Part shown: positions 1 to 64,000 of the stretch, in pieces
How positions within the stretch are numbered: the first letter of the stretch is position 1
How the letters are laid out: each line of letters starts with the position of its first letter
From: Promethearchaeia archaeon
GTDB lineage: Archaea; Asgardarchaeota; Lokiarchaeia; Sigyniarchaeales; SOKP01
NCBI GenBank assembly: GCA_029856145.1
Contig: JAHQWK010000024.1
Span: forward strand, 32,001-96,000
Length of the DNA: 64,000 nt
Direction of reading: 5' to 3'
Made by a program: the position numbers and the translations under genes
Notes under the pieces: generated by a model
Seen by the model: the letters and a program-made list of their open reading frames with translations, nothing else
Database searches by the model: none
Told to the model about the DNA's origin: nothing

Positions 1-3000
1 GAGCCGCTTCATTATATTTTTCTTCTTTAGCTGCTATTCTGGCTTCCTTTTCAAGGGTTTTCATTTTTGTCTTAAGATCTTCGATTTTAGTCAAACGTAT
101 AAAATCATCGAATTCATGAGATTCTTTTACTAGTTCCCAATTTGAAGCAATTTTTAAAGCATTTTGGAAGATTTTAATAGATTTATCGTAATCTTTCTCT
201 TTTCTTGCTACTATTCCATTCTTTTTTAAGTTTTTAATTTCTTTTTTGGCTCCTTTTATAGATTCAATTACAGCAGCTCCAGCTTTAGCCTCAATAGGAG
301 CAGAGATAATTTCATGCCGTTCAGATAAACTTACAAAATATGCTTCCCTTTCAGCGGGTCCCATTTGAGCAAGGTCATTAACTAATTTTTGCTTTTCTTC
401 TGGCGATAAACTGACTAATTGAGAAACTTTCTGATTAATTAAGTTCAATTCTTGTTGAGAAATAGGCTTAGCTTCAATGGCTGATATCTCAAGTGGCATT
501 AATATTTTTTTATCTCTCAATTCTTTGATTCCCATGAAAATTTCTGCTGTATCTTTACCAGTCTTTTCAGTAGCATCTTTTAATAATGTGGCAATAAAAA
601 AGAAATTTCTTTCTGAATCTTTCATTAAGTTTTTTGCGATTTTTAATACATCTCTAGATTGGGGTATCTTTAAAGCTTTAGCAGTAGAAAATTCATAGGT
701 TATCTCATGAGGCAAAATAATTGAAGTACTTAGTATCTCATCTACAATAGTTCCGGCTCCTCTAAATATATTTAGCTGGCCTCTCCAATTAGGAAGGTCA
801 TTACCATAAGCTCTCTCAAAACTATGTATGAATTCCATCAAATTTCTACGTAAAATCATTGAAGCTTTTTTACCTAATACTAAAGCAACTCTTATATATT
901 CTCCATCTGACAAAAGCAGCATTTTATCTCCATATGATATTTCATTTAATTCTTCTTGGCTCACTAAATCTTTACCAAAGCTACTTATGGCAGAAATAAA
1001 CCCTGAAATTAATTCAGGATCAATTTGATCAGAACCAAACGATTTAAAATAGACACAAGTCCCCGTTCCTTTATAGAGAACTAATATATGTTCCAAATTA
1101 ATTGCATCATCAAAAATAGTTTTTACTTCTGTAAGAACACGAGATTTTTCCCGTTTTTTAGGAACTACAACACCTCTATAGATCGCAACTGAGCTTGCTA
1201 TAGCAACAGCAGCAACTCCAATGATAATAAGATATGGAAGCAAATCTTCAAAAGTTAAACCAGAAGATGGAGCATGTACTATAATATTATAGACATTTTT
1301 TGTGTCTCCTTCATGATAATACCTACTTTGTACTTCTATAGTCAATGTTATATTTCTAATAGTATTACTGGTTAAAATTTCAAATTCAACTTCGCCTGTA
1401 CTATTTGTAGGAGTCCATATGGTTGTTGTGCCCGGGGTTCCATCGAAAATAGGTGTGATTCTTACATTTGATCCGCTAGCAATTATCCAATCAGACCCAT
1501 TGTTATATTTTACTTGCAGGATTATATGAAATGAATCTCCTGCAGTAATTTGAGTTGGTTTATCCACTACAGAGATATTGATTATATATAGGGCCCTTAA
1601 TGTCAAATTGAAACTTAATATTGAAGTCTCAAAATCAGTTATAAATACTTTAACAGATATTTCATAGGTTCCCAGTGCGGTAATATCTGAAGTATCTATA
1701 GTTCCTTGATATGAATTTGTAGCATTATTCAAAGAATTGCCAATGTTACCTTCATTTGTGGGATTCCCAATTTCAACATAGGTTACTAGATAAGAGTTAG
1801 CCATACCAGTAACTAAAGAATCACCATTATCATTATCTGTAATATTAAAGTCAATGTATAGATCTCTTCCAACAAAACTTGTATAAGTGTTAGCTATACC
1901 TGTGAGAGTTCCTTCTCCTCCAGGATCAGATACAGAAATAATATAAGTCTGAGTATTATTCCCTTGATAATAGAAAATTACAGGTTCCAAACTTGTGGCA
2001 TAATTAGGTTCAAATGTGACATTTATCATTAGTTGAATCCATCCAGAATTTAATGCTGTTATTGAAATATTTAATATATAATACCCATTAGTTCCATTAG
2101 GATATAACCAAATTTTTCTTGGGAGTCCTGTTTGATTATCTTTTACCGTGACATCACCTACAGGAAGACCTGTGATTGGAAGATTATTATCTGTGTCATT
2201 GAAATAGAATAAGACTGTTTGGTTTAAACCATCTTTCTTTATAAGATAAGGTTCAGAATCAATAATCTCAAGATCAGTTTGGGATAATATAATTGTTAGA
2301 TAAACTGTGATATTTTTTGTTTCTTTCCCCGTTGCAATAACATTGAAAATAGATTTATATGGTAAAGCCGATGCCTGAACATTGCTTGTATCCAGTTGAA
2401 TTGTATAATTTCCTGGTTCTCCTACATTTTCAGTTATCGAGGATCCTGGTAGAAATGATGGATTTAATTGCAAAATAGCAGGAGTAGCTCCTATAATGGG
2501 TGTTCCTAATACATCTGAATAATTAAATTCATATTGTACAATTGTACCTCTTATTATATCACCAAAATCTTTTGTATCTGATGGAGCTATAGAAGTATAC
2601 TGTCTTAAATGGAATGAAAATTCTGTAGAGTCACTGTTGTAATTTGTTTTGGAAGCATCTATTCCGATATAATTCATTCTATAGTTATAATCGCTTGAAT
2701 TTATCTGAATTTGATAATATCCATTACCTTCATCAACAATAGGAGGTATAAATGTAGTATTTACAATAATCGTAGCTCCAGGAATACCTTGGTCTCCTGA
2801 ATTCAAACCAGTGTCATTATAAAATACTCTAATATTAAAAATATCATCAGGAAAATGATCTTCACCGATAGGAGGTGAAATTAAGACTAAATCTGTTACC
2901 GCCATGATAGTCAAATCTTTTTCTAAAAATCCTCCTGCAGTTTCATTATGCCACCATATTTGAACTTTAAATATTCCATATTCACTAGCAGTATCAGATA

Positions 3001-4546
3001 TAGTCCAACTTCCTAATGTTAGTTCTGAGTCCGGAGTTATTAAATCATCGTAATATGAATGATTATCATAATAACCCGGGGCAGGACTATAAACAGTTAA
3101 ATTAATAGCGCCATCGGAAATGATTTCTGAGAAATTCGCAAGAAAATTTACAGTATCGGTAAAATCAACTGTTATTAAATCATCTATGCCTACAACTGTA
3201 TGGATTTTTTTTAATAGATTTTTAGATTGAGCAGTAATATACCAATTAATCCCATTTTCTGCTTTAGAGATTTGAAGATCCAGATATCCTTTATTGATAG
3301 GGCCTAAACTAATATCACTAGTTTTATCCTGTGAAGGACCATTAAATGCTGTAAAATTTTCCCATATTCGAGGAACTGTGAAATTGATTCTGTAATTATC
3401 AAAATTTGTGTCAAAAAATGTTAATCCTCCACTTCTGGTAACATTCCAGTCAAGTGATTGACCGCTCCCTGAAATAGTAAAATCTGATGTGGCTTTTAAG
3501 TCTGTTTTAGTAAAATTGATTTGAACTTCTGAAACATTACATGAAACATCCCACCAATCAGCTGAAATTTCAAACTCTAGTGATCCACTAGGATCAAATA
3601 ATTCATTTGGAGTTGTCCAATACCCAGACCCCAGGCCAACATCAGTCACATCAGTATTGTTAATTTCAAGATTTATATCTGAAGGTCTTGCATCATTATT
3701 TTCAGGACTTAAGCCAAGCAATAACGACATATCCGCATTAACTTCAGGAGCCCCACCAGTTTGTCTCCAAACAATACTATTATATGTCCCATCGGTACCA
3801 TGATGCCAATAACCATTATTTGAACTTAAACAAGAAACTCTAATAAAAAATGTATTGCTGTAGGTGTTTGTAACATCAAGTTTCTGATGCCAACCCGTAA
3901 AATTTACCCAATATGCATTACCCGCAGCGATAAATGTGCTTAAAAAAGCTGCTCCTGTTATATCTTGGTCAAATTTAATATTTCCTCCTGTAAAAGTTGC
4001 ATTATAAATATCTACAAAAAAAGTATCACCTCCAATAGTTTGACTCAGATAAACTGAAATATTTTCTACATATCCATCACCTGGGACTTCAAACGAAGTA
4101 TAATAAGCTTCACTTAAGTGTTTAGTACTTGAGATTTCATCTTCAATTAATAATGTTTTATTTGGAGCGTAGATTCCTTCAATATCAATATTTATATATG
4201 AACTATTAAAACCAACGACTGTTGGTGAAGGCTCATAGAATGTATTTGCATTATCTAAATTTGGAAATTCAATATTTGTTGTGTTTAATAAAGCTTGATG
4301 TAAAGAAATATTGATATTTTCGCCATCTTTTCCAAATGAGGAAGAATAATCTGCCAATAAAGGAATATTTTCATTATCGAAAGGTATATCAGTATCTTTA
4401 TTGTTTTCAGAATCTCTTGTTAATTGATTTTGACTTAAGTTAATATAGTTTAAATTAATGGTTGTAACAACTGTTGTAAGTATTAGTAAGAAAAGGATAA
4501 GAAGACGTTTTGTTTTTGTAATTTTTAAATAGCTCATGATTGTCAT
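1..4546 (-). CDS. Large (>1500 aa) single-pass surface protein: signal peptide, beta-rich Ig-like ectodomain, TM helix, cytoplasmic longin-like domain and helical repeats; 3' end runs off the window
   Basis: Hand-translated segments from ATG 4546 (or 4537) stay in one frame down to base 2; probably missing from the ORF track because it has no stop in the window. N-term KTKRLLILFLLILTTVV; many N-x-S/T sequons; TM LLPYLIIIGVAAVAIASSVAIY followed by RGVVVPKKRE; then LEHILVLYKGTGTCVYFKSFGSDQIDPELISGFISAISSF. Confidence 0.85.
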   Translation of the reverse strand, partial: MTIMSYLKITKTKRLLILFLLILTTVVTTINLNYINLSQNQLTRDSENNKDTDIPFDNENIPLLADYSSSFGKDGENINISLHQALLNTTNIEFPNLDNANTFYEPSPTVVGFNSSYINIDIEGIYAPNKTLLIEDEISSTKHLSEAYYTSFEVPGDGYVENISVYLSQTIGGDTFFVDIYNATFTGGNIKFDQDITGAAFLSTFIAAGNAYWVNFTGWHQKLDVTNTYSNTFFIRVSCLSSNNGYWHHGTDGTYNSIVWRQTGGAPEVNADMSLLLGLSPENNDARPSDINLEINNTDVTDVGLGSGYWTTPNELFDPSGSLEFEISADWWDVSCNVSEVQINFTKTDLKATSDFTISGSGQSLDWNVTRSGGLTFFDTNFDNYRINFTVPRIWENFTAFNGPSQDKTSDISLGPINKGYLDLQISKAENGINWYITAQSKNLLKKIHTVVGIDDLITVDFTDTVNFLANFSEIISDGAINLTVYSPAPGYYDNHSYYDDLITPDSELTLGSWTISDTASEYGIFKVQIWWHNETAGGFLEKDLTIMAVTDLVLISPPIGEDHFPDDIFNIRVFYNDTGLNSGDQGIPGATIIVNTTFIPPIVDEGNGYYQIQINSSDYNYRMNYIGIDASKTNYNSDSTEFSFHLRQYTSIAPSDTKDFGDIIRGTIVQYEFNYSDVLGTPIIGATPAILQLNPSFLPGSSITENVGEPGNYTIQLDTSNVQASALPYKSIFNVIATGKETKNITVYLTIILSQTDLEIIDSEPYLIKKDGLNQTVLFYFNDTDNNLPITGLPVGDVTVKDNQTGLPRKIWLYPNGTNGYYILNISITALNSGWIQLMINVTFEPNYATSLEPVIFYYQGNNTQTYIISVSDPGGEGTLTGIANTYTSFVGRDLYIDFNITDNDNGDSLVTGMANSYLVTYVEIGNPTNEGNIGNSLNNATNSYQGTIDTSDITALGTYEISVKVFITDFETSILSFNLTLRALYIINISVVDKPTQITAGDSFHIILQVKYNNGSDWIIASGSNVRITPIFDGTPGTTTIWTPTNSTGEVEFEILTSNTIRNITLTIEVQSRYYHEGDTKNVYNIIVHAPSSGLTFEDLLPYLIIIGVAAVAIASSVAIYRGVVVPKKREKSRVLTEVKTIFDDAINLEHILVLYKGTGTCVYFKSFGSDQIDPELISGFISAISSFGKDLVSQEELNEISYGDKMLLLSDGEYIRVALVLGKKASMILRRNLMEFIHSFERAYGNDLPNWRGQLNIFRGAGTIVDEILSTSIILPHEITYEFSTAKALKIPQSRDVLKIAKNLMKDSERNFFFIATLLKDATEKTGKDTAEIFMGIKELRDKKILMPLEISAIEAKPISQQELNLINQKVSQLVSLSPEEKQKLVNDLAQMGPAEREAYFVSLSERHEIISAPIEAKAGAAVIESIKGAKKEIKNLKKNGIVARKEKDYDKSIKIFQNALKIASNWELVKESHEFDDFIRLTKIEDLKTKMKTLEKEARIAAKEEKYNEAA

Positions 4547-4809
4547 AAATTTTTTAATTTTTTATATAACAATTAATCATTTATACTAATATTTTTATAG
4601 ATTAAAATTGAATGTTATTTTTCAATTTAAATTGTATAAATTATATCACGATTAACTGCTATAAATCTATCTTTTTTTAAGGAAATTATGATTGATTGAG
4701 TACATAGAAATAATCCAATATAGAAATTGAAACCCAATTTTAAGAAATAGGAAGAAAATTTATTGGATTTAAAAAGAAATAATAAAATAAAGGTATTAAA
4801 ATAGATTTG

Positions 4810-5508
4810 TTATTCGCGAGATTCTTTCTTCTTTAAAATAATTCTTGCATCTACACAAATTAATCCTTTTTCGTAAATAAACACGGGGTTGAGATCCATT
4901 TCATTAATCTCTTCGTGTTTAACCACGAGATCAGATATCGTTAATAACACATTTATTATTGCTTTAATATCTGCTTTAGGCTTTCCACGATATCCATCTA
5001 ATATTGGAAAACCCTTAATTTCATGAATCATCTCTTTAGCATCATATTCTGTTATTGGAGCAATTCTAAAACTAACATCCTCTAAGAGTTCAACTAAAAT
5101 ACCACCAATTCCAAACATTAACGCAGGACCAAATTGAGGGTCTGTAGTCATACCAATAATAAGTTCAGTAATTGGTTCATCAGCCATTTTTTGTACTGAA
5201 ATCTTTTTTTCCCTCTGAGATGGAATTTGCATTAGTTCATCGTAAGCTTTGTCTACGTCCTCTTTCGATTGTAAATTTAACTTTACCGCTCCAGTATCAG
5301 ATTTATGAACAACATCTTCTGCCATAAGTTTCAATACAATAGGAAAGCCAATCTCCTCGGCTGCAGAGACAGTTTCTTTTTTAGAAATAGTTAATTTTTG
5401 AACTGGAACAGGAATTCCAATTTCTCTAAGAAGCTCCTTAGATTCAAATTCAGTCAAAACTGTTTGGTTTGATTCAATCTTATTTTTCAAAACTTCAGCT
5501 ATATTCAT
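4810..5508 (-). CDS. ADP-forming acetate/acyl-CoA ligase beta subunit (ATP-grasp)
   Basis: LTEFESKELL, HKSDTGAV, DPQFGPALMFGIGG and EMDLNPV motifs. Confidence 0.9.
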   Translation of the reverse strand: MNIAEVLKNKIESNQTVLTEFESKELLREIGIPVPVQKLTISKKETVSAAEEIGFPIVLKLMAEDVVHKSDTGAVKLNLQSKEDVDKAYDELMQIPSQREKKISVQKMADEPITELIIGMTTDPQFGPALMFGIGGILVELLEDVSFRIAPITEYDAKEMIHEIKGFPILDGYRGKPKADIKAIINVLLTISDLVVKHEEINEMDLNPVFIYEKGLICVDARIILKKKESRE

Positions 5509-5669
5509 TATAATATTCCCGTTTTAGGATATTGAACTATTCCGTTCTAATTATTAAATTAAATTATAAAAAAAATATAAAATTAATTAAAAAGAATCAA
5601 AGAATAAAGTAAGGATAATTGAAAAAGACTATAAAATAAAATATAATTAAGAATAAAATTAAATGCGTA

Positions 5670-8513
5670 TTAAGATTTTTTCCATATTGTCATCCCTCTC
5701 CTCTTACGAATTCGCCATTTCCTCATCTCATCAACAACCGAAACGCTAAAAGCACCAACAAAAAGGGTTATCCAGTAATATGGGTGGAATAAAGGTACAA
5801 CATGAAATGCTATTCCCAATGGTGTAAATAGTATAAGTAATTGTAATCCTAAAGAAAGTCCAGTTGCCCAAAATAAATGTTTATTTGGAAACAAGTAAAA
5901 TGGTTTGATATTGGAAGTACATGTGTAAACAAACAATAATTCGCAAATGACTAGATTTGTAAATAATATCGATTGCGCTAATGAGATCGCATATAAGTTT
6001 GAAGCCGTACCCGCAGTTATAAAATCAGTACCTAACCTAGGATCAATTCCTGTTTGAGCCCATGCAGGGATTAATACACCCCAAAGTAGCAAATACAACG
6101 TTATATCTGTAATAGCTGTATAAATTCCAAGTAAAAGAACTGGACCTTTTATCTCAGGTAGTAAAGTGAATCCCTTTCTTGGTTTCTCTTTCATTACATC
6201 TGGATCCGTGGGCGTAAAGCCCAATACCATAGCGGGAATTCCATCCGTAGCTATGTTAAGCCATAAAATCTGAATTGGCGCAACTGGAAGGGCAAGAAAC
6301 ACAGATGAAAATAGTTTCATTACAATATATGCTACAAGAATTAAAAAGATCTCATCAAAATTAGTGCTTAACATGTATCGGAAGAATCCTTTAGTTGTTT
6401 CGAATATTCCACGTCCTTCTTCTATGGCATTTACAATTGTTGCGTAGTTGTCATCTATCAATATCATTTCTGAGGCTTCTTGAGTCACCTCAGTTCCTTT
6501 TAAACCCATCGCTACACCTACATGTGCTCCTTTCACAGCGGGGGCATCATTTACACCATCTCCGGTCATCGAAACCACTAAATCCAATTCCTTTAATCTA
6601 CGTAGAATCCTGAGTTTATGCTCTGATGTAACTCTCGCAAAAATATCTACAGCTTTAACTCTTTCCCGGAGATCATCATCACTCATTTCTTCTAATTCTA
6701 AGCCAGTAATAGCTTCACTTGATTCTGTTAATCCGATTTCATGTGCGATGGCAATAGCAGTAATCTTATGATCTCCTGTTATCATGATTGTCCTGATTCC
6801 TGCCATCCTGGCTTCTTCAATTGCGTCTTTTACTTCATCTCTAGCGGGATCAATAATTCCGGCTAAACCTAGATATATATAATCGCTTTCAATTTCTTCT
6901 TCAGTAAAATCTTCATTTAAAGGTTTATAAGCAATACCAAGAACTCTTAATGCATTTTTAGCAAATTCCTCATTCTTATTTAATATAATCTCTTTTACTT
7001 CATTAATTGGCTTCTCTTGTCCATGAAAAACCGCCTTACTAGCATTATTCAATAGAATATCTGGAGCACCTTTAATTAAAGCATAATTTCGATTATCTAT
7101 TTTTGATACTACGGACATCATTTTTCTATCAGAACTAAATGGAATTTCATAAATTTTTTCCGATTTAGTATCTAATTCCATTTTCATAGCTAAAACTTTA
7201 AGTGAGATCTCAGTTGGATCGCCGACCACATCTGTATCACTAGTCCCATCATTTCTAAGGGCAACATTGGAATTATTACAATACATACATACATCAAGAA
7301 ATCTTTTAAGATTGTTTTCATATGTTGCGGTAACTTGCTTTCCTTTCTCACCTACAATCTTTCCTTCAAGAGCATAACCAACACCTTCCACATTATACTC
7401 ATTTCCTCCAACAAAAACTTTTACAACTGTCATTTCGTTTTTTGTTAATGTACCTGTTTTATCTGAACAAATAACGCTTACCCTTCCCAATGTTTCTACT
7501 GCTGTAAGTTTACGAACCAGAGCATTACGATCAGCCATTTTGCGCATTCCTAAGGACATAACAACAGTAATTACAACTATTAAACCTTCGGGAACTGCAG
7601 AAACCGCTAAACTTATTGATATTTCAAATGCTTCAATAAGTTCATCAAGATTAAATGTTGTTGCTAATAAAAGAATTAGTTCCATTAGAAAAACTACTCC
7701 ACAGATTATTAGTATTAATATTCCTAAAAGCTTTCCAAATCTGTTTACCTCTTTTTGAAATGGACTAAGCTCAATTTTCTCTTCTTGCAAACTTACTGCT
7801 ATTTTACCTATCTCCGTATGCATTCCTGTTCCAATAACGATTCCTTCTCCATTTCCTCTAGTGATAATAGTGTTCATGTAGCCAAGATTAGTCCTATCGG
7901 CCAAAATCATTTTCTCCTCAACAGGATTTAATTGTTTTTTAACTGGTATTGATTCTCCAGTCAAAATTGCTTCATCAACATAAAGTGAGAATTCTCTATA
8001 AAGTCTGATATCCGCAGGGAATTTATCTCCATCTTCAAAAAGTGCGATATCTCCAGGAACAACATCTTCTACTCCAATTTCAATAACTCTTCCAGCCCTT
8101 CGAACTTTAGCAAAATGTGGTGCAAGTTTCTTAAGACTTTCAAGTGATTTCTCTGCTTGATACTCTTGGTAAAATCCTAAAATAGCATTTACTATCAAAA
8201 TTGCTGCAATCACTATAGCATCAGTATATTCTGAGGGCCACTCTTCTCCAGATTCAATGGATTCATATATTCCAATTGCTATTGAGATAATTATTGCAAA
8301 GATTAGAAGATAAATAAGGAAATCCTTAAATTGTCCTATGAAAATTTGCCAAGCCGTCTTACCCTTTTCTTTAATTAATTCATTTCTTCCATATTTCTCA
8401 AGTCTGGTTTGAGCCTCATTTTTAGTTAAACCCACCTCCATAGATGTATTCATTTTTTTAGCTACTTCTTCATAACTATTTGAGTGTGCTTGAATGTTAT
8501 CTAAATCCATCAT
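5670..8513 (-). CDS. P-type cation-transporting ATPase, type II (Ca2+-ATPase-like)
   Basis: TGES, PEGL, DKTGTLT phosphorylation site, KGAPD, TGDH, GDGVNDAP, QILWLNIATD. Confidence 0.95.
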   Translation of the reverse strand: MMDLDNIQAHSNSYEEVAKKMNTSMEVGLTKNEAQTRLEKYGRNELIKEKGKTAWQIFIGQFKDFLIYLLIFAIIISIAIGIYESIESGEEWPSEYTDAIVIAAILIVNAILGFYQEYQAEKSLESLKKLAPHFAKVRRAGRVIEIGVEDVVPGDIALFEDGDKFPADIRLYREFSLYVDEAILTGESIPVKKQLNPVEEKMILADRTNLGYMNTIITRGNGEGIVIGTGMHTEIGKIAVSLQEEKIELSPFQKEVNRFGKLLGILILIICGVVFLMELILLLATTFNLDELIEAFEISISLAVSAVPEGLIVVITVVMSLGMRKMADRNALVRKLTAVETLGRVSVICSDKTGTLTKNEMTVVKVFVGGNEYNVEGVGYALEGKIVGEKGKQVTATYENNLKRFLDVCMYCNNSNVALRNDGTSDTDVVGDPTEISLKVLAMKMELDTKSEKIYEIPFSSDRKMMSVVSKIDNRNYALIKGAPDILLNNASKAVFHGQEKPINEVKEIILNKNEEFAKNALRVLGIAYKPLNEDFTEEEIESDYIYLGLAGIIDPARDEVKDAIEEARMAGIRTIMITGDHKITAIAIAHEIGLTESSEAITGLELEEMSDDDLRERVKAVDIFARVTSEHKLRILRRLKELDLVVSMTGDGVNDAPAVKGAHVGVAMGLKGTEVTQEASEMILIDDNYATIVNAIEEGRGIFETTKGFFRYMLSTNFDEIFLILVAYIVMKLFSSVFLALPVAPIQILWLNIATDGIPAMVLGFTPTDPDVMKEKPRKGFTLLPEIKGPVLLLGIYTAITDITLYLLLWGVLIPAWAQTGIDPRLGTDFITAGTASNLYAISLAQSILFTNLVICELLFVYTCTSNIKPFYLFPNKHLFWATGLSLGLQLLILFTPLGIAFHVVPLFHPYYWITLFVGAFSVSVVDEMRKWRIRKRRGMTIWKKS

Positions 8514-8854
8514 AATAATATCAGTTTTTTTTATATGTTTTTGAAAAAAAAATAATTATTTTTCTTATATTCTAATTATTTAATTAATAAATTTAAATTC
8601 AATTATACTGATTAATAAAGAAAATATATTTCAAAAAATTGATAGTTCTCTAAAGTTAGAAGAAAAGAGCTCTAAAAAAAGATCTGAAGTTTTTATAATC
8701 ATTTCAAAAACATGTAATTTTCGATTCAACAGATCTAAGTCAAAAGAACCTAAATTGCTAATAAATATAAATACAAAATTTATATGTATAATATTTCTAA
8801 TAAAAGTTAAATTAAGTCTTCAAATTAAAAAAAAAACATTTGCTCTAGATCAAT

Positions 8855-9421
8855 ATGAGACCATCTCGAATTTTTAGAATGTTATTTAAGATTTTTATTT
8901 CCATACTAACTTTATCAGTTACCGTTGTTTCTATACTTGGTGGAATGTCTGCTTTTATGATCCTTCTAAATCCAGATAATATAGGAATAGATCCTGGTGA
9001 AATTGATATCAATTTTAATCCATCTCCATTAAATATTAACTTTACATTACCCTTTAATTTGACCAATGCAGGATATTTTGATTTGGAAAATCTTGAACTT
9101 AAAGTCGATCTTGCTATGAATTATAGTCATGTAGATTATCCTGTGCTAGGAGTAAATGAATCAAGAGTAATTCAAATATTCAATAAATCACAAAATTTTG
9201 GGACAATACCAAAAGGTATGACAGGGAACTTTAATTTTACCGGATTATTTAGTGACTTCAATTTTCCACCTTCATTCAATTTCACTTCAGATGTAGATTG
9301 GTCTATAGGTCCTCCCGCTATATTATTTTTTGCTAATTTCACTGTCAGTTTAGATTATTCAGTTGGGTTGCATTCAGTAATAATAGGTTTTATTAATATT
9401 CCTTTAGGAGGATTTCCATAA
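8855..9421 (+). CDS. Membrane-anchored hypothetical protein with a beta-rich (LEA14/WHy-like) domain
   Basis: N-terminal TM helix; FTLPFNLTNAGYFDL; several N-x-S/T sequons. Confidence 0.65.
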   Translation: MRPSRIFRMLFKIFISILTLSVTVVSILGGMSAFMILLNPDNIGIDPGEIDINFNPSPLNINFTLPFNLTNAGYFDLENLELKVDLAMNYSHVDYPVLGVNESRVIQIFNKSQNFGTIPKGMTGNFNFTGLFSDFNFPPSFNFTSDVDWSIGPPAILFFANFTVSLDYSVGLHSVIIGFINIPLGGFP

Positions 9422-9433
9422 GAGGTGTAACAA

Positions 9434-9913
9434 ATGGGTTCTTTTAAAAATATGCTAAGAGGTTTTATTTACACTGCTATATATGCTGTTGTTACAATTG
9501 TTATTCCGTTAGTTACATTCTCATGGCTTTTTCAGTTGACTGTTCAAGGGTTTCCCTTAGATTTTGAACAACAAGAATATCAAAGTATTTTATTTTGGGT
9601 AATTGCTTTTGGTTTAATTATTTGCGGTTGTGCATTTTTCTCACACTCATCCCCAAAACAGTCAGTCCGAAAAGCAGTGTTTGCTTTGATTCAAGTTATT
9701 GTTAATTGTTTATATTTATGGAGCTATAAATTTTCTGGAGCAACTGATATACAATTTACGATAACTGGTTATGGATTTTTCTCTTTGAACATTCAACAGA
9801 TGGTTTTAATATATATGGGTATATACTTTCTCACAATTGTTATAAAAATGTATGATATAATAGATTTTGCTGTTAATAGAGAGGAGATTCGAGAGAATCG
9901 AATGAAAGCATAA
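9434..9913 (+). CDS. Hypothetical integral membrane protein (about 4 TM)
   Basis: Hydrophobic segments; GAGGTG Shine-Dalgarno-like sequence upstream; 12 bp from the previous gene. Confidence 0.75.
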   Translation: MGSFKNMLRGFIYTAIYAVVTIVIPLVTFSWLFQLTVQGFPLDFEQQEYQSILFWVIAFGLIICGCAFFSHSSPKQSVRKAVFALIQVIVNCLYLWSYKFSGATDIQFTITGYGFFSLNIQQMVLIYMGIYFLTIVIKMYDIIDFAVNREEIRENRMKA

Positions 9914-9927
9914 AAGGGGTAAAAAAA

Positions 9928-10320
9928 ATGATTTTACAAGGAGCAGATTTTTATCAAGTTCTTGCCGATATTATTGGAGCAATATTAACCTTCTTAATGC
10001 CACTAGTAGCCCCGATTGGGCTCTGGATGACTGATTGGATTACAGTTGTATTTGGGTTTTTACAGCAAAACTTAGGTGGGGACTTAACACTATTTATTGT
10101 TATTTGCGTAGTTTTAATAGTATTGGGTATGATCGTTAATATTATTTGGCCGGGTGATCGCCCAGGTAGTATCTTTTCAAAAGAAAAAATCGAAGATTTA
10201 GAAGATAAAATTGAATCACATGAAGGAAAAGGTATAATTGATGAGATTACACGATGTAAAGACTGCGGTAACCCTATTGGCGATGCTGAAACGTGTTCTT
10301 TATGTGGTGCTCGAAATTAA
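9928..10320 (+). CDS. Membrane protein with C-terminal zinc ribbon
   Basis: N-terminal TM helices; CKDC...CSLC at the C-terminus; GGGGT upstream. Confidence 0.75.
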   Translation: MILQGADFYQVLADIIGAILTFLMPLVAPIGLWMTDWITVVFGFLQQNLGGDLTLFIVICVVLIVLGMIVNIIWPGDRPGSIFSKEKIEDLEDKIESHEGKGIIDEITRCKDCGNPIGDAETCSLCGARN

Positions 10321-10345
10321 TAATTATAATTTCCTTATTTTCTTA

Positions 10346-10990
10346 TTATTTTTTGATTTTAAGTAGAAATTCAGCAACTCTTTTCCCAAGATCTTTAGCT
10401 ATCAAACCTCCTAATTCATCAACTTCATCTTTTCCTAAAAATTCCTTCAACTTATGTTTTTGTAAACTAGTAATCGGGATATTACCTTCAATTACAGGGT
10501 TCCCTAAAGCATTACCAATAACAACCATTCCTTGAATGAGAGCAAAATTAATTAAATCAGATATTACACCTTCTCCACCATTCCTTAAACCGGTTGAAGC
10601 CATTGGAGCAAAAATTACATCTTTTAACAAATAGTTTTTCATTTTCCATGGCCTGGAGCGGTCTATAAGGACTTTAATCTGAGAGCTCACTGAACCAAAA
10701 TAATTTGGAGCAGCTATCATTAATGCAGATGATCCTAATATAATGGTTTCTAATTTCTTAGTATCATCTTCTTTAGCTAACGGGCAATCATTTGGTGGCC
10801 GTAAGCATTGATCACATCCATTACAAGGAGTTAATTTATAGTCTGTAATATGAATTTTCTTTATTTCAAATTCTTCGTTTACAGATCTTATACCTTCAAT
10901 TGCTTCATCAATAAGAAAATTACAACTTTTATTCTTTCTGGGTGATCCAACTATCAAAGTTATTTTTATCATACTCAAAATTTTCTCCAA
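10346..10990 (-). CDS. Iron-sulfur flavoprotein / NADPH-dependent FMN reductase (flavodoxin-like)
   Basis: GSPRK, CNGCDQC-x6-C cluster motif, APNYFGSVS; true start may be ATG at 10972. Confidence 0.9.
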   Translation of the reverse strand: MEKILSMIKITLIVGSPRKNKSCNFLIDEAIEGIRSVNEEFEIKKIHITDYKLTPCNGCDQCLRPPNDCPLAKEDDTKKLETIILGSSALMIAAPNYFGSVSSQIKVLIDRSRPWKMKNYLLKDVIFAPMASTGLRNGGEGVISDLINFALIQGMVVIGNALGNPVIEGNIPITSLQKHKLKEFLGKDEVDELGGLIAKDLGKRVAEFLLKIKK

Positions 10991-11101
10991 TAATAAATTA
11001 TATGTTTTATTAAATGAATAATATTAAATTTAAATTTAGTATCTATTCTAATTAGGTATAATAATAAGAATATTTATCATCGATATTTCAGTAGAAGATA
11101 T

Positions 11102-11851
11102 ATGGGCACTAATTACAATCTTGAAAGTTTTAAAAACAAAAAGGATCTTGTTGAGGAATTAAATTATTATAAATCTCTTATTATAAAGAAAATAAAGAAG
11201 GGAGATTATAATTCAGCTTTAGAAAAAGTAAGATCTGCATTAGTATTACTTGAAGAACACCAAGATTCTTTTAATATTAAAAAAGAGCATCTTGAATTTT
11301 ATGAATTAGCCAAACAAGTAAGGTCAGAATTATTGGATCATAGAACAATCTATGATCGCCGTTTCAATAATCTTTTAAGAGAAAAGCTCAATGAATCTAA
11401 TCTTGAAAATTTCTCGAAATTATTAGCCATGTTAAAAAATGATGTAGACCAAAATCTAGATAAATATAATTTAGGAGACATTTGTGCTAATATTAATAAA
11501 TACTTCAGATTTATTAAGAAAATGTATGAAATTCTGAGTTGTTATAAAGTTCTAAATTACCATGATGCTTCTGACAAAATTTTCGAATTTGTGAAAGAAA
11601 TTAAATCCGAGAATTTCCCAAATCTGAAGATGTTGATATTATTAACTTATCAAAATTTAGTAAAAGACAGATTATTCGAGTTTTCAAAGGAATTCGATAA
11701 ACTTCCAATTTCCACTCTTTCTAAAAAAATGGCTATAAACCAAAACCAGTTAATGAATTTTATTAATCTTATAAGAGAGCAACCTAGAAGTCCAATACAA
11801 GATTATAAGTCTAGAACACAAGAAATCGTATTCAAAAGATCGAGATTTTAA
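11102..11851 (+). CDS. Helical-repeat protein with a C-terminal PCI-like winged helix
   Basis: TPR-like helices, then FDKLPISTLSKKMAINQNQLMNFINLI...DYKSRTQEIVF, resembling the PCI consensus. Confidence 0.55.
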   Translation: MGTNYNLESFKNKKDLVEELNYYKSLIIKKIKKGDYNSALEKVRSALVLLEEHQDSFNIKKEHLEFYELAKQVRSELLDHRTIYDRRFNNLLREKLNESNLENFSKLLAMLKNDVDQNLDKYNLGDICANINKYFRFIKKMYEILSCYKVLNYHDASDKIFEFVKEIKSENFPNLKMLILLTYQNLVKDRLFEFSKEFDKLPISTLSKKMAINQNQLMNFINLIREQPRSPIQDYKSRTQEIVFKRSRF

Positions 11852-11863
11852 TATTAATAAGAA

Positions 11864-12787
11864 TCATAAACCCCGATAAAGTTCTGGTCGTAAAGTATCT
11901 TTATGAGTTATTCCATAATTTATGGTACTTAAGATATTTTCTTTTTCTCGATCTAAAATTCCCTTAATGGGTAAATAATTTGAGGCATGATTACTTCGGA
12001 ATATGCATTTTGCATTCTTGTTTTTAAAATCAATTTGATTTATAAAAGTTTTTAATTCTTGAAGAATCTCTATTGAATTCATCTCTAGAAATCCTCCTTT
12101 TAACTTTTTTTTAAAGATTTCAGTCCCTGAAGGAACCATGAGCGTAAGGAATGCAATATACCAAATCCTATCGTCATCCGGACATATTTTATTAACCAAA
12201 TCAGCTGATTCTAAAGCATGTTCTTGTGAAATTTCAGGATTATTTCCACCACCAAGGCCATTTATTAACGTTGCTGATAAAGTTATTCCAGCTTTCATCA
12301 ATTTTTTAGAAGCTTTAATGTGATCTGATTTATTTGCTTGTTTGTGTACCATTTCAAGTAAATTATCAGAACCAGACTCAAAACCAACATAAGCGATTTT
12401 AAGACCCGCCTCAAACAACATTTTTAGTTGTTCATCTGATTTTTTAAGTATATCTTTAGAGTGAGCATATACACCACACCTTTCTAAATTTGGAAAAAGT
12501 GTATATGCATATTTAGTTACATCTAATAGCTTCTCAGTAGGGGTAACCATTGCATTTCCATCTAAGAAAAAAATTTTTTTCACATTTGATCCATATTGTT
12601 TTCTTGCAATATCTAAATCTTTTTTTACTAATTTTACATCCCTAACTAAAAATTTTTTGCGAAGATTTGACATACAAAAATCGCATTTAAATGTACAACC
12701 TTCAGTTAATTGAATTAATAGAGAATATGCTTCACTTGGAGGTCTGAATACAGGTTGGCAATAATAAATTTCTTCCTTGTTTTGCAT
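11864..12787 (-). CDS. Radical SAM protein
   Basis: RPPSEAYS, CTFKCDFC (CxxxCxxC), GFESGS, NHASNYL. Confidence 0.9.
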   Translation of the reverse strand: MQNKEEIYYCQPVFRPPSEAYSLLIQLTEGCTFKCDFCMSNLRKKFLVRDVKLVKKDLDIARKQYGSNVKKIFFLDGNAMVTPTEKLLDVTKYAYTLFPNLERCGVYAHSKDILKKSDEQLKMLFEAGLKIAYVGFESGSDNLLEMVHKQANKSDHIKASKKLMKAGITLSATLINGLGGGNNPEISQEHALESADLVNKICPDDDRIWYIAFLTLMVPSGTEIFKKKLKGGFLEMNSIEILQELKTFINQIDFKNKNAKCIFRSNHASNYLPIKGILDREKENILSTINYGITHKDTLRPELYRGL

Positions 12788-12825
12788 TATTTAGTAAAAA
12801 AATAGTTATAATATTTTAATAGATT

Positions 12826-13521
12826 TCATTTCTTATCATCTGCATCAGCAGGTTTTTTCGGACAAGAATTTAGGTGGCGTCCAAGTCTAATAAATTCTTT
12901 GTTACAATAAGGGCATATCTTTTTTTCGGTAGATGTACTAGCTTTTCCTTCTGAATCTGTACTAACCTTTTTTCGTTTTTTCTTAAGCTTCGAAGGTATA
13001 ATATCCTCTATACTTGCGTCGTCAGGTGCAAACTCACAACTCTGAATATGCGAAGCCAGATTTTCCACGAACTCACCACAAAATGGACATTCATTAGTAA
13101 TATCAGCAAATTCTTCTGAATCTTCTAAACTCGCCTTTCCAGTTTTTCTTTTTTCAAATTTTAATGGAGTTTCTTCATCTTCTTCCTCAAATTCGTCAAG
13201 TGTTAAGTCAATTTCATTCTTAGATGTTATTTCTGCAATTTCAAACTCTTCTAATCTAATTTCTCTTTCCTTTATTTTTTTTTCAGCTATCTTTTTACTC
13301 TCTTCATATACTTCAGAAAAGCGTCGACTATTTTTACCTGGGTCATACAACCTGCATACTTGGCAGACAAATGCTCGAGAGCCTAAAGTTAGATCTCTGG
13401 CAATACAGTAGCACAAAGATTGAAGACTGTTACTGATATTACCTTTTGGCTCAAGGTTTTTACACACAATTTTTCTTGAATATTTAATTTTCTGTTTACG
13501 TCGCGGCATAATGTAAATCAC
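12826..13521 (-). CDS. Protein with two C2HC zinc fingers and an N-terminal Cys cluster
   Basis: CPFCGEFVENLASHIQSC and CPYCNKEFIRLGRHLNSC; N-terminal CYC...CQVC; likely start ATG at 13509. Confidence 0.75.
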   Translation of the reverse strand: MIYIMPRRKQKIKYSRKIVCKNLEPKGNISNSLQSLCYCIARDLTLGSRAFVCQVCRLYDPGKNSRRFSEVYEESKKIAEKKIKEREIRLEEFEIAEITSKNEIDLTLDEFEEEDEETPLKFEKRKTGKASLEDSEEFADITNECPFCGEFVENLASHIQSCEFAPDDASIEDIIPSKLKKKRKKVSTDSEGKASTSTEKKICPYCNKEFIRLGRHLNSCPKKPADADDKK

Positions 13522-13610
13522 TAAAAAGAAGTATATAAAATAGTGATACTTAAAATTTAATTTTTTTGGATTGCAGTTTAATAAATAGATTTTTTTTTTA
13601 AAAATTTAAT

Positions 13611-15230
13611 CTAAAAATTAAAATTTATATTTTTGAGATCTTTAATAATTTTTTTCTTTAAATCAATGTTTTCTAAATTTAACAATAACTCTTCAACTAT
13701 ATCTCTTAATTCTACAACTTTTTGAATAAGTAATTCTGGCTTATTCCAAAAATCTGTTCTTAATGGATGCATTTTTAAGATAGCTTTATTAAAATTTTCA
13801 ATTGCTGCTCGATAAAAAAGGCAAGCATTTTCTAATTTATTAAGTCGTGATTGATAGATTGAGCCAATTTTATTAAAACACATTCCTGCGCCAGCAAAAT
13901 CGCCTTCTTTTTCAAAATTTACGGCAGCATCTTGAATTTTATTTAAAGCTTCGTCCAAAACCTCATTGTCTCCCTTCTTTAATAGTACATATCCTTTAAT
14001 ATAATATACAACCCCTAAATAAAAACGATGATTTTGTTGTTTAGCAAGTTTAAATAACTTGTCAACAAATTCTTCAGCAATGGGTAGATGTTCATTAGAG
14101 ATACATATTTGGGAGGCATTCCTTAATAACTCTAATACTCTCTCAAAATCTTTAATTTCTTTATATTTTTCAATCCCCTGCCTGAATCGTTCGACTCCTG
14201 TAATAGCATCTTTTTTTTTAAAAGCCAGATTTCCTTCATAAATCAATTGTTCAGCCTCTTCTTTTATTTTGTTCTCCTTCTGCTTTTTTTTCTCTTCGCT
14301 CTCACCATAAAAAAAGTCATTAACTCCAAATGCGATATCTTGAGTCATAGGAATTTCAGTTAATATATCCTTATTTGAAAAATCATTTTGATTAGAGGAA
14401 TAATGATAAGTCCTTTCATCTTCTAATGGTTTTGCTCTTGATGGTACTTGAGTATTTTTTTCTAATGCAAATTCTTCTTTATAAGCAGATTGTAAAGGTT
14501 TTCCTTCGGTTACCAATGCAGACAGCTCGGATAAAACATTTGCAAAAAAATATTTATTTAATCCATCCACAACATAATCTACTTTATGATAGTTATTATC
14601 AAACACAGGATCATTAATATCCATATTTACATTTGTTATTCTATAAATTTCAAATCCCGTATCATATTTAGTCATAGCATACTCAGAACCATCTTCGCTT
14701 TTTATAACTTCTTCTTTTTTCTTTCCTAAGAGAGTATGATCAAATACTAACCCACAAAAATCATTATTATTCTGTTGAAAGCCTAATTGGTTAATTAAAT
14801 CTATGTAAGAAAAAAATAAGTTTAAACCTGGATGACTATGGAACCATCCAACCATATAATACTTTTTTCCTTCTTTATCAAGTCTTTCTTGTATTTCCTC
14901 AATAAATCCATAATGTCTTTCATCCAACTGGACATCTGTAGCATGTCCAAATGTTAAAGCTTCAGCACGTTCAACGTATACTAAATCTTCATCAGAATAC
15001 CCAATTAATATACCATATATTTCTTTCCATTCTTCAGGAGGAATTGATTTATTTGCATATCTACTTGTATATAAAATTATTGTCTTATAAGCATCTGCTC
15101 TAATAACAACAGGCTTAGTACTTTTTTCTGTTTGCTTTTCACCTTTAATTTCTTCTTTTTCCGAATCAGCTTCTAAATTTTCTTTTTTGGGAACTTCGTC
15201 ATTATTAGTTTTCTTGAACTCCTCTGTCAT
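13611..15230 (-). CDS. MPN+/JAMM metalloisopeptidase (Rpn11/CSN5-like) fused to C-terminal TPR (alpha-SNAP-like) repeats
   Basis: EIYGILIG and GWFHSHPGLNLFFSYID give an intact E...HxH-x7-S-xx-D motif; C-terminal helical repeats. Confidence 0.85.
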   Translation of the reverse strand: MTEEFKKTNNDEVPKKENLEADSEKEEIKGEKQTEKSTKPVVIRADAYKTIILYTSRYANKSIPPEEWKEIYGILIGYSDEDLVYVERAEALTFGHATDVQLDERHYGFIEEIQERLDKEGKKYYMVGWFHSHPGLNLFFSYIDLINQLGFQQNNNDFCGLVFDHTLLGKKKEEVIKSEDGSEYAMTKYDTGFEIYRITNVNMDINDPVFDNNYHKVDYVVDGLNKYFFANVLSELSALVTEGKPLQSAYKEEFALEKNTQVPSRAKPLEDERTYHYSSNQNDFSNKDILTEIPMTQDIAFGVNDFFYGESEEKKKQKENKIKEEAEQLIYEGNLAFKKKDAITGVERFRQGIEKYKEIKDFERVLELLRNASQICISNEHLPIAEEFVDKLFKLAKQQNHRFYLGVVYYIKGYVLLKKGDNEVLDEALNKIQDAAVNFEKEGDFAGAGMCFNKIGSIYQSRLNKLENACLFYRAAIENFNKAILKMHPLRTDFWNKPELLIQKVVELRDIVEELLLNLENIDLKKKIIKDLKNINFNF

Positions 15231-15346
15231 TTCAACATTTCCTAATTTAATTATTATTTCTAAAAAAATAATAAGTGTATTCTTAATTAAAATTATGCTT
15301 AAAAATTTATATTAACGGATTTTAGCAAATAGATTAGAATTGAATT

Positions 15347-15907
15347 TCATTTTTTTTTAGAAATTACCTTTCTAAACCGCTCTTTTATTTCTTCTGGAAG
15401 TAAGGGGATATTTTTCACCTGTGCATTTCCTGGTTGAGCTTTAATAAGCACAAAATGACAACCTAATGTTAAATTCTCTAATATAGGTTTAATCTGTTCC
15501 TCTTTATCAATAACTGTGATTGAGTTAAATCCAGCGCCTTTAGCGATTATTTCCAACCTTGTTCTATTACTTGTATACGTTTTTTGATCCCCTGTAGATC
15601 CATAAGAAGAATTATCAATAACTATCAGAGTTAAATTATTCGGGTCATTATTCGCTAATGTGCTTAAACTGCCAAGATTCATTAAAATAGAACCATCACC
15701 ATCAATACAAATTACTTTTTTCTCAGGTTTAGAAATCGCGATACCAAATGCAATTGAACTTGATAAGCCCATTGAACCTAACATATAAAAATTTTCTTCT
15801 CGATCCAATATATCATATAATTCCCTTGAAGGTGCACCAAGGTTACAAACAATTAATTCATCATCTAATGACTCTACTATTTTTTTTATAGCATCGTATC
15901 TTTTCAT
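15347..15907 (-). CDS. comE: Sulfopyruvate decarboxylase beta subunit (TPP-binding)
   Basis: NFYMLGSMGL, GDGSILMN TPP motif, DNSSYGSTGDQ. Confidence 0.85.
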   Translation of the reverse strand: MKRYDAIKKIVESLDDELIVCNLGAPSRELYDILDREENFYMLGSMGLSSSIAFGIAISKPEKKVICIDGDGSILMNLGSLSTLANNDPNNLTLIVIDNSSYGSTGDQKTYTSNRTRLEIIAKGAGFNSITVIDKEEQIKPILENLTLGCHFVLIKAQPGNAQVKNIPLLPEEIKERFRKVISKKK

Positions 15908-15908
15908 G

Positions 15909-16403
15909 TCATTCCCTCCACAAATTCCTTTTTAAAAGGATGCCAACTAAATTTTTTGATTTTTCACTAATAATTACTGCTTTATTTATTTCAATGACAT
16001 TATCTACTGAATTAATAATGAATTTTCTAATATTTAATAAATCTAAGAGATCTGGCGTAAGTTTACCCATTGGAATTTGAGCTGAAATCTTTTCTCCCTC
16101 AGCACCTCTATGACTCATTATAAATATAACAGGAATCTTATATAGTTGCAATAATGATTTTATAGCATTTACTGAATTACCTAATCCAGAATTTTGCATC
16201 AATATTGCTGGTGTTCGTCCTCCCAAATAAGCACCTGCTGCAATTCCCATTCCCTCTTCTTCACGCGTTATTGGAATATGCTGAATCTCATTTTTTTCAT
16301 CAATAAGTTTCAAAAGACCTTTTAGCAAAATACAGGGTAATGATAATATCAAATTTATTCCAGATTTTTTAATAGCCTCATATAATAAAATATCTGTATC
16401 CAT
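15909..16403 (-). CDS. comD: Sulfopyruvate decarboxylase alpha subunit
   Basis: SLPC, TREEEGMGIAAGAYLGG, MQNSGLGN, SHRG...AQIPMG; 1 bp from comE. Confidence 0.85.
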   Translation of the reverse strand: MDTDILLYEAIKKSGINLILSLPCILLKGLLKLIDEKNEIQHIPITREEEGMGIAAGAYLGGRTPAILMQNSGLGNSVNAIKSLLQLYKIPVIFIMSHRGAEGEKISAQIPMGKLTPDLLDLLNIRKFIINSVDNVIEINKAVIISEKSKNLVGILLKRNLWRE

Positions 16404-16610
16404 AATACTAATGTCTAATTTTACTTAATTTAATTATAATCATTAATTTTCAAATATCTTTAAAGCTTAAGAATAAACTAAAGTTAGATTTTACTAACAA
16501 TAAATAATTACATTAAAGTTATTTCAAGATCATTATTTAAGTAATATTGTTTACAGAAAATTTAAGTAAATTTAGTGATTAATAAATTTGATTCAATCAA
16601 ATATTAGAAG

Positions 16611-16997
16611 GTGAATAAAATAGTAATTGAATTAGTTGCTTCAATTTATATAATTATAATAGGAATCGCATTGCTATGTATGTGGCTCTTGTTATTAATA
16701 AAGAGAGAAGTACCCGAACTTAATACTAAGCCAACACAAATATTTTTTCATTTAGTTGCTGAATTTCTGACATCTATAATGCTTATAATTGGAGGGATTG
16801 GATTGATAATGAATCAATTTTGGGGTGTAGCAGTATTCTTTATTGCTATTGGAATGGCTATCTATTCTACCATAAACGCAGCAGGTTTTTATGGGCAGTT
16901 AAAAGATTGGCCTATGTTTATTACTTTATTAGTATTTACATTTATTTCTCTTTTAATCACATCATTAATCTTAATTATCGAGTTCCAAATATCATGA
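16611..16997 (+). CDS. Small hypothetical membrane protein (about 4 TM)
   Basis: Hydrophobic helices; FHLVAEFLT. Confidence 0.7.
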   Translation: MNKIVIELVASIYIIIIGIALLCMWLLLLIKREVPELNTKPTQIFFHLVAEFLTSIMLIIGGIGLIMNQFWGVAVFFIAIGMAIYSTINAAGFYGQLKDWPMFITLLVFTFISLLITSLILIIEFQIS

Positions 16998-17004
16998 TAA
17001 AAAC

Positions 17005-18219
17005 TTAAATAATCCCTTTTTTCCTAAATTCCCGAATATCTTCATCTGAATATCCAAAGTTTTTAAGAATCTCCATTGTATGTTGGCCAAGTTTAGGAGC
17101 AAGTTCTTTTATCTTTAATGGTGTTCGTGAATATTTTATAGGTGAAGCTACATTTTGAATTTTCCCAAACTTTGGATGATCCATTTCAATGATCATATTA
17201 CGTGCTTTAATCTGAGGGTCCTCACAAGCTTCAGCAAAAGACTTTACTGGCATGATACAAGCGTCGAGATTTTTAAAAATATCCATCCATTCTTTTTGAG
17301 TTTTTTTTAAAAATTCTTTTTGTAACTCTATAAAGACTTTTTCTCTTTCTTCTCCCTGAGCAAATTGTTTTAGAAATAAATCATCACGTCCTAGAGCTTC
17401 ACATAATACTCGCCAGAACTTGACTTCAATAATCCCTATAGATAAAAATTTATTATCTTTTGTTTTGTAAATGTTGTAAAAAGGAAAATCTCCATGTAAG
17501 GGATTTTGTGTTTCAACTCCATCATTTAAATCTTTAGAAAAATGGTAGGCAGCTACGAGGGGCATAAAAGAAAAAACAGAATCTGTCATTGATATATCTA
17601 TATATTGTCCCTTTCTTTCAAGGTTCTTCTCTCTTTCGATTATTGCACCTAAAATACCTATAGCTGTAACTAGTCCGCCCCCTATATCCGCAACTTGAAC
17701 ACCTGGATTTATCGGCTTTTTTTCTTGAGATTCGTCACCATAAACCTTTCGTTCCCTATTTAAATCCAAAATGCCACATATTCCAATGTAATTAAGATCA
17801 TGACCTGCTATTTGCTCATATGGGCCATATTGGCCATAACCCGTTAGAGAACAACAGATTATTGATGGATTAATTGTAGTTAACGTTTTATAGTCAATTT
17901 TCAATTTATTCGTAACCTTAGGTCGAAAAGAATCAAGAACTACATCCGCTTCTTTTACCAATTTATAAAAAATTTCTCGAGCTTTTTCCTTTTTTAAATT
18001 AAGTGTAATTGACTTTTTATTTCTATTAAGAATTGAAGTAAAAGCACTCTCACGATATCTTCCTTTTTGAAAGAATGGAGGTGGTTGACCATAAAAATAA
18101 CGAGGATCTTCTACCCTAATAACATTAGCACCAAGATCAGAGAGTATCATGGAACAAAAAGGTCCAGGTAGCATTCTCGTTAGATCTAATATAATTTTCC
18201 CTTCCAAAGGTAATGACAT
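17005..18219 (-). CDS. Family III CoA-transferase (CaiB/BaiF, alpha-methylacyl-CoA racemase-like)
   Basis: LPGPFCSMILSDLGA, NRNKKSI, GHDLNY, APKLGQHT; start moved to MSLPLEG to remove the overlap with the upstream gene. Confidence 0.9.
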   Translation of the reverse strand: MSLPLEGKIILDLTRMLPGPFCSMILSDLGANVIRVEDPRYFYGQPPPFFQKGRYRESAFTSILNRNKKSITLNLKKEKAREIFYKLVKEADVVLDSFRPKVTNKLKIDYKTLTTINPSIICCSLTGYGQYGPYEQIAGHDLNYIGICGILDLNRERKVYGDESQEKKPINPGVQVADIGGGLVTAIGILGAIIEREKNLERKGQYIDISMTDSVFSFMPLVAAYHFSKDLNDGVETQNPLHGDFPFYNIYKTKDNKFLSIGIIEVKFWRVLCEALGRDDLFLKQFAQGEEREKVFIELQKEFLKKTQKEWMDIFKNLDACIMPVKSFAEACEDPQIKARNMIIEMDHPKFGKIQNVASPIKYSRTPLKIKELAPKLGQHTMEILKNFGYSDEDIREFRKKGII

Positions 18220-18280
18220 AATAATTAAAAAATTATATAACATAAAAGTATAAGTAAAAAGCTTGAAATCATAAAGGAAT

Positions 18281-19693
18281 TTATTTTTTCCTTCTTTGAA
18301 TCCATTCAATATTTCCTTTTTTACTTAATCTAAATATTTCATATTCATTATTTTTCAAGAGGATCATCCAAGATGATTTAGTAAGGAATTTAATAAGTTC
18401 TTCAGTATCACTTAACTCTTTAACAATTAATTTTGATGTAAAATTAGTTGTGATAAATTTAACATCTCTTATTATCTCTGATTTATTAGCTAGCTTATCT
18501 GAATCATTTAATTCATAAGTAGATAAATCCCATAAAGAATTTGGAATAAAATCTTCCTCAAGATTTTTTATATCAAGAACTTTTATGTTCTTAAACTTAT
18601 CAGAAATTTCAATTTCTGATATTTGGTTAAATCCAATGTAAAGATGCTGTAATTTTCTTAATTTTTCAAGCCGATTAATCTTGATTATTTTGTTATTTCT
18701 TAAGTCTAAAAATTTTAACTTTCTAAGATTTTCTAATCCTTTTATTTCTTTTATTTGATTATAACTTAAATCTAGAAATTCTAGCTTAGTAAGCTTATCG
18801 ATTCCTTTGATTTCTGATATCATATTATTACTAAGATCTAACCTCCTTAAATTAGTAAGCTTTTCTAATCCCTTTATTTCTGATATATGATTATTTCGAA
18901 GATTTAGCACTTCTAAATTTGAATGCTTTTCAAATTCTTTAATATCAGATATTTTATTATCAAATAACATTAAATATTTCAAATTAGGAAGACAATTTAT
19001 ACCTTCTATTACAGAAATCTCATTATTATTTAAGTATAGAAACTCAATTTTTTCTAAATTTGATAATCCCTTTATTTTCATAATCCTATTTCCTTGTAAA
19101 TGTAAAGACGTCAGATTGGTTAATGTATCTAAACCTTTGATTTCTGGTATTTGATTATAATTTAGATATAATTTCTGTAAATCGATAAGATTTTCCAAAT
19201 TTTTAACTTTTTCAATATTATCAATGTTATTATTATTGAGATTAATGATAGGATAATCCTTAGAAGGAAAAAATATATTTCCTTCAAAATTTACGAATTT
19301 TACAATTTTTAACAGAGATTTTAATTTCTCATTTGAAATTTTTTCTAATAGTTTAATTATTTGAACCAAACAAAATGAGTTGTTATCATGTTTTAACACC
19401 CATGAAATAGGTTTTATCGCTCTTTCTGGAAAATTAAATATTATAACACTTGCTGCTTGTCCTCGCACCTGATCATTCAAATCTGAGATTAGTAAATTCT
19501 CGAGGAAATTAAACACTTTTTCACCTTTAGGATATATTAATCCTAAAAATTTTAAACTTAATATCCTAGTCTTATCATCATTATCATGGATATCATCAAT
19601 TACTGATATTAATAAGTCTGAAGCTTGATTTTTATTTAATATTTTATTCTTAAAATCCTCATAAATCTTAATTGGCGTTAGAACTGGCATCAA
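18281..19693 (-). CDS. HEAT-repeat plus SDS22-like leucine-rich-repeat protein
   Basis: About ten 22-aa repeats LxxLxLxxNxIxxIxGL; N-terminal LISDLNDQVRGQAA. Confidence 0.85.
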   Translation of the reverse strand: MMPVLTPIKIYEDFKNKILNKNQASDLLISVIDDIHDNDDKTRILSLKFLGLIYPKGEKVFNFLENLLISDLNDQVRGQAASVIIFNFPERAIKPISWVLKHDNNSFCLVQIIKLLEKISNEKLKSLLKIVKFVNFEGNIFFPSKDYPIINLNNNNIDNIEKVKNLENLIDLQKLYLNYNQIPEIKGLDTLTNLTSLHLQGNRIMKIKGLSNLEKIEFLYLNNNEISVIEGINCLPNLKYLMLFDNKISDIKEFEKHSNLEVLNLRNNHISEIKGLEKLTNLRRLDLSNNMISEIKGIDKLTKLEFLDLSYNQIKEIKGLENLRKLKFLDLRNNKIIKINRLEKLRKLQHLYIGFNQISEIEISDKFKNIKVLDIKNLEEDFIPNSLWDLSTYELNDSDKLANKSEIIRDVKFITTNFTSKLIVKELSDTEELIKFLTKSSWMILLKNNEYEIFRLSKKGNIEWIQRRKK

Positions 19694-19813
19694 ATTAATA
19701 AATTCATGAAATTAAATGATGATTTATTACTAATTTATCTTATTTTTTAAAAATAATAAGATAATTAAAAGATACTATTTATTAATTAAAAAAGAAAAAA
19801 AATTATTTGAATG

Positions 19814-20326
19814 CTACAACTCAATTATTTCAGATTCCATTCTTTCTGTATCTACAATAGCAAAAGTAGCTTTACCCGTTATGTAACCACAAATTTCACC
19901 GGGATTAATCACTAAAGTACCATTATCCAACTTTTTATTAGATAAGAAATGTGTATGACCTGATAGAATTATATCAAAATTACCTGAATTTCCTAAGGCT
20001 TCTATTGTCTGTTCTCTGGGCATGTGAGATGCAAAAATTCGTTTACCACCTAATTCTAAAATCAATTCATTCCCATTCTGAGGAAATTCACATATTTGAC
20101 CTAAATTTTCTTTTAGAAAAAGACGTTCTCCATCATTATTTCCAAAGACCCCCAAAAAATTCTTTTTTATAGAGTCATTTAATTCGTTAAACCATCTCCT
20201 AACAAATGGTGCAACATAATCTCCACAGTGTATAAGTGCATCAACATTTCTTTCATTTATTATAGAAATTGCTTTTAAGATGTTAATTTTGTGGTCATGG
20301 GAATCGGAAATTACCGCAATTTTCAT
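19814..20326 (-). CDS. Metallophosphoesterase, YfcE/MJ0936 family
   Basis: SDSH, HCGD, GNND, GHTH, NPG motifs. Confidence 0.9.
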   Translation of the reverse strand: MKIAVISDSHDHKINILKAISIINERNVDALIHCGDYVAPFVRRWFNELNDSIKKNFLGVFGNNDGERLFLKENLGQICEFPQNGNELILELGGKRIFASHMPREQTIEALGNSGNFDIILSGHTHFLSNKKLDNGTLVINPGEICGYITGKATFAIVDTERMESEIIEL

Positions 20327-20446
20327 TCTTAAAACTCTCCTTTTATATAGAATTTTTAGGTTTTGTATATAATAAAAATAAATTATTAAATGTTTTATAT
20401 TAATATTATTGCATTAGTTAAACTAAAGCAAATTTTTGTTTTTATC

Positions 20447-21520
20447 ATGAGTTATAAATTCTTAAAAACCGAAAAAACTCTAGTAGATAAGCAATTAGAA
20501 ATGTATTTTGCTAATTTACACAAGAAAGAAAAAGATATACTTCTAAATGATTTTATTAATCAACTTGAAGAATTCATTTTAAATGAAAAAGCGAAAAGAA
20601 TCCATCCTATTTTGTTGAATGCCGCTTTTGCGGGTATTGTAAATCCTATGTATTTAGAGGATCAAATAGAACAAATTCGTGAAGTGTCCATATCAGTCGA
20701 ATTATTACATAGCGGTCACTTAATACATGATGATCTCCTAGATAATGATGAGATAAGAAGGGGTAAACCTACATTTCATGTACAATTAAAAAATGAAATA
20801 AGTCAAGTGTACAAGGACTTAGAACTCCCTAATAAAGACGAGTTGAGTGGATTATATGGAAGGGATATGTCAATATTAGGGGGTACACAAGGATATCTTT
20901 TAGGTTTAGACATTTTAAAATCTTCAAAATTCCCAGAACAATTAAAACTCTTTGCTATTAATGAATATACACAAGCAATGGATTATTTAATGAAAGGACA
21001 GTTAGTAGAAGAATACATGAATTATCATAATATTACCATGACATTAGAACAATATTTGAATATAATGGAATTTCAAAAAGCAAGAATATTTGAAAAATCT
21101 ACAAAAATTGGAGCATTTTTGGCTAAAGGGAATCTTCATTATCAAATCAATCCTCTAAGTAATGCAATGTTACTTATTGGTCAAGCTCATGCAATTCGTG
21201 ATGATATTATTGATCTAGAAGACGACATTAAAGGAAAGCAGAAAAAAATCGTGTATATTTTAGCTATCTCAAATACTGATGAAGATCAGTCTAAGAGATT
21301 GAATGAAATATACCATAAAGATCATTTGACAAATAATGATGTAAAAGAAGCAGAAGATATCTTCACAAAAACCAATGCCTTAATGATTGCTGAACATTTA
21401 GCAAAAAATTTTATCGAACAAGCTAAAGATTCTCTTAAAGATATTTATCCAGATCTAAATAAAGAACAAAAAATGTTCTTTAGTGAATTTTCAGATTTTG
21501 TTTATACAAGAGAATTTTAG
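20447..21520 (+). CDS. Polyprenyl diphosphate synthase family protein (divergent)
   Basis: ELLH..HLIHDDLLD...RRG first Asp-rich motif; IRDDIID second motif; start placed at MSYKF. Confidence 0.85.
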   Translation: MSYKFLKTEKTLVDKQLEMYFANLHKKEKDILLNDFINQLEEFILNEKAKRIHPILLNAAFAGIVNPMYLEDQIEQIREVSISVELLHSGHLIHDDLLDNDEIRRGKPTFHVQLKNEISQVYKDLELPNKDELSGLYGRDMSILGGTQGYLLGLDILKSSKFPEQLKLFAINEYTQAMDYLMKGQLVEEYMNYHNITMTLEQYLNIMEFQKARIFEKSTKIGAFLAKGNLHYQINPLSNAMLLIGQAHAIRDDIIDLEDDIKGKQKKIVYILAISNTDEDQSKRLNEIYHKDHLTNNDVKEAEDIFTKTNALMIAEHLAKNFIEQAKDSLKDIYPDLNKEQKMFFSEFSDFVYTREF

Positions 21521-21537
21521 AATTATCCTCTAATATT

Positions 21538-22134
21538 TTATACTACAACAAATGGAATATGTTGTTTTTTCAACATTAAGTTATTTAATTCTTTGAAAAC
21601 TTCTAAAACGTTTTGATTCTCCAAAGCAGATGTTCTAGCAAATCCATCTAATTTTCTTTTTTCTAAATATTCGGAAATCAAGGTATCATTAATAATTTCT
21701 GATTTTGAGGTTTTCTTTATTAAATCACTTTTACTCGCAACTAAAATTATTGGAATCTTTGAATCTATAGCATTCTCAATTATTATATCATACCAGAAAT
21801 CTAGTTGATTAAAAGATGGAAAATTCACTGAATCGAATACTAACAAGGCTCCATTAGCACCTTCTATAAATTTGGGGATTAATGGAGCAAATCTTTCCTG
21901 CCCTCCAAAGTCAAAAATCGAATTTACAACATAATTTTCCTTCTGTGGATTTATTTCTTTTGTAAAATTGATTTTTAAATAGACTGAATGAAAATTTATA
22001 CCAATTGTTGGAGAACTATCAAAACTAAATGAGTTAAAACAATAACGATTAAATAATGATGTTTTACCTACTGAACTGGCACCACAAATCACAGTTTTGA
22101 AACTAAATAATATATCTTTTCGATTATAACTCAT
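21538..22134 (-). CDS. Rab/Ras-like small GTPase
   Basis: G1 GASSVGKTS, G2 PTIG, G3 DFGGQ, G4 SKSD, G5 TSAL. Confidence 0.92.
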   Translation of the reverse strand: MSYNRKDILFSFKTVICGASSVGKTSLFNRYCFNSFSFDSSPTIGINFHSVYLKINFTKEINPQKENYVVNSIFDFGGQERFAPLIPKFIEGANGALLVFDSVNFPSFNQLDFWYDIIIENAIDSKIPIILVASKSDLIKKTSKSEIINDTLISEYLEKRKLDGFARTSALENQNVLEVFKELNNLMLKKQHIPFVVV

Positions 22135-22350
22135 CTTTTAATAGAGCCTTGAATGTAAATAAAATTATCTTAAGTAATTTTAATGTTTAAATATTGGAAT
22201 GTTAGATTCTCTAAATTTAATAGAGTGAATATGCAACACCTTAAATAGTTTCCGAGAATCGTTAATAATAAACTAAACTAGTAAAATATATTCTAGAGAT
22301 GGTTCGATTTAATTTCTAAACTATTTTCTTTCTTTTATTATTCAATCTTT

Positions 22351-22497
22351 TTAAAATCCAACTGCTTGCTCGTCTTTCCACCAATCTGAAGCACCCAAAT
22401 AACACTCTCCAAGTTTGTATATAATTTGAGCTCCTTCAATTTTATAAAAGTCCTCTTTATACACTTGATGACTAAGATTAGATAAGCATTGAATCAA
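22351..22497 (-). CDS. Possible 48-aa small protein
   Basis: Hand-translated TTG-start ORF ...YKLGECYLGASDWWKDEQAVGF in an otherwise AT-rich gap; below the ORF-track cutoff. Confidence 0.35.
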   Translation of the reverse strand: MIQCLSNLSHQVYKEDFYKIEGAQIIYKLGECYLGASDWWKDEQAVGF

Positions 22498-22604
22498 ATT
22501 TTCTTATTATTTTATAATAATAATATCTAAAAATCCCTTTTCTTTTATTATAATTGTAAATAAGGTTGTTTAAATTCTTTAATTATTATTCTTAATGAAT
22601 CTGT

Positions 22605-23513
22605 ATGGCTACTAAAATTCCACCTGATCAGATAGTTATTAGGCCTCCTGTAGAAGCTTATTCTGTTTTAATACCTGTAACAGGTGGATGTTCATGGAAT
22701 AAATGCCGTTTCTGTGGAACTTATAAAGGCGTATATGGAGTTTCCCAAGACTATGCTATACGAACTTTAGAGGATGTAAAAAAGGATATTGATAAATATG
22801 CTGAGAGTAATTATCATGGTTTTCCTGTATTTTTAGCAGGAGGTAATCCTACTTCCGCACCAACAGATTATTTAGTTGAAATTATTAAATATGTTAGAGT
22901 TAAGTTAAAAAATGTTCCACGAGTAAGTTGCTACGCTAAAGCTTTAGATGTTTTAAGAAAGTCAGATGAAGAATTAAAAGCGATAATGAATGCAGGATTA
23001 GATATAGTCTATATGGGATTAGAGAGTGGCTCAAATACCATATTAAGAATTATGAAAAAAGGAACTAATGCTGAATCTATGATAGAAGCAGGGAAGAAAA
23101 TTCTAAATGCTGGAATTAAACTTTCATTATATATCATTTTAGGATTAGGAAGTCATAAATATTCAGAAGAACATGTGAAAGAAACTGCTAGAGTGTTAAC
23201 TGAAATTAACCCAACTATTTTCCGGTTCAGAACCTTAAATATTTTACCTGGTACTCCACTTTGGGATGAATGGAAATCTGGTGAATTTAAACTATTGAGC
23301 CCATTGGAAAATATTACAGAAGAGAGAAATATCATAGCTAATTTAGGTGAAAATGTTACTTCTCAAGTCTTTAACGACCATGTGTCTAATTATTGTACGA
23401 TAGAATCTTCTAATATAAAAGTAGATCGAGAAATGTTTATAAAAACCTTAGATTCTTATATTAATGACCCAAAAATCCAAAACTTGCCAAGAAAAAACTT
23501 AATAAGAATGTGA
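22605..23513 (+). CDS. Radical SAM protein (paralogue of 11864..12787)
   Basis: RPPVEAYS, CSWNKCRFC, GLESGS, DHVSNY. Confidence 0.9.
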   Translation: MATKIPPDQIVIRPPVEAYSVLIPVTGGCSWNKCRFCGTYKGVYGVSQDYAIRTLEDVKKDIDKYAESNYHGFPVFLAGGNPTSAPTDYLVEIIKYVRVKLKNVPRVSCYAKALDVLRKSDEELKAIMNAGLDIVYMGLESGSNTILRIMKKGTNAESMIEAGKKILNAGIKLSLYIILGLGSHKYSEEHVKETARVLTEINPTIFRFRTLNILPGTPLWDEWKSGEFKLLSPLENITEERNIIANLGENVTSQVFNDHVSNYCTIESSNIKVDREMFIKTLDSYINDPKIQNLPRKNLIRM

Positions 23514-23544
23514 ATATTTGAGGATAGAACAAATATAATCTTTT

Positions 23545-24621
23545 TTAAGCCTCAAGAACTTTATCCACCAGATCAATGAATTTTTTATATTTAGATATTG
23601 AACCTAAAAGGAATTCATATATTTTGTAAATCCGGGTATAACCATTTAATTTTTCCAAAGTATTTCTATTTTCCTCAAGTTCTAGTCTTAGTTTTTGTAA
23701 CTCATCATCCCATTTTGCCATTCTGTCAATAACGGTTCTAGAGAATTTTAAAAGGATTATTCCCGCGGATTCAGCACAATACGTAATTTTACCTTTAGGT
23801 GAAATATCTGATTTCTCTATTAATCCATTTTCTAAAAGTAAGTTTACTTCTTCAGAAATCTTCCCTGCTGACAATCCGGTGATCCTTTGTAATGTTTTTT
23901 GGGTAAGCAATTTTCTTGTAATAAAGTACACGAGAATCCTAATGAACATTGGATCTCGACTTGAAAACATGGGGGAAGTGGCAAGTTGATTTAACATATC
24001 ATCCTCAACTAAATAAACTTCTGGGTCAAAAGAAATCTTCTTCACTTCTTCTTCTCTTCTAATCAAATTGAAAGATTTTGAAGATATATCTTTCAATGTT
24101 TCATTAGTTGAATTTTCTATCAATATTGGAAATATAATTTTATAAATTTCAAAAGTTTCAAGCAATTCATCAATTCTATTTGAGAGATGTTGCGCTCCTT
24201 TTTTAGATTGCTCAATAAATTTTATCAATTCTTCCTTTTTATTTTTCAAATAAGTTTCTAAAGGACCAAAAGTACTTAATGCAATTTCAATCCCTCTTGT
24301 TGTAAGATCTTCAAGCTTGCCGGTAAATGAATATATAAATGTATGAGTGTGAGGAATACGTTCTTTTTGAAAAGTTCCAGTACCCGTCATAACTGATAAA
24401 ATTGTTGATATAGAGCCCATTGAGAATCCCGTTAACTTTTTTAATTCCTTCTGGGTTAAACTTTCATGAATTAGTAAATAAGAAGAAATCATAGATATCT
24501 TTGGATTAACTCTTTTACTTTGAGCAATATCTAATAAAAATTCTACAAGCTTATTTTCATATTTGCGAAGTTTATCACTAAAAAGATGACTAAAATTTTC
24601 TGTATCTTCTTCAACTGTCAT
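23545..24621 (-). CDS. Tandem two-domain GbsR/MarR-family winged-helix transcription regulator
   Basis: Two HTH units: LTQKELKKLTGFSMGSIS and LTQKTLQRITGLSAGKIS. Confidence 0.8.
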   Translation of the reverse strand: MTVEEDTENFSHLFSDKLRKYENKLVEFLLDIAQSKRVNPKISMISSYLLIHESLTQKELKKLTGFSMGSISTILSVMTGTGTFQKERIPHTHTFIYSFTGKLEDLTTRGIEIALSTFGPLETYLKNKKEELIKFIEQSKKGAQHLSNRIDELLETFEIYKIIFPILIENSTNETLKDISSKSFNLIRREEEVKKISFDPEVYLVEDDMLNQLATSPMFSSRDPMFIRILVYFITRKLLTQKTLQRITGLSAGKISEEVNLLLENGLIEKSDISPKGKITYCAESAGIILLKFSRTVIDRMAKWDDELQKLRLELEENRNTLEKLNGYTRIYKIYEFLLGSISKYKKFIDLVDKVLEA

Positions 24622-24667
24622 TTCTTATTTAAATATAGGTTAAACAGGTTTATAAATGTTTTTATAT

Positions 24668-24682
24668 TTCAAACTTTATGAA
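24668..24682. promoter_or_regulatory. Palindromic operator TTCA-N7-TGAA between the regulator gene and a divergent small ORF
   Basis: ttca aacttta tgaa; identical copy at 25119; TATA-like tttataaa just to the left. Confidence 0.6.
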
Positions 24683-24753
24683 AGGTGAAGAAAGTTAAAT
24701 CTCTAATTTTTTTTAATTATCTTGATGAAGAAATTAAAAAAAAAGAAATTTTC

Positions 24754-24957
24754 ATGCCGGAAAAAGACACCAAATATAATCAAATTTTTGACATGGGGGA
24801 TGTGAAATATAAGAAATGCCCCGTTTGCAAAAAGACGCGGGAGTATCCAGATGAGTTTCAGCCTGAGAGTCTATGCGTCTTTTGTACCGAGGATATCTTT
24901 ACAGAGCCCGAGTTTTTTAAAATATATCTGAAAGCTATTAGAAAAGAATATGTTTAG
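24754..24957 (+). CDS. Small zinc-finger protein
   Basis: CPVC...CVFC; start moved to MPEKD. Confidence 0.6.
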   Translation: MPEKDTKYNQIFDMGDVKYKKCPVCKKTREYPDEFQPESLCVFCTEDIFTEPEFFKIYLKAIRKEYV

Positions 24958-25118
24958 CCTGTTCAGGATATGCACACTTATTTTTTTTCCAAGAACTAGC
25001 CAATAAATAATTAAGGAAAAATTAAAAGAAAATTATAGAATCTTTAGGATTAAGGTTTAATAAATAAATAGGATCCTACTATTTTTTCTACAGTTGTAAT
25101 TAATAATTCTTTATAATT

Positions 25119-25262
25119 TTCAAACTTTATGAAACAGAAGTTTGAGCTATGATTCTGTTGCAAAATTCGTTTCACGACTTTTGAAAAATAAAAACATTTA
25201 AATATGTAGTTGATTATAATATTAATGGGTTTCATAACTTTTGAAACTTAAAAAATTATGAA
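25119..25262. promoter_or_regulatory. Cluster of TTCA-N7-TGAA operators around a TATA-like box upstream of 25281
   Basis: Copies at 25119-25133, 25171-25185 and 25231-25245, degenerate copy at 25248-25262; atttaaata at 25196. Confidence 0.65.
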
Positions 25263-25280
25263 ACTTCACATTCCCACCAA

Positions 25281-26003
25281 GTGTGTAAAAAAATGATTGA
25301 AATTATTTCTCAGGAAATATGGATTGGAGATATTGATGCTAATATCAAAGAAGTAAAACCTGAACATATTTATTCAAGATGGGTTTTATTAATTGCGGGT
25401 ATAAGTTATTTCATTGTATTTATTACAAGTATATTAATAGCAATCTTTCTAGGACCTTTAGGTTATAATCCTTATTTTAATGCGATTAGCGATTTAGGGT
25501 CGTCTCATATTACTCCTGTGGCATTTCTTTTCGATAGTTCATGTTTCATCAGTCCTGGGTTTATAATTCCTTCCTTAATTATAATAGAGAAGAGGGTAGC
25601 CCCTGAATCTTTTTTTAATGGAATTAAGAATAAGAGTGTATCATTAAAACAGAAATTTGCAGTCTTTGGAGTAGCCTTTGGACTTATTGGACTTATTGGA
25701 TTGATTTTAGTAGGAGTCTTTAGTTTAGATCGAGCAGGTCCAATGGGAATTTATCATGGGATTGCAGCAATATTAACTTTCGGAGGTTTTGTCCTTTGTA
25801 TTTTCATATTTACTTTATGTTTAATTTGTTTTCGAGGCGAAATATCTAAAGTTTATGCAATAGCCACATCTTTACTTCCTATTATTATGCTATTTTTGTG
25901 GTTTTATACGAGAATCTTAATTTTTGAGTGGCTCTCTTATTTGTCAATCTTATCATACCTACTCTTTTTTCATTTTACTAATTTTAAGAGGGGAGGTTGG
26001 TAA
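25281..26003 (+). CDS. DUF998-like membrane protein
   Basis: YNPYFNAISDLGS; GVFSLD...YHGIAA; multiple TM helices. Confidence 0.75.
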   Translation: MCKKMIEIISQEIWIGDIDANIKEVKPEHIYSRWVLLIAGISYFIVFITSILIAIFLGPLGYNPYFNAISDLGSSHITPVAFLFDSSCFISPGFIIPSLIIIEKRVAPESFFNGIKNKSVSLKQKFAVFGVAFGLIGLIGLILVGVFSLDRAGPMGIYHGIAAILTFGGFVLCIFIFTLCLICFRGEISKVYAIATSLLPIIMLFLWFYTRILIFEWLSYLSILSYLLFFHFTNFKRGGW

Positions 26004-26236
26004 AATAGGGCTCTCTAACAGAAAAAATAATTATTGACTTATAAAAAATTAGTTTTTCAAGCCTTAAGAACATTAATTAATAACCTATTTTTATTTACTT
26101 TTGATTTTAAGAAATTTCTTGAATACTAAGACTTCCTTTTTTTTTATTACAAAAATAAATAATGTAGAGGTTTTAAGTTCTATTTTTAATTTATAAATGG
26201 AATTATTTTTTTAATTCAATTTATATAATTCGTAGA

Positions 26237-27541
26237 TTATATATCAAGGATTTCCTTCGTAATTGATAAGATTTCAACTTCATCAAACAAATTAGTCTTC
26301 CCAGTTTTTTTAAACAACTCAATTTGTTCATGATAAAGCGTTTCAAAAAGATTAGTAAGATAATTAAGTCTTTCCTTAAAACTTGAATCTGATGGTTTAA
26401 ATAGAAAACAGACTATTTCAATATATTTACCGTAAACGGCTTGAACATAGAGACCTTTATAATTAATTTCTTCCATTTTTGAACCCCCAATTTGAGTTAC
26501 AAATGAATCCATTGCTGTTAAAAAACCTGATACTAATGCTTGTTCCTTGAAATTTTCACTGGCATAATTTATAATTGGCGTTCCACTAGTCTTTTCTATT
26601 ATTATTAAATCTCTGAATATTTCCGAATATTTTGGTTGATTAGCTTCTTTGAGCATTAATTTATTATGTTCTAAGTCATTGTAAATATCAAATAATCTAA
26701 AGTTATATGAGTCAAACGAATTTGTTTCGTTGAAATAATAATCTGATAATTTTATAACTTGTGAAGGAGCTCTCATTGGTTCTTTTGGAAGCTTTTTAAT
26801 AAACTTATTTCGTATTTCAAGATCATAATTATCGTTCTTTTTTCCTTTTCTTACACCGTAAACTATTTTCCGTGATGGATCAACTACATAAAGCCAACAA
26901 TTCAAATCTTTCATGTCGTAAATTAAATTTTGTAATCCTAATTTAAGAACACCAATAGGAGTTGTTACAAAAATATTCCAACTCGCAACCTTTGCAGCTT
27001 CTTTTATTGATTCTTTTGTTTCAAGATAAGTCTTTTCATTAACATTAACACCATTCATGACGAATACAGCTGCGGTCTTTACTTTCGATTTTTTCATTGT
27101 TAAATACATGTCCATTTTAGGTGAAATTGAATCATAGGAGGTATTATGAACTGTTGTTTCGAGATCAGCACAATGATCTGCAAAAGTTTCACTTAAATCT
27201 TGCTTTGCTATGAAATCTAAATGATATAGATACCTCTTGAATGTTTTTGAATTAATGACTGCGTATCCACAATATTCCAAAGGGTTATCAAATCTTTTTT
27301 GCCAATCAGTTGAATTATATACATTAGTTAGGTGTGTTAAAATGAGTTTTATATATTCAAGTCTACTAACAAATGATTTTTCAGGAATAGTTATCCCATA
27401 ATCCGCAATAAATTCTAACAATTCTTGAATTTTGCAATTTATTAAAATATAATTAATAGAAAATAAACCAAATTTGCTTTTGCTTTTTTCTATAAGGTAT
27501 TGAATTACATTATCCTCAGTAATTTCAGTTTCAGCGCTCAT
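26237..27541 (-). CDS. Hypothetical protein with a C-terminal longin-like domain
   Basis: DLIIIEKTSGTPII...QALVSGFLTAMDSF...EINYKGL. Confidence 0.7.
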   Translation of the reverse strand: MSAETEITEDNVIQYLIEKSKSKFGLFSINYILINCKIQELLEFIADYGITIPEKSFVSRLEYIKLILTHLTNVYNSTDWQKRFDNPLEYCGYAVINSKTFKRYLYHLDFIAKQDLSETFADHCADLETTVHNTSYDSISPKMDMYLTMKKSKVKTAAVFVMNGVNVNEKTYLETKESIKEAAKVASWNIFVTTPIGVLKLGLQNLIYDMKDLNCWLYVVDPSRKIVYGVRKGKKNDNYDLEIRNKFIKKLPKEPMRAPSQVIKLSDYYFNETNSFDSYNFRLFDIYNDLEHNKLMLKEANQPKYSEIFRDLIIIEKTSGTPIINYASENFKEQALVSGFLTAMDSFVTQIGGSKMEEINYKGLYVQAVYGKYIEIVCFLFKPSDSSFKERLNYLTNLFETLYHEQIELFKKTGKTNLFDEVEILSITKEILDI

Positions 27542-27846
27542 TTTTCCACTAAACCCATCAAATTAATATCTAGTAAATTGTACAACTTTTACACCTAGGT
27601 TCTTCTATACAAATTTTATCTAATTAATATATACTAGAAATATATCTTTTCGTGATATCCGTATATATAATTTCATAAAATTTACTAAGGAAGAATTTGT
27701 AAAAATAATGATTTAGATTGTTCTAGCCCTATTAAGCTTATAAAAAAAAAGAAAAATATGGAATAATTTTTAATAAATAAATGGAATTAATTTTTAAAAC
27801 TTTTTTTTTATTTGAAAATATTTTAAATTCTCAATTCCCTTATAAT

Positions 27847-28359
27847 TTATTTTTCAAGAGATGCTAGTTCTTTTTCTAATACTTCAATTACTTTCATAGT
27901 TAAGGGTAGAGATGCTGTAAGTAATGTAAGGAGCTCATAAACATCAGTATAGCCGTAGAGATTTTCTATTTCATTTTTCTCTGCATTCATTTCTTTTTTT
28001 AATTCATTAAGCTCATTATAAAAATCAAATATTTCTTTTTGCGAATTAAAAAAATTCTTAATAATAGCTTTTTTGGGAGAATCCATTGAATAAGTAATCT
28101 CGCCTGTTCTAGATATTTTAGATTTCTCAATAAATGCATTCTCAACTAGTTTTTTCAACTCCTGGGAAATCTTGCCTCGGGAAAATCCGGTTAGTTTATG
28201 TATCATATCTTGGGTTAGATTTTTCCTTGTAATGAAATAGGCCTTTATTGTGTAATATATGGACTTCTGAAAACCAAAAAGTGGAGCACTTAGTAGAAAT
28301 TCTATTAACTCACCTTCAAAGTTCTTGATCTCATCATCAAATGGCTCATTTTCACTCAT
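27847..28359 (-). CDS. GbsR/MarR-family regulator (matches the C-half of 23545..24621)
   Basis: YFITRKNLTQDMIHKLTGFSRGKISQEL; 4-bp overlap with the upstream gene. Confidence 0.8.
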   Translation of the reverse strand: MSENEPFDDEIKNFEGELIEFLLSAPLFGFQKSIYYTIKAYFITRKNLTQDMIHKLTGFSRGKISQELKKLVENAFIEKSKISRTGEITYSMDSPKKAIIKNFFNSQKEIFDFYNELNELKKEMNAEKNEIENLYGYTDVYELLTLLTASLPLTMKVIEVLEKELASLEK

Positions 28360-29141
28360 GAGTTTTCCCTCCCAAGGCCTTTTACGAATTCTGAATCAGT
28401 GATTAAACCAACTATTTTGCGGTGAAATTCTAAAAAAGAGAGAATCCCTTGAATTCTTTCTAATAAAATTTTATGGCCTTTTCTGAACTGAAAAGGCTCT
28501 AAATTTATAATCATTGATTGTAAAAACTTTTTAGTATACTCATTTGTTTCAAATTTATAGACGCTCGTACCTGAAGCAATTGCTGAAAAATCTCCTCCTA
28601 AAGAATATAAATATTTTCTAGTCCCCTTAATCAATTCCTTTTTAAGAATTGGAGACGCTTCCATTAATTTCAAATTTTCAGAAATTGCACCCTTTGAAAG
28701 TCCTGTAAGCTCTTTCATTTGAGCCTGCGTTAAACCATTACGTTTATGTAAAAGTAGACAACCAATAATTGTGGCTAAAACATAATTTTGTCCTTTTAAT
28801 TTGCCTGCCCTTACGAAGAATTTAATAACTCTTTTTTCATATTCACGGATCTTTCCCTCAAACATGTGAGATTTTCTTTCCACGTAATCCGAATAATCTT
28901 CATCAAGTCTTCGATTAATAACATTCCATAATGATGTAAAATCTTCATTTGAGAGATCCAACTTATTAATTTTGTTTTTTAATTCGAGGATTAATTTTTC
29001 ATTCCATATTGGATCAGTAAGAAAATCTTTAAGTTTTTCTTTTAGTAATTTGATATGCCCACCTTTATTATTCTCCAAATAATTCTGAGCAATTTTACCT
29101 ATTATTTCCAATAAATTATTAATTTTCTTCTGATCAATCAT
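28356..29141 (-). CDS. GbsR/MarR-family regulator with an N-terminal helical extension (matches the N-half of 23545..24621)
   Basis: GLTQAQMKELTGLSKGAISENL, GTRKYLY wing. Confidence 0.8.
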   Translation of the reverse strand: MIDQKKINNLLEIIGKIAQNYLENNKGGHIKLLKEKLKDFLTDPIWNEKLILELKNKINKLDLSNEDFTSLWNVINRRLDEDYSDYVERKSHMFEGKIREYEKRVIKFFVRAGKLKGQNYVLATIIGCLLLHKRNGLTQAQMKELTGLSKGAISENLKLMEASPILKKELIKGTRKYLYSLGGDFSAIASGTSVYKFETNEYTKKFLQSMIINLEPFQFRKGHKILLERIQGILSFLEFHRKIVGLITDSEFVKGLGRENS

Positions 29142-29214
29142 TACTGGTACAGCTAATAATATTAAACATCATTTTCTTTTAGTCTTTCCTATAAATAATA
29201 TTGCTTTTCTATTA

Positions 29215-29325
29215 TTTAAAGATTATGAATTTCATAGATTGTGAAGTTCATAGGAAATGAAAATATTTAAATATGCAATTTCACTCTTAATAATTGTAAG
29301 ATCTACTATTTTCATTATAAATGAA
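29215..29325. promoter_or_regulatory. Tandem TTCA-N7-TGAA operators in the divergent regulator/ABC-transporter promoter
   Basis: Units at 29215 (degenerate), 29231 and 29247 with 16-bp period; atttaaata at 29265; further copy at 29311-29325. Confidence 0.65.
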
Positions 29326-29343
29326 AAATAAAAACAATAAAGG

Positions 29344-30309
29344 TTGATAAAAATGAATGCTATAGAGGTAAAAAATCTAATAAAATATTATGACAAAGGA
29401 AAAATTAAAGCTGTAGATGATATTTCATTTGAAGTGCCTCGAGGCTCTCGATTTGGTTATTTAGGACCAAATGGAGCTGGAAAAACTACCACGATTCGAT
29501 GTATACTTGGTTTTCTCAACGCAGATGCGGGAGATATTACAATATTAGGTGAAAAGATTAATCCAAAAAAAGATGTAAAAATTCGGAATCATATTGGATA
29601 TTTACCCGGCGAATTGGGACTATATAAAAATATGACCGCAAATGATTTGATTAATTATTTTGCGAAGCTCTATGATATTGAAATAGATTGGAATTTTGTT
29701 AAAGAAGTAACAGAACGTCTTAAATTAGATATGAATCGAAAATTGGGCGTATTAAGCAAAGGTAATAAACAAAAAGTTGGTGTATTATCAGCTCTTATGG
29801 GAAAATTTGATGTGCTTATTATGGATGAACCCACTTCAGGACTTGACCCATTGATGCAATTAGAATTTTATCGAATTGTATCTGAGAGACAGAAAGAATC
29901 AAAATGCACCGTATTTCTTTGTAGCCATGTGCTCGCAGAGGTAGAAAAATTCTGTGATAGAGTTGCAATCATAAAGAAAGGAAAAATTGCTGAAATATCT
30001 GATGTAAATGATCTAAAAGCAAAAAATTTGAAACATATAGAATTGATTTTTGAAACTCCAGGTAGTATGGAAGCATTTAAATCTCTTTTAGAAACTGAAT
30101 ATTCTGAATCAATCATAAAATATGAATTCCAGACTCAACTTGAATTTTTATTACCCCCTCATCAAGCCCGGAAAATATTATGTGAAATTAGCGAAAGAGA
30201 CTGGGGTGGTGTTCCTGTAAAAGACTTCTCGATTAGACATTCCACACTAGAGAATATTTTTATGCAATATTATGAAGAGGGCAAATCAAAAGGAGGTAAA
30301 ATCGCATGA
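29344..30309 (+). CDS. ABC-2 type exporter ATP-binding subunit
   Basis: GPNGAGKTT, LSKGNKQK, MDEPT, CSH. Confidence 0.95.
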   Translation: MIKMNAIEVKNLIKYYDKGKIKAVDDISFEVPRGSRFGYLGPNGAGKTTTIRCILGFLNADAGDITILGEKINPKKDVKIRNHIGYLPGELGLYKNMTANDLINYFAKLYDIEIDWNFVKEVTERLKLDMNRKLGVLSKGNKQKVGVLSALMGKFDVLIMDEPTSGLDPLMQLEFYRIVSERQKESKCTVFLCSHVLAEVEKFCDRVAIIKKGKIAEISDVNDLKAKNLKHIELIFETPGSMEAFKSLLETEYSESIIKYEFQTQLEFLLPPHQARKILCEISERDWGGVPVKDFSIRHSTLENIFMQYYEEGKSKGGKIA

Positions 30310-31121
30310 AAGTATTGCAGATTGTATGGAAAGAATTAAAGAAGGATTACAAAAGTCTCTTAATTTTCACAGGTATTATGTCCCTTTTCTTCATGTGGTT
30401 TGTAACTTTTTTTGATCCTGAGCTATTTGCGGGTTTGGAGGAAGTTTTTGAGAGTTATCCGGAAGCAATCCGACAGATGATTGGAGAGTTTTATAATCTC
30501 GCTGAATTTGGAGGTTTTCTTAACGTTTATTTATTTTCAATGTCGTGGTTCTACTTTGGAATATATTTTATTTTAAAGTCAGCACAGAACATCCCAAAAG
30601 AGATAGAGGATAAAACAATTGATTTGGTGTTGTCAAAGCCTATCCCACGGACGGAGTTTACTCTAGGTAAGTATCTAACCCATATAATCGAAATATTATT
30701 AATTTATTATGGTGTCATGATGAGCGTTCTTTTAGGAATATTGATATTTCCATCTGTAACTATCAATGGTATCTTTTTGAATGAAATAATTTTCGCATTT
30801 CTATATAATTTTATTTTTATGGTTACATTAATAAGTACGGGGTTCTGTTTCTCTACTTTCTTATCTTCTAAAAAGGCATTAGCTTTAGGGTTAGGGGTGG
30901 TGATATTTTTCTACGCTGTAGGTCAATTTTGGAAATCATTTCCCGAAGTAGCACAAGAAATTAAACGTATCAGCATATTTTTCTATTCAGACATGTCAAA
31001 TCTTCTCGTAAATCATGTTTGGGATAACGTCGGATTACATATTTTAGTCCTTTTAGGCTATTCTGTAGTATTAACAACATCTTCGGTTATAATATTTAAT
31101 AAACGGGATATTCCCGTCTAA
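30306..31121 (+). CDS. ABC-2 type exporter permease
   Basis: EIEDKTIDLVLSKPIPR, C-terminal FNKRDI, about 6 TM; ATGA overlap; GGAGGT RBS. Confidence 0.9.
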   Translation: MKVLQIVWKELKKDYKSLLIFTGIMSLFFMWFVTFFDPELFAGLEEVFESYPEAIRQMIGEFYNLAEFGGFLNVYLFSMSWFYFGIYFILKSAQNIPKEIEDKTIDLVLSKPIPRTEFTLGKYLTHIIEILLIYYGVMMSVLLGILIFPSVTINGIFLNEIIFAFLYNFIFMVTLISTGFCFSTFLSSKKALALGLGVVIFFYAVGQFWKSFPEVAQEIKRISIFFYSDMSNLLVNHVWDNVGLHILVLLGYSVVLTTSSVIIFNKRDIPV

Positions 31122-31134
31122 ATTTATATTATTC

Positions 31135-31146
31135 TTTTTTTTTTTT
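31135..31146 (+). terminator. Oligo-T archaeal-type terminator after the ABC operon
   Basis: Run of 12 T starting 14 nt after the stop codon. Confidence 0.45.
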
Positions 31147-31302
31147 AAATCCTATAGGCTAATAATTAGTTTAGAAATACTAATTAAATAGTCAATACCA
31201 AAAATTTATAAGTTTGTCATAATACGAATATCTTTAATATTATAACATCTATTTTTACGTTATAATAAGAATATTATATTAGATCTTTAACGAGGTTAAC
31301 AA

Positions 31303-32769
31303 ATGTCGAATTTCCGTGAAAAAATACATTCAAAAGAGCTTATAGCTACATTTGATGATGTACTAATACTACCCGGATTCACGAATTTCTCGCCTTCAGA
31401 GGTTAATATATCTTCAAACTTAGGAAAATATCATCTTAAACTTCCTATATTATCATCGGCGATGGATACAGTCACTGAAGAAAGTATGGCAATCAATATG
31501 GCTTTACGAGGTGGTCTTGGAGTTTTACATCGTAATTGCTCTTATGAAAGGCAATTAGAAATGGTAAGAATTGTTAAGCGAGCTAGATCTTTTGTAATTG
31601 ACGACGTAGCAACAATTAGTCCTAATGCTAAAGTCACTAAAGCAAAATATATGATGGATAATTATAATATAAGCGGGATCGTAGTAGTAAATGAAGCTAA
31701 GAAAGTATGTGGCATTTTTACCAAGCGCGACATTCCTTTCTTTGAAAAAGATATACAAAATGGGACAATTAAAGACTATATGACCAAGGATGTAATTTCC
31801 ATCAATCCTGGAGCTTCGAGAGAAGAAGCACTGAAAGTTTTATACGAGTCACGTAAAGAGAAGTTACCCATTATAGATAAAGATGGTCTGTTGAAAGGGT
31901 TAATAACAAAGAAAGATTTAGCTCCAGAATTTCCATTCGCTTCTAAAGATAATGAAGGACATTTATTATGTGCTTTAGCATTATCCCCAAAATTCCCAGA
32001 ATCCTCTCAAGCTCAAGAATTATTGAAGGAAATTGATAAATATGTTGATATATTTTTTATAGACGTTGCTGATTTTTATAAAAAAGATGATATCGAAGGC
32101 ACTATAAAGTTAATGAGACTTTTGGAATCTGATTTTGTTTTAGGGAATATTGGCACTTACCAAGCTGCTGAATATTTAATCTCAAAATGCGATTTTGTAG
32201 AGGAACGGTTTATTGGATTAAAGGTGGGAATGGGTTCGGGGTCAATTTGCACAACTTCGATACAAACTGGTGTAGGAGCTCCAACTCTATTTGCCACAGC
32301 GCAAGTAGCTGATGCTATACAAGATTATAATCAGAAATTATCTTTAATTGCGGATGGTGGTTTCACCAAACCAGGTGATTTACCAAAAGCATTTGCTGCA
32401 GGTGCAGATTTGATAATGTCAGGGCATTTCTTTGCTGGTACTGATGAATCTCCTGGTTTTATAGATACCATTGCTGGAAGAAAGGTAAAAATTTATCGTG
32501 GTATGGGGAGTAAAGATGCGAGAGTGTCAGGTTATATAGCAGATCGTTATATAGAAGGCTCGAAAATGCTAACTGAAGGTGTTAGTGATTATGTAGCCTA
32601 TGTGGGAGATGTAACTGGTGTTTTAGCAACTTTGAAAGAAGGATTATCTAATGGAATGATTTATGCTGGTGCGGGATCTATTGAAGAGATGAAAAAAGCA
32701 TCACTTGGAATTGTCTCAATTGTTGGGCAGCGTGAAACATCACCACACGATCTTATTGGCAAGTTTTAA
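31303..32769 (+). CDS. guaB: IMP dehydrogenase with CBS pair
   Basis: SSAMDTVT, GMGSGSICTT catalytic Cys, IADGG, YRGMGS. Confidence 0.92.
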   Translation: MSNFREKIHSKELIATFDDVLILPGFTNFSPSEVNISSNLGKYHLKLPILSSAMDTVTEESMAINMALRGGLGVLHRNCSYERQLEMVRIVKRARSFVIDDVATISPNAKVTKAKYMMDNYNISGIVVVNEAKKVCGIFTKRDIPFFEKDIQNGTIKDYMTKDVISINPGASREEALKVLYESRKEKLPIIDKDGLLKGLITKKDLAPEFPFASKDNEGHLLCALALSPKFPESSQAQELLKEIDKYVDIFFIDVADFYKKDDIEGTIKLMRLLESDFVLGNIGTYQAAEYLISKCDFVEERFIGLKVGMGSGSICTTSIQTGVGAPTLFATAQVADAIQDYNQKLSLIADGGFTKPGDLPKAFAAGADLIMSGHFFAGTDESPGFIDTIAGRKVKIYRGMGSKDARVSGYIADRYIEGSKMLTEGVSDYVAYVGDVTGVLATLKEGLSNGMIYAGAGSIEEMKKASLGIVSIVGQRETSPHDLIGKF

Positions 32770-32825
32770 ACACTTGATATTAAATATAAAATATAAAAGA
32801 AAAAAAAATTAGGATTTAGAATAAT

Positions 32826-33257
32826 CTATGGACTTACCATAAGTTGTTTTTTATCAAAGTCCTCTGGATTTCCACCTTCTTCAAGAAAGTCTACATAATT
32901 CTTTAGGCCTTTTAAAACTAAATCTGCAGTTTTTTCATAGCCTTTCCTAAGTTTCTTATTTTCAAATTCCGTCCATATAGTCACTTCAGTAAGTTCTCCT
33001 TTTGGTTCAACAATATAGCCTATTGAATCCATATCGCTGTTCTCCATTTTCCATGTCACATGTTCATTTTCAACAGTTTCTGTATCTACAATTAAGATAT
33101 CCCCCAAACTAGATTTTAAAAGAAATTTTTGACCTTCTTCTTTTTCGATTACCTCATCAAGGGCTAAATTCCATCTTGGTGTATTTTCCCCATCAATTAC
33201 AATATCATAAAGTCTTTTAGGGGTTGAATTAATTTCAATTTTTTTCTCAGCTCTCAT
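32826..33257 (-). CDS. SRPBCC/START-fold protein
   Basis: N-terminal IEIN.TP..LY...D..N.PRW pattern; C-terminal LKGLKNYVD helix. Confidence 0.75.
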   Translation of the reverse strand: MRAEKKIEINSTPKRLYDIVIDGENTPRWNLALDEVIEKEEGQKFLLKSSLGDILIVDTETVENEHVTWKMENSDMDSIGYIVEPKGELTEVTIWTEFENKKLRKGYEKTADLVLKGLKNYVDFLEEGGNPEDFDKKQLMVSP

Positions 33258-33475
33258 ATAAAAATTACCTCCATTTGATTTCGGATAAAATTTATGTCAC
33301 CATTGTTTTTATACATTTGTGTCGATATTTAAAATGGAAGGAAGTTCTTAAATTTTAAAATATTAACCTTAATTTCACTTATTAAAGCTCTATTAATTAA
33401 GTTTTAACAACAGTAAACTTTTCTTTGTTATTATTACTTCTATTATATAAATAAACTAGAATAAATTGAATTTAT

Positions 33476-35077
33476 ATGAAATCTATAAAAAGAGCAATTG
33501 TTAGCGTCTTCGATAAAAGTGGAGTCATTGAGTTTGTTAAAGTATTAGTTAATGAATTTGAAATTGAAATTTTATCTACAGGTGGTACTGGGAAATTATT
33601 AGAAGAAAATGGAATTGATTATATTAAAATTTCAGATTATACTGAATCCCCTGAGATGTTTAACGGGCGAGTAAAAACTCTTCATCCAAGAATAGAAGGA
33701 GGTATACTTTTTCGGAGAGAGATCAGTAAAGATGTTCAAGATGCTGATAAGTATAATATACAACCAATTGATATGGTTATCTGTAATTTATATCAATTCA
33801 AGGAGGCTATTGCAAAACCCAACACAACATTAGAAGAAGCTCTGGAACTAATTGATATTGGTGGGCCAACTATGATCCGAGCAGCAGCTAAGAACTTTCC
33901 AGATGTAGTAGTTATCCCAAGTCCAAAATATTATGACAAAATTTTAAAGGAACTAAGAGATTCTGGGGGAATTAGTGATAAAACAAGAGCTAAATTAGCT
34001 CAGGATGTTTTTACGATAATGGCAGATTACGATGCATCAATTGCGAACTATTTACAGAGTTATTATAATCCAAATCTAATCATGGGGGGACATTTAATCA
34101 AAGTTTTTGAAAAGGTTCAAGATTGTCGCTATGGTGAGAATTGGGATCAAACAGCAGCTTATTATCGAGATTCCTCATCGAAGTATGGACTTCACAACCT
34201 TAAACAAATTAGTGGAAAACAAATATCATTTAATAATTATTTAGATATAGACTCTTGTATGCAAATCCTTTTAGATTTCGGCACTCAGCATTATGTGACG
34301 GCAATTTTAAAGCATACAAGTCCAAATGGTGTAGCTATTGATAAAAAAGATCAATTAATATCGGTAAAAAAGGCATTTAGTACAGATCCTCTATCTGCAT
34401 TTGGAGGAATTTGGGGCGTTAACAAAGAACTAACAAAGAAAGTTGCAGATTTTATTGTAAATAAAGAAAAAATCTTCGTAGAAGTTTTAATAGCACCCTC
34501 TTTCGAACAAGAAGCTTTAGAAATATTAAAACAAAAAGAAAATCTAAGAATTATAGAATGTAAAGATTTCCTTAATAAAAGAAATAAGATATATAAAGAA
34601 CCAGAAATTAGGGGAGTACTAGGAGGCGTCCTTGTTCAAGAATATGATTGTAAACCAATTATTAAAGAATGGAATGTAGTTAGTAAAAGAAAGGTAGATG
34701 AAACTGAAAAAGAAGCTTTAATATTTGCCTATAAAGTTTCAAAATGGACTAAATCGAATTCAGCATGTTTTGCTCAAGTCTATGATGATGGGCTTTACAC
34801 ATTAGGAATCGGTGCTGGACAACATAGTAGAGTTCATGTAGTTAAGCTAGCTGCCCAAAAAGCAATAGAATTTGGACATAAAGAAGAACTTAAGAACTCT
34901 GTTATGGGTACAGATTCTTTTTTTCCTTTTCCTGATGGTTTAGAGGTATCAGTAGAATCTGGTGCTAAAGCAATTATTAATCCTGGAGGTTCTATGCGGG
35001 ACGATATGGTAATTAAACGAGCAGATGAATTAGATTGTGCTTTAGTATTCTGTGGCAAAAGAGTTTTTAGACATTAA
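33476..35077 (+). CDS. purH: Bifunctional AICAR transformylase/IMP cyclohydrolase
   Basis: STGGT, GRVKTLHP, IDIGGPTMIRAAAKN, RYGEN, DSFFPFPD, RVFRH. Confidence 0.95.
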   Translation: MKSIKRAIVSVFDKSGVIEFVKVLVNEFEIEILSTGGTGKLLEENGIDYIKISDYTESPEMFNGRVKTLHPRIEGGILFRREISKDVQDADKYNIQPIDMVICNLYQFKEAIAKPNTTLEEALELIDIGGPTMIRAAAKNFPDVVVIPSPKYYDKILKELRDSGGISDKTRAKLAQDVFTIMADYDASIANYLQSYYNPNLIMGGHLIKVFEKVQDCRYGENWDQTAAYYRDSSSKYGLHNLKQISGKQISFNNYLDIDSCMQILLDFGTQHYVTAILKHTSPNGVAIDKKDQLISVKKAFSTDPLSAFGGIWGVNKELTKKVADFIVNKEKIFVEVLIAPSFEQEALEILKQKENLRIIECKDFLNKRNKIYKEPEIRGVLGGVLVQEYDCKPIIKEWNVVSKRKVDETEKEALIFAYKVSKWTKSNSACFAQVYDDGLYTLGIGAGQHSRVHVVKLAAQKAIEFGHKEELKNSVMGTDSFFPFPDGLEVSVESGAKAIINPGGSMRDDMVIKRADELDCALVFCGKRVFRH

Positions 35078-35332
35078 ATTTAACGTTTCTAATATTTATC
35101 TTCTTGATGAAATATAGTTTTTGGATAATATTATACAAGTTTAACTATTATATTATTTGAGGAATTGATAGATTTAAACTTTAATATAAACATTTTTTTT
35201 TTCAAAAAAACTATATATGTAAAAAAAAATTAAATTATTATACGTAAAAAAAATCAAATTGACTTTTTAATTTGATATTTTAAATGAGGAGAGAATTTCT
35301 AAACGTATATTAATAAGGGAGCTCTTTTAAAA

Positions 35333-35614
35333 ATGGATTTTTTTCAGAAGAATTTAAAAGAAACAGTAGAAGCGATTAATAAATTAATAGATAAAAATGT
35401 AACTATCGTAAATACTAAAAGGATAAGAAGATGTAATAATATCAAATCTTCAAATCGTTCTAAGATTAATTTTATTTGGAGAGCTTTAAATTACCTTGAA
35501 AACCAAGGAATTTTAACCTTGAATGGTATCACAAATCCAAAAACTTATAAAATTATCACTAATGAAAAAATTGATATTGATGATTTCCTTTCTCAAAACA
35601 GTAAAAGTAAATAG
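35333..35614 (+). CDS. Small basic winged-helix-like protein
   Basis: IWRALNYLENQGIL...PKTY. Confidence 0.6.
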   Translation: MDFFQKNLKETVEAINKLIDKNVTIVNTKRIRRCNNIKSSNRSKINFIWRALNYLENQGILTLNGITNPKTYKIITNEKIDIDDFLSQNSKSK

Positions 35615-35621
35615 AAAAAGT

Positions 35622-38354
35622 TTATTTTAGATCTAATTCATCTAGCAGTTCGTTAAATTTGCTATTAGACTCCTTATTATCTGGATTATTTATCAATCTT
35701 TTTTGGTAAAATATCATATTTGGATATTTCAATTCGATTTTATTATATCTTTTTACCCACGTATTAAAATTATTTAAAAGTTCGTAAACTTCAGGATCCT
35801 CTTCTAAGGATTTTATTTCATCTTTCTTTTCTTTTGAGAGAATATTTTTATACTGTTTTACACTAAAACCTTGATCTTCTAATAACTTTTTATTAGTACT
35901 ACGAATAAACCCTTCCAAACCGCTTCTCCAATAAACATACTTCTCATTAATTTTATCAATAGTTTCTTGAATTATTTTTATCTCTTGTGGAAAGATTGTT
36001 TCTTCTTTCTTAGTTAGAATCTTTTTAATTTTTTGGAATTCCGTTTCAAACTTTTTAATGTAATTATTAACCATTTTTTCAAATTCAAATAGAACTATAT
36101 TATAGTCTTTCGCAAATAATACCTCATTACTAGAAAAAGTTAATGTTTCTTCATCAAAATTTCCTCTTATCTTTCTTTTACTAACTAAATCATCAAAAAT
36201 TTCTTTCAATAAATCAATTTCTTCTTGATTTAATTCCTTACCATAAAATAAATCATGGAAAGAAAAAAGAAAACTGTTTTCTAGCATCAGGTTACGAATT
36301 CCTCGTTCTGTATAAAAAATAATTTCTCCCTCATTTTCATGAAAAATGCCCTTTAGCTTTCCATCTAGTAACAAATCATTCATCAAATCTTCAACTAGGG
36401 TTGATTGGATAAATTTCATAGTTCCTAGTGATATATAATCATCTGATTTAGATTTGTCAATTAACATATATTTGATTTCATTCTTAGCTTCTTCTATTTT
36501 CTGGGGATTAAATATTAAAAAATCTACCTTTCTGAAATAATGAATATCCAAATCATCGACAAATGTCAAAAAAACATCTAGTTCCATCCCAGTTTTTTGG
36601 AGATATTCCTTTAATTTTATTTGGTCTTTTTGTTTTATTTCTTCTGCAATTAACTGTAAGTTTTCATCGATTTTAGATAAAATATGATTTTTATCAATGT
36701 TTAGTTCCTTAGAGATTTTTTCAATTTGATTTAATTTTTCCTTTTCATCAGATACTAAACTAATCTCATTGATTGTATCTTTCAAATATTTAGAATAATA
36801 AAAAATGTTTTTTTTCTTATTCCAAATCCCACTTCTATAATCTACAAACTGATCAAATACATCTAATAGTAAAAGTTCTCCTATATTTAGTTTATCTGAG
36901 ATTTTAGAAATATTAAAATAACCTACAATTTTAGAATTTTGAACCTCATTAGTTATTTTTTGGGTCCCTAGGTTAGTCAACCACTGTGTTCCTTTATGAA
37001 ATTTCGATAAATACTCTCTAGGCATATTTTTTATTAATTTTATGAAATCTTCCTCTAATAGTATCTCTCGATATGTTTTTAATTCTATAATACTCTTTTT
37101 TGCAGCTTCAGAATTAATTTGATCTTTAATTTGCTTTAATGAGGTATACAGTTCCAGATCTTTGTGTCTTAAAAATTTACGATTTGTAGATTTAGAAATA
37201 TCCTTAATGATTTTATCAATAAAATTATGTGGAAGAAAGTTATAATTCTTTATACTCATAGATCCGTTTATTTGTAAATCTTCTAAGAATTTTGACTTAA
37301 CATAATTTGATGGATAAAAAAACCCAATATTAGAATAGTACCCATCAATTATTTTTAAGTTATTTAATGTTTTGATAAAAATTTTTAGTTCTGAATGGTC
37401 ATCTATAACCTGAGAAAAAGTATTACGAATATTTTCATCAGATATTTTTATTTTTTGTTCAAAGAATCTCTTTAATTTGCTTTTTTCTAATTCGTAAATA
37501 TATAATATATTTTCTTTTGTTTTTATATAGAAATAGACTTTTTCATCCTTTAGCTTAGATTTTGCAAAGTTCTTTAAATATTCTTTTAATTTTAAGTCCG
37601 TGTTTTTACTTATTTCAGTATAATTGGTCTTTTTCATTAAAAATTGATTTTCTAATAAATTTACTATTTTTTTAGCTTCTTGGTTCTCCAAATCAAATTT
37701 GCTAAGCTGTGGATATAACTTTTTTATTAAACTTATTAATTTATTAAATATTTTAGAGGTTTTTTTCTCTTCAAGTAGAGTAATTAATGAATTTGAAATA
37801 TTTCTAAAGGTATATAAATGATCAAATTCAAAATCCTCGCATTTTTCTAGTAAATTTAATAGAGAAATGATATTGTCGGTTTTTCTTTCAATGTTAAGAC
37901 TCTTTAAAATAATATCTATATTTTTTTTTGCTAATTCTGGTTTTATTTCAACTAATTTTAGTAAAAAGTAGTGTATATTATTTCTAATATCTTCAAATTC
38001 ATCTAATAGGAATTTTACAAATTCCTGGGAATATTTTTCCATATAATTAGAATTTGCTAACATTGCAAATCCAATAACAATCAGTGAATTACTTTTTAAT
38101 TTAATATTTTCAGAGTGAAGAAAAACCTCAATTTTTTGTAGCAACTCTTCAGAAATGAGTTCTATTTTGTTTTCTGCTAAAATAGATAGAATATATGTAA
38201 TAACAACATTATTTTCTTGTTCTAATAAGTCTTCAAGCTCGGTAATTATTTTTAATATTTTATCTGTTTTATTTTTGCTTAAATACTTATTTAGTTTATC
38301 TACTTTTTCAAAGATTACACTGTCCTCAAATTCTTCGAGATTAAACATATTCAA
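35622..38354 (-). CDS. Large protein with N-terminal HEAT/ARM repeats and multiple PCI-like winged-helix units
   Basis: FLLDEFEDIRNN HEAT-like repeat; repeated units such as DLLLDGKLKGIF, DDLVSKRKIRGNFD, TLNNLKIIDGYY. Confidence 0.6.
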   Translation of the reverse strand: MNMFNLEEFEDSVIFEKVDKLNKYLSKNKTDKILKIITELEDLLEQENNVVITYILSILAENKIELISEELLQKIEVFLHSENIKLKSNSLIVIGFAMLANSNYMEKYSQEFVKFLLDEFEDIRNNIHYFLLKLVEIKPELAKKNIDIILKSLNIERKTDNIISLLNLLEKCEDFEFDHLYTFRNISNSLITLLEEKKTSKIFNKLISLIKKLYPQLSKFDLENQEAKKIVNLLENQFLMKKTNYTEISKNTDLKLKEYLKNFAKSKLKDEKVYFYIKTKENILYIYELEKSKLKRFFEQKIKISDENIRNTFSQVIDDHSELKIFIKTLNNLKIIDGYYSNIGFFYPSNYVKSKFLEDLQINGSMSIKNYNFLPHNFIDKIIKDISKSTNRKFLRHKDLELYTSLKQIKDQINSEAAKKSIIELKTYREILLEEDFIKLIKNMPREYLSKFHKGTQWLTNLGTQKITNEVQNSKIVGYFNISKISDKLNIGELLLLDVFDQFVDYRSGIWNKKKNIFYYSKYLKDTINEISLVSDEKEKLNQIEKISKELNIDKNHILSKIDENLQLIAEEIKQKDQIKLKEYLQKTGMELDVFLTFVDDLDIHYFRKVDFLIFNPQKIEEAKNEIKYMLIDKSKSDDYISLGTMKFIQSTLVEDLMNDLLLDGKLKGIFHENEGEIIFYTERGIRNLMLENSFLFSFHDLFYGKELNQEEIDLLKEIFDDLVSKRKIRGNFDEETLTFSSNEVLFAKDYNIVLFEFEKMVNNYIKKFETEFQKIKKILTKKEETIFPQEIKIIQETIDKINEKYVYWRSGLEGFIRSTNKKLLEDQGFSVKQYKNILSKEKKDEIKSLEEDPEVYELLNNFNTWVKRYNKIELKYPNMIFYQKRLINNPDNKESNSKFNELLDELDLK

Positions 38355-38367
38355 TGTTAAAGAGTGT

Positions 38368-39093
38368 TTAATTCAATAAGAATTTTTTGAAATGCTCAAT
38401 TTCTAAAATGTTCTTTATCTCTGGAAGTAGATAGGTGGGATTAGATTTTTCTAATCCCTCTTTTGTACCATGACCAGAAAGTAAAGCAATACTTTTGATA
38501 TCTGCATTCTTAGCACATTCAATATCTGTGGGAAGATCACCGATATAATATGAATTGTTTTTATCTATTGAATAATTGATATTTTTCTTCATTTTCATTA
38601 ATGCGGTAATAATTGGGTATGGATTAGGTTTTCTAAAGGGAGAATCGTCTCGGGAGATAAAGACAGAAAAATATTTATCTAAATTAAATTTCTTTCGAAA
38701 ATAATCTAATCTTTTTTTACTCGTATTAGAGACAATTCCTAATTGAAATCCATTCTTTTTGAATTGGTTTAAAATTTGTTCTAGATTTGGTTTTAAAGTT
38801 TCAAATTTTTCAAGCTTCGGATACATACGTCTAAATTTAAGAAAGAATAGATTTCTTTTCCATATACTTGGAATAAATGGTTTGTATACTTTAGTAATTC
38901 GTTTTAAAGCCACCACTCTATTTTTTGAGTCAGATTCCTCAAAAAGTCTCGCAAAATCTATTAATCTCATATTTTCTATGTTTTTCCATCGATAAAACTC
39001 ATTTTTAATTAACTTAGATGCCGTATATTCGAGAGATTTTTGAGTAATAATTACACCATCAAAATCAAATAGCAAAATTGGTGGATGAGACAT
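38368..39093 (-). CDS. HAD-superfamily phosphatase (phosphoglycolate phosphatase-like)
   Basis: FDFDGVI, VSN, KPNP, IGDLPTD. Confidence 0.9.
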   Translation of the reverse strand: MSHPPILLFDFDGVIITQKSLEYTASKLIKNEFYRWKNIENMRLIDFARLFEESDSKNRVVALKRITKVYKPFIPSIWKRNLFFLKFRRMYPKLEKFETLKPNLEQILNQFKKNGFQLGIVSNTSKKRLDYFRKKFNLDKYFSVFISRDDSPFRKPNPYPIITALMKMKKNINYSIDKNNSYYIGDLPTDIECAKNADIKSIALLSGHGTKEGLEKSNPTYLLPEIKNILEIEHFKKFLLN

Positions 39094-39196
39094 AAGTGTA
39101 TTTTAAAGTGCTATTTAACACTTAAATTTATCTATATTTGCTTTGGCATTAAAAGAATAAAAAATTAAAAAAAAGATTATAGGATTATTTTAAATT

Positions 39197-39865
39197 TTAT
39201 TGATCTATTTCATCTGGTTCAACTGACACGTGAGAAAGCAACCAATCAAGTTGCTCTTCCTTTTTGTTAATATTGAGCACTGTGGGTAATATCATTACTT
39301 CATCTGCCTTTCCTGGCATTATCGTGAAGCGCCCGGCTCTGAGCATGAAAAACTCAAAGACATCTGGAATTTCCTTCTTAAATCGCAAGCTTTTTACTGG
39401 AAATCGCTCAGCTGAACTAAAGATCCCTTTTTTATGGATAATTTCGTTTCTTTCAATTTTATAATATTCAAATCTCGTGCTAATGACAATAATCCCTAAT
39501 ATAAAAGCTAATATTAACGTCATTAACATATAGAATTCATAAGGTAATGCTATATCAATTTGTATTCCTGTAAATTCAAATGCATAAGTTGCCCCTAAGA
39601 AAACTACAACTAAAATAACGATTACAATAGCTAATATTAAAACGAAGAATTTAGTTGAAGAGAAATCGAAAGCAGTTACAAAAATATTTACAAAAAACAC
39701 TATAAACCAAATATAACCCAAAACCATATTTGGAGTACCCATAATTGATTGGATCAGCCAGAGAATCAAGGAAATGACAAGCAAGGGATAGAAGAAGATA
39801 ACTTTGGGATAAGTACGGAGAAAGATTTCACTTGGGTGCTTAGGTTGTTTTTTTTGTTCAGACAT
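39197..39865 (-). CDS. Membrane protein (about 4 TM) with a C-terminal bacterial PH-like domain
   Basis: YYKIERNEIIHKKGIFS after the TM helices. Confidence 0.65.
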   Translation of the reverse strand: MSEQKKQPKHPSEIFLRTYPKVIFFYPLLVISLILWLIQSIMGTPNMVLGYIWFIVFFVNIFVTAFDFSSTKFFVLILAIVIVILVVVFLGATYAFEFTGIQIDIALPYEFYMLMTLILAFILGIIVISTRFEYYKIERNEIIHKKGIFSSAERFPVKSLRFKKEIPDVFEFFMLRAGRFTIMPGKADEVMILPTVLNINKKEEQLDWLLSHVSVEPDEIDQ

Positions 39866-40016
39866 AATATATTTTCACTATTTTTTTTTAAAATTTAAAG
39901 AGGATTATAAAAATAATAGATAGATGTGTTATTTAAATATTAGTATCTTTTAGATTTAATTTAAAAGGAGAATTTAAGGCGTTATAGACATGCTCGTGAG
40001 ACTTTTGTAATTAACA

Positions 40017-40781
40017 CTAATAACGAAGTGTTTGGATGGTTTTAAAAGCACTATCAATATGCTGATTTGCATTTTCTAATACAATCCCCATATGACCTGG
40101 GAGCAAAATTGATACATCAAGTTCTGTAGCATGCTTAATTGATTTTTTCAAGGCATCTAATGATCCTCCTGGAAAATCATAACGACCAAAACTCCCTATT
40201 TTTAGAAATTTATCCATTTGAAAAACTAAATCTCCTGGAATTAATATTTTTTTTGTATTTTCATAATAACATATTGATCCTAAAGAATGTCCTGGCGTAT
40301 AATGGATTTGGAATTTAAATTCAGAAGATATTTCAATCTCTTTTATATTTTCTAAATTTGTGACTTTCAATGGAATGATTTCCACGCCAAACATGCTGGG
40401 TTTAATTCCTAAATTACCAGGAAATATTCGAGATACATCTCCTTCTCTTAAAATTTTAGCGGTTTCACCATAAGCATAAATTTGAGGAGGGGAATCTACC
40501 ATCAATTTCATTAATGGATAAAGCCCTAGTGTATGATCTACATGCTCGTGAGTCAAAAACACTTTAGTAATATTAGAAGGATCAAGATTATATTTTGCCA
40601 TACCCTTAAATAAACCTTTGAGAGAAATGCCATTACCTGTATCAAATAAAGCTAATTCTTTAGTATCTAAATCTTCTATGATATATTGATTGCAATCTAA
40701 CATTTGATCTTCTGAAAAATGGTAAAGATTTTTTATAACTTCTTTACCCTTTTTTTCAGATTCTCCATTAGAAAAAAACAT
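40017..40781 (-). CDS. Metallo-beta-lactamase-fold hydrolase
   Basis: THEHVDH, TPGHS, GDLVF, LLPGH. Confidence 0.9.
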   Translation of the reverse strand: MFFSNGESEKKGKEVIKNLYHFSEDQMLDCNQYIIEDLDTKELALFDTGNGISLKGLFKGMAKYNLDPSNITKVFLTHEHVDHTLGLYPLMKLMVDSPPQIYAYGETAKILREGDVSRIFPGNLGIKPSMFGVEIIPLKVTNLENIKEIEISSEFKFQIHYTPGHSLGSICYYENTKKILIPGDLVFQMDKFLKIGSFGRYDFPGGSLDALKKSIKHATELDVSILLPGHMGIVLENANQHIDSAFKTIQTLRY

Positions 40782-40894
40782 GATGTATATGCCAGTTCCG
40801 TATTTTTAACAAGATAAAATGAGCTTAACTTTTATGTTTTTCTTTTCTAATATATAACAAATTATTAAATGAACAAAAAATAAATAATAATAGT

Positions 40895-41275
40895 ATGGAA
40901 AATCAACCCAATATTGAAGATTTAAAATCTAAAGTAGGTTTTGGTATAAAATTTTGGTTAGAATTTGATAATAAAAGTATATTGGGTTCTGGATGGGCTG
41001 AGTTGTTAGATAAAATTGAAAAAAATGAAGAAGGATCTTTAACTTTAGCCGCTAAAGAATGTGGATATTCTTATAAATATGCATGGAACATTTTAAAAAG
41101 AATAGAGAAAAGAACCGGCATGTCTGTTGTAGTAACTGGTAAAGGAGGTCGTGGTGGAGGTGGATGGGTAAAGTTAAATGATTGGGGACATTACCTCTTA
41201 AAAATCTATAAAGAGTATTTAAAAGAAATAATAAAAATTGAAAAGAAATTAGGAGAATCAATAAGTAGTAGCTAA
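40895..41275 (+). CDS. ModE N-terminal-type HTH regulator (stand-alone)
   Basis: GSLTLAAKECGYSYKYAW, KGGRGGG. Confidence 0.85.
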   Translation: MENQPNIEDLKSKVGFGIKFWLEFDNKSILGSGWAELLDKIEKNEEGSLTLAAKECGYSYKYAWNILKRIEKRTGMSVVVTGKGGRGGGGWVKLNDWGHYLLKIYKEYLKEIIKIEKKLGESISSS

Positions 41276-41367
41276 TAAATATATTTTAATTTCAATATTG
41301 ATTATCTTCCATAAGGAAATTTCTGACTTTGTTTCTTGAATAATTTATTTAAATTTAGGGTTTTAAT

Positions 41368-41793
41368 ATGGAAGACTGCTTCAATCAATTAAGTAAAATA
41401 AAAGTATCTGAAATAATGATAAAAGATCCGCTATATTCCTTTCCAAATGAAAAAATCAGTGCTACTGAGCTATTGATGATAAGAAAAAATATTGATGGAC
41501 TTCCTATTGTAAAAGATCGTAAGGATAAGCAATTAATTGGGATAATTACACAAAGAGATATACGTCTTGCTAGATTTGCAATGAGTTTAGACTCACCAAA
41601 TACAACTGTTAAGGATTTAATGACACCAGAACCTTTTGTTGTAAAAGAGAATGACACACTAATATATGTTCTAGAGATAATGTTTAATAAAAAAGTACAA
41701 AGATTACCTGTTGTAGATGAAAATAATTACATTATTGGATTAGTTATGCAAAAAGAGATCCTCAAAACTCTTCTTAAATATATGAAAAAGTAA
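41368..41793 (+). CDS. CBS-domain pair protein
   Basis: GLPIV...IGIITQRDI; RLPVVD. Confidence 0.9.
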   Translation: MEDCFNQLSKIKVSEIMIKDPLYSFPNEKISATELLMIRKNIDGLPIVKDRKDKQLIGIITQRDIRLARFAMSLDSPNTTVKDLMTPEPFVVKENDTLIYVLEIMFNKKVQRLPVVDENNYIIGLVMQKEILKTLLKYMKK

Positions 41794-41892
41794 TTAAAAG
41801 AATTCTTATTTTTAAATTCTATAAAATAATTATAAAAACTATTAATTTAGATTATTAATAAGAAAAATCAAAATAAAAAACATTGATAAAAA

Positions 41893-43413
41893 ATGGCACT
41901 GCCTTTACCTGGAACACCAATTATAATTGATATCGGATCGGCATACGTAAAAATCGGATTTGCGGGAGAACCGGGGCCAAGATTTGTGTTCCCCTGCATT
42001 ACTGGAACCGAGAAATATAAATCTGTCATGGTTGATGTAAGTGCTAGAAGCATATATGTTGGAAACGATGTATCCCGTATGCGTGGTGTCCTTAAAATCA
42101 AGCATCCCGTAAGTCGTGGCGAAATCATGGACTGGGACAGTTACTATGAAATCCTGAATTACATTTTTTATTCACTACTTAGAATTGAAGATCTTACTCA
42201 ATATCCTGTATTCTATTGTGAATCTACTTTCATGCATAGAGAAACTAAAGAGTATATTGCTCGACTTTTCTTTGAAACTCATCGGGTTAAAAGTTTGATA
42301 ATGATGCCAACACCACTGTTATCTTTATTTAGTGTTGGCTTAACAACAGGCTTAGTAATCGAATCAGGAGATGGTTTGACTTGGATTGCCCCAATAATAA
42401 ATGGAACAATAGTTCAACATGCGGTTCAGAAGCTTCCTCTTGCCGGAATTGATGTAAATCAAAACTTTAAAGGTCTTTTAATGAGGGAAGGTGTAAGTAT
42501 CGCCTCTAGTGCAGCGGATGAAATCATACAAGAAATAAAAGAGAAAAATTGTTACTTTGTTTTAGACGCGAATAAGCCCTTAAAGGCAGGAGATATGTTT
42601 AGTGTTCCAATGCCAGATGGTTCGACTATTAATGTTCCAACTTATATTCTATATCAAGCTCCGGAAGTGTTATTCAATCCTGGAATGCTAGGATATAGTA
42701 ATATTATGAATCTCCCTCAAGCAATAATTGCTAGTTTAAGAAATATTGATAGTCTTTATTGGTATGATCTTTTATCTCATATAGTTTTTTCAGGAGGGAA
42801 TCTTTCATATTCCGGCTTTCAAGAACGTTTCGAGGCGGAGTTAGATTTGGTTATTCCTCAATTAGGTTCTATTCCAAAACCTGTTACACCCCTTTCTGCT
42901 GTTAAAAGCGAATTAATCAAGCTACAAGCAGTTGAAATTTCAAAAAAGAAAGAGGATACATGCCCTAACTGTGGGGCTTTTGTGGATCTTAGCGATGGAA
43001 AAAATTTATGTTCCTCGTGTGGTGGAGTATTAATCTTACCAGAAATCAAGATTGGTGAAAAAGATGAAATTAAACAAAAAACCCAAGAGGGAAAATGCCC
43101 ACATTGTGGGAAAGATGTTTCTGATTTAGATTCACTCTTTTGTCCTTATTGTGGAAAGCCGATAGAAACTTTAGAAGCAGGTAATGTCTCGAAAGAATTA
43201 ATAGAAAAAACACCTGCACAAGAATTCTCTGAATCTATTAAATCAGCAAGTAAAATACTCAAATTTTTTGTACCTAATAATCTTCAATATGCTATTTTTA
43301 ATGGAGCTGCAATTCTCGGAAGCTTGGAATCCTTTAGAAAATTATTTATTACATACGATCAGTTTCAAGTTAATAAGGAATTATTATATAGAGATATCAG
43401 TGAAATTCTTTAA
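41893..43413 (+). CDS. Actin-related protein (Asgard ARP) with a double-zinc-ribbon insertion
   Basis: IIDIGSAYVKIGFAGE, TGLVIESGDG, IKEKNCY, PEVLFNP, SGG and NGAAILGSL are collinear with actin. Confidence 0.93.
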   Translation: MALPLPGTPIIIDIGSAYVKIGFAGEPGPRFVFPCITGTEKYKSVMVDVSARSIYVGNDVSRMRGVLKIKHPVSRGEIMDWDSYYEILNYIFYSLLRIEDLTQYPVFYCESTFMHRETKEYIARLFFETHRVKSLIMMPTPLLSLFSVGLTTGLVIESGDGLTWIAPIINGTIVQHAVQKLPLAGIDVNQNFKGLLMREGVSIASSAADEIIQEIKEKNCYFVLDANKPLKAGDMFSVPMPDGSTINVPTYILYQAPEVLFNPGMLGYSNIMNLPQAIIASLRNIDSLYWYDLLSHIVFSGGNLSYSGFQERFEAELDLVIPQLGSIPKPVTPLSAVKSELIKLQAVEISKKKEDTCPNCGAFVDLSDGKNLCSSCGGVLILPEIKIGEKDEIKQKTQEGKCPHCGKDVSDLDSLFCPYCGKPIETLEAGNVSKELIEKTPAQEFSESIKSASKILKFFVPNNLQYAIFNGAAILGSLESFRKLFITYDQFQVNKELLYRDISEIL

Positions 43414-43566
43414 GTAGTAAGGATATTTCTCTTTTAATTTATAATTCTTTTTAAATCATATGAAATTGAAATATCACTTTTAGTTCATTAATCATATAGT
43501 TAATTTTTAATTTCAAGATATATTTAACAAAGTAAATTTTAATTTATCAGAATTAGGTACTTTTAA

Positions 43567-44667
43567 TTGAAGCATAAATATCGGAATTTTATCATTATTA
43601 TTTTTGTATTATTTTTAACATTAAATGCAATTCCGAGTGTGTTAGGAAAAACACGGCAGTCATATTTAAAGGATTTTATATTAGATACTGAAATTGTAGG
43701 AAAAGGGTTTTCCAATGTTATTAGTGATGAAGACAATGTGAATTTTGAAGCAACAGCTTATGCTTTGAATCTTTTGAATGATTGGGGAAGAGATCCACAA
43801 GAGATTGAAGATCTTAAAAGTAAATTGGAAGATAATATTGTAGCAATGTTTGATAGTACTCATGTAAATATATATAACTTATACTATCTATTGAATTCAC
43901 TGAACATATTAGAACATACTATTGATTCAAGTTTATCAAATAGAATTTATGAATATCTAAATGAGACTGAGCAGATAAATGGTGGATTTTCTTTTTCAAA
44001 CACAACTCATTTGCCAAGCTTAACTTATACATTTTATGTTATTCAACTTTACTCATTGATAGGGCAACCGATTGCAAATATATCAATTCATAAAGATTGG
44101 GTTCTTTCTTGTAATAATACTGATGGCGGGTATGGAGGTAATCAAACATTATCATCTACATATATTGATACATGTTTTGCAGCATTTATCCTGGATGATG
44201 AAAGATTTGGAGATATTAATGATTTAGTCGATATTAACAACACATTAACTTACCTCAAATCTTTTTATGTTAATAATTCTGCAGATCTTAACAACTATGG
44301 AGGATATCTTCCTGATGAATTAGCTGGATATGCTTTATTAAGTAGTACATATTATTGTGTAAAAGCAATTTCTTTAATCAGTGGTAGTGAATTCAATAAT
44401 CAAGAAACAAGCTCATGGGTACTAGCACGCCAAAACTTCGAGGATGGTGGATTTGTAGAGAATGCTGAAGGAATCCAACAAAAAATCTCTTCAGTCATAT
44501 CTTGCTATTATGCATACAAAACTTTGGAAATATTAGGCTCTTTATCTAGTTTATCTCTTGATGTTTGGATGGTTGAGTTTAATTATCTGATTTTAGGTAT
44601 TGTATTAGGTTCGATTGGATTAATTATCGCTATAGTTGTTTTTCTTTGGAGAAGGAGAAGAATATAA
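43567..44667 (+). CDS. Secreted, C-terminally anchored prenyltransferase/squalene-cyclase-repeat alpha-barrel protein
   Basis: Signal peptide; QINGGF, NTDGGYG and QNFEDGGF repeats; C-terminal TM followed by RRRR. Confidence 0.8.
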   Translation: MKHKYRNFIIIIFVLFLTLNAIPSVLGKTRQSYLKDFILDTEIVGKGFSNVISDEDNVNFEATAYALNLLNDWGRDPQEIEDLKSKLEDNIVAMFDSTHVNIYNLYYLLNSLNILEHTIDSSLSNRIYEYLNETEQINGGFSFSNTTHLPSLTYTFYVIQLYSLIGQPIANISIHKDWVLSCNNTDGGYGGNQTLSSTYIDTCFAAFILDDERFGDINDLVDINNTLTYLKSFYVNNSADLNNYGGYLPDELAGYALLSSTYYCVKAISLISGSEFNNQETSSWVLARQNFEDGGFVENAEGIQQKISSVISCYYAYKTLEILGSLSSLSLDVWMVEFNYLILGIVLGSIGLIIAIVVFLWRRRRI

Positions 44668-44755
44668 GGATTTAATTATTGTAAAAAAAACACAATATTT
44701 CGATATTAATATTATTACTTTTTTTAATTTCAAATTTTATTATAATCAAGATATC

Positions 44756-45619
44756 ATGAGTAATAAAATATTAGATGGAAAAAAATTAGCAGAAAAATTA
44801 AATTCAGAATTGAAAAAGCAAGTTAAAATAGCAGCAGAGAAAACGGGAATTAGACCAAAATTGGCTACGATACTTGTAGGGAAGGATCCCGCTTCTAAAG
44901 TCTATGTGAATATTAAACATAGAACTTGCCAAAGTGTAGGTATCGATTCCATTATTATAGAGTTAGAGGAGAATATTTCAAAGGAGGAACTTTTAGAGAA
45001 AATTGATAAAATTAATAAAGATGCTAGTATTCATGGAATTTTAGTGCAAATACCCCTTCCAGAACATTTAAGAGATTATACACCTGAGTTTTTAGAGAAA
45101 ATCTCACCATTAAAAGATGCAGATGGTTTAAATTCTGTTACAAGAGGAAAACTTTTTGATTATAATGAAGATCAAGGGCCTTGTACTCCAAAAGGCATTA
45201 TTTCACTATTAGAACATAATAATATAGATTTAAAAGGGAAAGATGTAGTAATTATTAATCGTTCAAATTTGGTTGGCAAACCTTTGATTTTTATGTTGTT
45301 AAAAAGAAATGCCACTGTTACTATATGTCATACTTCAACAAAGGATATTGATAGTTATCTCCAAAAAGCAGATATAGTTATAGTTGCAGTCAGAAAACCA
45401 AAATTCATAACTAAAGAAAGAATTAAAGAGGGAGCAATTCTTATTGATGTGGGTATAAATAGAATTGAAGGTAAATTATGTGGTGATGTTGATTTCGAAG
45501 GAGTCTTAGATAAGTGTGGAAAAATAACACCCGTTCCTGGAGGAATAGGCCCAATGACGGTAGCAATGCTTTGTGAGAATACGTTTTTCCTCTATAAAAA
45601 ACAGATGGAACTTCCTTAA
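44756..45619 (+). CDS. folD: Methylenetetrahydrofolate dehydrogenase/cyclohydrolase
   Basis: ILDGK, ASKVYV, GILVQIPLP, KDADG, PCTP, TPVPGGIGPMT; start moved to MSNKI. Confidence 0.95.
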   Translation: MSNKILDGKKLAEKLNSELKKQVKIAAEKTGIRPKLATILVGKDPASKVYVNIKHRTCQSVGIDSIIIELEENISKEELLEKIDKINKDASIHGILVQIPLPEHLRDYTPEFLEKISPLKDADGLNSVTRGKLFDYNEDQGPCTPKGIISLLEHNNIDLKGKDVVIINRSNLVGKPLIFMLLKRNATVTICHTSTKDIDSYLQKADIVIVAVRKPKFITKERIKEGAILIDVGINRIEGKLCGDVDFEGVLDKCGKITPVPGGIGPMTVAMLCENTFFLYKKQMELP

Positions 45620-45829
45620 TATTTCTAAAAATTAATCTTTTAAATTAGAATTCAACTTATAATTTAGGAATTGATAATCCAAAAAAAAAATTTCAATGAT
45701 ATGCTTTATCCTTTTAAAAAACAATTAAAATTATATTAAATAAAGTTTTAAAAAAAAAATAGAAATAAAAAATTTAATTATTTTATAAAAAATAACAATT
45801 TAGATAGTATATAGATATCCTTTTTTAAA

Positions 45830-46285
45830 ATGGCGATTCTTGAAGTAGGAATAAACATAGGTATGCGAAACTTAGTTGAGATTAAATATTATTCTTCCTC
45901 AGATGATGTCTTAGATCCAAACTTACGTGCGGGTTTTTTAACGGCACTTGAAAGTTTTACCAGCGAGGTATTCGGCGATAATATAAATGTAATCTCTCTT
46001 GCTTCCTTTAAGTTAGTATGCTTCTGTGAGATGATTACATTACCAAGTGATGATGAAACTAATAAACAGCCTTTATTATCATATGCTATAATAGAAAAAG
46101 CAACAGATGTTACAGTCGTCAAACGCCAGTTAAATCAAATCATTACTTATTTCTTGAACCGCTATCCCCTTAACGATATATTTTCAAAAAAACCTAAATA
46201 CTTCAAACAATTTGAAATTCGAATTAATGAAGTGTTAGGGGATTTAAAATTGAAAACAGAGGATAGATTTCGTTCTTTATTTTAA
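45830..46285 (+). CDS. Stand-alone longin-like domain protein
   Basis: LDPNLRAGFLTALESFTSEVF; beta-beta-alpha-beta-beta-beta-alpha-alpha pattern. Confidence 0.7.
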   Translation: MAILEVGINIGMRNLVEIKYYSSSDDVLDPNLRAGFLTALESFTSEVFGDNINVISLASFKLVCFCEMITLPSDDETNKQPLLSYAIIEKATDVTVVKRQLNQIITYFLNRYPLNDIFSKKPKYFKQFEIRINEVLGDLKLKTEDRFRSLF

Positions 46286-46307
46286 ATTAATACTTAAGTG
46301 TTTTGTT

Positions 46308-47501
46308 TTGAGCTCAAATTTACCGACTGCTGCAAAAGCAAAATATCAAGAATATCTTGATGCGGGTTCTACAGAAGAAAAGATAAAAAAGTTAGAAGAA
46401 TTTTTATCTTTGGTTCCTAAACATAAAGCTACAGAAAAAATTGTTGCCCTTAATAAATCTCGTTTAGCAAAGATGAAACGTGAAGTAGAGGAGCGGAGAC
46501 AAAAGCAGAAAATCACCCAAAAGATTGTCAGCCCTTTTTCAATAAAAAAGGAAGGACTCCAAATAATATTAATTAGCAATTATTATACACCTGGAGTGGG
46601 AAAAACAACTCTTTTAAATTATTTAACAGGAGCAGCAAATGAAAAAATTGGTAGATTCACCCCCATTCCAGAAATTGGAATATATAAGTATCAAAATATT
46701 AGATTTCAAATTGTGGATATGCCCTCCATTATGGAAGGTGCTTCTGATGGAGTTGGTAATGGAAAAGAAATTCTTTCGCAACTCAGAGCAGCAGATCTAT
46801 TATGTTTTTGTATCGACTTATCTCGAAATATTAAAGATCAGATGGATTTATTGTTAAAAGAATTAACTAGAGCCGACATTCGAATAAACCTACCCCCTCC
46901 ACCTCTCACTATTGAGAAAACTGGGGCGAATAAAATTCAAGTCCTATATATGACTAAAGAAGCAAAAGGAATTGAGGAATTGGAAAAATTAACAGAAGAA
47001 ATAAAAGAAATTGTGAATGAAAATGGAATACGTAATGGAATTGTAAAAATTTACGGGAAAATAACAATTGATAATATTATTGACGTTCTTACTCCCTCTG
47101 TTGTATATAAAAAAGTAATAATATTGGGGACTAAAGGGGATCTTCCTCATACTCAAGAAACTTTTGAAATGTTAAAAACGAGATATTCTGATAGATTTCC
47201 GATAATACTAGGAACAAGTTTCCAGAAAGAGAATTTTCCAAAAGATTTTGGTGAAATAATCTTAAAATTTCTAAAGAAAATTAGGATATTTACTATGAGT
47301 CGTGGAATAGTAGCCGATCAACCTCTCCTTATGGAAGAAGGAGTAACTGTAAAGGGGGTCGCTGAGAAGATTCATAGAAGCTTTTATGAGAGCTTTGACC
47401 ATGCTATTGTTATGCGTGAAGGAGTGCGCCAGAAGCGGAAAAAAGTTGGTCTAGATTATATTTTAAAGGATTATGATATAGTAGAAATACATATAACTTA
47501 A
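46308..47501 (+). CDS. DRG/OBG-family GTPase with a C-terminal TGS domain
   Basis: PKHKATE, GVGKTT, FT, DMPS, TKGD, KIHRSF, DYDIVEIH. Confidence 0.9.
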   Translation: MSSNLPTAAKAKYQEYLDAGSTEEKIKKLEEFLSLVPKHKATEKIVALNKSRLAKMKREVEERRQKQKITQKIVSPFSIKKEGLQIILISNYYTPGVGKTTLLNYLTGAANEKIGRFTPIPEIGIYKYQNIRFQIVDMPSIMEGASDGVGNGKEILSQLRAADLLCFCIDLSRNIKDQMDLLLKELTRADIRINLPPPPLTIEKTGANKIQVLYMTKEAKGIEELEKLTEEIKEIVNENGIRNGIVKIYGKITIDNIIDVLTPSVVYKKVIILGTKGDLPHTQETFEMLKTRYSDRFPIILGTSFQKENFPKDFGEIILKFLKKIRIFTMSRGIVADQPLLMEEGVTVKGVAEKIHRSFYESFDHAIVMREGVRQKRKKVGLDYILKDYDIVEIHIT

Positions 47502-50164
47502 TATTTGATATTTTCTATTAAGTTAGGTATTTCTTTGATTTCTTTCTTGAAAACATTATCTAAATTGGATATACCTTCTACAATATTTTTAATGCTCTCC
47601 AGACTGTAGATTAAATTCTCTAAATAATCAATAAGATCTCCTTTAAAAACCATGATTTTAAATTCTTCCATCAAGTAACTGGAAATCTCTTCAATTGTCA
47701 TATTATGTTTGATTCTCAAGTCAAGGATTAGTTTTTCTAAATTTAAACGACCGCAATCACAATATGGATTATCTTTACAACTGCAATTAAATATTTCGTT
47801 AGTTAATTTCATTATAAAATCAATAAAATCACGGGAAAATGATTTTCTCTTTCGGACATACTCTGCATTCATTAAGGATAATACACTAGCACTAAATAAA
47901 TTATTCGAAAAATATCTCATATTGATATTCTTTGATAAATCTGCAACTATATTTTTTGATAGGTATATGTTTCTAAGAAATTCTAAGTCTAAAGCAATAT
48001 CTAAAGGTGTTTCTAATTTATTCTGTAATTTTTTTATAATTTCAAGACTTTCATCAACACTTAAAAATGAATTTGCAATTGCTCTTCCTAAACGGGTTGC
48101 TTTAATTGTCAAATCTTCTTTTATTCGTATTAAATTAAAAGATATTAACTTCTTCAAAACTTCTTCCATATCGAAATGATTATTTATTAAACGGTTATAA
48201 AAGTTATACACAATTTCTTTTGTAATCCACTTATTAAACATAGAATTAAATGCAAGAATTTCTGTTTGAGATTTATCTTTATCAGGAACAAGCTCAAAAT
48301 CTTTAATCTTTCCATTCAATAGTTTTATTGCTATATTTTCTTCAGTAATTTTCATTTTAGGAGAATATATCTTTCCAGGTTCAACAAGTATATATGCTAA
48401 ACCCTTTTCATGTTTTTTTAATCTTCCACTTCGTCCTAGCATCTGTTCAAATTCTGCAACAGATAACCAATTTATGCCCATTGCTAAAGATTCAAAAATT
48501 ACTTGGCGAGCTGGAAGATCTACACCTGCTGCTAATGCTGCAGTTGCTATAACCCCAATAATCTTCTGAGTCTGGAATTTTTCTTCAATTTCTCTTCTTT
48601 CTTCATTGGTTAAACCTGAATGGTAAGCTAAAACATTTATCCCTTTGTTCTGTAAATAAGCTGATATCGATTCACACTTTTTTCTAGTATTTGTAAATAC
48701 TATTGATTGCCCTTTAAATCCGTATATAGATTTCATAGAAAAAGCAGCTCTTACTAACCTAGAAATATACTTATTTTTTTGAGTTTCGTTTAGACATAAT
48801 AATAAATGACGCTCAACTGGAACAGGGCGATTATTATACTTAATTAATTCACAATTTAATTTTTTAGCTAAAAACTCTGGTTCTCCTAAGGTTGCACTTA
48901 AATATAGGAACTGAGAATTGAATTGTGTTTTTAGTCTAGCTATTAAACCATCTAATATAAAACCTCGTTCTGGATCAATTAATGTTTGAATTTCATCAAT
49001 TACAATTGTACCAATATTACCTAAGAGATCTTTATTCCCACTTCTTAAAATATAGTCAATTGCTTCATAAGTTGCAATAATAACATGGGCATTAGCTAAG
49101 TCTTTAATATTGGTATCCTCTTTTTTTCCAAATAGTGATTCTCCAACTCTTTTGATGACTTTTAGCTTAATTGTTTTATATTTTTCTTTAAATTCTTCTG
49201 TCCTTATATTGGCTAAAGCTACAATTGGTACTAAATATAACATTTTTGCGGCTCTGTCTTTTAAAACTTTTGAGACTCCTGCTAATTCTCCTACTAAAGT
49301 TTTACCTCCACTCGTAGGAGCCATAATTAATTGATTATTACGTTTTGATAATAAACCCTTTTCAATGGAAATTGCTTGGATTGGCAATAAATTAGTTAAT
49401 CTTAACCCTTTCAATATCTCTTTAAACGCTGGAGGAATGTCTATACTATCTATTTCTTGATTAAGATATTTTTTGCTAATTGAAGATGATTTTTCAATAT
49501 CATAAAGTGTTATCTCACGGGATCTTACAGGATCAAAATCTGCCTTAAATGACTCCAATACTTTTCTAATATCTCTAAATTTGAGTATTAAATGCATTAA
49601 AAAATTCTTTAATTTAGGGCTGATTTTCTCTTGAGAAATAAGCCCGGTAAGCTTAATTCTATTTAACATAATATCATAAGCACATTCAGAACAAATAATT
49701 TGATTCTTATAAGATTTAATTTGAAGATTCTCATTTAATAAAGTAAAGTTATGTTTTTCCATACAAGAATTGCATAAAGTTAAATTAATAATCCTATCCG
49801 TGTCATATTGATAATTGTTTAGCATTTCTTTAACAGGTGAAACATCTTGAGAAGGAGTTTGGCTTGAAAAAGCGACAAATTTGTTTTTATCTGATAAAAT
49901 GAACTTTCTTAGTAATCGTGGATTAATTGGCTGTGAACTTCCTTCTTTCTCAATTTTATTAAAATTTAGAGGACGTATTCTATTTTTAAAATCTAGTCCA
50001 AAAATTACCGTGCCCCTAAAGAATGGTTCCTTTACGTAAGAAAATGTAAATCTCTTTTTCTTAAATGATTTTAGATAAAAGAAATTAACATTAAATTGCA
50101 ATTCTTTCTTATGCTTACGATTTCTATCAAAAACTATAAAGAAACTTCTTAAGGGAACACTCAA
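47498..50164 (-). CDS. Archaeal superfamily-2 (Ski2-like) DEAD/DEAH helicase with a C-terminal Cys-rich (DUF5814-like) domain
   Basis: APTSGGKT, DEIQ, SAT, QMLGRSGR, CSCKDNPYCDCG. Confidence 0.9.
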   Translation of the reverse strand: MSVPLRSFFIVFDRNRKHKKELQFNVNFFYLKSFKKKRFTFSYVKEPFFRGTVIFGLDFKNRIRPLNFNKIEKEGSSQPINPRLLRKFILSDKNKFVAFSSQTPSQDVSPVKEMLNNYQYDTDRIINLTLCNSCMEKHNFTLLNENLQIKSYKNQIICSECAYDIMLNRIKLTGLISQEKISPKLKNFLMHLILKFRDIRKVLESFKADFDPVRSREITLYDIEKSSSISKKYLNQEIDSIDIPPAFKEILKGLRLTNLLPIQAISIEKGLLSKRNNQLIMAPTSGGKTLVGELAGVSKVLKDRAAKMLYLVPIVALANIRTEEFKEKYKTIKLKVIKRVGESLFGKKEDTNIKDLANAHVIIATYEAIDYILRSGNKDLLGNIGTIVIDEIQTLIDPERGFILDGLIARLKTQFNSQFLYLSATLGEPEFLAKKLNCELIKYNNRPVPVERHLLLCLNETQKNKYISRLVRAAFSMKSIYGFKGQSIVFTNTRKKCESISAYLQNKGINVLAYHSGLTNEERREIEEKFQTQKIIGVIATAALAAGVDLPARQVIFESLAMGINWLSVAEFEQMLGRSGRLKKHEKGLAYILVEPGKIYSPKMKITEENIAIKLLNGKIKDFELVPDKDKSQTEILAFNSMFNKWITKEIVYNFYNRLINNHFDMEEVLKKLISFNLIRIKEDLTIKATRLGRAIANSFLSVDESLEIIKKLQNKLETPLDIALDLEFLRNIYLSKNIVADLSKNINMRYFSNNLFSASVLSLMNAEYVRKRKSFSRDFIDFIMKLTNEIFNCSCKDNPYCDCGRLNLEKLILDLRIKHNMTIEEISSYLMEEFKIMVFKGDLIDYLENLIYSLESIKNIVEGISNLDNVFKKEIKEIPNLIENIKY

Positions 50165-50291
50165 CTATGAAACCATTTAAGCAATTAATTAATAATAAAA
50201 TAAAATGAAAATTACCAAATCAAATTTTCTAGTTTTAAAATAACTGACTAAAATAACTTAAAAAATTAGATAATAAAAAAGAAATTAGAAA

Positions 50292-50453
50292 CTAAAACCC
50301 AAAGACTTGTTTTATTTTATCATATATCTCTTTAATTTCTCTAAGTTTTGTTTCATCGCCTTGATTTAAGAAATGGGACAACCAGTCTGCAAGTCCACCT
50401 TGTTGTATCCATTGTAAGAAGTATTCAACTGATTGACGTTCCTCAGCAGACAT
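50292..50453 (-). CDS. Small 53-aa helical protein
   Basis: Hand translation MSAEERQSVEYFLQWIQQGGLADWLSHFLNQGDETKLREIKEIYDKIKQVFGF; less AT-rich than its flanks. Confidence 0.6.
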   Translation of the reverse strand: MSAEERQSVEYFLQWIQQGGLADWLSHFLNQGDETKLREIKEIYDKIKQVFGF

Positions 50454-50585
50454 TTTTTATTCGACTTTTCTATTATATTTGTTTTTAATTATATTTTTCT
50501 TCTATATAAAAGTTATAAATCATTCTATTTTATATTTTTATAATTCTAAAACATTTTTGATGAAATTTTTAATTAAATCTTATAA

Positions 50586-51554
50586 GTGAAAAAAATGCCT
50601 GATATAAGAATTAAGACTCCTCCATTGGATAAAGTATTCGAAAAATGGAAGCAAAGAGCAGTAAGAACGGATCGGAAAAAAATGGAAAAAGAGTTTGGGA
50701 CAAAAGGTGCTGTTTTCTCATTAGACGCAGTTAGCGCAGCTGAATATGTAAAAGAAACCACAAAAGAGGCAGCAATTTATTTTGCACTTAAAAAATCTCT
50801 TGGTCCCGCCCCAAAAGGAAAGGAAGAAAACCTTGTAACAGCCCCAAGAGTTGTTCGAGAACAATTTTATTCCTTTAAAGGAGCTGGAAAGATAAATAAA
50901 GAGGAATGGAAAGGAAATGAAATAGTTCCTCACTTTGAATCAATTCAAGCAGTTTCTTGTAAAAATTGTCGAGGAAAAGGATATATCGAAAATAAATGTA
51001 AAACCTGCAAAGGAACTGGAAAAATTGAGGAAACTTTGACAGTTCTTGTTGGTGAAGAACAGAAAAAGGAAAAGAAACCATTTTCTTATCCCTGTGCAAC
51101 TTGTTTTGGCACAGGAAATAGAACAGAACCTTGCAAAGAATGTGGAGGTTATAAAAATATGTATAAATATGAAGAACTCCCTGTACCATTTCAAACAGTG
51201 GTAACAGGAGCCCCCATCCTTCATTCAAGCGCTCAAACCAAGTATGAAAAGGAGATTGGAGAGGATCTCCATAAAATGATTGAAGACGTCGAAGGAATAA
51301 AATTTAGTGATTTCAAAGAATTAGACTCTAAAGCAGAAGCGTCATTAGGATATTGGAATAAAAATATTAAAAAAACCATTAACTCTGCTGGTAGTGATTA
51401 TAAATCTTATGAAAAAGACAAAGATGCTCAAATTACATCTCAAATTTATCTCTTTCCTATGATTTTGATGAATGCTGAAACGAAACGTGGTAAAAAATTT
51501 GAAATTTATAGTCTTGGATCAGGAGAAAAATTTATGGTATATTCTAACTTCTAA
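50586..51554 (+). CDS. SSUH2-like protein with DnaJ-type CxxCxGxG zinc fingers (no J domain)
   Basis: VPH followed by CKNCRGKG, CKTCKGTG, CATCFGTG, CKECGG; C-terminal GKKFEIYSLG. Confidence 0.75.
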   Translation: MKKMPDIRIKTPPLDKVFEKWKQRAVRTDRKKMEKEFGTKGAVFSLDAVSAAEYVKETTKEAAIYFALKKSLGPAPKGKEENLVTAPRVVREQFYSFKGAGKINKEEWKGNEIVPHFESIQAVSCKNCRGKGYIENKCKTCKGTGKIEETLTVLVGEEQKKEKKPFSYPCATCFGTGNRTEPCKECGGYKNMYKYEELPVPFQTVVTGAPILHSSAQTKYEKEIGEDLHKMIEDVEGIKFSDFKELDSKAEASLGYWNKNIKKTINSAGSDYKSYEKDKDAQITSQIYLFPMILMNAETKRGKKFEIYSLGSGEKFMVYSNF

Positions 51555-51730
51555 TTCTTTTTTTCTGAAATTAATTACTAATTTAACAAACATAAATTTT
51601 TTATTTTCATCTTAAATTATGCTTCAATATCTTAATTGAATTGTTTTCAAAACACAAACTTATAAATAACTAGAATCTACTTTTTTTTTAGAAATTTTTT
51701 ATTTAAATAATTTAAAGCTTATTTAGCACT

Positions 51731-51874
51731 ATGATTAGTATAGTAGAAAAAGAAAAATTCTTAAGTTTAAAATGCAATTGTAAGCATTGTTGTGATACGG
51801 GTAAAATTAAGATTTATAGAGTTGATTGGGAGGATTTCGACGAGATCAAGTGTGAAAAATGTAAACCTGACTAA
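51731..51874 (+). CDS. Small 47-aa zinc-finger protein
   Basis: Hand translation ...CKHCCDTGKIK...IKCEKCKPD. Confidence 0.5.
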   Translation: MISIVEKEKFLSLKCNCKHCCDTGKIKIYRVDWEDFDEIKCEKCKPD

Positions 51875-52005
51875 ATAAACTTGTATAAAATAACATTCTA
51901 GGCCTTAGATATAATAAAAAAGTGAATAAAACCAAATTTTTCTTGATTCTTACTGAATTTATGACTTATTCTAAATTTTAGACATACATTTCTAAAGTTT
52001 TCTAT

Positions 52006-52590
52006 TTATTTAAAGACTTTATCGAATACTTGCGGTAAGTTGTTGATTATAGGTTTTCGCGCTGTAGCAATAAAAGTAATAGCAATCAATCCTCCTAACC
52101 CGAATTGGATTATGCCATTTAAAATTAATTCATACGATGCTGCGGGTATGCCGAAAATGATAATTTCATATAAGAAATATCCAATTACCATCGTAAAACC
52201 ACCAGTTAAAACAGCTAAAATGTCTCTATAATTAATTTTTTTATAAAATTTTTTAGGGTTAGCGATGATACCCACTAAAAAACCCTCTAAACCTTTAATT
52301 ATTAAAGTTCCAGGAGCATATATGGTATAGCCTAAAAAAATATCTGCTAAAGCTGAACCTATACCTCCAGAAAAACCTCCTATTATAGGTCCGAACAACA
52401 TACCGCAGATCATTACTCCTGCATCTCCAATATTGATGAAACCCTGAGTAGCTGGAATTGGAATAGAAATTACCATTGTTAGTATGCAAATAAGAGCAGA
52501 AAATACTCCAATTATTGAAAGTGATAAAATTAATCGTGGTGTAAGACGCTGTTTATAATGATCTGGTGCTGTTACTTCTTCATTTTTCAA
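52006..52590 (-). CDS. ECF transporter S component
   Basis: IPIPATQGFINIGD, GIGSALADI, PGTLIIKGLEG. Confidence 0.9.
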   Translation of the reverse strand: MKNEEVTAPDHYKQRLTPRLILSLSIIGVFSALICILTMVISIPIPATQGFINIGDAGVMICGMLFGPIIGGFSGGIGSALADIFLGYTIYAPGTLIIKGLEGFLVGIIANPKKFYKKINYRDILAVLTGGFTMVIGYFLYEIIIFGIPAASYELILNGIIQFGLGGLIAITFIATARKPIINNLPQVFDKVFK

Positions 52591-52703
52591 TGTTTTTATC
52601 GCCTTTAATTATAAATATCTAATTTTTTGAATTTTTTAGACTTTATAAAATTAATTTACAAAAAACTCTAATGATAGCTTTTAAGAAAAAGAAATGAAAA
52701 AAG

Positions 52704-53180
52704 TTACTTAAGTATATTATTTGAAGCATAGGCGATTAGAATCTTCCCATAAAAATAGTGATGACTACTCATTTCTGATTTACATGAATGAACAATTTGA
52801 CATTCATAGCTTAAATCAGAGTCTTTTATAGTAGAGACTTTTGTTTTATTTCCTGGAATAATTTCCAATCCTGCTTCTTTAATTTTATCAGTATTTCTTC
52901 CAGAATAAGAACCTGCTATATCTACCGCGTGATATATTTTATCCGAAGGGATATTTACAGTAAATTCATTGACTCCCTCAGTAAGTAATTTATATGTGTA
53001 TCGACTATAAGCTACTTGTGCTCTAATAACAGGAATACCCTCTAAATCTTCTATACTCTTCCAATCTAAAGCCATAACATTGAGTTTTCCATTTTTATCC
53101 ATTGAAACTAACAACGCTGTATTTCTCTTAAAATGTTCAATATAATCATATGGCCCAATTTCTTGCCTAGTTTTAGACAT
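52704..53180 (-). CDS. Flavin reductase-like FMN-binding protein
   Basis: NVMALDW, RYTY, EFTVNIP, GSYSGRNTDK, YECQI. Confidence 0.88.
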   Translation of the reverse strand: MSKTRQEIGPYDYIEHFKRNTALLVSMDKNGKLNVMALDWKSIEDLEGIPVIRAQVAYSRYTYKLLTEGVNEFTVNIPSDKIYHAVDIAGSYSGRNTDKIKEAGLEIIPGNKTKVSTIKDSDLSYECQIVHSCKSEMSSHHYFYGKILIAYASNNILK

Positions 53181-53228
53181 TTTTATAATTCTAATATAGC
53201 TATTTCTTAATATATCAATAATTGTTAA

Positions 53229-53427
53229 TTATGGCATAAATTTCTTGTCATGTATGAATTTGTCTATTGCTTCTAACACGTTTCTTCCCAATCATCATTA
53301 GGATCAATACTTTCACAGCAATTAGGACACCAATCATCAGGATAACCTCCATCAAAATCATCTGCTTCTATATTTAATAATTCATCATATATTTTTTCTG
53401 AAATTTTACCTTTAAGCTATGTGTCAT
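53229..53427 (-). pseudogene. Acidic Cys-containing ORF fragment without an in-frame start (possible frameshift)
   Basis: Open frame ...IYDELLNIEADDFDGGYPDDWCPNCCESIDPNDDWEE...FMP-stop; the nearest ATG (53427) is out of frame. Confidence 0.35.
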
Positions 53428-53445
53428 AAGTTAATGTAAAAATGT

Positions 53446-53676
53446 TTAATCAGAGTCATCTTCGTCATCGTCATCATCATCATCATCATCATCGTCATCC
53501 TCCTCCTCATCATTATTTACATCAATGGTCTCATACTCTTCAGCATCACGATAACAGGTTTTACAATAAGGTTTTCCACCTACATAAATTGCTTTATCTT
53601 GGAGTATTTTTTTCTCGCAATTTGTACAATAAACATCATCTTCATCATCAAATTTACCCATAACAAACACCTCCAT
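53446..53676 (-). CDS. Small treble-clef (half-LIM-like) zinc-finger protein with a poly-Asp tail
   Basis: CTNCEKKI...GGKPYCKTCY; C-terminal D/E run; GGAGGTG RBS before the internal ATG (MGKF). Confidence 0.75.
   Translation of the reverse strand: MEVFVMGKFDDEDDVYCTNCEKKILQDKAIYVGGKPYCKTCYRDAEEYETIDVNNDEEEDDDDDDDDDDDDEDDSD
53456..53513. repeat. Imperfect (TCA/TCG)n trinucleotide repeat encoding poly-Asp
   Basis: tcatcatcatcatcatcatcgtcatcc. Confidence 0.85.
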
Positions 53677-53870
53677 ATTTAATATAGGGAACTTTACTTA
53701 GATAACCAAATAAGCTCAATCTATAATTATAATTTATATAAAAAAAAATTGTAACCATCATCGTATCCATCAATTAATTGTAATTTTTTCTTTGAATTCA
53801 TTTTTAGATAGGATGTTTAATTTAAAATATAATAAAATAAGACAAAAAATAATATAAGTATTGCATAAAA

Positions 53871-54908
53871 TTAAACAATACAGCTATTTGCCTTTTTTAA
53901 TCTTTTCTCAGCATCATTAACAATACTATTAATTATGTCTTGAACAGTTTCGACAGAATTAATTAAACCGATACTTTGACCTAAAAGAACAGCTCCCTCT
54001 TCCACATTACCATCATAAGTCATTTCATAATGTTTTTGATCGTCCATTACTCTCTCTGGTGTTAACTGAGCTTCCAATGCCATCTTTTCTTCTTTACTTG
54101 TTACAACTCCATGATGTAAAGAATAATTATTTTTCCAAAGGCGTATTGGCCCAAGAACTCCAGTAACCCATACTGTGTCATCTGCTTTTGCTGAAGGTAC
54201 AATATTTTTGTATTTTTCATGGAATTCACTTTCTTTTGAAGCAATAAATCTTGAACCCATTGCAATAGCTCCTGCACCCATTGCTAATGCTGAAGCTAAT
54301 CCTTCTCCACTAGAAAATCCTCCGCATGCTATTATTGAAGTGTCTGGATATTTTTTCGTGACTTGTTGTAATAAGACTAAGGTACTGATTTTTTCATAAC
54401 TTTGATGTCCTCCGCCCTCCCAACCAGTAATAACCATACCATCAACTCCAGATGTTATACATTTATCAGCAAGCCATAATGCTGGTGCCACATGGAAATG
54501 CTTAATGTTAGATCCACTCTCTTTTAATCTTTGATATGTTTTAGCTTTTGGCAGCATTTTCGATGAACCAGCGCTAGTTACTGCATAAACACATTGTTCT
54601 TTTATTTTTGGATTGTTCAATATGAATCTTGAAATCCCTCGACAGAGTCCTGGAGCATCTAGTTGTAATCTTGCTGTTCTAATATTAAATCCAAAGGGTT
54701 TTTCTGTATGTTCCACAACATATTCCATATTTGATTTCATTTCTTCCAAGGCACTTTTCCCAAATAGATTAGTATGACTCAATACTCCCAATCCACCGGC
54801 TTCAGAAACTGCAACTGCTAATTCCTTTGTGTAAAACGGACCCATAGGAGCAGCAATTATCGGATGCTTAATTCCAAACATTTCAGTTATATCTGTTTTT
54901 AATCCCAT
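53871..54908 (-). CDS. Nitronate monooxygenase / FabK-like FMN oxidoreductase
   Basis: PIIAAPM, VSEAGGLG, GWEGGGH, ACGGF, MGSRF. Confidence 0.9.
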   Translation of the reverse strand: MGLKTDITEMFGIKHPIIAAPMGPFYTKELAVAVSEAGGLGVLSHTNLFGKSALEEMKSNMEYVVEHTEKPFGFNIRTARLQLDAPGLCRGISRFILNNPKIKEQCVYAVTSAGSSKMLPKAKTYQRLKESGSNIKHFHVAPALWLADKCITSGVDGMVITGWEGGGHQSYEKISTLVLLQQVTKKYPDTSIIACGGFSSGEGLASALAMGAGAIAMGSRFIASKESEFHEKYKNIVPSAKADDTVWVTGVLGPIRLWKNNYSLHHGVVTSKEEKMALEAQLTPERVMDDQKHYEMTYDGNVEEGAVLLGQSIGLINSVETVQDIINSIVNDAEKRLKKANSCIV

Positions 54909-55226
54909 ATCCTTATACCATTTTCAACTGTTTTAATAATTATAATAATATAATAATATTAATAGTGAAAAATCAAAAAGTAATATAAATCTTTTATAAA
55001 TTTAAAAGCAATTACTTAGATAAGTTGCTCTTAATAAAAATATACATTTAATTAATTTAAGAGTCAGATTAGGATTTTTGATGTTTACAGAAGTATTTTT
55101 CTAAATATATTTAAATATAAGTTCCGTTTTTGTTTTAATAAATTAAATAATTCTTAATAAAGGTTCTTTACGCCAGAAAATTTTCAATTCAAGAATCTTA
55201 TTAGTTTTTTCTAGGCGATTAATGAG

Positions 55227-56237
55227 TTGGATAATACCATAAATTTAAAACTAGTTGTTCTCGGAGAAGGAGATGTTGGGAAATCTTCTATTATAAATGC
55301 TTTTATGGGGAAGCAATTTCCCGAACAGTATTTACCAACAATTGGCAGTGAAACTGCTAAAAAAGAATACGTTATAAAAGAGAGTGGTAATATTATAAGA
55401 GTATTTCTTTCTATATGGGACACAGGAGGTCAGAGGTCATTTAATCCTTTTAATCCAGCTTTATATAAAAATATCGATATAGTTCTGTTAGTTTTCGATT
55501 TAACAAAACCAAAAGAAACATTGGAACTTCTAAAAGAAGAGTTTTTAAAACATGTAAATTATCATTCTGAAGATGTTTTAAAACTATTTATTGGAAATAA
55601 ATTGGATGCACTTACTAATGTTAAGCAGATTAAAACAAATTTGAATAATTTTTTAGCTAAAAATGACAATGTAGTATTCGTATCTGCAAAAACAGGTGAA
55701 AATATTAATGAGTGTTTTGAATTATTGATATATACTTTTTTAAGAAAAGCAGAAATATTGTATCCTGATATTATTCAGAATAATACAGCTACAAGGTTCC
55801 TAAATTTAATTAATAAAAACGAAAATCAATTAAAAATCGGATTAATAAATTTAAAAAATTTAGATTCAATATTAAAAAAGCAGAAGATAAAACCAAAAAT
55901 CAAAGAAGAAAGTGTTGAGGAAAAAGAAATTAAAGAATTGAAATATTATGACTTTCTAAAGCAAGAGTTAGAAAATAACACAACTCAAAAAAGCGATATT
56001 ATGGATCTATTTTTGATTAATTTATCTGAACTTGACAAAACTATAGAGCATTTAAAGAAAACCCACTCTAAATCAGTTAAGGATTTAATTGACAACTTAA
56101 AAGAACTCTTAATTATTACTAAAAAAGATTTTGAACAGAATGTTGACTTAATAGCAAAATTAAATAGAGAAGAATTTGAATTAGTAAAAATCATCTCAAA
56201 AACTAAAGAAGAACAATCAAAACTAAATAAGAAGTAG
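55227..56237 (+). CDS. Rab-like small GTPase with a ~160-aa C-terminal helical/coiled-coil extension
   Basis: GEGDVGKSS, PTIG, WDTGGQ, GNKLD, VSAK. Confidence 0.9.
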   Translation: MDNTINLKLVVLGEGDVGKSSIINAFMGKQFPEQYLPTIGSETAKKEYVIKESGNIIRVFLSIWDTGGQRSFNPFNPALYKNIDIVLLVFDLTKPKETLELLKEEFLKHVNYHSEDVLKLFIGNKLDALTNVKQIKTNLNNFLAKNDNVVFVSAKTGENINECFELLIYTFLRKAEILYPDIIQNNTATRFLNLINKNENQLKIGLINLKNLDSILKKQKIKPKIKEESVEEKEIKELKYYDFLKQELENNTTQKSDIMDLFLINLSELDKTIEHLKKTHSKSVKDLIDNLKELLIITKKDFEQNVDLIAKLNREEFELVKIISKTKEEQSKLNKK

Positions 56238-56294
56238 TTTTTCGCCTAGATAATAAAACAATTATGATTAAAGAATTAATAAAAATGAAAAAAG

Positions 56295-57209
56295 GTGAAT
56301 AAAATATCTGAAGAAATTTCTTTAAAGGAATTCCAGAAATTAAAAGAACAAGTTAGTAAGCTAGATAATAAAATGAATGAACAGTTTAAAAAATCTGAAC
56401 AAAAAACGAATGAGCAAGTAAGTAATCTAGAAAAAAAATTATCTGACAGGTTGGATAAACTTGATCAAAGTCTAAATGAGCAAGTTAATAATCTTGAGGA
56501 GAAATCAACTGAGCAAATCAATAAATTAGAGCAAAAAACAAAAGATCACTTTACACAACTAGAACAGAACATGGATAAGCAGGGAACCTCGACGAGTAAG
56601 AAAATAGAGGATTTAGCAAATATGTTTGAAGGGGAATTAAAAGAAAAATTTACAGCACTTTCAAAGAAACTAGAAGAAAACTTTAAGACACTCAATTTAG
56701 AAATAGAAAATAAATTTAGAACAGTTGACCAAAAGTTAGATAGACATGTTAATAATCTGGAGAATCAAATAGAATCTCTTATAGAAAAAATTAACACTGC
56801 GAGTGAAGATTTTTCTACAAAATTAAATAATTTCAAGGAAGAGTTTGATACTAAAGAAGAGGTTCTTAGAGATATGATTAAAAAATATAATGAAGAAAAC
56901 ACAGAGTTTAAGAACAATCTAGAACCTATGTTAGAGAGACTTAGAAGTGAACAAGATTTAGTTAAAATAACTGTTGATGTGCTTAAAAAACAGATAAAAG
57001 AAAGCGCAAAAGAATGGATTGATGATGAAATAAAATTGGCTTGTAAAAACAAAGAAAAAGAAATTCTTATGAATTTATGGATTGATGAATTGAAAGAAAT
57101 TATAGATAATTTAGATAAATTAAAGGAAATTCATCCAAAAGAACTAAAACTTCATATAAATGAAATTTCGAGTACTATAGAATCATTTAAACAAAAGTTT
57201 TTAAAATAA
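56295..57209 (+). CDS. Apolipoprotein-like helical protein with 11-residue repeats
   Basis: QVSKLDNKMNE/QFKKSEQKTNE/QVSNLEKKLSD/RLDKLDQSLNE/QVNNLEEKSTE/QINKLEQKTKD. Confidence 0.8.
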   Translation: MNKISEEISLKEFQKLKEQVSKLDNKMNEQFKKSEQKTNEQVSNLEKKLSDRLDKLDQSLNEQVNNLEEKSTEQINKLEQKTKDHFTQLEQNMDKQGTSTSKKIEDLANMFEGELKEKFTALSKKLEENFKTLNLEIENKFRTVDQKLDRHVNNLENQIESLIEKINTASEDFSTKLNNFKEEFDTKEEVLRDMIKKYNEENTEFKNNLEPMLERLRSEQDLVKITVDVLKKQIKESAKEWIDDEIKLACKNKEKEILMNLWIDELKEIIDNLDKLKEIHPKELKLHINEISSTIESFKQKFLK

Positions 57210-57610
57210 ATCTTTTTTTACCCTTTCTGAAATAGTACCACCATTGACACCATTGATAAAGTTTTACCGATATCTTTCAATCAGGTCAAAAGATACATTA
57301 ACTCCATTTTTAGAGATTAAATGATTTAAAAAAATGCAATTTACCATCTAAAACATTTTCATTTATAAAGTTATTCATTTATTTGGTCCTAATACCGAAA
57401 TATTAAAGAGAAAAAATCAAAATTTAAATATCTGAACACTCTCTATTTCTTAAGAATCAAATATGATGAGCAAAATAATGTTCTATTTGTATCGACATCT
57501 ATTTAAACAAAATAGAATCTGCAATGAAATGAAAAATTGCAAAAATTAAATAAACATTCATATTCTAATTCTATATGAGGTATTAATAATTATAATCCAA
57601 TATTCATAAA

Positions 57611-59065
57611 ATGACTGACGAATTTAAAGGAGAAGAAAAGGATAGTAAATCGGAAAGGGAAGTTGATAGAATAGATAAGGAATACTTATCTAAAGCTAAA
57701 AACTCAAGAGATATGATAGATAAAAAACTAAGGACATTTGAAAATAGTATTGAAGACATATCAGAAACCATAACAAATGGAGAAACGGCAGAAGAAAAAG
57801 AGACTGAGAAGAAACCTATAGAGGAAATTAGCGAAGAAATAAAAGAAGCTCAGGAAAAACTTAATACTATTAAAAAAAAGATAGATGATAAAGAAGAATA
57901 TCTTACAGCGATTGAAGAGACTATAAAACAGCTTGAAGAAAAGTATAATCGTAAAACTGAAGAGATGGATAACGTAGAGGAGAGACTAAATATTACAACT
58001 GAAAGTAAAGAGAATTTGGAACAAGAATACATGGAACTCTTGAAAAATAATGAACAATTAGTAAAAACATACGAGACAAGGCAAGTGGACTTAATTGTTC
58101 TTACAGATTCAATAAAAGAAAAAATTACTACTCAAGAAGAACTTCGTAATAAAATTTCAAAAATGAATCAAGAGATCCAATCAAAAGAAGATTTACTTAT
58201 AAAACAGAGAGAAGAAGCTGAAGCATTTGAAAAAAAATTAAAAAGTCAACATGCTGAAAATGAGACTTTAAAAGTCTCAATTAGCAAGAATAAAATTGAA
58301 TTAGAACATTCAAATTCAGAAATTGAAGCAAAAGAAGAAGAAAAGAAGCTTTTAACTGAACAGATTGATAAAAGAGAAAGTAGAATTAAAGAGATCGAAC
58401 TAAGAATCGAAGAATATAAAGAAGGGTTTCCAGAAATGGAAAAACAAAGAGGAACATATGAAGAACTCCTTGCTAAATATAAAGTACAATTAACTGATAA
58501 ACAACAACAATTAATTGAAATTGAATCTCGAATACAAGAATTGAATGATACAACAAATAATTTGATAGAACAAATTATTGCTAAAGAAAATCTAATTGAA
58601 GCTAATGAAAAAAGAATAGTGGATTTAAAAAAAGATATTGAAACTTCGAATACAGAGTATATTGAACTAGAAGAAAGATTAGAAGCATTAACTGAAAAAT
58701 TAACGCATATGGAAGCAGAACATGAAAAATTAAATAAATCAAAAGAAGTAATTGAAACTAGCACCAATGACTCAAGAACAATTTTACAAAAACTCAAATT
58801 AGAATTAGAAAGTCAAGAAAAAGAAATTAGAGATAAAGAAAGTAGAATACATAGATTAGAAGTCCTATCTGCTATTTACCGAGCTTCTAAATTTTTTGGA
58901 GGGATTTTAATAGGAGCAGGAATTTTCTTCATAGTCTGGGCATTAGGAATATTTTATCATTTTATTGATTTTGGTAATGCAAATGATTTTATAATGGGTT
59001 TATTCCTATTAATTGGAGCTATTTTATCAATTATTTCAGGTGTATTCCATTTGGAAAAGTCATGA
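57611..59065 (+). CDS. Long coiled-coil protein with a C-terminal two-TM hairpin anchor
   Basis: About 400 aa E/K/L/I-rich coiled coil, then FFGGILIGAGIFFIVWALGIF and FIMGLFLLIGAILSIISGVF. Confidence 0.85.
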   Translation: MTDEFKGEEKDSKSEREVDRIDKEYLSKAKNSRDMIDKKLRTFENSIEDISETITNGETAEEKETEKKPIEEISEEIKEAQEKLNTIKKKIDDKEEYLTAIEETIKQLEEKYNRKTEEMDNVEERLNITTESKENLEQEYMELLKNNEQLVKTYETRQVDLIVLTDSIKEKITTQEELRNKISKMNQEIQSKEDLLIKQREEAEAFEKKLKSQHAENETLKVSISKNKIELEHSNSEIEAKEEEKKLLTEQIDKRESRIKEIELRIEEYKEGFPEMEKQRGTYEELLAKYKVQLTDKQQQLIEIESRIQELNDTTNNLIEQIIAKENLIEANEKRIVDLKKDIETSNTEYIELEERLEALTEKLTHMEAEHEKLNKSKEVIETSTNDSRTILQKLKLELESQEKEIRDKESRIHRLEVLSAIYRASKFFGGILIGAGIFFIVWALGIFYHFIDFGNANDFIMGLFLLIGAILSIISGVFHLEKS

Positions 59066-59126
59066 AATTCATTTTAAAAATCAAATGTCTATTTAAAATT
59101 CTTTATATAAATTTAATGGGATATTA

Positions 59127-61016
59127 TTGACTGAAAAAGATCAAGAAGAAATTCTTCCAACTCGACACGTAGGATTGTTGGCGGGAATTTTATACGGAAT
59201 TGGGTGTGGCATTGGCGGTTCAATTTTTATTCTATTAGGATCAGCTATTTACGGAGCTCAATCTGGTGTTCTGATTAGTCTAATTTTAGGAGGTATATTA
59301 ATATTTATTACAGCTCTAAATTATAGTGAATTATCTACTAGCTTACCTGTGTCGGGGGGAGCTTATAACTTCAGTAAGGAAGCATTAGGAGGATTTTTAG
59401 CTTTTATAATTGGCTTCTTTTTATGGATCGCAAGTATCCTAACATTCTCATTTTCTGCTCAAGCTTTTACTGTTGTAATAGAAGCTTTTTTTCCTGGAAC
59501 ATTTATTCAAAACTTATTTATACCAATAGCAATTTTATCAATTCTTTTTACTGCTGTAGTCATGTTTCGAACTCAGAAAGTAGCTTTAAGAACTCTGGTA
59601 TCTTTAACAATAGTTTTATTAATTATTTTTGGAATTTTTATTTTTGCGGGTATTTTTATTGCTCCTACTACTAATTTATCAAATTATGATCCAAGTTTTC
59701 TACTTTCTGAAACTAACTTCTTTGTTGTTGTTTTTTGGTTTTCATCCCTATTTATTTTTTTTACAAGTATTACCTCAAATTTAGCTTATATAAATGCGGA
59801 ATTGAAAACCCCATCAAAAAATATTCCTAAAACTAATATATTTGCAATTCTAATAACTCTACTTATTTACTTATCTATAACTATTGTTGTAATGATCAAT
59901 ATTGGTTCTGATACTTCAGGTTTAGAAAATTCTCCAATCTTATTATCATTAGTTTTGAATGATATTTTAGGTTTTCCTGGATATTTACTGATGGGCATCG
60001 CAGCAACAATTTCAACATTTATAGCAATGAATGCTGCTTTAGGTTCTGCCGTAGCTGTAATGTTCGCACTAGCAAGAGATAATTATATCTCAAAAAAATT
60101 TTTAAAAGTAAGTAAAAAAACCAAAGTACCTACCTTAGTAATAATAGTAACAACTACTATAGCGGTATTTTTTACAATTATAGCAATTATTTTTGCAGAC
60201 ATTGGATTTATAGCGAATATCACAACTTTTATTTATTTCTTTGGATTAGCGTTTGTAAATTTTGCAGCTGTTATCCTAAGATATAAAAGAAAAGAATTAG
60301 ATCGTCCTTTTAAAGCACCCTTCTTTCCCTACTTACCTGTGATTATTGGCTCTACTTGTTTAATATTAAGTTTTGTATTAAACCCTAATGCTATACTTCT
60401 TGGTTTACTTATTTTATTTATTGGAATAACGTATTATTTATTGACATTAGCAGATCGTCATTCAGTTATTTTAACCTTAGCAGGATTGAAATTTTTTGCA
60501 CTTGTCCTGGTTGGAATTTTCATTTGGGTTTTAAACAATTTCAGTGTTTTATCCTCTCCAATAAGTGGTTTTTCTTCAATTTTTTCTTATATATTATTAC
60601 GAATACTAATTTCTTTAGGTATATTTGCTGCTGCTACTATTTTTTTTGACATTTTCCCTCTCAAAGAACTGGTTTATTTCTTTATAAAAAGAGTTAATAA
60701 AAAAGAAGTGGCTATTGATATTGGAATTGGCCAAATAATTGAGTTAAAAAAAAGTAAAGCAAAATTAATTTATAATATTAACATCATCATTAGTATAATT
60801 CAAATTCTCTCTTCTATATTTATCTTCATTTTAGTCTCCTTATTTGCAATGGATATAATTTCAATAGATTCAATTACTTTTGGAGCTATTTTTATGCCTC
60901 AAGCAACGGCAGAATACTTATTTAATGCAGTTTTAATTTTTCTTGGCACAACATTATTATTTGGTGGGCTATTTAGTCTTTATTTAAACAAAGAACATAG
61001 AACACTAGGAATTTAA
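59127..61016 (+). CDS. APC-family amino acid permease with extra C-terminal TM helices
   Basis: GIGGSIF, YSELSTSLPVSGGAY, AELKTPSKNIP, RPFKAPFFP. Confidence 0.9.
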   Translation: MTEKDQEEILPTRHVGLLAGILYGIGCGIGGSIFILLGSAIYGAQSGVLISLILGGILIFITALNYSELSTSLPVSGGAYNFSKEALGGFLAFIIGFFLWIASILTFSFSAQAFTVVIEAFFPGTFIQNLFIPIAILSILFTAVVMFRTQKVALRTLVSLTIVLLIIFGIFIFAGIFIAPTTNLSNYDPSFLLSETNFFVVVFWFSSLFIFFTSITSNLAYINAELKTPSKNIPKTNIFAILITLLIYLSITIVVMINIGSDTSGLENSPILLSLVLNDILGFPGYLLMGIAATISTFIAMNAALGSAVAVMFALARDNYISKKFLKVSKKTKVPTLVIIVTTTIAVFFTIIAIIFADIGFIANITTFIYFFGLAFVNFAAVILRYKRKELDRPFKAPFFPYLPVIIGSTCLILSFVLNPNAILLGLLILFIGITYYLLTLADRHSVILTLAGLKFFALVLVGIFIWVLNNFSVLSSPISGFSSIFSYILLRILISLGIFAAATIFFDIFPLKELVYFFIKRVNKKEVAIDIGIGQIIELKKSKAKLIYNINIIISIIQILSSIFIFILVSLFAMDIISIDSITFGAIFMPQATAEYLFNAVLIFLGTTLLFGGLFSLYLNKEHRTLGI

Positions 61017-61070
61017 AAATATATCTCTTCTTTTTTATAATTAAGATTTTATTCAAGGTCTATTTTATTT

Positions 61071-61823
61071 ATGCAATTTCCGAAATTGAATCTACACATA
61101 CATTCAAACTATTCTGATGGAAAACAAACCATATGGCAAATTGTAGAAAAATCCATCAAACTAGAATTAAATTATATTGCAATAACTGATCATTTTACAA
61201 ATTCATGGAAAGCATGGGTTTCTACACTAAATAATAATGAAACTATTTCAGCCTATTTAGATGAAATTTCAAATTGTCAATTATATTTAGCAAATAATAA
61301 TATCAATTTAATGGTTTTAAAAGGAATTGAAGTAGATCTTGCGAGTTCAGAGCAATTTATTAAAAAAAGTGTACAAATCGATAAGTTTGATTTGATTTTA
61401 TTTGAGTATCTTCAAAGTTATGAATCTATTGCTTTTATTGAAAATATAATCTATTACTGGAAAAATCAAATGAACGATCCTATTAGATTTCCAGTTCTAG
61501 GATTAGCACACTTTGATCCTTCTTACTTTATAACCAGTGACCTTGACACTTTAATGAAATTTCTCAAAAAACATATCATCTATTTTGAGTTTAACCCTAG
61601 TTATCCATCATTTTATTCTCCTCGTTATGAAAGATTTTTTGAAAAATTAAGAGACTATCAAATTCCAGTTGCTATTGGATGTGATTCTCATAACCTGAGA
61701 ACTTTAGATAATTTCGAGGAACCTCTTGAAATGATTGAATATTATAACCTTGAGAGAAATTTTGAAATTCTTATAAACATTTTAGATCTTAAAAAAAAGG
61801 GTAAGCACAAATTGGCTATTTAA
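61071..61823 (+). CDS. PHP-domain phosphoesterase
   Basis: LHIHSNYSDG, AITDH, GIE, LAH, GCDSH. Confidence 0.9.
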   Translation: MQFPKLNLHIHSNYSDGKQTIWQIVEKSIKLELNYIAITDHFTNSWKAWVSTLNNNETISAYLDEISNCQLYLANNNINLMVLKGIEVDLASSEQFIKKSVQIDKFDLILFEYLQSYESIAFIENIIYYWKNQMNDPIRFPVLGLAHFDPSYFITSDLDTLMKFLKKHIIYFEFNPSYPSFYSPRYERFFEKLRDYQIPVAIGCDSHNLRTLDNFEEPLEMIEYYNLERNFEILINILDLKKKGKHKLAI

Positions 61824-61855
61824 GTTAATTTCTCCCTCTTTAGATAAAGATAGAG

Positions 61856-62260
61856 TTATTGACAACCTTTACTAATATAATTAAGGTAATATTTAAATGC
61901 TTTTTCAAATGCTATATCGAGGATAATTTCATTTTTAGATTCTGGTTGTTTCAACATACTTTTTAAGATTTTATTTCCAAGAAGAAAGATTTCTTTCACA
62001 GCATTTAGCCGTCTAGTTATAGGCAATTTAGCTATGTCTGCTATAGTTTTATTGTTTTTTACCTGCCATTCTCTTAGAGCATTCCAAACAATGCCTTTGA
62101 TTGCGGTCTCCGGAATTTGGATAATTATACTTAAAAAAGTAGATATTTCTTGAATTAGTTTGGATTGATCTGGAGTATATTTAACTTTTATATATTCTGC
62201 TTCTGTAGTTTTTAAAGCCTCCATATCGAAATTAATAGTATATGATAAAATAATCCTCAA
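61856..62260 (-). CDS. Hypothetical helical protein
   Basis: Fills the gap between convergent genes; no motif recognised. Confidence 0.6.
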   Translation of the reverse strand: MRIILSYTINFDMEALKTTEAEYIKVKYTPDQSKLIQEISTFLSIIIQIPETAIKGIVWNALREWQVKNNKTIADIAKLPITRRLNAVKEIFLLGNKILKSMLKQPESKNEIILDIAFEKAFKYYLNYISKGCQ

Positions 62261-62527
62261 CCTCTGTAATGCTAATTAAAAGATCAAATAATTTTTATTT
62301 AAACTTTGATTAAAGCAAAAGCTTATAAGGGTTTATATTGTCCCTTCTTTTTGCTGGCACATAATATCTAGCGATTTTGTATTTGACTATAAATATTTAA
62401 AATACTCCATTTTTTGAAAACAAAAAGAAGAAGATTTTAATTTATATAAGTGGAAGGAAACTAAAGGTGTGAATTTGAGTGATATTAAATAAGCATTACA
62501 AAAATCTTTTTAAATTCGATTATTTTT

Positions 62528-63295
62528 ATGTTTTGTATGGATTTTCAAGAAAAAATTGATCTAGCTGCTAAATGGATAGCTGAATCAGAACGATTAGTAA
62601 TCTTTACTGGTGCGGGGATTTCTACTGGTAGTGGATTACCTGACTATAGAGGCCCAGATGGCGTATGGACTCGACGTGATAAGGGTTTACCACCCCCTAA
62701 ACCAAAAATTGCATGGGATCAAGTAAAACCAAATCCAAGTCATTATGCAATTGTGGAGCTAATGGAAATGGGTAAGTTGAATTATCTCATTTCTCAAAAC
62801 GTTGATGGACTTCATGCTAAATCTGGAATCCCTTTTGAGATCTTAGCTGAACTTCATGGTAATCAATTTTTCATGAAATGTTTATCATGTAATAAAAAAA
62901 TGTTATTTGAAGAGGTTAATTGGAATAAAAGCATATGGGGTCCAGGATATAGAACACATCCTGTTCGAGAAGGTCAACCAACATGTCCTCATTGTGATGG
63001 GCGAATAATATCAAGTATTGTAAATTTTGGCGACCCACTTCCTTACGATGAGCTTCAAGAGTCAATAATACGTTCTGAAAGAGCTGATGTTTTTTTTGTA
63101 ATTGGTTCATCTTTAGTAGTGACACCTGCAGCAAATATGCCAGGGATCGCAAAGAAAAATGGTGCTAAATTAATACTTCTTAATAAAGGAGCTACACCAT
63201 ATGATGCCGTAGCAGATATAAGGTTTGATAATTTAATTGAAGAAGTTTTGCCCCTAATAATGGAATTAGTAAGAAAATTAATAGTCGATAGTTAG
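62528..63295 (+). CDS. Sir2-family NAD-dependent deacylase, class IV (SIRT6/7)-like
   Basis: [51 protein letters not shown]. Confidence 0.92.
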   Translation: [255 protein letters not shown]

Positions 63296-63507
63296 AATCC
63301 ATTCTTTTATTTTTTAATAAGTAATTTAAAAATTATTCGCAGTTGTTTATTTATGGGAATTTTAAGAATTATTATTAATAATTACTAATTTTAAATTCTT
63401 TAAAATTTCCGTTATACTACATAAAACTAACAATTAAAAGGATAACTTTAAATAAAAAATCTAGCATCATCAAACTAATTCCTAATCACTTAGTAAAATT
63501 TTAAATT

Positions 63508-64000
63508 TTGTTATATCAAGGAATCACTAAGGTAAATCCCTTATTTATTGTTGTTTTTATTGCTTTTATGTCAATTGCATATTGGTTAATATCGGGCCGA
63601 AAAATAAAATCTTTAGAATTTAGAGTGGTTATACTAGGGTTAGCTTCAACAACTTTCATGGTAATTATATCTCAGAATATTGATCCAAATAATCCATTGA
63701 TTTTTATCAGTATGATATTAATTGGGGTACCTTTTATGGTTTTTAGCGGTTGGTATAATATTCGGACTATTAAAAATAAAACTATGCAATTAAAGAATCT
63801 TGTTGATAATGTAATAAAGGCTAGCTCGGAAATGACTATAAACGTAGCAAATGTTGCTACGGAATTAGCAGCAAGCGCTAGTGAAGTAAATGCAACATCT
63901 GAAGAAATTTCTTTATCTGCCCAGAAAATCGCGTATGAGAGCCAAGATGTTATGGTTTCGACTGATGATATTCAAGAAATAATGCAAATTATTAGAGATG
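63508..64000 (+). CDS. Methyl-accepting chemotaxis-type transducer, N-terminal part (cut by the window edge)
   Basis: Hand translation from TTG 63508: about 3 TM helices, then NVANVATELAASASEVNATSEEIS, a methylation-helix pattern. Confidence 0.7.
   Translation, partial: MLYQGITKVNPLFIVVFIAFMSIAYWLISGRKIKSLEFRVVILGLASTTFMVIISQNIDPNNPLIFISMILIGVPFMVFSGWYNIRTIKNKTMQLKNLVDNVIKASSEMTINVANVATELAASASEVNATSEEISLSAQKIAYESQDVMVSTDDIQEIMQIIRD

Follow-up and report, generated by a model that had tools for sequence, protein, structure and literature searches.

The stretch of DNA analysed here, referred to as the window, comprises 64,000 nucleotides of contig JAHQWK010000024.1 from a Promethearchaeia archaeon. 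At positions 41893–43413 of its forward strand lies an uninterrupted ORF of 506 aa encoding an actin-related protein (ARP) with a zinc-ribbon insert (Table 1). The Pfam Actin model (PF00022) matches aa 9–319 with an E-value of 6e-62 and 210 bits against a cut-off of 27, which places the protein in this family, and zinc-ribbon/DZR models match aa 356–425. In phmmer searches of the PDB, solved actins align with aa 6–325 and then again from ~454, with the Asgard actin 9wc4 as the best match (E 1e-65). An AF2 model built on a 150-sequence alignment, used in place of an earlier input of 32 close sequences only (pLDDT 50), has a pLDDT of 83. Its actin core is confident, the ribbons are moderate (~75–80) and the linkers are disordered (<50). 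Foldseek comparison of the model with actin gives a TM-score of ~0.9 (by target). Pfam, phmmer and AF2/Foldseek therefore agree with the first-pass annotation, in which the ORF was described as an actin relative carrying a double-ribbon insert. A scan for promoters and terminators stayed at chance level.

Table 1. Features of the zinc-ribbon ARP gene and its downstream neighbour. Coordinates refer to the window; frequencies are among 96 aligned orthologues unless stated otherwise.
Feature	Coordinates	Strand	Evidence
Actin core, aa 1–325, subdomains 1–4 up to the helix ending at actin 322–325	41893..42867	+	Pfam, phmmer; AF2 pLDDT mostly 85–97; Foldseek TM ~0.9
Pointed-end face kept, subdomain 2: Lokiactin-type D-loop (K41, Y42, M46 = actin 39, 40, 44) and M63-R64-G65-V66 (actin 61–64)	42010..42090	+	K39/Y40 99–100%, M44 as M/L 100%, R62-G63-V64 100%
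R75, replacing actin H73	42115..42117	+	R invariant across orthologues
T140, replacing catalytic Q137	42310..42312	+	T/S/A in 96/96 orthologues; Q in 25/25 Asgard actins
W164, replacing catalytic H161	42382..42384	+	W in 94% of own family; T/S/F/H in deeper families
W-loop degenerate (actin Y166, E167, Y169), barbed-end face	42394..42417	+	Aromatic Y166/Y169 in 0/96 vs 25/25 Asgard actins
M-P-D-G loop kept, subdomain 4 (actin 242–245), pointed-end face	42610..42621	+	P243, D244, G245 invariant
Subdomain-3 contact segment degenerate (actin 283–294: I287, D288, R290>W), barbed-end face	42739..42774	+	Hydrophobic I287 in 0/96
Insert, aa 326–453 (~128 aa), at actin loop 322–325	42868..43251	+	Starts Pro-rich, then a short helix and both ribbons on flexible linkers; tail acidic/EF
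K-[LM]-x-x-[VI] motif before ribbon 1	42919..42936	+	In 70/96; weak likeness to WH2 LKKV strand
Ribbon 1 (universal)	42961..43020	+	Four Cys invariant, 96/96; dN/dS 0.08
P-[EQ]-I-x-[IL] motif after ribbon 1	43039..43056	+	Column frequencies P 75, I 78 + L 18, I 76 + L 15 per cent
Ribbon 2	43096..43152	+	Four Cys in 89/96, gap in 7; dN/dS 0.18
Actin C-terminal part, aa 454–506 and stop	43252..43413	+	Second HMMER stretch to actin; pLDDT 81–95 over most
Downstream gene: N-terminal hydrophobic segment, prenyltransferase-type alpha/alpha toroid, C-terminal TM helix, ~5-residue basic tail	43567..44667	+	Pfam Prenyltrans E 3e-14; hydropathy

The insert had been placed at ~42844–43251 in the first-pass annotation. 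Its presence, its loop position and its end stand, but the start moves to 42868 because the residues LVIPQLG still match the end of the actin helix and loop. Both CxxC ribbons reported there are borne out, as C357/C360/C373/C376 and C402/C405/C417/C420, and are matched by Pfam models (PF13248 47 bits vs 27; DZR 33 vs a cut-off of 27.3; families PF13248, PF13240, and PF12773). The units fit CxxC-x(9–12)-CxxC and their cysteines are predicted zinc ligands. Insert length ranges from 96 to 209 aa among orthologues, and the subdomain-3 loop has 17 residues in actins vs 114–227 in zinc-ribbon ARPs. L. ossiferum, its sister species, and family f3 lack ribbon 2. Short hydrophobic motifs lie on either side of ribbon 1 order-wide, and the insert tail is acidic, often with EF. 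No WH2 domain was found in the insert by Pfam; the strand-like motif is present in 70/96 orthologues and the helix preceding it is not conserved across genera. A search of the PDB with the insert found no significant relative (best E 0.008). Judged by these features, the insert looks like a set of small binding modules on tethers. Its generic ribbon types occur on unrelated proteins in the same genome too. A search for the combined actin and DZR architecture, as suggested in the first-pass annotation, found it in all 120 matches listed of 343 homologues in total.

A chimeric assembly, which would have undone this description, can be ruled out. The same architecture recurs among the 343 homologues and at 80 genome loci from Promethearchaeota-type genomes, core and insert have equal GC (0.354 vs 0.357), and the insert is under purifying selection, with a dN/dS of 0.15 over its whole length compared to 0.05 for the core. 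The linker at aa 326–354 has a dN/dS of 0.026 among close orthologues. The gene is genuine, and the actin relative it encodes is strongly conserved among Loki-type Asgard archaea.

Within a 300-genome sample of the phylum, an orthologue is present in 89 of the 91 genomes of the host's family, and orthologues span all four families of the order (the host's, f2, f3, and f31). None was found in 199 Asgard genomes outside the order, where the best match is always an ordinary actin without the insert. A search of 1.84 billion cluster representatives likewise returned a ribbon at this position, among the best 150 matches, only in the zinc-ribbon ARP clade. The cultured species L. ossiferum and P. 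syntrophicum encode UYP44711.1 and QEE17409.1, respectively, and Ca. H. repetitus encodes MCF2140085.1. All three share the core clade, insert position, and downstream gene of the window protein, but UYP44711.1 has one ribbon where the window protein has two. The assignment of UYP44711.1 as the L. ossiferum orthologue follows from matching published primers and agrees with an exact look-up. The joint absence of the ARP and its neighbour from genomes G040 and G283 was considered as a functional clue and set aside, as the upstream HTH gene is missing too and an assembly gap is equally likely.

An actin-family phylogeny without the insert had also been proposed. A quick, midpoint-rooted tree with SH-aLRT support, built from actins and other eukaryotic actin-like sequences without Arp2/3, crenactin, and MreB, recovers the cores as a single long-branched clade (SH-aLRT 100) that includes UYP44711.1. 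This clade is separate from Lokiactin, and the protein thus falls outside the Lokiactin group. Branching within it follows the host families. The single clade on the core, together with this branching, makes one gain of the zinc-ribbon ARP in the ancestor of the Promethearchaeales (Lokiarchaeales) the simplest reading of the sequences.

Residue equivalences were taken from a HMMER alignment and an MSA, with 96 aligned orthologues and 25 Asgard actins. These give T140, W164, and R75 in place of Q137, H161, and H73, as had been read by eye in the first-pass annotation. H161 is lost in ~96% of orthologues. The catalytic set of Lokiactin, Q137, D154, and H161, is absent, with T140, E157, and W164 found instead; the residue equivalent to D154 is mostly E among orthologues. 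In addition, G15 is changed to A and D157 is variable in deeper families. The nucleotide-binding residues D11, G13, K18, G156, G158, E214, G301, and G302 are invariant, and the phosphate 1, phosphate 2, and adenosine motifs of the actin family are all present. In actin, Q137 positions the attacking water while D154 and H161 activate it, and in a Q137A variant hydrolysis is slowed but still present (10.1101/2022.03.29.486216). It is a fair inference from these residues that the zinc-ribbon ARP binds nucleotide and hydrolyses it poorly. The earlier view of a specialised, probably hydrolysis-poor ARP is therefore supported by the universal loss of Q137, the frequent loss of H161, and the retained binding residues, but these changes are not peculiar to this protein. 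None of the three Loki ARPs retains Q137, and ARP-B and most ARP-C sequences (both described below) have another residue in place of H161. As Q137 loss is common to the other two ARPs, it marks a protein as not the filament actin and indicates no special role.

Lokiactin has both longitudinal filament faces intact, whereas the zinc-ribbon ARP keeps its pointed-end face and has lost its barbed-end face. The D-loop, noted as kept in the first-pass annotation, is confirmed by alignment across the 96 orthologues. The subdomain-4 M-P-D-G loop is conserved in the other two ARP families too, and hence is partly structural. R62 and D244 are invariant, and most orthologues have lost D288 and R290, the residues with which these two would form salt bridges. 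Exceptions are the six deepest sequences, which keep D/E288 and K/R290; R290 is kept in 1% of the own family, 0% of family f2, and, as K/R, 100% of these six. Longitudinal contacts in F-actin include R62–D288, D244–R290, the I287 lock, and Y169 (PMC10019781).

This asymmetry was quantified as identity to the Asgard-actin consensus at contacts with the older vs the newer subunit, against a background of 0.34–0.41. The values are 0.51 vs 0.18 in f1 (permutation p 0.005), 0.48 vs 0.22 in f2 (p 0.013), and 0.52 vs 0.24 in the f3 group (p 0.02); a broader set gave 0.63 vs 0.38 (p 0.022), all of these p-values being rough since the sites are non-independent and the interface sets, drawn from general F-actin knowledge and one paper, were partly fixed post hoc. 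Canonical eukaryotic actins, used as a control, display the opposite pattern (older 0.31 vs newer 0.85), which indicates that default drift erodes the pointed face and not the barbed face. The lateral residues R191 and R194, expected to be in use by a terminal subunit, are changed in the zinc-ribbon ARP, and the hydrophobic cleft (F146, T151, L475, L478) is kept. Profilin and gelsolin also contact the barbed-face residues that are lost here, which provides a second possible cause for the loss. As predicted from sequence, the face pattern fits a subunit able to join the barbed end but not to be extended, and is the reverse of what a nucleating ARP would require. Of the roles of nucleator and cap offered in the first-pass annotation, the cap fits; a nucleator is unlikely because it must keep the barbed face that is lost here. 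The suggested link between filaments and partners through the zinc ribbons is hypothetical: the analyses of the insert turned up no partner, and the protein is not enriched in the Lokiactin co-IP described below.

The host genome (G000) encodes four actins, Lokiactin on contig C7 and three ARPs, and the same set is reported for L. ossiferum (PMC9834061). The zinc-ribbon ARP is 36% identical to the Lokiactin of its own genome. ARP-B (C13:33321–34442, minus strand) is of the UYP44126.1 type and is order-restricted like the zinc-ribbon ARP. It keeps Y166, Y169, V287, D288, R290, H173, and E270 and has lost M44, R62, and G268, a mirrored face pattern that does not reach significance when the residues are tested together (0.33 vs 0.39, p ~0.34). 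By its sequence ARP-B is a candidate pointed-end cap or nucleator. ARP-C (C3:107487–108683, minus strand), of the UYP47647.1 type by genome position, has diverged furthest among the actin paralogues; both its faces have degenerated, and R290 is replaced by W as in the zinc-ribbon ARP.

Several other genes were observed around these paralogues. Directly upstream of ARP-B is a gene for a 221-aa protein (C13:34568–35233, minus strand; L173:2745–3407) with an N-terminal helix, ~40 prolines, and a conserved C-terminal helix ending LKKI (WH2/VASP-like), for which Pfam gives no match. It lies upstream of ARP-B in most own-family loci checked, and a small GTPase-like gene occupies that place in L. ossiferum. 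The Lokiactin gene has a 12,736-aa ORF (C7:19248–57458, plus strand) ~800 bp away. In some genomes of the family (G055:C58, G100:C32) Lokiactin is present twice, the additional copy having diverged to 82–83% identity with that of the host.

The gene directly after that of the zinc-ribbon ARP encodes a predicted single-pass surface protein and holds this position in 96 of 103 loci, in every family and also at loci whose remaining neighbours differ. The window copy has seven N-x-S/T sequons. No Cys or His reaches 90% conservation in this protein, which means that it has no conserved zinc ligands. Close orthologues were found only in the order, with weaker homologues elsewhere. FolD (89 loci) and the HTH gene (84 loci) are also syntenic, hence the synteny partly reflects general gene-order conservation. 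Elsewhere in the window, a 151-aa protein (45830–46285, plus strand), syntenic in 76/103 loci and with a weak Fuz-type longin lead (score 0.88), is followed by a 397-aa GTPase-like gene. A 322-aa protein (50586–51554, plus strand) contains a DnaJ-type CXXCXGXG zinc finger with no J-domain match, and an ORF of at least 1515 aa (2–4546, minus strand) runs past the window start.

Published protein data are available for L. ossiferum (10.1101/2025.11.30.690169, supplement 2). The exact masses of entries 01003 (31.93 kDa) and 01004 (41.88 kDa) identify them as FolD and the surface protein, respectively, and 01005 (GNAMCCOK_01005) was taken to be the zinc-ribbon ARP because it is next in gene order to these two. 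It is detected in 16/16 proteomes, with a mean log2 value of 16.1 compared to 21.7 for Lokiactin and 21.5 for the surface protein, in a sheet that names no unit. This places it ~48-fold below Lokiactin, ranked 59th most abundant in the proteome list, and ~40-fold below the surface protein, ranked 73rd. Lokiactin transcripts in L. ossiferum are severalfold above those of the other homologues (PMC9834061). The ~48-fold lower abundance suits an end-binding over a filament-building protein. In a formaldehyde-crosslinked Lokiactin co-IP the zinc-ribbon ARP is not enriched and is not named in the text; it is absent among the rows listed, which extend to a log2 ratio of -1.06 with 841 rows beyond. 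The surface protein is not enriched there (ratio -0.02), in a dataset where membrane proteins are under-represented. The co-IP is real evidence against a stable, abundant association with Lokiactin, softened by the low stoichiometry expected of an end-binder.

The zinc-ribbon ARP shares its fold, nucleotide loops, and D-loop with Lokiactin and eukaryotic actin (PF00022; 9wc4), but differs in the replacement of Q137, H161, and H73, the degenerate barbed face, the 96–209-aa insert, and its separate clade. Arp2/3 templates a daughter filament from intact barbed faces, whereas here the barbed face is lost, with Y166, Y169, and I287 gone in 96/96 orthologues. Arp2 and Arp3 carry inserts in the same subdomain-3 loop and keep the catalytic Gln/His, but these inserts are short, at ~10–15 aa, and have no cysteines; that of the zinc-ribbon ARP is about ten times longer and contains zinc ribbons. 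In dynactin a filament is ended by Arp11, likewise of the actin fold and with a single usable face, as proposed here, but at the pointed end. Conversely, CapZ blocks barbed ends, as proposed here, but is not of the actin fold. No ARP, eukaryotic ones included, is known to cap barbed ends. The nuclear Arp4–Arp9 have the actin fold and large inserts but do not polymerise, serving as scaffolds instead. A chromatin role is described for the nuclear ARPs (PMC12050087), from which the zinc-ribbon ARP is set apart by a pointed face conserved in Lokiactin-specific form.

The clade itself has been published as one of three unnamed L. ossiferum ARPs, among which UYP44711.1 was placed with no function given (PMC9834061, Fig. 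5d,e). That paper does not mention the insert and has 0 matches for 'zinc', and database labels of clade members are automatic, reading 'zinc ribbon domain-containing protein' or 'actin-related protein'. In a literature search, with subscription-journal reviews outside its scope, neither the insert nor the face asymmetry was found to be described.

We infer Lokiactin binding, capping, and a recruiting role for the ribbons, and tentatively propose, with slightly less than even confidence, that the zinc-ribbon ARP hydrolyses nucleotide poorly, caps or terminates Lokiactin filaments at the barbed end, and uses its ribbons to recruit a partner for positioning. With nucleotide bound but poorly hydrolysed, the protein would not age and leave like a normal subunit. 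It would join the barbed end last, via its pointed face (D-loop, R62, D244) and lateral contacts to older subunits (K39/Y40, G268). Addition of the next subunit would be blocked by the loss of Y166, Y169, I287, D288, R290, H173, and E270, with the insert leaving the fold beside the barbed face. The tethered ribbon or ribbons and their flanking motifs may then contact a partner through which the capped end is positioned or regulated, perhaps at the membrane; this is the weakest step of the proposal.

The lack of enrichment in the Lokiactin co-IP could instead point to a monomeric scaffold or nucleotide sensor outside the filament, like nuclear Arp4–Arp9, with the D-loop face and ribbons binding non-Lokiactin partners, whether proteins or nucleic acid. 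The loss of Q137 in all three Loki ARPs and the generic nature of the ribbons agree with such a role. It is considered somewhat unlikely, as it leaves unexplained why the D-loop and residues 61–64 stay Lokiactin-like in all families when ARP-B, ARP-C, and eukaryotic actins drift there. A complex with ARP-B is an unlikely arrangement in which the pointed face of the zinc-ribbon ARP would sit on the ARP-B barbed face, either as a closed heterodimer or with short Lokiactin between them, as in the dynactin mini-filament. ARP-B mirrors the pattern at key residues and both ARPs have the same order-restricted distribution, but the mirroring falls short of significance as a set and the two genes are unlinked. 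Furthermore, the inferred L. ossiferum ARP-B identifier GNAMCCOK_00418 is absent among the proteome rows listed, unlike the zinc-ribbon ARP, and the near-complete genome G040 has ARP-B without the zinc-ribbon ARP, although the whole block is missing there, maybe through an assembly gap.

The conserved neighbour raises the question of a membrane anchor, in which the zinc-ribbon ARP would connect Lokiactin to the surface protein and form the inner side of an adhesion-like linkage; this would be compatible with a cap. Adjacency in nearly all loci and every family, the restriction of close surface-protein orthologues to the order, and the high abundance of this protein in L. ossiferum argue for it. 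Set against these are a cytoplasmic tail of only ~5 basic residues, the ~40-fold excess of the surface protein over the ARP, its lack of co-IP enrichment where membrane proteins are under-represented, and the synteny of FolD, and we regard the linkage as quite unlikely. An Arp2/3-like nucleator or self-polymerising second actin is very unlikely: the position of the insert in the Arp2/Arp3 loop and the largely kept nucleotide pocket are in its favour, but either version would depend on an intact barbed face, which nearly all orthologues have lost, and neither suits an abundance this far below that of Lokiactin.

What Asgard ARPs do is explicitly named as an open question in the literature (PMC7444086), and Lokiactin itself has been shown to act in crawling and in the dynamics of protrusions (PMC13716822). 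The zinc-ribbon ARP occurs in both cultured Lokiarchaeia, and its face asymmetry yields a simple prediction, namely barbed-end capping by an actin paralogue. Its restriction to one order means that it says little about the direct ancestor of eukaryotes. If the barbed-end cap proposed here is true, an Asgard lineage would have turned actin duplicates into regulators of filament ends, in parallel with eukaryotes. It is possible, if doubtful on present sequence evidence, that the Lokiarchaeales evolved an actin-fold barbed-end cap with zinc-ribbon tethers independently of eukaryotes, with ARP-B serving the other end. Duplicated actins would then control both ends of Asgard filaments, a parallel to CapZ plus Arp2/3.

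Follow-up and report, generated by a model that had tools for sequence, protein, structure and literature searches.

Two conserved gene pairs, a Rab-like GTPase with a hendecad-repeat protein and a membrane-anchored coiled coil with an APC permease, lie side by side in a Lokiarchaeia genome

Introduction

Golgins, which work with Rab and Arl GTPases and capture vesicles, are long heptad rods whose C-terminal anchor is a single transmembrane (TM) segment, and atlastin and mitofusin carry a dynamin-superfamily G domain within a single chain. TMCC1-3 proteins consist of a cytoplasmic coiled coil followed by two adjacent C-terminal TMs and a short cytoplasmic tail (PMC3891740, PMC9860497). The small GTPases reported from Asgard archaea are single-domain proteins or roadblock/longin fusions, the absence of a C-terminal Cys is general among those studied, the GTPase genes of MK-D1 are generally located outside the operons of their regulators, and genome layout seldom helps to match Asgard GTPases to their partners (Tran et al. 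2024, PMC10933270). Asgard genomes carry dozens of such GTPases (66 matches in the genome analyzed here), with partners that are mostly unknown. Among SLC7-like transporters, GkApcT was described with MgtS, an E. coli protein acquired during expression (PMC5803215).

Here, we analyzed a locus where a Rab-like GTPase gene (P1), a hendecad-repeat gene (P2) and a membrane-anchored coiled-coil gene (P3) follow one another (Table 1), and which an earlier note had read as a single membrane tethering or shaping module. The comparison with relatives points instead to two gene pairs, P1 with P2 (pair A) and P3 with the permease gene P4 (pair B).

Results

Organization of the locus

As the earlier note had described, P1, P2 and P3 are successive genes on the same strand of the window (the whole stretch of 64,000 nucleotides that was analyzed), with intergenic gaps of 57 and 401 bp. 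P4 begins 61 bp 3' of P3. Close homologs come from sources named Promethearchaeota (Lokiarchaeia) and, among the genomes examined, P1, P2 and P3 are directly consecutive in the present one alone.

Table 1. Positions of the genes and sequence features of the locus within the window.
Feature	Position	Strand	Basis or remark
P1 (module A gene 1), Rab-like small GTPase, 336 aa	55227..56237	+	TTG start
P1 G3 and switch II, aa 65-77, N-P-x-N-P motif	55419..55457	+	alignment
P2 (module A gene 2), 304 aa	56295..57209	+	GTG start
P2 conserved C-terminal domain, ~135 aa	56802..57206
T7 tract right 3' of the P2 stop	57213..57219	+	possible archaeal terminator, weak
P3 conserved upstream region	57249..57610	+	DNA identity to relatives
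TATA-like boxes in the P3 upstream region	57362..57369 and 57423..57430	+	alignment
P3 (module B gene 1), 484 aa	57611..59065	+	ATG start
P3 TM hairpin	~58883..59059
P4 (module B gene 2), APC-family permease, 629 aa	59127..61016	+	Pfam AA_permease
P4 C-terminal extension	~60456..61013		hydropathy, alignment

P3 is a membrane-anchored rod that adjoins an extended permease

P3 is an acidic heptad coiled coil (net charge -34) of ~350 aa or ~52 nm, with a period of 3.50 over residues 70-420 that none of 1000 shuffles reached, and it ends with two hydrophobic segments (~425-455 and 456-483), in line with its earlier description as a coiled coil ending in two TM helices. A conserved juxtamembrane motif precedes the hairpin and a short conserved C-terminus follows it; hairpin and juxtamembrane motif are the part retained in all forms of P3. 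The rod of 345 residues is free of indels in 27 of 28 rows, which suggests that a further partner may bind along its length. A profile of the P3 C-terminus matched only 30 proteins among 1.84 billion, and atlas searches with P2 and P3 led to no meaningfully scoring match with a named family. Golgin families were absent from the Pfam and NCBIfam matches of P3, the TMCC Pfam family gave no match at E values up to 0.01, and matches to SMC, Rad50, crescentin, ATG16, ZorA and SpiroCoCo were rejected as below cut-off or generic coiled-coil.

The neighboring P4 matches AA_permease above the Pfam cut-off, and its matches in the PDB are of the SLC7/ApcT type and stop at ~aa 445, beyond which its C-terminal extension has ~4 additional hydrophobic segments without homology to the P3 hairpin. 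In TM6, main-clade permeases have a longer stretch rich in Ser/Thr, with a 4-residue insertion, where the permeases of G116, G150, G198 and G004 and the second copy in G009 keep the motif G-F-E. P3 adjoins the extended permease in 64/67 family genomes (hand tally included); in the remaining three, whose assemblies are fragmented, the two genes fall on different contigs. This adjacency was also found in two other families (f3 and f4) and in 8 genomes outside the class, with a reversed gene order in 4 of these, and both genes occur in two single-contig genomes. The length of the rod varies among the P3 forms that adjoin the permease. The sequence distances of P3 and the permease are correlated (r=0.67). 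P3-rod relatives that lack TMs adjoin DUF2061-like genes.

From this gene order, we marginally favor the view that P3 serves the extended APC permease as an accessory subunit. The TM hairpin and juxtamembrane motif of P3 would pack onto the extra helices of the permease, while its cytoplasmic rod, which in Lokiarchaeia has grown from ~100 aa to 350-600 aa, would dimerize and act as a spacer or as a transporter scaffold. Alternatively, P3 may be a membrane-anchored structural rod independent of the GTPase, with a TMCC- or crescentin-like role in cell shape, protrusion or tethering, the permease being merely co-transcribed or one client among others. P3 is indeed nearly universal and nearly always single-copy (93/101 family genomes), 47-89% identical within the family and fixed in rod length; moreover, in family f2 it is followed by a TPR gene with the extended permease elsewhere in the genome, and a 92% complete genome (G037) has it while no extended permease turned up there. 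We nevertheless consider this reading somewhat unlikely: the oldest common form of P3 is a short hairpin protein that always lies next to the permease, in both orders, P3 and the permease were duplicated together in G009, and the crescentin matches are of the generic kind.

P1 and P2 form a conserved gene pair

P1 is a complete small GTPase with a helical tail of ~160 aa, as initially proposed: its G1-G5 motifs are intact (G13-S20, T38, D65-Q69, N124-D127 and S153-K155), it scores 110 bits against Pfam Ras and 45 bits against Arf, and the tail is helical in an AF2 model (mean pLDDT 78). The 175-aa Ras-type G domain (aa 4-178) is followed by three short helices (187-218), a flexible linker (220-238) and a pair of long helices (236-278 and 284-335). 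Foldseek and VIA searches, which covered the G domain only, gave Rab/Rho G domains as the best structural matches, with Rab3C as the top VIA match (Z 20.0, rmsd 2.5, 169 aligned). P1 has the Rab-like fold and the intact G1-G5 of a Ras-superfamily G domain; its RabF1-F5 motifs, compared by eye with the consensus, are similar for F2 and F5 and divergent for F1, F3 and F4, and its G3 motif reads DxGGQ. In switch II, N73 is invariant across 30 aligned rows and P74, N76 and P77 are conserved in at least 90% of them; this N-P-x-N-P motif was not seen in the switch II of the other small-GTPase matches of the genome (66 in total, some with an unreadable motif). P1 has neither a C-terminal Cys nor a TM, and no Cys was found within the last 6 residues of the 120 homologs checked. 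It is very likely that P1 is an active Ras-superfamily switch.

P2 consists of a variable number of N-terminal hendecad repeats and a conserved C-terminal domain, with a family length of ~170-337 aa. Its hydrophobic period of 3.65-3.67 was matched by none of 1000 shuffles, and its self-identity peaks at lags of 11, 22 and 33. The 11-mer repeat of the earlier note is thus well founded, but its amphipathic character needs to be qualified: each repeat has hydrophobic positions 2, 6 and 10 (3/11), with basic (K) and acidic (E/D) flanks on opposite sides and a non-polar face of only ~66 degrees, a pattern more in keeping with a coiled coil than with a lipid-binding helix.

Among the 76 family genomes that have P2, 75 carry P1 directly 5' of it (hand tally included); in the remaining one (G069), the end of a contig cuts the locus and the ORF found there ends like the long GTPase variants. 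The single case of P1 without P2 within a long scaffold corresponds to an N gap. G072 and G051 have lost the two genes jointly, and the genes that usually flank the pair are now 93 and 197 bp apart in these genomes; G038 carries a joint duplication of the two. Distances for the P1 G domain and P2 are correlated (r=0.71). The GTPase and the 11-mer protein are a real conserved pair, found in one Lokiarchaeia family only and not in the family of MK-D1. The genome counts for pairs A and B include kin, which are not independent, and common operons can mean co-regulation only.

ESMFold2 gave P1 and the P2 C-domain a score of 0.59, compared with 0.00 for the best control, in the weak band of a mark that was reached by 58/80 solved complexes and 2/110 mismatches, with only 7/80 solved complexes and both of the 2 mismatches at or below 0.60. 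Contact agreement between runs was at least 94% and the partner pLDDT at least 78. A search for GTPase-P2 fusions found none among 32 longer proteins, a weak result since only the best 8000 candidates were scored. The tail of P1 and the C-domain of P2 share a terminal helix-kink-helix and 49 columns align, but with a probability of 0.7% and an E value of 0.076, and no homology is claimed.

In the best reading of module A, the soluble GTPase P1 acts as a switch and P2 is a cytoplasmic partner dedicated to it, and we consider it probable that the two proteins bind directly. P2 may assemble into a parallel homo-oligomer, a hendecad stalk whose length can be adjusted, with a conserved C-terminal domain that would bind the tail helices of P1 and/or its family-specific switch II; as an effector-scaffold, P2 would cluster or position P1 without a membrane anchor of its own. 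P2 could also be a regulator of P1 (a GAP, a GEF or a Roc-COR-style dimerizer), which would suit the strict one-to-one pairing, the special switch II of P1 and the compactness of the conserved P2 domain. We find this rather unlikely, since the P2 domain has no invariant Arg, its searches brought up no likeness to known GAPs or GEFs, and P1 keeps its own catalytic Gln69. It is more doubtful still that P2 is an apolipoprotein- or perilipin-like helix bringing the anchorless P1 to membranes or lipid particles in place of prenylation. The 11/22-mer periodicity, the match to Pfam Apolipoprotein (E=2e-11), the freely variable repeat number and the lack of a lipidation site on P1 are in its favor, but the Pfam match scores 44 bits against a cut-off of 90, the net charge of P2 is -10, its charges are asymmetric around the narrow face instead of forming basic flanks on a broad non-polar one, as in class A helices, and many family members have few repeats.

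The two pairs are very probably independent of each other

A gene for a PfkB kinase follows P2 in 24/24 close relatives. P3 is found within ~3 kb of P2 in 21/28 same-genus relatives carrying both, and the two genes are on different contigs in 44/44 genomes of other genera carrying both. P3 is also retained where P1 and P2 were deleted and is present in families where P1 and P2 were not detected, and the distances of the P1 G domain and P3 show a correlation of only r=0.08. The 401-bp gap is mostly P3's own conserved upstream DNA: this region is 64-84% identical to what precedes P3 in relatives, its TATA-like boxes are kept in a 14-row alignment covering two genera and, in close relatives, this region sits between the PfkB gene and P3. 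T7-like runs occur at 0.9 per kb across the window and are not consistent in relatives at the site that follows P2, and a sigma-70 promoter scan, a model unsuited to archaea, gave chance-level results.

The intervening PfkB gene, the separation on contigs and P3's own upstream region lead us to reject a three-gene operon, and the unlinking in relatives that the earlier note named as refuting its module holds for P3. Judging from these comparisons, two independent modules very probably came to abut in this genome through loss of the PfkB gene between them. Pair A without P3 has no membrane anchor; therefore, a tether or split-atlastin reading is unsupported, and P3 pairs with the downstream permease, which the earlier note had omitted. 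That P1, P2 and P3 form one golgin-like or atlastin-like split GTPase-tether for membrane tethering or shaping is highly improbable, even though the genes are consecutive here and often close within the genus, P3 has a golgin/TMCC-like layout and proteins from unlinked genes may still interact, since PfkB intervenes in all close relatives, P3 is unlinked in other genera and kept without P1-P2, and the P1 G domain, which does not co-vary with P3, is Ras-like and matched no dynamin or GBP Pfam family.

Discussion

On balance, the explanation that we hold likeliest overall is that module A encodes a switch with its partner and module B a transporter with its accessory subunit, each independent of the other; membrane tethering by P1, P2 and P3 finds no support. 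Going further, P3 and the extended permease might make up a heteromeric transporter, or a sensor of amino acids, that is specific to Asgard archaea, and P1-P2 an operon-encoded GTPase-partner pair that is a prokaryotic counterpart of Rab/coiled-coil effector logic, a combination that we offer as tentative and, taken jointly, unlikely. The altered TM6 of the family permease would then hint at a sensor role or at a different substrate, and the rod of 52 nm might relay the state of the transporter to the cytoskeleton or space the one from the other.

Both gene pairs appear undescribed: literature searches of incomplete coverage found no paper on the P1-P2 or the P3-permease pair. P1-P2 is a strictly paired exception to the uninformative layout of GTPase genes and, since both proteins are soluble, their binding and its nucleotide dependence are directly testable. 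For an SLC7-like transporter, module B hints at a membrane subunit with an accessory role, conserved across Asgard classes. The idea of an archaeal golgin with its Rab, tempting for P1 and P3, is unsupported and is removed by the linkage results.

Compared with known systems, P1 resembles Thor-Rab and the MK-D1 set in its Rab-like G domain with G1-G5 and in the lack of a C-terminal Cys, but differs from these GTPases by its 160-aa helical tail, its N-P-x-N-P switch II and its obligate neighboring partner gene (PMC10933270). P3 shares with golgins a long heptad coiled coil and a C-terminal membrane anchor, but its anchor is a hairpin, no homology was detected and its genomic tie is to a transporter rather than to a GTPase. 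Its layout of a coiled coil with two C-terminal TMs is that of TMCC1-3, which are animal ER proteins, whereas P3 lacks a TMCC Pfam match and is paired with an APC permease. The GTPase, helices and TM hairpin of atlastin and mitofusin are all present among P1-P3, but with a Ras-type domain and with a hairpin gene that is unlinked in most relatives. Finally, P4 shares with SLC7 transporters, which associate with SLC3/CD98hc, and with GkApcT, described with MgtS (PMC5803215), an SLC7/ApcT-like core and a small, constant membrane partner; the GkApcT-MgtS case is only an analogy because MgtS was picked up from E. coli. The SLC3 partner is a single-pass protein with a glycosidase-like ectodomain, whereas P3 joins a cytoplasmic rod to a hairpin, and P4 itself is set apart from SLC7/ApcT by its ~4 extra helices and, in most of its family, by the replaced TM6 G-F-E motif.

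Two gene pairs instead of one module

The earlier note had read three consecutive open reading frames (P1, P2 and P3) as one split GTPase-tether module, and its description of the genes themselves was accurate. The frames lie 57 and 401 bp apart, P1 is a complete small GTPase with all five G motifs and a helical tail, and the hydrophobic periodicities of the repeat protein P2 (11/3) and of the coiled coil P3 (7/2) are both stronger than in any of 1000 shuffles, with TM segments found in P3 only among the three proteins. P1 matched Pfam Ras at 110 bits versus 45 bits for Arf. Its predicted fold begins with a Rab-like domain and three short helices, and a disordered linker connects these to a pair of long helices. 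The sources of close homologs label them Promethearchaeota or Lokiarchaeota, in agreement with the note's assignment to the Asgard archaea. Besides its DnaJ-type zinc-finger region, the 322-aa gene listed first in the table had no Pfam match.

Positions of the genes and features discussed (P1-P4 lie on the forward strand; G-numbers are compared genomes, L-numbers their loci, C-numbers places in the source genome)
Feature	Position	Length	Remark
Gene with DnaJ-type zinc finger	window 50586-51554	322 aa	CxxCxGxG zinc-finger region; kept upstream in relatives
P1, Rab-like GTPase	window 55227-56237	336 aa	
P2, hendecad coiled coil	window 56295-57209	304 aa	
Region upstream of P3	window 57249-57610	about 360-500 bp	long, conserved across genomes; several TATA-like boxes
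P3, rod with TM hairpin	window 57611-59065	484 aa	
P4, APC permease	window 59127-61016		
Permease TM6 stretch	window 59748-59790		Ser/Thr-rich, 4-residue insertion
Separate ORF between GTPase and P2	L075:6445-6681 (G009); L073 about 5500-5720 (G020)	~70-80 aa	similar to last two helices of GTPase tail
P3 homologs, then conserved TPR gene	L139:2747-6690 (G382); L140:2442-6075 (G120)	681 and 570 aa; TPR ~620 aa	
P3-rod relatives without TM	L108:6461-7402; L109:6717-7721; L110:6429-7457	313-342 aa	beside DUF2061-like small membrane genes
Motifs like that of the GTPase variants	C9:441478; C3:184403; C32:9052		

Linkage told differently for the third gene. Of 28 same-genus relatives, 21 have P2 and P3 on one contig. 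In other genera, 44 genomes carry both genes, and every one of them, three 10-contig assemblies included, has the two on separate contigs; in about 20 genomes, loci of 8-17 kb around either gene did not contain the other. Within the Lokiarchaeia family, P3 occurs in 93/101 genomes and P2 in 76/101, and P3 extends to further families and beyond the class, in which searches for the P1 tail and the P2 domain gave marginal matches or none. Sequence distances across 17 genomes, descriptive since these kin are not independent, fall into two groups, the P1 G domain going with P2 (r=0.71) and P3 with the permease (r=0.67), as compared with r=0.08 between the P1 G domain and P3. By contig placement, occurrence and distances, P3 is unlinked from the GTPase pair in relatives of other genera, an outcome that the note had named as speaking against its reading; P1-P2 stands as a conserved pair, and P3 pairs with the permease instead. 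Altogether these are two apparently undescribed gene pairs, whose mechanisms, set out below, are proposed on the basis of genomics and one weak complex model.

A PfkB kinase gene follows P2 in 24/24 close relatives, and the source genome was found to hold no close copy (best 26-32% identity). About 360 of the 401 gap bases align at 64-84% with the relatives' DNA between PfkB and P3, and TATA-like boxes in the gap are also conserved in a second genus, where the upstream gene differs. The simplest reading of these alignments is that PfkB was cleanly lost here, P3's own upstream region remaining.

The GTPase and its partner gene

P1 lies immediately upstream of P2 in 75 of 76 P2-bearing genomes (hand tally), the last being truncated at a contig end, and an apparent P1-only genome runs into an N gap. 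The pair usually sits between an M32 peptidase gene and an Fe-S gene. These flanking genes are only 93 and 197 bp apart in G072 and G051, indicating that P1 and P2 were lost together, and G038 has two loci with both genes in each. The stand-alone ORFs of G009 and G020 suggest that the GTPase-tail hairpin can act in trans.

P1 retains T38, Q69, NKxD and SAK, and its switch II motif was not seen in the readable switch II sequences of the source genome's other small GTPases. The length of P2 follows its repeat number, between about 170 and 337 aa, around a constant 135-aa C-terminal domain, in which W262 and P281 are invariant. Hydrophobic residues occupy three positions of each repeat; lysines lie to one side of them and acidic residues to the opposite side, a pattern typical of a parallel coiled coil as opposed to a lipid-binding class A helix. 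An ESMFold2 model of P1 with the P2 C-terminal domain scored 0.59 (best control 0.00), with at least 94% of contacts agreeing between runs and partner pLDDT of at least 78, against a mark that 58/80 solved complexes and 2/110 mismatches reached; among these, 7 of the 80 complexes and both mismatches did so at 0.60 or below. This lends weak support to binding. We propose that P2 would oligomerise via its stalk, bind P1 through its C-terminal domain and be a dedicated effector-scaffold or regulator of P1. TM segments and lipidation sites are absent from both proteins, so no finding connects this pair with membranes.

Some GTPase variants of about 391 aa, P0080 and 21 further homologs, have an additional ~40-aa C-terminal motif that matched no Pfam family, and similar motifs lie at three more places in the source genome. 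The 529-aa protein P0236, on a single short contig, joins the P2 C-terminal domain to an ABC-type ATPase and is possibly an assembly artefact.

The coiled-coil rod and the permease

The permease after P3 has an SLC7/ApcT-like core and about four additional C-terminal helices. It adjoins P3 in 64/67 family genomes of the phylum sample (hand tally; gaps of 23-89 bp), the two being on separate contigs of fragmented assemblies in the other three. Both P3 copies of G009 have a permease gene behind them, and families f3 and f4 contain the pair as well. Outside the class, four genomes of one family have a short P3 form (about 155-245 aa) beside a ~580-aa permease, and four of a second family have the two in the opposite order. 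The segment shared by all P3 forms is the juxtamembrane stretch with the hairpin. Family f2 is an exception, with a TPR gene after P3 and the extended permease elsewhere in the genome. The TM-less rod relatives and their DUF2061-like neighbours are possibly a split rod and anchor; in G037, where no extended permease was found, a DUF2061 gene follows full-length P3.

In TM6, a G-F-E motif retained by distant permease members is replaced in most of the family, in the window by the Ser/Thr-rich stretch with its 4-residue insertion. The TM6 of GkApcT (PMC5803215) contributes to the substrate site and to the gate, so the permease here may have changed in substrate or role. P3 would be an accessory subunit of the permease, its rod having been lengthened in Lokiarchaeia, and the 345 rod residues without indels in 27/28 rows suggest a further role as spacer or scaffold.

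Comparison with known systems

Neither pair turned up in the literature, which was covered incompletely. P1 would work like an Asgard Rab-like switch, although by the criterion of prenylation it is not a Rab GTPase, and it is not atlastin-like. In the portions considered, Tran et al. 2024 (PMC10933270) describe neither such a tail architecture nor such an operon partner for the GTPases of MK-D1. P3 has a layout in common with golgins and TMCC proteins, to which Pfam and a C-terminal profile search detected no homology. Its pairing with the permease is no more than analogous to transporters that have an accessory chain, for example SLC7-SLC3.
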